Both the position numbers and the translations under genes were made by a program. Below, in pieces: positions 1 through 27,951 of a DNA stretch of 27,951 nucleotides. This DNA comes from a virus. Lineage: Duplodnaviria > Heunggongvirae > Uroviricota > Caudoviricetes. The notes below the pieces were generated by a model. It ran no database searches, was not told the origin of the DNA, and saw nothing but the letters and a program-made list of their open reading frames with translations. The stretch lies in IMG/VR virus record IMGVR_UViG_3300005323_000036; one strand, given 5' to 3'. Positions within the stretch are counted from its first letter, which is position 1; the number at the start of each line of letters is the position of its first letter.

Positions 1-30
1 ATTTTTACATTAACCAGCAAATTTTATAGG

Positions 31-445
31 ATATTGTAATATTAGTGGCGACGGGATAGAAAAGTATTATCTTTAATGGCTACTGTAATTTTAATAGATC
101 TATTATTTCTTTTCTTAAAAGCATAACTTACTGTAATTTTAATGGCGACGTGATACTGTAATTTTAATAGATCTATTATTACTATATTAACCTGGATCTA
201 CTATCATCTTCCTCTTCTCTTCATAACATTTATATACTATTAAATACAATATTATTTTGGCACAGCAGAAACAGAGAATTAGATCTATTACAAGGAAAGA
301 TTTGTGGCGATTTCTTTTCTTCTTTTTCTTTGTTATGAGTTTTAGGGAATCTGACTGTTTTCACACGAGGTTATCTTTTAATGGCGGAGTGTTACCTTTG
401 TTTAGAATTGTAATACTGTATTTTTGTTAGTGGCGACGTGATATA
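31..445. repeat. Cluster of short direct repeats and palindromes (TACTGTAATTTTAAT, TAATAGATCTATTA, RTGGCGACG)
   Basis: 27-bp exact repeat TACTGTAATTTTAATAGATCTATTATT at 81-107 and 154-180; TACTGTAATTTTAAT also at 129-143; 14-bp palindrome TAATAGATCTATTA at 92-105 and 165-178; TGGCGACG near 46, 143 and 431. Confidence 0.85.
289..343 (-). repeat. Dispersed CTCATAAC-purine tract element, copy 1
   Basis: Reverse complement AAAACTCATAACAAAGAAAAAGAAGAAAAG...CTTTCCTTGTA resembles copies at 6578, 22775 and 25063. Confidence 0.7.
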
Positions 446-480
446 AAAGAAAGATAGAGAAAAGAGTTTTGTTGTGGGAT

Positions 481-690
481 TTACTTTCTTCCTACCGATG
501 ATATAAAACCACAGAATGTAAACACGAAGAAGGCTAGCCAGTTCCAAAAGTTAATTGCTAGTGGAATGTATGATACAAACATCTGTGATAGTAGGAAGTT
601 TAGAATAATAATCGTAAGAACTGGTCCTAGAATCAACATTACAATTGCAATAATGATCAATACGATTCCTGTTAAAATTTCATCTGCCAT
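481..690 (-). CDS. Small membrane protein (two hydrophobic segments)
   Basis: ATG start; GP-x6-LN-x-L...IP...W-x-A pattern recalled from small phage membrane proteins. Confidence 0.7.
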   Translation of the reverse strand: MADEILTGIVLIIIAIVMLILGPVLTIIILNFLLSQMFVSYIPLAINFWNWLAFFVFTFCGFISSVGRK

Positions 691-751
691 ACAACATCTT
701 ATTTGTTTTAATAGATAATAAATATTTTCGTCAATAAATACTATGTGTTGA

Positions 752-1852
752 TTAATCTATTTTAAAGTTTGATATCTTGTTTATACCAAGTGATTTAACA
801 AATGTTAATTTATCTGCATCATTATATGAGTTATATAGTTCTATCATGTGTTGATGTTCTTCTTTTTCTTTAGTTAGAAAGTTAGTTATAAATTCTTCAC
901 TTATTGTATATGCTCCAAATGGTTGTCTAGTATTTAGATTACTATGTCTTACTTGTATACATCTGATTAATTGTTTGTATGATATTGCGGTTAGTTTATT
1001 GAATCTGAATTCACAGTGTGAATTACAATAGTTTCTTGTATTATCGTATGTATAGAATGTTCTTTTACACCGTTTGCATGATTTTTTATATCTTATTGGT
1101 TTTATATTTAGTCTTTTATTGTGATTATAAAAAGACATTTTACATTTATTTGAACAGAATAATTTGTTATAATGCATCAATTCATATAAGTTAATGGGGA
1201 TATGATTGTTACATTTTGGATTATTACATTTTATAAATAGGAGTCTATAATCATCTTTTTCTGCTATTATCTTTTCTGGTCTATATACATCTGCATGAGC
1301 ATCATTCCAAGTTTCTTTTGCAATTACTCTATCTATTTCTTGTTGGAGCAGACCTTTAATTTCTTCTTTAGATTTAATTTTAAATTTAAATATAGTATGG
1401 TTTATATAATTCAATACATTTTGAGTTAAATAAGGTTTGTAGAGTGGTCCAATATTTTTTAATAGAGTACCATTATATTTTTTATATAATTTTGTTCGTG
1501 ATATTGGATTATTCCTTACTTTATAATCAGGATCATAATTTTTGTGTTCTATATTGTTTTTTAGACCCAATTTGATGCATTGTTTAATATAGTTTTGTTT
1601 TGTTATTTTCGATTTATGGGTTTTACAGTGTTCACAACAGTGTTCGCGATTGTCGTATGTAATAAATTTCTTGTTACATGATTTATTTATACAGTGTTTT
1701 GTCTTTTTCTCCAATTTAAGTTTATAAGTGTATTTTCTACAGTTATTACAACAGAATAATTTATTGTATCTTTTGTATTCTTCATAATCTACATTTATGT
1801 AATTATTACATGTTGGATTATTACACTTAATCTCAATTATCTTTGGTAACAT
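752..1852 (-). CDS. Zinc-finger protein with two copies of a tandem treble-clef (TRASH/zf-FCS-like) module
   Basis: IKCNNPxCNNxI...YNKLFCxNxC...CxxxCxxxFxTYDN..xCxxHC occurs at about aa 8-77 and aa 207-281. Confidence 0.8.
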   Translation of the reverse strand: MLPKIIEIKCNNPTCNNYINVDYEEYKRYNKLFCCNNCRKYTYKLKLEKKTKHCINKSCNKKFITYDNREHCCEHCKTHKSKITKQNYIKQCIKLGLKNNIEHKNYDPDYKVRNNPISRTKLYKKYNGTLLKNIGPLYKPYLTQNVLNYINHTIFKFKIKSKEEIKGLLQQEIDRVIAKETWNDAHADVYRPEKIIAEKDDYRLLFIKCNNPKCNNHIPINLYELMHYNKLFCSNKCKMSFYNHNKRLNIKPIRYKKSCKRCKRTFYTYDNTRNYCNSHCEFRFNKLTAISYKQLIRCIQVRHSNLNTRQPFGAYTISEEFITNFLTKEKEEHQHMIELYNSYNDADKLTFVKSLGINKISNFKID

Positions 1853-1869
1853 ATGTATCTATAATATCG

Positions 1870-2600
1870 ATAGCATACTATATAAACATATTTACATATC
1901 AAAATTATATGACATAGTTAATAAAATATCCAATTAAATTTATTTTTTCTTGTATTAAATATCATATATTGTTTTAATTTATGGCGACACACTTATAGTA
2001 TGAATCTGTATAATTACAATATATTTAGATTTTTATACCACCATTAAAAGTAATTTTACCAACTATCATATTTTAACTGTCATGTTAGAAATTACATATT
2101 AAAATAAAACACCATAGTTAATATTTTATACGTTTATATTGGTTATTTTAATTAATTAACTACTATTATAGTTTATTTTTATAGAGACGCATTTGTATTA
2201 TCATCTCATATAATTATACTATTTTTGATAGAATCTACTATAGTTTGTGTTTATGATAGGTAATGGTGAACATAATATTTTAACTACTATGCAAATTACA
2301 TATTAAAAATAAGTGTTAACGTAAATAAAATACGCATGTAATATAGATTATATTAGATATAAACGTTGGTTGTTCTTTATTTTTAAGGTGACGCTATTGT
2401 AGTATGATTATGTATAATTATAGTATTTGGGTTATTTTATTATCATCTTCATAAATTTATAACTTTTTAAATATTATACTATACAAATATTAATACTATC
2501 AAAATTTACATATGTAAATAATAGTGCATAGTTAAAATAATATCGTATTGAATATGGTTATTTATAAATTGTATGTATTATATTGACTATTTTGACATCC
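1870..2600. repeat. Degenerate ~205-bp tandem repeat (3 full copies + 1 partial) in an AT-rich intergenic region
   Basis: TTACATAT anchors at 1892, 2092, 2296 and 2506; alignable internal blocks CATAGTTAA, TGGTTATTT and TTTATTTTTAxRGxGACRC..TTRTAGTAT...TATAATTA. Confidence 0.7.
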
Positions 2601-2775
2601 ACATTCTACCTTCTATCTTCTCCCTCTGTAAACACGCATATCACCACTCATTAAATACGTCTAAATTATGGGTTAAATAACGGTGCGCCTGCCTTAAAAA
2701 TATGAATATTAGTTTAAATCTAATAGAATAACGAAAGAAATGAAAATAAAAGGATTACTGTGAATTTGGGCAAAC

Positions 2776-2790
2776 ACCCGCACAGCGGGT
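2776..2790. other. GC-rich perfect inverted repeat ACCCGC-ACA-GCGGGT
   Basis: 6-bp perfect stem with 3-nt loop in AT-rich surroundings; partial direct repeat CCCGCAGCG at 2808-2816. Confidence 0.55.
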
Positions 2791-2854
2791 AAAGTATGTA
2801 TATATTCCCCGCAGCGTTTTACTTATTGTTTTTATTAGTATATAAACTTAATGG

Positions 2855-2875
2855 TTCTACAGTGGAAATGAAGGT
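2855..2875 (+). promoter_or_regulatory. ORB/mini-ORB-like motif (possible Orc1/Cdc6 site)
   Basis: TTCTACAGTGGAAATGAAGGT resembles the archaeal ORB consensus TTCCAGTGGAAA...GGGG; only one copy seen. Confidence 0.4.
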
Positions 2876-2984
2876 ATATGATCATAAGAAGTATTAGTTT
2901 AGTGTTACTAGTATAGACAGATTGATAATACAATTCCCAATATGGACAGTAGAAGAAATGAGGAGAAAGTATTAAGATGGATCA

Positions 2985-3395
2985 TTGACTATTAATTGTA
3001 TGAATAAAGTATCAAAAAACATATCTTATTCATTGACATGGATATTAGAACATGATTATAAACTCTGGTCTTTATGTTTAAGGAAAAAGAAATTTTTAAG
3101 TAAATCTTATGCCAATAAATACATAATTGCTAGAAAGTTTGGTAAGCCAATGAATGTGTTTAAGTGTAGAATATGTGGGTTTTATCATGTTGGAACAGAC
3201 TTTAAGCATGGTGGAACAAAGATAGCAACCTTTGGAAATAAAACATATAAATTAGTTAAAACAGTAGATAGTCAAGATAAAGCAATAGACTATGTAAAAT
3301 ATTATCAAAGAACTAATATTAAATTTAAAATTAGAACATATAACAAACCTATTTCACAAAGAGGAATGTATTATATTTATGCAGATGTTCAATAA
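2985..3395 (+). CDS. Hypothetical basic protein with a CxxCxxxH zinc-knuckle motif
   Basis: FKCRICGFYHVG resembles the phage YxCxxCxxWH motif; start uncertain (TTG 2985 or ATG 3000). Confidence 0.7.
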   Translation: MTINCMNKVSKNISYSLTWILEHDYKLWSLCLRKKKFLSKSYANKYIIARKFGKPMNVFKCRICGFYHVGTDFKHGGTKIATFGNKTYKLVKTVDSQDKAIDYVKYYQRTNIKFKIRTYNKPISQRGMYYIYADVQ

Positions 3396-3457
3396 TAGAT
3401 AGTATTAAGATGAATTAGATACAATATACAATAGAAAACAAAGGTAAATGATATAGA

Positions 3458-3709
3458 ATGGCTGTAGATTGGAATACTGTTAATGAAGGTGTTATGCAAC
3501 TTTCACATACAGATAAAACAGAATTGACACGTGCTTCATACATATCAGAATTAATTAATGGATATACACATGAAGGACAACTAGAATTAATGTATCTAAT
3601 GCTTCGTGGTTACATTATAAATGCTAATAAAACACCTAATGAAGCAGCATCAGCATTTAAAGTAATGGATTTTGTAGGTAAACAATTCAACCGTAACTGG
3701 AGAATTTAA
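3458..3709 (+). CDS. Hypothetical protein
   Basis: ATG ORF with protein-like composition in a co-oriented block. Confidence 0.7.
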   Translation: MAVDWNTVNEGVMQLSHTDKTELTRASYISELINGYTHEGQLELMYLMLRGYIINANKTPNEAASAFKVMDFVGKQFNRNWRI

Positions 3710-3712
3710 ATC

Positions 3713-3916
3713 ATGAAAGAAAAAACAGTTAGAAGTTTCTTATTAAGGTGTGTTAAAGATGCACAAGATCGACATAAAGTTAATGATCTATATAACTTTG
3801 GATTAAACATGGGCTTTATAGAAATGATGTTAAGAGATCCAACAGTAACAAATCTGGATGATATTCATAAATTTAAAACTGCTAATAATAATGTAGAAGG
3901 TGGTGTGAAACAATGA
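3713..3916 (+). CDS. Hypothetical protein
   Basis: ATG ORF; ATGA overlap with the next gene; ends in a GGTG RBS-like sequence. Confidence 0.7.
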   Translation: MKEKTVRSFLLRCVKDAQDRHKVNDLYNFGLNMGFIEMMLRDPTVTNLDDIHKFKTANNNVEGGVKQ

Positions 3917-4563
3917 ATAAGAAATTACTAGATTCTATTTATTTAGTTATGTCAGACTGTCCCAATTACAGTTCTATTCATAGTATTATCTCTAAACAAG
4001 AATTGCATGATATGATGATGAAACCTGAAAACATGCTGGAATTCCTATCACTATTTGCTAATGCTATAGGAATTGATGATGAATCAGATTGTAATACTAA
4101 ATGTGGTATTGATTGTTCAGAATGTGGTGATATAACTGAATCTGATTGTATCCATGTAATTCTAAACAACATTAGAAATAATATTAATAAACCAAGACAA
4201 CAAAGAGGGCCAACTGTTATAGTTACACCAACAAAATATTATTGTAAAGGTTGTACATATTTTGTATTATCACAAAGATATAAATGTGATTCATACAATA
4301 ATAATAAAACATCATATTGGCTGACACAGTGTGCATTTAACTGTTTAAAAACAATATCAGAACTATCAGATAATCCTGAAACTCCTTCCTGGTGCAAATA
4401 TCTAAAGGAAGAAGTAGAAGATAAATCACAAATTTGTAAATATCTTGATACTGAACGTCAAACTTGCTTAAATGCACAAATAACAAACTTTGGCACATCA
4501 TGTCCCTGGGGAGATGGATATAAACTTCATCCTGGATTTATGTGCCCAAGTTCATCAAAATAG
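3913..4563 (+). CDS. Multi-module Cys-rich hypothetical protein
   Basis: CxxxC-x2-C, YCKGC...TPSWCKY and CKYLD...C...CP...C modules shared with other ORFs in the window. Confidence 0.75.
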   Translation: MNKKLLDSIYLVMSDCPNYSSIHSIISKQELHDMMMKPENMLEFLSLFANAIGIDDESDCNTKCGIDCSECGDITESDCIHVILNNIRNNINKPRQQRGPTVIVTPTKYYCKGCTYFVLSQRYKCDSYNNNKTSYWLTQCAFNCLKTISELSDNPETPSWCKYLKEEVEDKSQICKYLDTERQTCLNAQITNFGTSCPWGDGYKLHPGFMCPSSSK

Positions 4564-4621
4564 TACCCAAAGAAAGAGAAAGAACAAAACAAATAAAATC
4601 TAACTTGTGACAATTTTTATT

Positions 4622-5008
4622 ATGAGACTTTGGCATCAATCGCTTATACCGAAACTTCCACGGAAGCAGTTACTAGGACTTCATCGGGAAATTTGTGCCT
4701 TGAGGGGTAATGGGTGGGGTAAGAAACACGCGACGGTTGATTATGTGTTCACTCATCCTATGGAATGGCTTATTGCTTATCACGTAGTTGTTATGGATCA
4801 AATGACAAATAGAGGTTATAACGTTGATAAAAAGTGGTTTGATATTTTATATAGAGGTAAGTCATGTGAAAGAAACTCTAATATTAATCTCAATTTAGTA
4901 GTTCAATTGAGATATACTATGAACCCAATCTACAAAGAACACAACGATACTTACCTACAGGAATGTCTTGATAATCTTAAAAGTAAAAACATCACAATTG
5001 AAATATAA
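4622..5008 (+). CDS. TIGR02328 family / pyrimidine dimer DNA glycosylase-like (T4 endonuclease V fold) protein
   Basis: MRLWHQSLIPKLPRKQLLGLHREICALRGNGWGKKHATVDYVF...YH..VM..M..RGY matches the recalled family signature almost exactly; start moved to ATG 4622. Confidence 0.9.
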   Translation: MRLWHQSLIPKLPRKQLLGLHREICALRGNGWGKKHATVDYVFTHPMEWLIAYHVVVMDQMTNRGYNVDKKWFDILYRGKSCERNSNINLNLVVQLRYTMNPIYKEHNDTYLQECLDNLKSKNITIEI

Positions 5009-5037
5009 ATCTACAACTATTCTCTTCTTCCCATAAC

Positions 5038-5060
5038 TTTATCATCTTATACAGCCTATA
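5038..5060 (+). promoter_or_regulatory. Promoter-like motif TTTATCAT...TACAGCCTATA
   Basis: Variant of the motif at 7185, 10275 and 10601. Confidence 0.5.
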
Positions 5061-5076
5061 CTATATTGGTGATTGT

Positions 5077-5349
5077 ATAGCAATTGGTTCAATTATTAGA
5101 GGTGAATACAAAGATGTATTTGCAGATCTTTACAAACTGTATGGAAATAGTAGAACATTTACATTCAAGGAGGCTAAACAAAAGATTCCACATTACACCA
5201 TATCACAACACAGACGACTATTGTTTAATGCAGCAATAACACGCATCAAATATATTAATGGTAGAACATGCCTATGTAAACTAAACAACGATGCAATAGC
5301 AAGCCTACAGAGAGTTAAAAAGAATAAGGAAAAGAAGTGTGTAGAATAA
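5077..5349 (+). CDS. Winged-helix-like protein lacking a canonical start codon (paralog of 10873-11253); absent from the ORF track
   Basis: Open frame (I)AIGSIIRGEYKDVFADLYKLYGNSRTFTFKEAKQKIPHYTISQHRRLLFNAAITRIKYINGRTCLCKLNNDAIASLQRVKKNKEKKCVE*; GGTGA RBS at 5068-5072 followed by ATA/ATT. Confidence 0.6.
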   Translation: MAIGSIIRGEYKDVFADLYKLYGNSRTFTFKEAKQKIPHYTISQHRRLLFNAAITRIKYINGRTCLCKLNNDAIASLQRVKKNKEKKCVE

Positions 5350-5548
5350 AATGAATGAATATATACCGAGTTATGAATGCATTGAGATTGGATATACAAG
5401 TAACGATATAATTCACCAATGGAAGAATAAAAGAGATAATTGGAAATGAATAAAGTAGATATTTATCTTTTATGTATATGCTGTATATTTATTGGGTTTT
5501 ATTTAGGATTTATTGTTGGAATTGGCAATTAAATGGAGATTAAGAAAA

Positions 5549-5707
5549 ATGTATGGATTTATTAGAAAAACACAATGTCCTGAATGTGGTTCTGATGAAA
5601 TTGATGTAGAAGGATTCAGAACTGTAGGGACAGAATCATTTGATGTATATATTTGTAACAACTGCGGTCAGATATGGGATGATTCAGGAATAGACGACTT
5701 TGATTAA
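5549..5707 (+). CDS. Small zinc-ribbon protein
   Basis: CPECGS...YICNNCGQ; ATG 5549 preferred over TTG 5513. Confidence 0.75.
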   Translation: MYGFIRKTQCPECGSDEIDVEGFRTVGTESFDVYICNNCGQIWDDSGIDDFD

Positions 5708-5731
5708 AAATTTAAAAGGAAATGATTAAAA

Positions 5732-5875
5732 ATGGAAATTGAATATTGTTGTATGTGTGGTGAAGAAACTGGCAGGTCAGGATATGGAGATGATTCTTTA
5801 TATGCTAAAGATGGTAGTGGTCCATATTGTCCCGATTGTTACGATATAGTAATGAGTGAAGAACGTGAGGAATAA
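5732..5875 (+). CDS. Small CxxC...CxxC protein (47 aa, not in ORF track)
   Basis: MEIEYCCMCGEETGRSGYGDDSLYAKDGSGPYCPDCYDIVMSEEREE. Confidence 0.65.
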   Translation: MEIEYCCMCGEETGRSGYGDDSLYAKDGSGPYCPDCYDIVMSEEREE

Positions 5876-5876
5876 A

Positions 5877-6068
5877 ATGCATGAAGAAGATGATAATCAA
5901 TTTCTGTGTCCATTTTCATTAAACAGAGAAGAACCACTTTACTGTAACGAAGGATATACAGGAACATATAACCAAAGTTTCATAGCAGAAAGACGTTGTA
6001 GAGCATGGAGAGTAGTTAATCTAGATATTTGTAAATATGGATATTGTAAATTAATAGATAAGGTATAA
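5877..6068 (+). CDS. Small Cys-rich hypothetical protein
   Basis: LCPF...C...CRAW...GYCKLID; ATG directly after the upstream stop. Confidence 0.65.
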   Translation: MHEEDDNQFLCPFSLNREEPLYCNEGYTGTYNQSFIAERRCRAWRVVNLDICKYGYCKLIDKV

Positions 6069-6071
6069 TAT

Positions 6072-6317
6072 ATGAATGAAAATACTATTGTAAAATTTAT
6101 TGGGTGTAGTGAATCTCAACACAATTTTGGTAATCATACTGGAAACTATAACAATCTTGTTATAGGAAAAGAATACGTTGTTGAAAAGACAGAAGTTCAT
6201 TCATGGCATACCAAAGTGTATTTAAAAGGTATTGTTGGTAATTTCAATAGTGTGTGTTTTGAAAAACTTTTTAAATATCCATCAGAAACAAACATAAAGA
6301 ATATTCATGATCAATAA
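6072..6317 (+). CDS. Conserved phage hypothetical protein (SH3-like beta barrel)
   Basis: LVIGKEYVV..TEVHSWHTKVYL.G..G.FNSVCFE motif recalled from phage proteins. Confidence 0.7.
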   Translation: MNENTIVKFIGCSESQHNFGNHTGNYNNLVIGKEYVVEKTEVHSWHTKVYLKGIVGNFNSVCFEKLFKYPSETNIKNIHDQ

Positions 6318-6507
6318 TAAACTTTACATTTTAGAAGTTCCATCATGTGCTGATTGTCCAAATATTAAAATTTGTAAAATTGCATGGGAACATACTGATG
6401 AAAATACATTTCCTAAAGATTGTCCACTTCCAGATGCAGACATTCCATGTATGAAAACATATATTAACGGTTATAATTTGGAATGCGGTAACCGTTTCAA
6501 TTATTAA
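6307..6507 (+). CDS. Small CxxCP...P-x-x-CPL protein
   Basis: SCADCP...FPKDCPL. Confidence 0.7.
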   Translation: MINNKLYILEVPSCADCPNIKICKIAWEHTDENTFPKDCPLPDADIPCMKTYINGYNLECGNRFNY

Positions 6508-6577
6508 ATAACATAAATAAACTTTTCTTTAATTAAAACAATTAAACTGTAACTAATGAAACTAACAGGCAACTCCC

Positions 6578-6627
6578 AAAACTCATAACAAAAAGGAAAG
6601 AAGAAAAAGAAAATTCCCTTCTTGCTA
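6578..6627 (+). repeat. Dispersed CTCATAAC-purine tract element, copy 2
   Basis: AAAACTCATAACAAAAAGGAAAGAAGAAAAAGAAAATTCCCTTCTTGCTA. Confidence 0.75.
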
Positions 6628-6802
6628 TTGGGCGCACAATACTAGATGTCACTCCAGTATCTATAATAATATTGTCCTCCATAATATATAAAGATTCCTG
6701 TAATCCCATCGTCACTAAAAGATATGATCAATAATAGATCTATAAACTTGTAATTATCTTCTTACCAAAACTATTATAATGTTATAATCTAAATATATAC
6801 TT

Positions 6803-7144
6803 ATGAAAAGTGATAAATTGAATAAAGTTATAAAAGAACTTGCTATTAGATGTGGGTGTATTAATCGGGGTTGTAATAGTAATAACGATAGTGAACCTGA
6901 TAATTTAGAATACAAATATACGACTGATAAAAACGTTAGTTATATTTACAATTCCAATTATAATGGAGTGGCTATCGTAATAAATGATACACTTTATTAT
7001 GATAATATACTAGGATGGTGTGGAAAATATAAAACTCACCTTGTAAGATATTATACATATGATTTGTATAGTAAATTGATTGGTAGTGATTTAACAAATG
7101 TAAATATCACTACTGCAAAAATAATAGACAGTCTTTTCGATTAA
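6803..7144 (+). CDS. Hypothetical protein
   Basis: ATG ORF downstream of a TAGATCTA/AAACTATTATAAT promoter-like region. Confidence 0.7.
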   Translation: MKSDKLNKVIKELAIRCGCINRGCNSNNDSEPDNLEYKYTTDKNVSYIYNSNYNGVAIVINDTLYYDNILGWCGKYKTHLVRYYTYDLYSKLIGSDLTNVNITTAKIIDSLFD

Positions 7145-7207
7145 TAGATCTATAAACATATTCTTCCTCCCTCTCTCCAATAGTTTTATCATGTATTACA
7201 ACCTATA
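7145..7207 (+). promoter_or_regulatory. TAGATCTA - pyrimidine tract - TTTATCAT...TACAACCTATA boundary cassette
   Basis: Same order of elements at about 193, 5007, 6735, 9276, 20491, 25229 and 26879; inverted copy at about 10233-10263. Confidence 0.65.
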
Positions 7208-7215
7208 TAGTAGTA

Positions 7216-7446
7216 GAGGAAGTAAGACAAGTTACAGGTAATTCTTGTAACTTTTCCTTGATGACCATTGGATAATCACTGTCCACGGTAATGCAGCAGT
7301 GCCAATGAGATAGGTTTTTCAGTTAAGAATTCTATAATGGTTCTTTCACGAGAATCAAAGGAATGTAACGACTGAATAAAAGTAGTGGGGTAACTAGCAG
7401 ACAGTTGAATAAAGATTTTAGAATTAGTTCGTTCTAATTTTAAGAT
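7216..7446 (+). ncRNA. Candidate structured RNA or long 5' leader
   Basis: Consecutive helices: 7229-7238/7244-7253 (10 bp) inside 7216-7221/7254-7259; 7266-7271/7302-7307 with 7277-7281/7297-7301; three nested helices across 7318-7376; 13-bp hairpin 7415-7446; starts right after a promoter motif. Confidence 0.55.
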
Positions 7447-7466
7447 ATCCAAAAGGAGATGAAAAA

Positions 7467-7631
7467 ATGAAAACTTATTTGATTAGATGTGAAACAACAT
7501 CATTAATTGAAGCAGAAAATGAACGTGAAGCATATAGAAATTTTAAAGAATCACATAACATCATTATTGGATTCAAACCTGACTTCATGAAAATTGTAGA
7601 AAGTAGTGTAGATATTAAAGGTGTGGAATAA
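7467..7631 (+). CDS. Small protein with an IEAENEREA motif (54 aa, not in ORF track)
   Basis: Strong AAGGAG RBS; MKTYLIRCETTSLIEAENEREAYRNF... Confidence 0.7.
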   Translation: MKTYLIRCETTSLIEAENEREAYRNFKESHNIIIGFKPDFMKIVESSVDIKGVE

Positions 7632-7933
7632 TGGTAATGTATGCAATAGATGATAAACATTATATTAATTTGGATAATGTTTGTAGTTATAGTAAAATAA
7701 AAGATACAGATTTTTGTAGGTATCTAAAAGGAGATTGTAAGTATAGTGAAAGCATTGGATGTGATACATGTATTACTTGTAAATATTATAGAATTAATAC
7801 TAAAAAGTTTAGAATCGTTTTTAAAATGAACAATGGAGATATATTTAGAAAATGCTTTTCTACCTATGATGACATGCGTGTAGAATTTAGAAAGTTAGAA
7901 TACAAAAATTATGAAAATAAAACAGAATTTTAA
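7631..7933 (+). CDS. Hypothetical protein with a Cys-rich insert
   Basis: TAATG coupling; YINLDNV...CRY..GDC.Y...GCDTC..C...FRIVF. Confidence 0.7.
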   Translation: MVMYAIDDKHYINLDNVCSYSKIKDTDFCRYLKGDCKYSESIGCDTCITCKYYRINTKKFRIVFKMNNGDIFRKCFSTYDDMRVEFRKLEYKNYENKTEF

Positions 7934-8147
7934 ACTATCTAGGAAAGTTTCGTTTGAAAATCCAGATAGGTCAGTATCATTATACACAACCTCTCTAATT
8001 ATTGATGGCAAATTTGATACCACAACTTATGGAATAGAAATACGGATCGGTAGTAATATGATTTATACTCATTATGGTAATGATCTGTTTAATGCAGAAT
8101 TAAACTTTAGACAAATACATGAAATATATCTAAAATATTGGAGTTAG
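7911..8147 (+). CDS. Hypothetical protein
   Basis: ATG ORF overlapping the upstream gene. Confidence 0.65.
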   Translation: MKIKQNFKLSRKVSFENPDRSVSLYTTSLIIDGKFDTTTYGIEIRIGSNMIYTHYGNDLFNAELNFRQIHEIYLKYWS

Positions 8148-8393
8148 AAAAATTAATTGTGATATACTATGAAACTAGATGTAAAACTTGAAACTAAACT
8201 AAAAACAATTGTCAAATCTTATGGAATTGATGAGGTTTTAAGATATCTATGTAATAATTATCATATAGAATTTATAAACTTCATAGAAACCCAATTAAAT
8301 AAAGATGATGTAGGCTATTACAGGTAGATAGTAGAAGAGAAAAGTAGAGTATTTTATTGAAACTAAAATTTTAAAACTATAACCCTGATTAAC

Positions 8394-8768
8394 ATGACTG
8401 GATATAATTTGCCACCTGGATGTAATGAATCTGATATTCCTGGATGGAATGACATTACTGTATCGTTTGATATTGAATTTAATGTATATGGAGATTATGA
8501 ACCTGACGATGATAAACCAATTACTAGAATTGCAAAAGAACTCGTAGGCCTTGATGTAAGTGTTCTTACGTATCAGACAAATTCTATCAATGGCACATTT
8601 GTAGCACTAGTAAGATATTCAGATGATATAGACATCGATGAAAGTAATATTTACGATTCCAATGATGTTTATGATGCTATAATCAAATATATGAATTCAA
8701 TTATGGACGAAGTAACTCTAGACAAAAACGATCAAAGCATAGAAATAAATTATAAAGTTCATAGGTAA
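8394..8768 (+). CDS. Acidic hypothetical protein with an N-terminal NLPPGC...DIPG motif
   Basis: Motif recalled from phage hypothetical proteins; very acidic. Confidence 0.7.
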   Translation: MTGYNLPPGCNESDIPGWNDITVSFDIEFNVYGDYEPDDDKPITRIAKELVGLDVSVLTYQTNSINGTFVALVRYSDDIDIDESNIYDSNDVYDAIIKYMNSIMDEVTLDKNDQSIEINYKVHR

Positions 8769-9003
8769 GGAGGGATAAGGAAATTATGAATATATTACAA
8801 TCTTTATATTTAAAAAAATTATTTGAAAGAAAACAAGATACAATTAACTATGAAACATATCTAAATCAGATACTTGAAGTTAATACAGATATTCTCGAAG
8901 GGTTAGTATATAGTTTAAAAGAATGTAATTCTAAAATTGATAATTTATAGAAAGAAATTAATGACATTAAAAGAAATATTAAATAAAAAATTAGGATAAA
9001 ATT

Positions 9004-9237
9004 ATGATTGGTGGAAATGCAATGGTTATAAATAATAACCTAAATAAATTAGCAACAAGTAGTGATCCAAATGATAGATATCTTTCATTAATACTAATGA
9101 TTACTATAATTTTTATGTTTGTTGCATTAGTATTTTCAATATGGTTTAATGAATATAAAGAACAAAATAGTTGTAAAAACTATAAATCTGGGTTTAATGA
9201 TTGTGATAAATATAAAGAACGAAATAAATGGAAATGA
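9004..9237 (+). CDS. Small single-pass membrane protein
   Basis: Hydrophobic stretch LSLILMITIIFMFVALVFSIWF. Confidence 0.65.
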   Translation: MIGGNAMVINNNLNKLATSSDPNDRYLSLILMITIIFMFVALVFSIWFNEYKEQNSCKNYKSGFNDCDKYKERNKWK

Positions 9238-9314
9238 GATAAGAACTTAAAAACTAATATTCTTACTTTCCCGTATAGATCTACAAATTTATCCTCTCCT
9301 TCATTCTTATTATT

Positions 9315-10235
9315 ATGACTACAACTGTTGAAACTTTAAATGATTTTGTGATTGATGATTCTGTAAAACAAGTTATTGAATTTTCGATACAAGCAGCAAA
9401 GAAACGAAAAGAACCACTTAAACATATATTGCTTTCTGGTGCAGGAGGTTTAGGTAAATCAACATTAGCATATCTAATTTATAAAAAGTATAATCAAAGT
9501 GGTAGTTTTGTAACATTGTATGGACCATCTATTCAAAACAACTTTTCTTTAATTAAAGTAATTTTATCTTTAAAAGACGGTGATGTATTATTTATTGATG
9601 AGGTTCATGCAATTAAAGATAAAACTATCATAGAAAACCTTTATTCAGTCATCCAGGATCATATTATTAACATTAGAACAAATGGTTCATACATTAGAAA
9701 ACCAGTAAAGAATTTCACATTTATTGTAGCAACTACTGATTTGTTTAAACTTACAGACTCGTTTATTGGTAGATTCCCAATTAAAATAGACATTCTACCT
9801 TATAACATAGATCAACTATCAACTATGATTAATTTCTATAGTGATATGAAACTTACAGAAGAAGCATCAAGAAAGATTGCTGAAATAAGTAGAGGTGTGG
9901 CGCGCAATGCTGTAGAAAACACCGGTATGATTGATCTATATGCAAGTTCAAAAGATCTCAAAACGGTTAATCTAGACGACGTGATTGCATGTTTTAAATT
10001 ATTAAATATTGATTCTAATGGACTTAATAAGATTCAACGTGAATATCTTGAATTGTTAAACGATCATTTGGGGGAAAGTCTATCACTTAATATTATTAGT
10101 AGAATTTTAAACAAACCAACGGGTGAAGTAACACGATTTATTGAACCAGTGTTATTGTCAATGGGATTTATTGAAATTGGTGGTAAAGGTAGAAGCATAA
10201 CCCAAAAAGGATCAGACATTGCAGAAGAGGGGTAA
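9315..10235 (+). CDS. ruvB: RuvB-family AAA+ ATPase (Holliday junction branch-migration motor homolog)
   Basis: EPLKHILLSGAGGLGKST (Walker A), GDVLFIDEVH (Walker B), FTFIVATT (sensor 1), GRF (Arg finger), SRGVAR (sensor 2), C-terminal winged helix D.NGL...IEPVLL..GFI....KGR. Confidence 0.92.
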   Translation: MTTTVETLNDFVIDDSVKQVIEFSIQAAKKRKEPLKHILLSGAGGLGKSTLAYLIYKKYNQSGSFVTLYGPSIQNNFSLIKVILSLKDGDVLFIDEVHAIKDKTIIENLYSVIQDHIINIRTNGSYIRKPVKNFTFIVATTDLFKLTDSFIGRFPIKIDILPYNIDQLSTMINFYSDMKLTEEASRKIAEISRGVARNAVENTGMIDLYASSKDLKTVNLDDVIACFKLLNIDSNGLNKIQREYLELLNDHLGESLSLNIISRILNKPTGEVTRFIEPVLLSMGFIEIGGKGRSITQKGSDIAEEG

Positions 10236-10274
10236 GAAGGAGAGAATTAAAGTTGTAGATCTATTAAAGAAAGA

Positions 10275-10301
10275 TTTAACTATTATTACAACCTATAATA
10301 T
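10275..10301 (+). promoter_or_regulatory. 27-bp exact promoter-like repeat, copy 1
   Basis: TTTAACTATTATTACAACCTATAATAT, identical to 10601-10627; each copy precedes an RBS and an ATG. Confidence 0.75.
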
Positions 10302-10325
10302 CTAGATCAAAGGAGTAAAATTAAA

Positions 10326-10595
10326 ATGAAAATTAATGGTAAGTATTGGTATCTTATAAATTTTATTTGGCATAATCAAGGTAAACAATCATCTTGGTAT
10401 AAAGTATATCAAACAAAAACTGGAGTAAGTTTCTATAAAGCAATAATAGAAAATAATATTGTTTCGTGGGAATATGATGAGACTATAAAAGGTAAAAAAG
10501 TTGATGACTATATAGGCACGTTAGATTATAATCCAAATATTCATGATAAAATGATTATAAATGATATGTCAAAGTATAAACCTCAAAACAAATAA
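10326..10595 (+). CDS. Hypothetical protein
   Basis: AAGGAG RBS and ATG; follows promoter repeat copy 1. Confidence 0.7.
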   Translation: MKINGKYWYLINFIWHNQGKQSSWYKVYQTKTGVSFYKAIIENNIVSWEYDETIKGKKVDDYIGTLDYNPNIHDKMIINDMSKYKPQNK

Positions 10596-10600
10596 CAATC

Positions 10601-10627
10601 TTTAACTATTATTACAACCTATAATAT
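10601..10627 (+). promoter_or_regulatory. 27-bp exact promoter-like repeat, copy 2
   Basis: Identical to 10275-10301. Confidence 0.75.
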
Positions 10628-10641
10628 TAGGAGAGATTCTT

Positions 10642-10815
10642 ATGAGACTAACTTACATTATAACTACTAAAATTGACGGCGTTATAATTGTTCTTGATGA
10701 AGATATAGAAGATGAAGATGAACTTATCTACAAATTAGCAGATTACAAAATTGAAGGTAAAGAAGTTAAAGTATACAAAGAACATGTAATTAGAAATAAG
10801 AAGATTAGTTTTTAA
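10642..10815 (+). CDS. Small acidic hypothetical protein (57 aa, not in ORF track)
   Basis: AGGAG RBS; MRLTYIITTKIDGVIIVLDEDIEDEDELIYKL... Confidence 0.65.
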   Translation: MRLTYIITTKIDGVIIVLDEDIEDEDELIYKLADYKIEGKEVKVYKEHVIRNKKISF

Positions 10816-10872
10816 GAATAATAAAATTATAGATCATAAACATTTAAATTTTAATATGACATTGTAATTATC

Positions 10873-11253
10873 ATGGCAAGACCTAGATCATCAAAAAAGC
10901 AACATGTATCTGACACAATTTATCAGGCATATATGGCAACTAATAGTAGAGAATTTTCAGCAAATGATGTTAATGGTATCCTTACTGCAGGTCAGATTTC
11001 ATCAATGCTATTATCAGATTGTATAGAAGAAACAGGTAAGTATGTAAGATCAAAGTGTGAAACTAAACAAATTCCTATTAGAGTATGGAGAATTAATGAT
11101 GATGGAATTTATAAGATGCTTCGATATTCAAATCTAATAACACCTGAAGAAAAAGAAATGATCAAAAACAAAGAAACAAAAATAAGAAGGAATAGTTACT
11201 ACTACGAAACACTAGATTCAATAATCAACGTCGAAGGAGAAGAAGATGAGTAA
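10873..11253 (+). CDS. Putative winged-helix DNA-binding protein
   Basis: Helix-NSREFS-helix-helix followed by a beta wing ending VWRINDDG; basic N-terminus. Confidence 0.55.
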   Translation: MARPRSSKKQHVSDTIYQAYMATNSREFSANDVNGILTAGQISSMLLSDCIEETGKYVRSKCETKQIPIRVWRINDDGIYKMLRYSNLITPEEKEMIKNKETKIRRNSYYYETLDSIINVEGEEDE

Positions 11254-11458
11254 AATTAGTGAAAACTATATGGTTAATGTAAATAAAGATATAATTTTTG
11301 GAGTTGATATTTATGATGATCTTTTTGTCATAACTATTTATAACCCAAATGGATTTGAACAAATTGCAGTAGAATCTGATTATATTGATGAGTTTATAGA
11401 ATTTGTAAGTGATATCCCAAATAAAAAGAAATTAGCAATGGAGAATTTAGATGAGTAA
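11246..11458 (+). CDS. Small acidic protein, tandem paralog A
   Basis: IYDD...F.EF..IP.KK.LA.E shared with 11451-11687. Confidence 0.7.
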   Translation: MSKISENYMVNVNKDIIFGVDIYDDLFVITIYNPNGFEQIAVESDYIDEFIEFVSDIPNKKKLAMENLDE

Positions 11459-11687
11459 TTTTAGTATTTGTATAAATGAATATGTAAATTATGAAGCAAG
11501 TATCTATGATGATATTATAGAAATTAAAGTCAATGAATTGAATAATGGAAATATAGAATCTTCTGATTACATTAGGATTATTCCAGAGGATCTAGATAAA
11601 TTTGTAAAGTTCATTAATGAGATACCACATCAAAAACAACTTGCAGAAGAACTATATTCAGAAGATGCATATAATGAATCTAGATAA
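11451..11687 (+). CDS. Small acidic protein, tandem paralog B
   Basis: IYDD...FVKFINEIPHQKQLAEE. Confidence 0.7.
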   Translation: MSNFSICINEYVNYEASIYDDIIEIKVNELNNGNIESSDYIRIIPEDLDKFVKFINEIPHQKQLAEELYSEDAYNESR

Positions 11688-11700
11688 AAGTTTTTAAATT

Positions 11701-11868
11701 ATGACTGATGTATTTTGTGTTCAATCTAATTCTAAAACTGATTGGATGACAATATTCTATTATTACTATATAAAATATACTATACCAGATAGTTTAATAA
11801 TAGAATGTGGAGATAATAGAAAATATTTAGAAGAGTTGAGAGAAAGAAATTTAAGGATTAGTGTATAA
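11701..11868 (+). CDS. Hypothetical protein (55 aa, not in ORF track)
   Basis: ATG ORF filling the gap between co-oriented genes. Confidence 0.5.
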   Translation: MTDVFCVQSNSKTDWMTIFYYYYIKYTIPDSLIIECGDNRKYLEELRERNLRISV

Positions 11869-11886
11869 ATTATTGAGAGTTAAACC

Positions 11887-12087
11887 ATGACAAATAAAAT
11901 TTCAGTTGTTATTTTTGATGAACTGCCAATTAAAGATAAAGAAACGTTTCTAGATGCACTTGAACACTTTAAACCGAATATAAATTATACTTTAAACTGT
12001 AAGATATATCATAATAGCAATCTAATATCTAAATCAAATTTTATGAAATCTCTTTATGAACAACTTAAAAAGGAATCTAAATCATGA
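11887..12087 (+). CDS. Hypothetical protein
   Basis: ATG ORF; ATGA coupling to the next gene. Confidence 0.6.
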   Translation: MTNKISVVIFDELPIKDKETFLDALEHFKPNINYTLNCKIYHNSNLISKSNFMKSLYEQLKKESKS

Positions 12088-12332
12088 CAAAAAGATCTTA
12101 TAACGAAATCATTACTGCATACAAAAACAAAAAATGTAATATCTATTCTATGGATTGTAATATTGAAACGTGTCCTATTATGAAGTGTAATCGTGTAAGA
12201 GAACGTGTAAATAGTAAGCGATCTAACTTTGTAATTGTTAACAAACCAAAAGACGTTAAAGTAGACATGAATATAGTGGATAGAGTAGTAGATCGTATTA
12301 AGAGTAAAAATAGATGGATGGAAATAAAGTAA
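12084..12332 (+). CDS. Basic hypothetical protein
   Basis: ATG ORF with 4 Cys. Confidence 0.6.
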   Translation: MTKRSYNEIITAYKNKKCNIYSMDCNIETCPIMKCNRVRERVNSKRSNFVIVNKPKDVKVDMNIVDRVVDRIKSKNRWMEIK

Positions 12333-12628
12333 GATTATCATTTAGAATAGCAGATAAAATATTTTATTGTTTATATAAAATTATAGATATTTTTATTGAT
12401 ATAATATATTATACATTTAAATTTATTTATTATATTCTTTATATTATATTATATCCTCTAATCTATCTTTCTAAATGGCATGATGAATATATGGAATATA
12501 CAGCAAAATCCTATGAACCAATTACAGAAGAAAATTTAAAGAAAATGGCACAGGCAACAATAGATTTTTGTAATGATTTACATAACATGGACATTGATAA
12601 TAATGAAACAGAATCAAAATCAAATTAA
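12314..12628 (+). CDS. Putative membrane protein
   Basis: Ile/Tyr-rich hydrophobic segment. Confidence 0.6.
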   Translation: MDGNKVRLSFRIADKIFYCLYKIIDIFIDIIYYTFKFIYYILYIILYPLIYLSKWHDEYMEYTAKSYEPITEENLKKMAQATIDFCNDLHNMDIDNNETESKSN

Positions 12629-12890
12629 TTCAAATAAAAACGCCAAATCCCTTTCTTCTAACTTTAAGTTTAAACCAAAGTATAATAATTATAAGAAACC
12701 TAAATCTGATGCTGAAAAATACAAAGATCTAATTTCATGTCCATTATGTAAATGTGAAGGTGAAGTTAAAGAAGTGTGGGATGATTATGAAAATGGTAAA
12801 AAGAACTTGGAAATGTATTGTCATCATTGCAATTGTCAATTCGTAAAATTCATGAACATTAAGAAGAAAAGAATAGAGGAAGATTTATGA
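12603..12890 (+). CDS. Zinc-ribbon protein (Lar-like spacing)
   Basis: SCPLCK...YCHHCNCQF; internal ATG 12603 preferred. Confidence 0.6.
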   Translation: MKQNQNQINSNKNAKSLSSNFKFKPKYNNYKKPKSDAEKYKDLISCPLCKCEGEVKEVWDDYENGKKNLEMYCHHCNCQFVKFMNIKKKRIEEDL

Positions 12891-13066
12891 GTAATGATGA
12901 TGTGTGGAGATATACTGGTTCCTGTCCTATTTGTGGAAAGAGATCATATGCAGTTTTTAATTGGAATGGAGATCCTCCTAGAATAGTAAGTAGTCATGAT
13001 GAAGATATTCACAGATTGTACAAGTATAATAGATGTGAATATGATAAATTATATGAAAAAGGATGA
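12887..13066 (+). CDS. Small CPICG protein (59 aa, not in ORF track)
   Basis: ATGA coupling; MSNDDVWRYTGSCPICGKRSY... Confidence 0.6.
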   Translation: MSNDDVWRYTGSCPICGKRSYAVFNWNGDPPRIVSSHDEDIHRLYKYNRCEYDKLYEKG

Positions 13067-13069
13067 TAC

Positions 13070-13372
13070 ATGTCTCTAATATCATATATATTACCTATAA
13101 TCATTTCAATCATCATTATCTTTATTGTATATTATCTATGTCATAACAATGATCAGTCAACTCAAACTCTCATCCCCTCTTCTACTCCCTATTGTCCTGA
13201 TTGTAATTCATATGATCTTAAACTTGTTGATACATGTGATGGGTTACCTTGGCTTAAAGGTCATGTTAAAGAAGTAGATTATTATGTATGTAATAGATGT
13301 GGTAGACAATTTAATGATGAAGATTGGCAAGATTCAAAAAGTTATGGCTATGTTGGAACAGATGGTGATTAA
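13070..13372 (+). CDS. Membrane-anchored zinc-ribbon protein
   Basis: N-terminal TM helix; YCPDCNS...YYVCNRCGRQF resembles 5549-5707. Confidence 0.7.
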   Translation: MSLISYILPIIISIIIIFIVYYLCHNNDQSTQTLIPSSTPYCPDCNSYDLKLVDTCDGLPWLKGHVKEVDYYVCNRCGRQFNDEDWQDSKSYGYVGTDGD

Positions 13373-13587
13373 TAAAGAGAATAAAGGATGTGTTTAAAAT
13401 GGCTTTTATTAAAATTAAACAACTTATTAAAATTTTAGAAACTTTACCAGAAGAACATAACATATGTGTTATAGATACTAATGAAAAATGGAAACAAGTT
13501 ATAGGTGTGGAAATAAATGAACATGCAATATTATTTAAATATGAATAATATTATCCAATCTTTACATTACCCAGGAAAATTTAAATC

Positions 13588-13875
13588 ATGACTCCAAAAT
13601 GCTTACGATGTGGTGAATGTTGTAAAACTAATATTCCTAGATCATTTAGAAATCCAGACGGAACTTGTAAATATCTTGTATATGATGGTAAAATTGCAAT
13701 TTGTAGAATATATAATGATAAACCATTTCCATGCAAAAGTATTATATCTTTGAATGACATATACTGTAGTATAGGAAAATCAAAATTATGTTTAAATGAT
13801 TCAATACTCAATGATTACTATGCTAAACTAGAATCATACAATTGGAGAGATACAATGAACAGAGAGAAGAATTAA
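13588..13875 (+). CDS. YkgJ-family CxxCxxCC cysteine-cluster protein
   Basis: CLRCGECC...CKYL.....CRIYNDKPFPC. Confidence 0.8.
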   Translation: MTPKCLRCGECCKTNIPRSFRNPDGTCKYLVYDGKIAICRIYNDKPFPCKSIISLNDIYCSIGKSKLCLNDSILNDYYAKLESYNWRDTMNREKN

Positions 13876-14141
13876 AATTTATTAGAATGAATATAATAGA
13901 ATATTTATCTAAACAATTAAACAAACCTGAATCTTCTATTATTCAGTATGCTAAATCACTAGAAGAAAAAGGATTAGTAAAATTAGAAATTAGCAAATCA
14001 AGTCATCTAAAACTTACAGAAGAAGGTAAATATTATCTAGAACATGGATTACCTGAAGAAATAATGTACAATAAAATGTTAAAACTTATGAATGAAAGAA
14101 ATGTAAATTCAATCCCAATTAAAGAATTAATTGAAGAATAA
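13842..14141 (+). CDS. Stand-alone archaeal/eukaryotic PheRS alpha-subunit N-terminal DNA-binding-domain module
   Basis: LSKQL....SI....KSLEEKGLVKL......LKLTEEGKYYLEHGLPE; no catalytic domain follows; start may be ATG 13887. Confidence 0.75.
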   Translation: MERYNEQREELKFIRMNIIEYLSKQLNKPESSIIQYAKSLEEKGLVKLEISKSSHLKLTEEGKYYLEHGLPEEIMYNKMLKLMNERNVNSIPIKELIEE

Positions 14142-14475
14142 AATGAAAATCACAGAATTAATGATACAACCTTGTGTAATGTGTCATGCAACTGGACATT
14201 ATGTATGGGTTGCTGATTGTGCTGATTATTGTGATCATTATGAAGGTGATGGTAAAGAAACAAAGTATATGAAATGCAGTTATGAAAAGACACTAGAACA
14301 AATTAAAGAAGATAAATCATTGCTAGAATTAATGCATCCAGGCAGAGAAATAAACAATGAAACATTTAACAAAATGGTAGACGATGCTGATAAACATAAA
14401 GAGTGTGATGCACGTAGAGTTTATCAAGCACAGCAACGTGGTGAATTCTTTGTTCCATTCAATGAAGGTGATTAA
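14131..14475 (+). CDS. Hypothetical protein with CxxC motifs
   Basis: PCVMCH...CADYCDH...C. Confidence 0.7.
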   Translation: MKNKMKITELMIQPCVMCHATGHYVWVADCADYCDHYEGDGKETKYMKCSYEKTLEQIKEDKSLLELMHPGREINNETFNKMVDDADKHKECDARRVYQAQQRGEFFVPFNEGD

Positions 14476-14618
14476 ATTATGATGGAATTTTTAATGATTT
14501 TAATTGTTGCATTTATAGCAGATTGTGTATTTGCAATTTGTTATGAAATGTATTGGTGGCTACAGAACAGAAGAGTAAGTTAATAGTGGTTATTTAAATA
14601 AATTAGGAATATATCTTT

Positions 14619-15038
14619 ATGATTATTGAACTTACTGATGAACAGGCATATATTATAAGGGATTCTCTTGAGTTATATGCACGTATTAGAACTGGAGATT
14701 TTGAACAAATATGGAACACACTTGTTTGGGACTGTGAAAAGAATGGTGGTGTAAAAGGAACTACTCCAAACAATTACATATGGCATAACATTGTAAATAT
14801 ATTAAAAGAGTTATGGTTTCCTAATCTAAATAATAATGGTGGTTATTCATCAAATTGGGGTGTAGGTCATGATAAACCAGCAGATAAAGCCTGGACAATC
14901 ATGGAAGTAATTCGATATTACCTAGCACATAAAAACTACCCACTAAACACTGAAGAAAACAACCGAGAAATCGTAGACCATTACAAGCCTACCAATTGGG
15001 CCAATTTCGAAAAACTTCCAGTAATAAGAGAAGAATAA
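14619..15038 (+). CDS. Conserved phage-type hypothetical protein
   Basis: IELTDEQA.II..SLELYARIRTG.F pattern recalled from phage hypotheticals. Confidence 0.7.
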   Translation: MIIELTDEQAYIIRDSLELYARIRTGDFEQIWNTLVWDCEKNGGVKGTTPNNYIWHNIVNILKELWFPNLNNNGGYSSNWGVGHDKPADKAWTIMEVIRYYLAHKNYPLNTEENNREIVDHYKPTNWANFEKLPVIREE

Positions 15039-15048
15039 GGAGATTACG

Positions 15049-15363
15049 ATGATTATTTCTGGTTTTGAAATTGATATTTTAGTAAGTGTTATGCTTATTA
15101 TTGGATTTTTGATTGGTTATTTTAGAGGATATGCTGACACTTCCGAAAATGAAGATAAAAAAGTGATAAATATGGAATATAACGAAGAACGAGATCTTAA
15201 GGTTTTATTAAAATATAAAGATGGATTAGATCTAGATCCTATTGATGAACCTATAGTAAGGAATTTGTGTTCAATTGGATTTATGAAAACCGGTATAAGT
15301 TTTCAACGCAAACAAATAACTGCTAGAACGGTTGGAATTGGTTTAAAATTAATTAATGGATGA
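15049..15363 (+). CDS. Membrane-anchored protein with a possible C-terminal winged helix
   Basis: GGAG RBS; TM aa 8-27; IVRNLCSIGFM...T..G. Confidence 0.65.
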   Translation: MIISGFEIDILVSVMLIIGFLIGYFRGYADTSENEDKKVINMEYNEERDLKVLLKYKDGLDLDPIDEPIVRNLCSIGFMKTGISFQRKQITARTVGIGLKLING

Positions 15364-15558
15364 TCCTCGTGACAACAAATGCCGATGATAAGAGATGAAT
15401 AAAATGAGTAAGATGAAAGATCTACATATAGATGAAATAAATAATATGTATAAACATGTAACTGATCTTGTGCCATGTAAGGATTTCTGTTTTATGTGTT
15501 TGGTAAAACATTATTGTGATATATGTCCAGAATATGATTAATACAAAAGGTGATTTAA

Positions 15559-15867
15559 ATGAATGTTGATGTTTGTCATAATATTGCAGGAGGAATATTT
15601 GTAAAATGTCCCGTTATTGATGATTATCATTCATTGCATTATTGTGATCACTGTAAGTTTATTGGAGAATTAAGTTGGAGTGGATGCTGTGAAGAATATA
15701 CTTCTATGGAATGTAATTTTACGAAGACTGATGAAAATACCATTTATGTAATCGAAAATAAACAACAAATTGTAAAACGCGATGGAATTAAATATGCTGA
15801 ACATGAAGAAAAACTTAAAAACGATCCGGAATGGCGAAGAATTATGAAAAAATTAAGAGAGGGTTAA
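15559..15867 (+). CDS. Cys-rich hypothetical protein
   Basis: GGTGA RBS; VKCP...CDHCKF...CNF module shared with 18116. Confidence 0.7.
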   Translation: MNVDVCHNIAGGIFVKCPVIDDYHSLHYCDHCKFIGELSWSGCCEEYTSMECNFTKTDENTIYVIENKQQIVKRDGIKYAEHEEKLKNDPEWRRIMKKLREG

Positions 15868-15868
15868 A

Positions 15869-16126
15869 ATGAATGTTTATAAAATTCCAAGTAGAAAAAT
15901 CCGTGAAGTAAGGCCGTGTTATAATGACATATTAATGAACAATGACTGTGTATTTTATGTTTCATCTGAATTTGGAGGAGAGTGTAAATTACATAACTAT
16001 GAAAGAAACGCAAAATATTCAGATGAATTAGAACGACCAGAAAAATGTCCAGATCATTTCTATCAAGATGAAATGCAAGCATTACTTAATGATCGTAATG
16101 TAAAAGATTTTTTGTGTTATTTATGA
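15869..16126 (+). CDS. Cys-rich hypothetical protein
   Basis: C.FYV...CKL..Y...C..H shared with 22280. Confidence 0.7.
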   Translation: MNVYKIPSRKIREVRPCYNDILMNNDCVFYVSSEFGGECKLHNYERNAKYSDELERPEKCPDHFYQDEMQALLNDRNVKDFLCYL

Positions 16127-16136
16127 GGTATTAAAT

Positions 16137-16493
16137 ATGTTAGAAAATGAAATTAATTTAATTGCTGATAAACTCGGAATGACAGTCTCACAAGTATATC
16201 AAATGAATTTGTATTATCAACAATTCATAGTGTTACAAACAGAATGTATATTAATTACAACAATTCTAACCTTTGCTATTTTTATGGCTATAGGATATAT
16301 CAAATATAAAAATAGTTACAAATACAATTCTATTGAATGGGTTTTGATCTTTGGATTAATGGGAGGCTTTGTTGCAGCAATAGTAATGGGATTTTTTGTG
16401 TTTACATTATTCCAGATGATTATACTTCCATCACAATATCCAGAATATACAGCAATGATTCAAACAATAAATCAAATCAAAGGATTTCTATAA
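16137..16493 (+). CDS. Two-TM membrane protein
   Basis: GAGGT RBS; two hydrophobic helices; C-terminal PEY. Confidence 0.75.
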   Translation: MLENEINLIADKLGMTVSQVYQMNLYYQQFIVLQTECILITTILTFAIFMAIGYIKYKNSYKYNSIEWVLIFGLMGGFVAAIVMGFFVFTLFQMIILPSQYPEYTAMIQTINQIKGFL

Positions 16494-16501
16494 TATTATT
16501 T

Positions 16502-16663
16502 ATGACATTAACAATTAAACAAATGAAAGAATTATTAGATCCATATCCAGATTGTTATCATATTAGTGGATTATGTGTTCAAGTTTATAATAGTCAATAC
16601 CAACAAGTTAAGGAATTGCATGAACTAGAAATTCCATATACTGATATTGATATAGGTGAATAA
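16502..16663 (+). CDS. Small hypothetical protein (MTLTIKQMKELLDPYP type)
   Basis: Internal ATG of track ORF 16337-16663; the N-terminal extension overlaps the upstream gene. Confidence 0.6.
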   Translation: MTLTIKQMKELLDPYPDCYHISGLCVQVYNSQYQQVKELHELEIPYTDIDIGE

Positions 16664-16665
16664 CA

Positions 16666-16905
16666 ATGAAATTAAATTACGATGAAATAACACAAAATGT
16701 TTATAATTATATATTGAATTCAACTACATGTAATATTAATTGTAAACAACTATACATTGATATTAAAAACATAATAATAGATACTATAGATCTACAATAT
16801 CAAAGAAAAGACGCTATTAATAAAATAAAATGTATTATTGATAACCTAGATGAAGATGATCAATTATACATTTGTGAAAATATTACTGATATAATATATA
16901 ATTAA
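16666..16905 (+). CDS. Hypothetical protein
   Basis: GGTGA RBS and ATG. Confidence 0.6.
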   Translation: MKLNYDEITQNVYNYILNSTTCNINCKQLYIDIKNIIIDTIDLQYQRKDAINKIKCIIDNLDEDDQLYICENITDIIYN

Positions 16906-16914
16906 CTTAAGTTT

Positions 16915-16960
16915 TTCTCCATCTTATTCTTCTCTTTTCCCTCTATCTTTATATACTGTA
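16915..16960 (+). promoter_or_regulatory. Pyrimidine tract followed by an archaeal-type TATA box (TTTATATA)
   Basis: CTTTATATACT about 30 nt upstream of ATG 16983. Confidence 0.55.
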
Positions 16961-16982
16961 TTTTACTTTTACTTCTTTCATA

Positions 16983-24614: not shown

Positions 24615-24818
24615 ATGAAAACAAATTTTGAACTTAATGATGTTGAAATATCAAATGTTAAAAAATTTATGAGAATGCACGAAGAATGTGATACAAGTGC
24701 TGCTATTGGTGGAAGATTCACATATAAATTTATTCCTACTAGTATAGGAACAATTGTGATAATTAAGTGTAATATATGTAAGCGTAAAAATGATATTACA
24801 GACTATAGTTGCTGGTAA
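24615..24818 (+). CDS. Conserved phage hypothetical protein
   Basis: AIGGRFTYKFIPTSIG...KC..C....DITDY..W motif recalled from phage proteins. Confidence 0.8.
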   Translation: MKTNFELNDVEISNVKKFMRMHEECDTSAAIGGRFTYKFIPTSIGTIVIIKCNICKRKNDITDYSCW

Positions 24819-24961
24819 TGGAGAGTCTTGTGCCATTTAAACGTGAGCCTGGAACAAATGCCAGAGAGAAATTGTATCTAGGATATATTACTGAACGGTG
24901 TATTATTCTATGCCCATTGGTATCTGCAATAGTTATATCTTTATATTATTTTATTTTTTAG
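24818..24961 (+). CDS. Small C-terminally hydrophobic protein (47 aa, not in ORF track)
   Basis: TAATG coupling; MESLVPFKREPGTNAREKLYLGYITERCIILCPLVSAIVISLYYFIF. Confidence 0.5.
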   Translation: MESLVPFKREPGTNAREKLYLGYITERCIILCPLVSAIVISLYYFIF

Positions 24962-25062
24962 ATTTTCAATACTATACTTTTTATACTAACTATATTAATT
25001 AAACTAATGGAATTGCAGTGAAGTTAAAGAAAATAGGTCATAAAGCAAGCGAAGCGCGCGTC

Positions 25063-25109
25063 AACTCATAACAAAAAGAAAAAGAAAGAAAAACAATTTC
25101 TTCTTGCTA
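25063..25109 (+). repeat. Dispersed CTCATAAC-purine tract element, copy 4
   Basis: AACTCATAACAAAAAGAAAAAGAAAGAAAAACAATTTCTTCTTGCTA, closely similar to 6580-6627. Confidence 0.75.
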
Positions 25110-25322
25110 GGTCGGTACTAATTTATATGATCTTAAAGTATATAAACCTTTCTATTAATACATGGTGGTTTATGAATACATGAGTTTATGATTATTTCTA
25201 TTGTTACATGATATTAATAATCGTTACATAGATCTAAAACTTCACATTTCTTCTATCTTATATTTAAGTTTATGCGATACATTTAAATACTATAGTCGTT
25301 AAGTTTATATATAGATTCAAAT

Positions 25323-25739
25323 ATGCCAATTTCGTCAGAAGAATTATATGAATATTTAGTTCAGGAAGGATACAAAAAGGCTGATGGTGGAGTATTAGCC
25401 GAACACATGCGTGAATTTGTCAGGCAGTATTACCATGAGACTAGAACTACTCCGGGAATGGTTTATGCGCTTTGGGGTTGCTTTAAACAATCACGTGATC
25501 ATGAAGAAAATAAGAAATCATTAGAAACGTGTAGTAAAGTTCCTCCTTTTAGATATACTAAAGAAGAAGATAAACTTTGGAGATATAATAATAAAAAGGA
25601 AATGTGGACAGAAGTTAAAGATAGTTATTTTATAAATGTCCTTCGTAAAGCATATCCATTATTCATAGATAAAGAAGGAATACAATGGGCTCATCTTAAT
25701 CAACAGAAAAAATTGAGATTAAGAAAAAAGAAAGCATAA
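25323..25739 (+). CDS. Hypothetical protein
   Basis: ATG shortly after TTTATATA at about 25303; basic C-terminus. Confidence 0.75.
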   Translation: MPISSEELYEYLVQEGYKKADGGVLAEHMREFVRQYYHETRTTPGMVYALWGCFKQSRDHEENKKSLETCSKVPPFRYTKEEDKLWRYNNKKEMWTEVKDSYFINVLRKAYPLFIDKEGIQWAHLNQQKKLRLRKKKA

Positions 25740-25769
25740 GAGGTGTGGTAAAATGAATACTTATTCTTT

Positions 25770-26132
25770 GTGTATGAGGCCCTTTGTGAACGAGCGATTT
25801 TATGGAGCGTGGTGAACTTGTTTGCACAGCAGCAACGAGAAAACTTTACACCAAGAAAACCTTCTATAAAGCGAGATGAGGCATTAGTAAGAAAGTTTGA
25901 TGAGTTCTATAATGATGAATGGGATGAATCAATGTTTTACTTACCTAGTGATTTCATTGATAAGTTTGACATAAATAGGCATCTTGCTCGATATTATCTT
26001 ATGAATATGGTTTATGAAAAGAAACTGTTTAGAGTTAAATATTGCAATAAAACATATTATAGAAAAGAAGATGATTATTGGCATCCGCGATTTAAAGAAT
26101 TTATTTGGTTTGGCGTCGAAGTAACAAAATAA
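25770..26132 (+). CDS. Putative winged-helix DNA-binding protein (start uncertain)
   Basis: PSDFIDKFDINRHLARYYLMNMV.EKKLFRVKYCNKTYY is HTH-plus-wing-like. Confidence 0.6.
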   Translation: MYEALCERAILWSVVNLFAQQQRENFTPRKPSIKRDEALVRKFDEFYNDEWDESMFYLPSDFIDKFDINRHLARYYLMNMVYEKKLFRVKYCNKTYYRKEDDYWHPRFKEFIWFGVEVTK

Positions 26133-26224
26133 AGAGAGTTTAATAGATCTATTTTATTTTTTATTTTATTAATTAATATAAGTAAACGAAAGTTATTTAT
26201 AGTATAATTTATAATATTATAGTC

Positions 26225-26872
26225 ATGGGTGGATTTACATATGGTAATGAAACGAATCGATTGTTAGATTATGAATTGTCTGTAAAAAATGAATTTCCTT
26301 ATAAATTAAAATTTTCTGGATGCGTAAGGCCTTATATTATCTTTAAATTTTTAATAGATGTTATTGGTTTAGATAATGCTTGTCCGTATCCTGTATTAAA
26401 TGATTATATTGTAGATAGAGTAATAGTAAATTCTGGTGGATTTGATGTATTTGAATTGCGTTTAAGAATAAAGGAATTTATTACATTTAATATAGAGAAA
26501 TATATAAATCAATTAGATTTAAAATTTACAGATAGATTTGATTTTATCAAGATTGATAGAAAGTCCAGTGATTATATTGCTGGTTCTCATAATGCACAAA
26601 TATTAGACCAGAATGGTGAAATTCTTAAGATTAAAAGTTTTGATTTGAGATTATATACTAGTTTAGATAAGAAAGATGAATCTTTTGTTATTATATGTGG
26701 TAGACAAAATGACACTACATTATATGATTTGAATAAGATTAAAATTATTACCCGTAGTGTAGATGGATCAAAAATTACTGGAATTTTTGAATGTGATGTA
26801 GAATATAGAAATAAATATGAACGTGAATATTTTTATAAGTTGAATGAAATAACTAACGTAGAATATTTTTAG
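26225..26872 (+). CDS. Hypothetical protein, beta-rich
   Basis: 215-aa ATG ORF. Confidence 0.75.
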   Translation: MGGFTYGNETNRLLDYELSVKNEFPYKLKFSGCVRPYIIFKFLIDVIGLDNACPYPVLNDYIVDRVIVNSGGFDVFELRLRIKEFITFNIEKYINQLDLKFTDRFDFIKIDRKSSDYIAGSHNAQILDQNGEILKIKSFDLRLYTSLDKKDESFVIICGRQNDTTLYDLNKIKIITRSVDGSKITGIFECDVEYRNKYEREYFYKLNEITNVEYF

Positions 26873-27013
26873 GGTTCATGGATCTATAACCCACTTTCCT
26901 CCTCTTCTCCTTTCTTTCACATCGATATGTTTATTAGTGTTGAAGGATAATGTATAGAATGCATACGTGGTCAAAGAGAAAAGTTTTGTTAAAAAAGAAA
27001 ATTTGGTATTGTT

Positions 27014-27951
27014 ATGACATTTGAAGTAAATTTTGAAGATCTTGCAAAGCAGTTTAATGTTGATGTGGAACGCGCTACTGATCGTGGAACAAAACTTATT
27101 AGTGAAATTAACAAGTTGTTTCCGGATTCTGCAGATGAAGTTAAGTCGAACCTTTTCTATGCATCAATTGGAAATCAGTTGTTCTCAAGTGATTTTAAGA
27201 CACCGCTAGAATATGCAAAAGCAAAGGCAACTGAATACAAGGGTATTATTCTCTCAATGGGTTCTACTGAAGATGAGAATCGATTTGAAGTAATGAAGTG
27301 CCGTAACAAATTCAGGGAGAACTCAATGGTAGCGATCCAGGAAAAGTATATGGCACGTGTTACTAGTTCAGTTGAAAGGGAAGAGAATCTTGTAGATGTT
27401 GTAACTGAAGATTATGCATATGTAAAGGAAACTAAAACTATTTGGATGCGCAATCTTGATACAGAAGAGTGGGAAGATACAAAGTATGAGCCTTATGTAA
27501 CAGATGGAATTACTGCATTTGAAGTTCCACTGTGGCATAAGAAGGAAACCAATTCAAAGGAACCAAATCCATTCTATGGTAAGCCAATTCTTCCAAAGTA
27601 TGAGAAGCGTGCATTCTTTTGGATGGATGACAGTTTCTATGTTGCAAAAGGAGATATTGGAATTGAACACACTATCACCGATAAAGAAGGAAACAAGAAG
27701 AAAGTTGGTGTGGTTCCTGAACTTGGAGTGGAATGTTCTGTTTGGGGTAAGAAGACTGCGGTTGCAAATCAGTCATACAAGGGTGTAGTTAGTGTATGGA
27801 AGGAAGCATACAAAGCAGGTGCAAAAGTAGCACAGGAAAAACTGTGGGAAATTGCAGAGAAACTTTCCGAAATTGAATACACTGCAAAAGATAAGGCTAC
27901 TGGAAAGGAAGTTACCAAGTCTCTGTACGTAGATATTGGCGATGTCCAGGA
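27014..27951 (+). CDS. Large protein, 3' truncated by the window edge (possibly an OB-fold ssDNA-binding protein); absent from the ORF track
   Basis: Frame open from ATG 27014 (MTFEVNFEDLAKQFNVDVERA...PNPFYGKPILPKYEKRAFFW...) to the window end; many AAG/TAC/TTC codons. Confidence 0.8.
   Translation, partial: MTFEVNFEDLAKQFNVDVERATDRGTKLISEINKLFPDSADEVKSNLFYASIGNQLFSSDFKTPLEYAKAKATEYKGIILSMGSTEDENRFEVMKCRNKFRENSMVAIQEKYMARVTSSVEREENLVDVVTEDYAYVKETKTIWMRNLDTEEWEDTKYEPYVTDGITAFEVPLWHKKETNSKEPNPFYGKPILPKYEKRAFFWMDDSFYVAKGDIGIEHTITDKEGNKKKVGVVPELGVECSVWGKKTAVANQSYKGVVSVWKEAYKAGAKVAQEKLWEIAEKLSEIEYTAKDKATGKEVTKSLYVDIGDVQ

What the first reader, a model, noticed from the sequence alone, without database searches (positions are those of the whole stretch)
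7216..7446. Second structured non-coding RNA or riboswitch-like leader after a virus-specific promoter
Seen: the ~320-nt gap between ORFs is almost fully tiled by helices (10-bp + 6-bp, 6-bp + 5-bp, three nested helices, a final 13-bp hairpin). It begins right after the TTTATCAT...TACAACCTATA promoter motif and ends just before the AAGGAG RBS of the 7467 ORF. Two stems carry 5'-side bulges, and loop TCCAC (7282-7286) could pair with GTGGG (7385-7389) as a pseudoknot. I do not recognise any riboswitch or ribozyme family in it.
Basis: partly seen in the sequence, partly recalled or inferred. Interest (0 to 1): 0.7.

Follow-up and report, generated by a model that had tools for sequence, protein, structure and literature searches.

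The report
Conserved pseudoknotted leader RNA in phage
The 320-base gap holds a real, conserved, folded non-coding RNA with a pseudoknot at the head of an early phage operon; it matches no catalogued RNA family and its function is still unknown.

Summary
Window 7145-7466 has no plus-strand ORF. The plus strand folds better than shuffles (z -2.4 to -2.6; minus strand -0.75), which is only modest on its own.

The decisive evidence is comparative. A related phage, binned in a Saccharibacteria MAG (L053; proteins about 45-70% identical), carries the same element after the same TTTATCAT box at the same 30-nt spacing.
- **Hairpin H2:** the inner helix keeps 6 of 6 pairs, with three changes compensated on both sides.
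- **Pseudoknot:** It is kept in L053 with two both-sided changes and one one-sided change.
- **Other hairpins:** H1 and H4 are replaced by hairpins of unrelated sequence at the same places, and H3 is variable.
- **Conserved block:** a 28-nt unpaired block (7381-7408) is identical in a second relative, L048.

The antisense 58-aa frame is broken in L048. Nothing in Rfam matches.

The first gene after the RNA differs in all three phages, so the RNA goes with the promoter rather than with a gene. It is most likely a cis-acting regulatory leader. A stand-alone RNA or a stability module remain open.

The scan noted this leader before on a near-identical genome (e1-5344074).

The parts
7185..7192 (+). 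Upstream promoter box TTTATCAT, about -30 to -23 from the predicted start
   Evidence: The same 8-mer lies 30 nt before the A that precedes H1 in both the window (7185) and L053 (2446). The variant TTTAACTAT sits at the same place in the promoter copies at 10287 and 10613.
7197..7207 (+). TACAACCTATA promoter-proximal motif
   Evidence: There are 35 matches at up to 2 mismatches against 18.6 expected, and 0 of 100 shuffles reach that. Exact copies lie at 7197, 10287 and 10613. About 11 copies cluster in the divergent early region.
7215..7215 (+). Predicted transcription start (inferred, not measured)
   Evidence: Four genes have their ATG exactly 7 nt after the motif and no Shine-Dalgarno sequence, so their mRNAs are probably leaderless. 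The same spacing gives A7215 here.
7216..7259 (+). H1: 5'-terminal hairpin of 6 bp, a 7-nt bulge, 10 bp and a 5-nt loop
   Evidence: MFE -14.7, z -3.25. L053 has a 14-bp GAAA-loop hairpin of unrelated sequence at the same place, z -9.06. Only the 3' end GUAACUU is shared.
7261..7312 (+). H2 domain: conserved AUGAC, helix H2a (7266-7271/7302-7307), a 5-nt bulge, helix H2b (7277-7282/7296-7301), a 13-nt loop and conserved AGA
   Evidence: The ungapped alignment with L053 keeps 12 of 12 pairs in both sequences, with 3 both-sided compensatory changes in H2b. RNAalifold predicts the same structure independently.
7283..7286 (+). Pseudoknot 5' strand, CCAC in the H2 loop
   Evidence: It pairs with 7385-7388. 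In L053 the four pairs C-G, C-G, A-U, C-G become C-G, U-A, G-C, U-G.
7318..7376 (+). H3: variable three-tier hairpin
   Evidence: z -3.23. It is 88% identical in L048, with one G-U to G-C change and a shortened tip. L053 has an 18-nt hairpin here instead.
7381..7414 (+). Conserved mostly unpaired block: GUAG, the pseudoknot 3' strand (7385-7388), GGGUAACU, 5 nt, ACAGU, 1 nt, GA and so on
   Evidence: Positions 7381-7408 are 28 of 28 identical in L048. The invariant columns GGTAACT, ACAGT and GA are shared with both L053 copies. The segment is unstructured on its own, z +0.61.
7415..7446 (+). H4: perfect 13-bp hairpin with loop UUCGUU, ending 6 nt before the Shine-Dalgarno sequence
   Evidence: z -4.35, 0 of 200 shuffles. 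It is the fourth longest perfect plus-strand hairpin in the 127-kb genome. The one L048 change turns U-G into U-A. At the same position L053 has a hairpin with loop UUCGAGU followed by U6.
7453..7458 (+). Shine-Dalgarno sequence AAGGAG of the first gene
   Evidence: It lies 8 nt before the ATG at 7467.
7467..7631 (+). First gene of the operon, 54 aa, function unknown
   Evidence: ORF list. There is one homologue, 92% identical, in L048. In L048 and L053 a different gene follows the leader.

Best explanation
The gap encodes a structured RNA of about 250 nt that is conserved among a small group of related phages. It forms the 5' leader of an early operon of small genes.

Transcription probably starts near A7215. 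That is 8 nt after the TACAACCTATA motif and 30 nt after a TTTATCAT box.

The RNA has five parts:
- H1, a hairpin at the very 5' end.
- H2, a two-tier hairpin.
- A 4-5-bp pseudoknot between the H2 loop and a conserved unpaired block about 100 nt downstream.
- H3, a variable hairpin lying between H2 and the block.
- H4, a long hairpin just before the ribosome-binding site.

Most likely it acts in cis. The H2, pseudoknot and block core would be a sensor for an unknown protein, RNA or small molecule. Its state would decide whether the 3' hairpin forms and whether RNA polymerase or ribosomes go on into the operon. That 3' hairpin is H4 here and a hairpin followed by U6 in the relative.

**Shown:** it is non-coding, it works on the plus strand, it is conserved across divergent phages, H2b and the pseudoknot covary, and the promoter geometry is shared.

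**Inferred:** the exact start, that it is transcribed at all, the regulatory role and the effector.
For: - **Homologue at the same place.** The relative L053/G001 has proteins about 45-70% identical over two wholly syntenic contigs. Its homologue keeps a 12-mer and a 9-mer at identical spacing and the same TTTATCAT-to-H1 distance.
- **Unlikely to be chance.** The 19-base pattern with a variable 30-58-nt gap occurs only about 90 times in 596 Gb plus IMG/VR. The one real hit is that phage.
- **Covariation.** 98.6% of cells are paired, against 31-49% when partners are slid. Five pairs change on both sides, against 0-1 when slid.
- **The pseudoknot was a prior prediction.** It was made from the window alone and then held in L053.
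- **The first gene differs.** It is a 54-aa ORF here, a YkgJ-like ORF in L048 and a pentapeptide-repeat gene in L053. The leader therefore goes with the promoter.
- **Terminator layout in L053.** L053 ends the leader with a hairpin plus U6 about 25 nt before the Shine-Dalgarno sequence. That is the classic attenuator or riboswitch layout.
- **Overlap with the 3' hairpin.** The 3' end of the block overlaps the 5' strand of the following hairpin in the window and in L053 unit 1.
- **Strand asymmetry** of folding.
Against: - Only two divergent sequences and one partial one exist, so the shuffle test is weak (18 of 500).
- H4 in the window has no U tract and does not cover the Shine-Dalgarno sequence, so the output step is unclear here.
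- The downstream genes share no function, which is unusual for a metabolite riboswitch.
- In L048 two substitutions and a 2-nt deletion weaken the H3 tip.
- The leader was not found in more distant relatives L279-L282.
- Folding z-scores are modest compared with other windows.
Confidence: 0.45

Rival explanations
1. It is a stand-alone non-coding RNA acting in trans, for example as a decoy, a regulator or a partner of a phage or host protein. It would be released from the operon transcript by termination or by cleavage at the 3' hairpin. The conserved block would be its binding surface.
For: - In L053 the RNA ends in a hairpin plus U6, and a weaker hairpin plus U4 precedes it.
- The terminal hairpin in L053 has a textbook tRNA T-arm sequence, CAGGTTCGAGTCCTG, on a 7-bp AU stem. 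That is a possible handle for tRNA-processing enzymes.
- A 28-nt block conserved in sequence but unpaired suits recognition by a partner.
- The block plus hairpin unit is duplicated in L053.
- The RNA is independent of the identity of the first gene.
Against: - The window and L048 have no U tract after H4, and the H4 loop UUCGUU lacks the T-loop A58.
- There is too little room for a separate promoter between the 3' hairpin and the Shine-Dalgarno sequence (6-25 nt), so the genes need read-through.
- A duplex scan of the block against the whole phage genome gave no standout target.
Confidence: 0.25
2. It is a passive mRNA stability and processing module. A 5'-terminal hairpin would protect the early transcript. 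Long hairpins before genes would serve as RNase cleavage or stabiliser sites, as in the early regions of T7-like phages. Nothing would be sensed.
For: - H1 starts within 1-2 nt of the predicted 5' end in both phages.
- The four longest perfect plus-strand hairpins of the genome are all intergenic in this early region, and two more sit right before gene starts.
Against: This does not explain the strict sequence conservation of AUGACCAUUGGA, CCAAUGAGA and the 28-nt block. It also does not explain a covarying long-range pseudoknot.
Confidence: 0.15
3. It is not an RNA element. The conserved blocks would be DNA sites such as operators or iterons, or the remains of a decayed gene, and the hairpins would be incidental.
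For: - The block is a 45-nt direct repeat in L053.
- AGTTACC is over-represented in G001 contig C4, 11 copies against 3.1 expected.
- Shared 12-mers between these AT-rich genomes are common by chance.
Against: - GGTAACT is not enriched in the window's genome, 8 copies against 9.6 expected.
- Compensatory changes link positions 100 nt apart, and G-U pairs work on one strand only.
- No frame is open in either phage.
Confidence: 0.08
4. The antisense 58-aa ORF (7276-7452, minus strand) is a real gene.
For: The frame is open in the window.
Against: - In L048 a 2-nt deletion cuts the frame to about 34 codons.
- No minus-strand gene is called at the L053 homologue.
- It lies against the direction of all neighbouring genes.
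Confidence: 0.02

Closest known systems
Riboswitch or attenuator leaders with an H-type pseudoknot core and a terminator expression platform (general class, for example SAM-II or preQ1-type leaders)
   Same: It lies in a 5' UTR directly after a promoter. It has conserved unpaired nucleotides locked by a hairpin-loop pseudoknot. In L053 a hairpin plus U6 comes just before the Shine-Dalgarno sequence, and the conserved 3' segment overlaps the 5' strand of the next hairpin.
   Different: No Rfam family matches, even at E up to 10 in the window and E up to 1 in L053. The downstream genes are functionally unrelated across phages. The window's H4 lacks a U tract. No ligand can be proposed.
HK022 put RNA and other cis-acting processive antitermination RNAs (from my own knowledge of these systems)
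   Same: It is a promoter-proximal structured RNA at the head of a phage early operon, conserved whatever the first gene is, and placed before a long run of small genes.
   Different: There is no sequence or fold resemblance. put consists of two simple stem-loops without a pseudoknot. No terminators are predicted inside this operon. Any action on RNA polymerase is untested.
phi29-family pRNA (Rfam RF00044)
   Same: It is a phage non-coding RNA of about 170-250 nt made from an early promoter, with little sequence conservation, a conserved fold and a covarying 4-bp loop interaction.
   Different: The pRNA interaction is between two hairpin loops of different molecules. pRNA is known only in small protein-primed phages. 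There is no RF00044 hit.
TnpB/IS605 omega RNA
   Same: In L053 the homologue lies about 200 nt downstream of a tnpB gene.
   Different: The window's genome has no TnpB at all. G001 has 7 TnpB genes but only one copy of the RNA. A promoter box lies between tnpB and the RNA. The adjacency is most likely an incidental IS insertion.
tRNA-like minihelices and t-elements used as processing signals
   Same: The terminal hairpin in L053 has the T-arm consensus GGUUCGAGUCC on a 7-bp stem. The window's H4 is a 13-bp stem with a loop that starts UUCG.
   Different: ARAGORN finds no tRNA. The window's loop has U where the T-loop needs A58. Processing is untested.

Membership tests
Any Rfam 15 family | Score at or above the family's gathering threshold | tested here: not met
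   There are 0 matches in the whole window. At E up to 10 in 7000-7600 none of the 4 chance-level hits (all far below their gathering scores) overlaps the leader. There are none at E up to 1 in the L053 homologue.
Riboswitch (general) | Conserved structured aptamer in a 5' UTR | tested here: met
   The H2, pseudoknot and block core is conserved and covaries between the window and L053.
Riboswitch (general) | Expression platform whose fold competes with the aptamer | tested here: inconclusive
   L053 has a hairpin plus U6 before the Shine-Dalgarno sequence. The window's H4 has no U tract and leaves the Shine-Dalgarno sequence free.
Riboswitch (general) | Binds a small-molecule ligand, with functionally coherent regulated genes | not testable with these tools
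   The first genes differ in the three phages: a 54-aa ORF, a YkgJ-like ORF and a pentapeptide-repeat gene. This argues weakly against a metabolite ligand.
TnpB omega RNA | Encoded at the 3' end of a tnpB gene and co-occurs with it | tested here: not met
   There is no PF07282 hit in G000. G001 has 7 hits but only one site matching model R1.
Hammerhead ribozyme or C/D-box RNA | CUGANGA core with GAAA (hammerhead); RUGAUGA with CUGA boxes at guide spacing (C/D box) | tested here: not met
   The window has UUGAUGA and L053 has UUAUGA. No GAAA core or CUGA box lies at the required spacing (sequences). No Rfam hit.
tRNA-like minihelix | 7-bp acceptor-like stem stacked on a T arm with a UUCRANY loop | tested here: inconclusive
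   L053 meets it, with CAGG-UUCGAGU-CCUG on AUAUAUU/AAUAUAU. The window's H4 loop UUCGUU does not.
Protein-coding gene, either strand | Open frame conserved in relatives | tested here: not met
   All plus frames are closed. The antisense frame is broken in L048. No gene is called at the L053 homologue. The ATG of the conserved 12-mer opens only 4 codons here and 11 codons in L053, and no Shine-Dalgarno sequence precedes it.

The most novel reading that the evidence does not exclude
This is a new class of sensing or polymerase-modifying RNA, either a riboswitch for an unknown signal or a put-like antitermination element. It would gate the early host-takeover operon in a phage lineage that may infect Saccharibacteria (Candidate Phyla Radiation bacteria). 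Almost nothing is known about gene regulation in these phages or their hosts.
Probability: 0.2. Interest if true: 0.8.

Novelty: new member of a known kind. Interest (0 to 1): 0.55.

Why it matters
**Conservation in non-coding DNA.** Between phages whose proteins are only about half identical, this leader still keeps exact sequence blocks and compensated base pairs. That signals function.

**An orphan RNA motif.** It matches no catalogued family. It sits at the entry to the early operon, where host-takeover and anti-defence genes are exchanged between relatives. The element that controls or protects that transcript therefore matters for understanding the infection programme.

**A possible handle on poorly known phages.** The related phage was binned in a Saccharibacteria genome. 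If that reflects the true host, this RNA and its promoter class would be among the first regulatory elements described for phages of Candidate Phyla Radiation bacteria.

**Directly testable.** The pseudoknot can be tested with compensatory mutations.

Tried and rejected
**Searches for relatives**
- blastn of 6800-7950 against 50,697 phage records found nothing.
- The search for related loci in IMG/VR with the 113-aa, 100-aa, 54-aa, RuvB and PolB proteins found nothing.
- Pattern scans for CCTATA plus the H1 stem, and for TATTACAACCTATA, returned only unrelated contigs.
- An 18-mer from the conserved block gave one chance hit in JGI metagenomes.
- The H2 pattern in IMG/VR and GTDB genomes gave 91 hits, of which only the G001 contig is real.
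- Model R1 found no true hit in 250 genomes related to G001. The best hit lies inside a 523-aa ORF.
- A profile search with the conserved 124-aa neighbour found 11 more distant homologues. Their long contigs (L279-L282) carry no detectable copy of the leader.
- The 'other genome' of note e1-5344074 shares 74 of 77 words, so it adds no variation.
- Contigs carrying the identical 113-aa protein are 100% identical across the leader.

**Expression**

**Alternative identities**
- tRNA or tmRNA: none found.
- Rfam: no match.
- TnpB omega RNA: rejected.
- Hammerhead ribozyme and C/D-box RNA: core motifs absent.
- Leader peptide MTIG: no Shine-Dalgarno sequence and a different length in L053.
- DNA motif: GGTAACT is not enriched in G000.
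- Trans targets: a duplex scan of the block against the genome gave nothing convincing.
- U5 run at 7316-7320 as a terminator: broken in L048 (T to G at 7316).
- Long-range UUUUUCA/UGAAAAA pairing with the start region: not kept in L048.
- Alternative H2 fold 7269-7274/7280-7285: not supported by L053.

Full report
**Setting**

The window is bases 50521-78471 of a 127,255-bp IMG/VR virus record with direct terminal repeats and about 28% GC. Genes diverge from an AT-rich region near window 1900-2900. The finding lies in the rightward block of many small early ORFs.

The gap 7145-7466 lies between a 113-aa ORF (6803-7144) and a 54-aa ORF (7467-7631). The 54-aa ORF has a good Shine-Dalgarno sequence, AAGGAG at 7453-7458.

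**The observation**

All three plus-strand frames in the gap are full of stops.

- Folding of 7216-7446 gives -54.7 kcal/mol, z -2.36, with 2 of 200 shuffles as good.
- The reverse complement gives z -0.75. The difference comes from many G-U pairs and points to a plus-strand RNA.
- From the predicted start to the AUG, z is -2.59.
- As a control I folded 86 windows of 230 nt tiled across 1-10005. Mean z was -0.03 with sd 1.14, and three windows were more extreme than -2.36.

Energy alone would therefore not carry the claim. Rfam has no match, even at E up to 10.

**Promoter and start**

The motif TACAnCCTATA occurs about 11 times in the early region on both diverging arms. It is preceded by a TTTAWCWAT or TTATTA box and often by GAAA.

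For four leftward genes the ATG sits exactly 7 nt after the motif with no Shine-Dalgarno sequence. I read these as leaderless mRNAs, so transcription starts about 8 nt after the motif.

The geometry is a TAnnnT-like hexamer near -11 and a conserved box near -30. From my own knowledge, this fits either an archaeal BRE/TATA promoter or a bacterial -10 element with a phage-activator box, as in T4 middle promoters. The evidence below favours a bacterial host.

**Relatives**

Close relatives are very rare in the public collections searched.

- *L048.* This 677-nt ENA contig is 90% identical to 7302-7472. In it a YkgJ-like 90-aa ORF is inserted between the leader and the 54-aa ORF, and the 100-aa ORF 7631-7933 is missing. 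A 2-nt deletion truncates the antisense 58-aa frame.
- *Differences in L048 by region.* They cluster in H3 (88% identical). Positions 7381-7408 are 28 of 28 identical, and H4 has a single change that turns U-G into U-A.
- *L053.* The RuvB-like gene (9315-10235) has three relatives at 52-55% identity. One lies on a 40-kb NCBI contig (L053, genome handle G001).
- *G001.* This genome is labelled an uncultured Saccharibacteria MAG. It has sigma-70 and no TBP. Its contigs C4 and C8 are wholly syntenic with the window's phage at about 45-70% protein identity. It is therefore a related phage that was binned with that bacterium.

**The distant homologue**

A homologue of the leader lies in L053 at about 2446-2782, between an IS-type tnpB gene and a pentapeptide-repeat gene. 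The two leaders compare as follows.

- *Promoter box.* The same TTTATCAT box lies 30 nt before the A that precedes H1.
- *H1.* L053 has a 14-bp GAAA-loop hairpin of unrelated sequence (z -9.06).
- *H2.* AUGACCAUUGGA and CCAAUGAGA are identical, and the alignment is ungapped. The inner helix changes from CACUGU/GCAGUG to UAAGGU/GCCUUA. That keeps 6 of 6 pairs with three both-sided changes. RNAalifold predicts the same fold.
- *H2 loop.* It is 13 nt in both.
- *H3.* The 59-nt hairpin is replaced by an 18-nt hairpin.
- *Conserved block.* The block GUAG-NN-GGGUAACU-N5-ACAGU-N-GA follows.

**The pseudoknot**

The two variable positions inside the block are exactly the partners of the H2 loop. CCAC/GUGG in the window (7283-7286 with 7385-7388) becomes CUGU/GCAG in L053. 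The pairs change from C-G, C-G, A-U, C-G to C-G, U-A, G-C, U-G.

Over H2, the pseudoknot and H3, 98.6% of cells pair, against 31-49% when partners are slid. Five pairs change on both sides, against 0-1 when slid. With only three sequences the shuffle control reaches the observed values 18 times in 500.

**Is the homology chance?**

Shared 12-mers between these AT-rich genomes are common, so one shared word means little. The two-block pattern is different. It occurs about 90 times in 596 Gb of genomes plus IMG/VR, and its only genuine hit is this related phage. By my estimate that makes a chance occurrence in 75 kb of related phage about 1 in 100,000. This does not yet count the matching promoter spacing or the second conserved block.

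**The 3' end**

- In L053 the block and a following hairpin are duplicated as a 45-nt direct repeat.
- The L053 leader ends with a hairpin whose arm, CAGGUUCGAGUCCUG, is a textbook tRNA T-arm on a 7-bp AU stem. U6 follows it, about 25 nt before the Shine-Dalgarno sequence.
- The window's H4 is a perfect 13-bp stem with loop UUCGUU, 6 nt before the Shine-Dalgarno sequence and without a U tract.
- H4 is the fourth longest perfect plus-strand hairpin of the whole genome. All four of the longest are intergenic in this early region.

**What it is not**

- *Not a TnpB omega RNA.* G000 has no TnpB, and G001 has seven but only one copy of the RNA.
- *Not coding* on either strand.
- *Not a tRNA*.
- *Probably not a DNA repeat motif.* GGTAACT is not enriched in G000.
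- *Not detected in more distant relatives.* Model R1 and motif scans found nothing in contigs reached through a conserved 124-aa neighbour, nor in 250 genomes related to G001.

**Mechanism**

What is shown is a conserved, plus-strand, pseudoknotted RNA fixed to a promoter and independent of the first gene. What it does is inferred.

- *Cis-regulatory leader, about 45%.* I rank this first because of its position, the hairpin plus U6 in L053, and the overlap of the block with the next hairpin.
- *Stand-alone RNA, about 25%.* It would be released by termination or by tRNA-type processing.
- *Passive stability and processing module, about 15%.*
- *DNA-level explanation, under 10%.*

**Novelty**

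This is a new RNA motif of a familiar kind, a structured leader in a phage early operon, with unknown function. The scan had already noted the same leader on a near-identical genome (e1-5344074). The bacterial-type RuvB, the hairpin plus U6 terminator in L053 and the Saccharibacteria bin point instead to a bacterial host, though binning is weak evidence.

Noticed in passing
window 6901-7130: The 3' two-thirds of ORF 6803-7144 folds far better than shuffles on the plus strand: MFE -50.0, z -4.33, 0 of 200 shuffles. The minus strand gives z -2.10. This is more extreme than the finding itself. The ORF (113 aa) has no homologue except itself. It may hold a structured RNA or may not be a gene.
   Followed up: partly
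window 6508-6802: This is another gap of about 295 nt with no plus-strand ORF of 40 aa or more. Its GC skew is negative, opposite to the flanking plus-strand genes.
   Followed up: no
genome 49694, 49483, 49124, 45159 (minus strand, just left of the window): Four genes start with ATG exactly 7 nt after the TACAnCCTATA motif and have no Shine-Dalgarno sequence. They are probably leaderless mRNAs, which fixes the start point of this promoter class.
   Followed up: partly
window 7145-7154 and many other intergenic sites: The palindrome ATAGATCTAT recurs across the genome, often just upstream of the promoter motif, for example before 10287. It may be an operator or a terminator-like site.
   Followed up: no
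window 14512-14547, 22774-22809, 23402-23434: These are the three longest perfect plus-strand hairpins of the genome, at 16, 14 and 15 bp. All are intergenic in the early region, and two sit directly before gene starts.
   Followed up: no
G001 contigs C4 and C8 (loci L053, L273-L275): A MAG labelled Saccharibacteria contains at least 75 kb of phage DNA wholly syntenic with this virus, plus 7 TnpB genes. This suggests a bacterial, possibly CPR, host rather than the archaeal host proposed in earlier notes. Binning alone does not prove the host.
   Followed up: partly
L053 2595-2640 and 2673-2717: A 45-nt direct repeat carries the conserved block GGTAACTTACTTACAGTAGATCAAA, each copy followed by a hairpin and a U run. 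This looks like a tandem duplication of the 3' module of the leader.
   Followed up: partly
L048 163-453: In the close relative a YkgJ-like (CxxCxxCC) 90-aa ORF is inserted exactly at the ribosome-binding site after the leader, and the 100-aa ORF 7631-7933 is absent. This shows gene-cassette turnover downstream of a fixed leader. The ATG aligned with 7467 is out of frame with the called GTG start.
   Followed up: partly
window 5061-5512: A second TTTATCAT-type promoter at 5050 is followed by about 450 nt containing two overlapping TTG-start ORFs in different frames (5084-5239 and 5221-5349). The text looks like one protein with a frameshift rather than a non-coding RNA.
   Followed up: no
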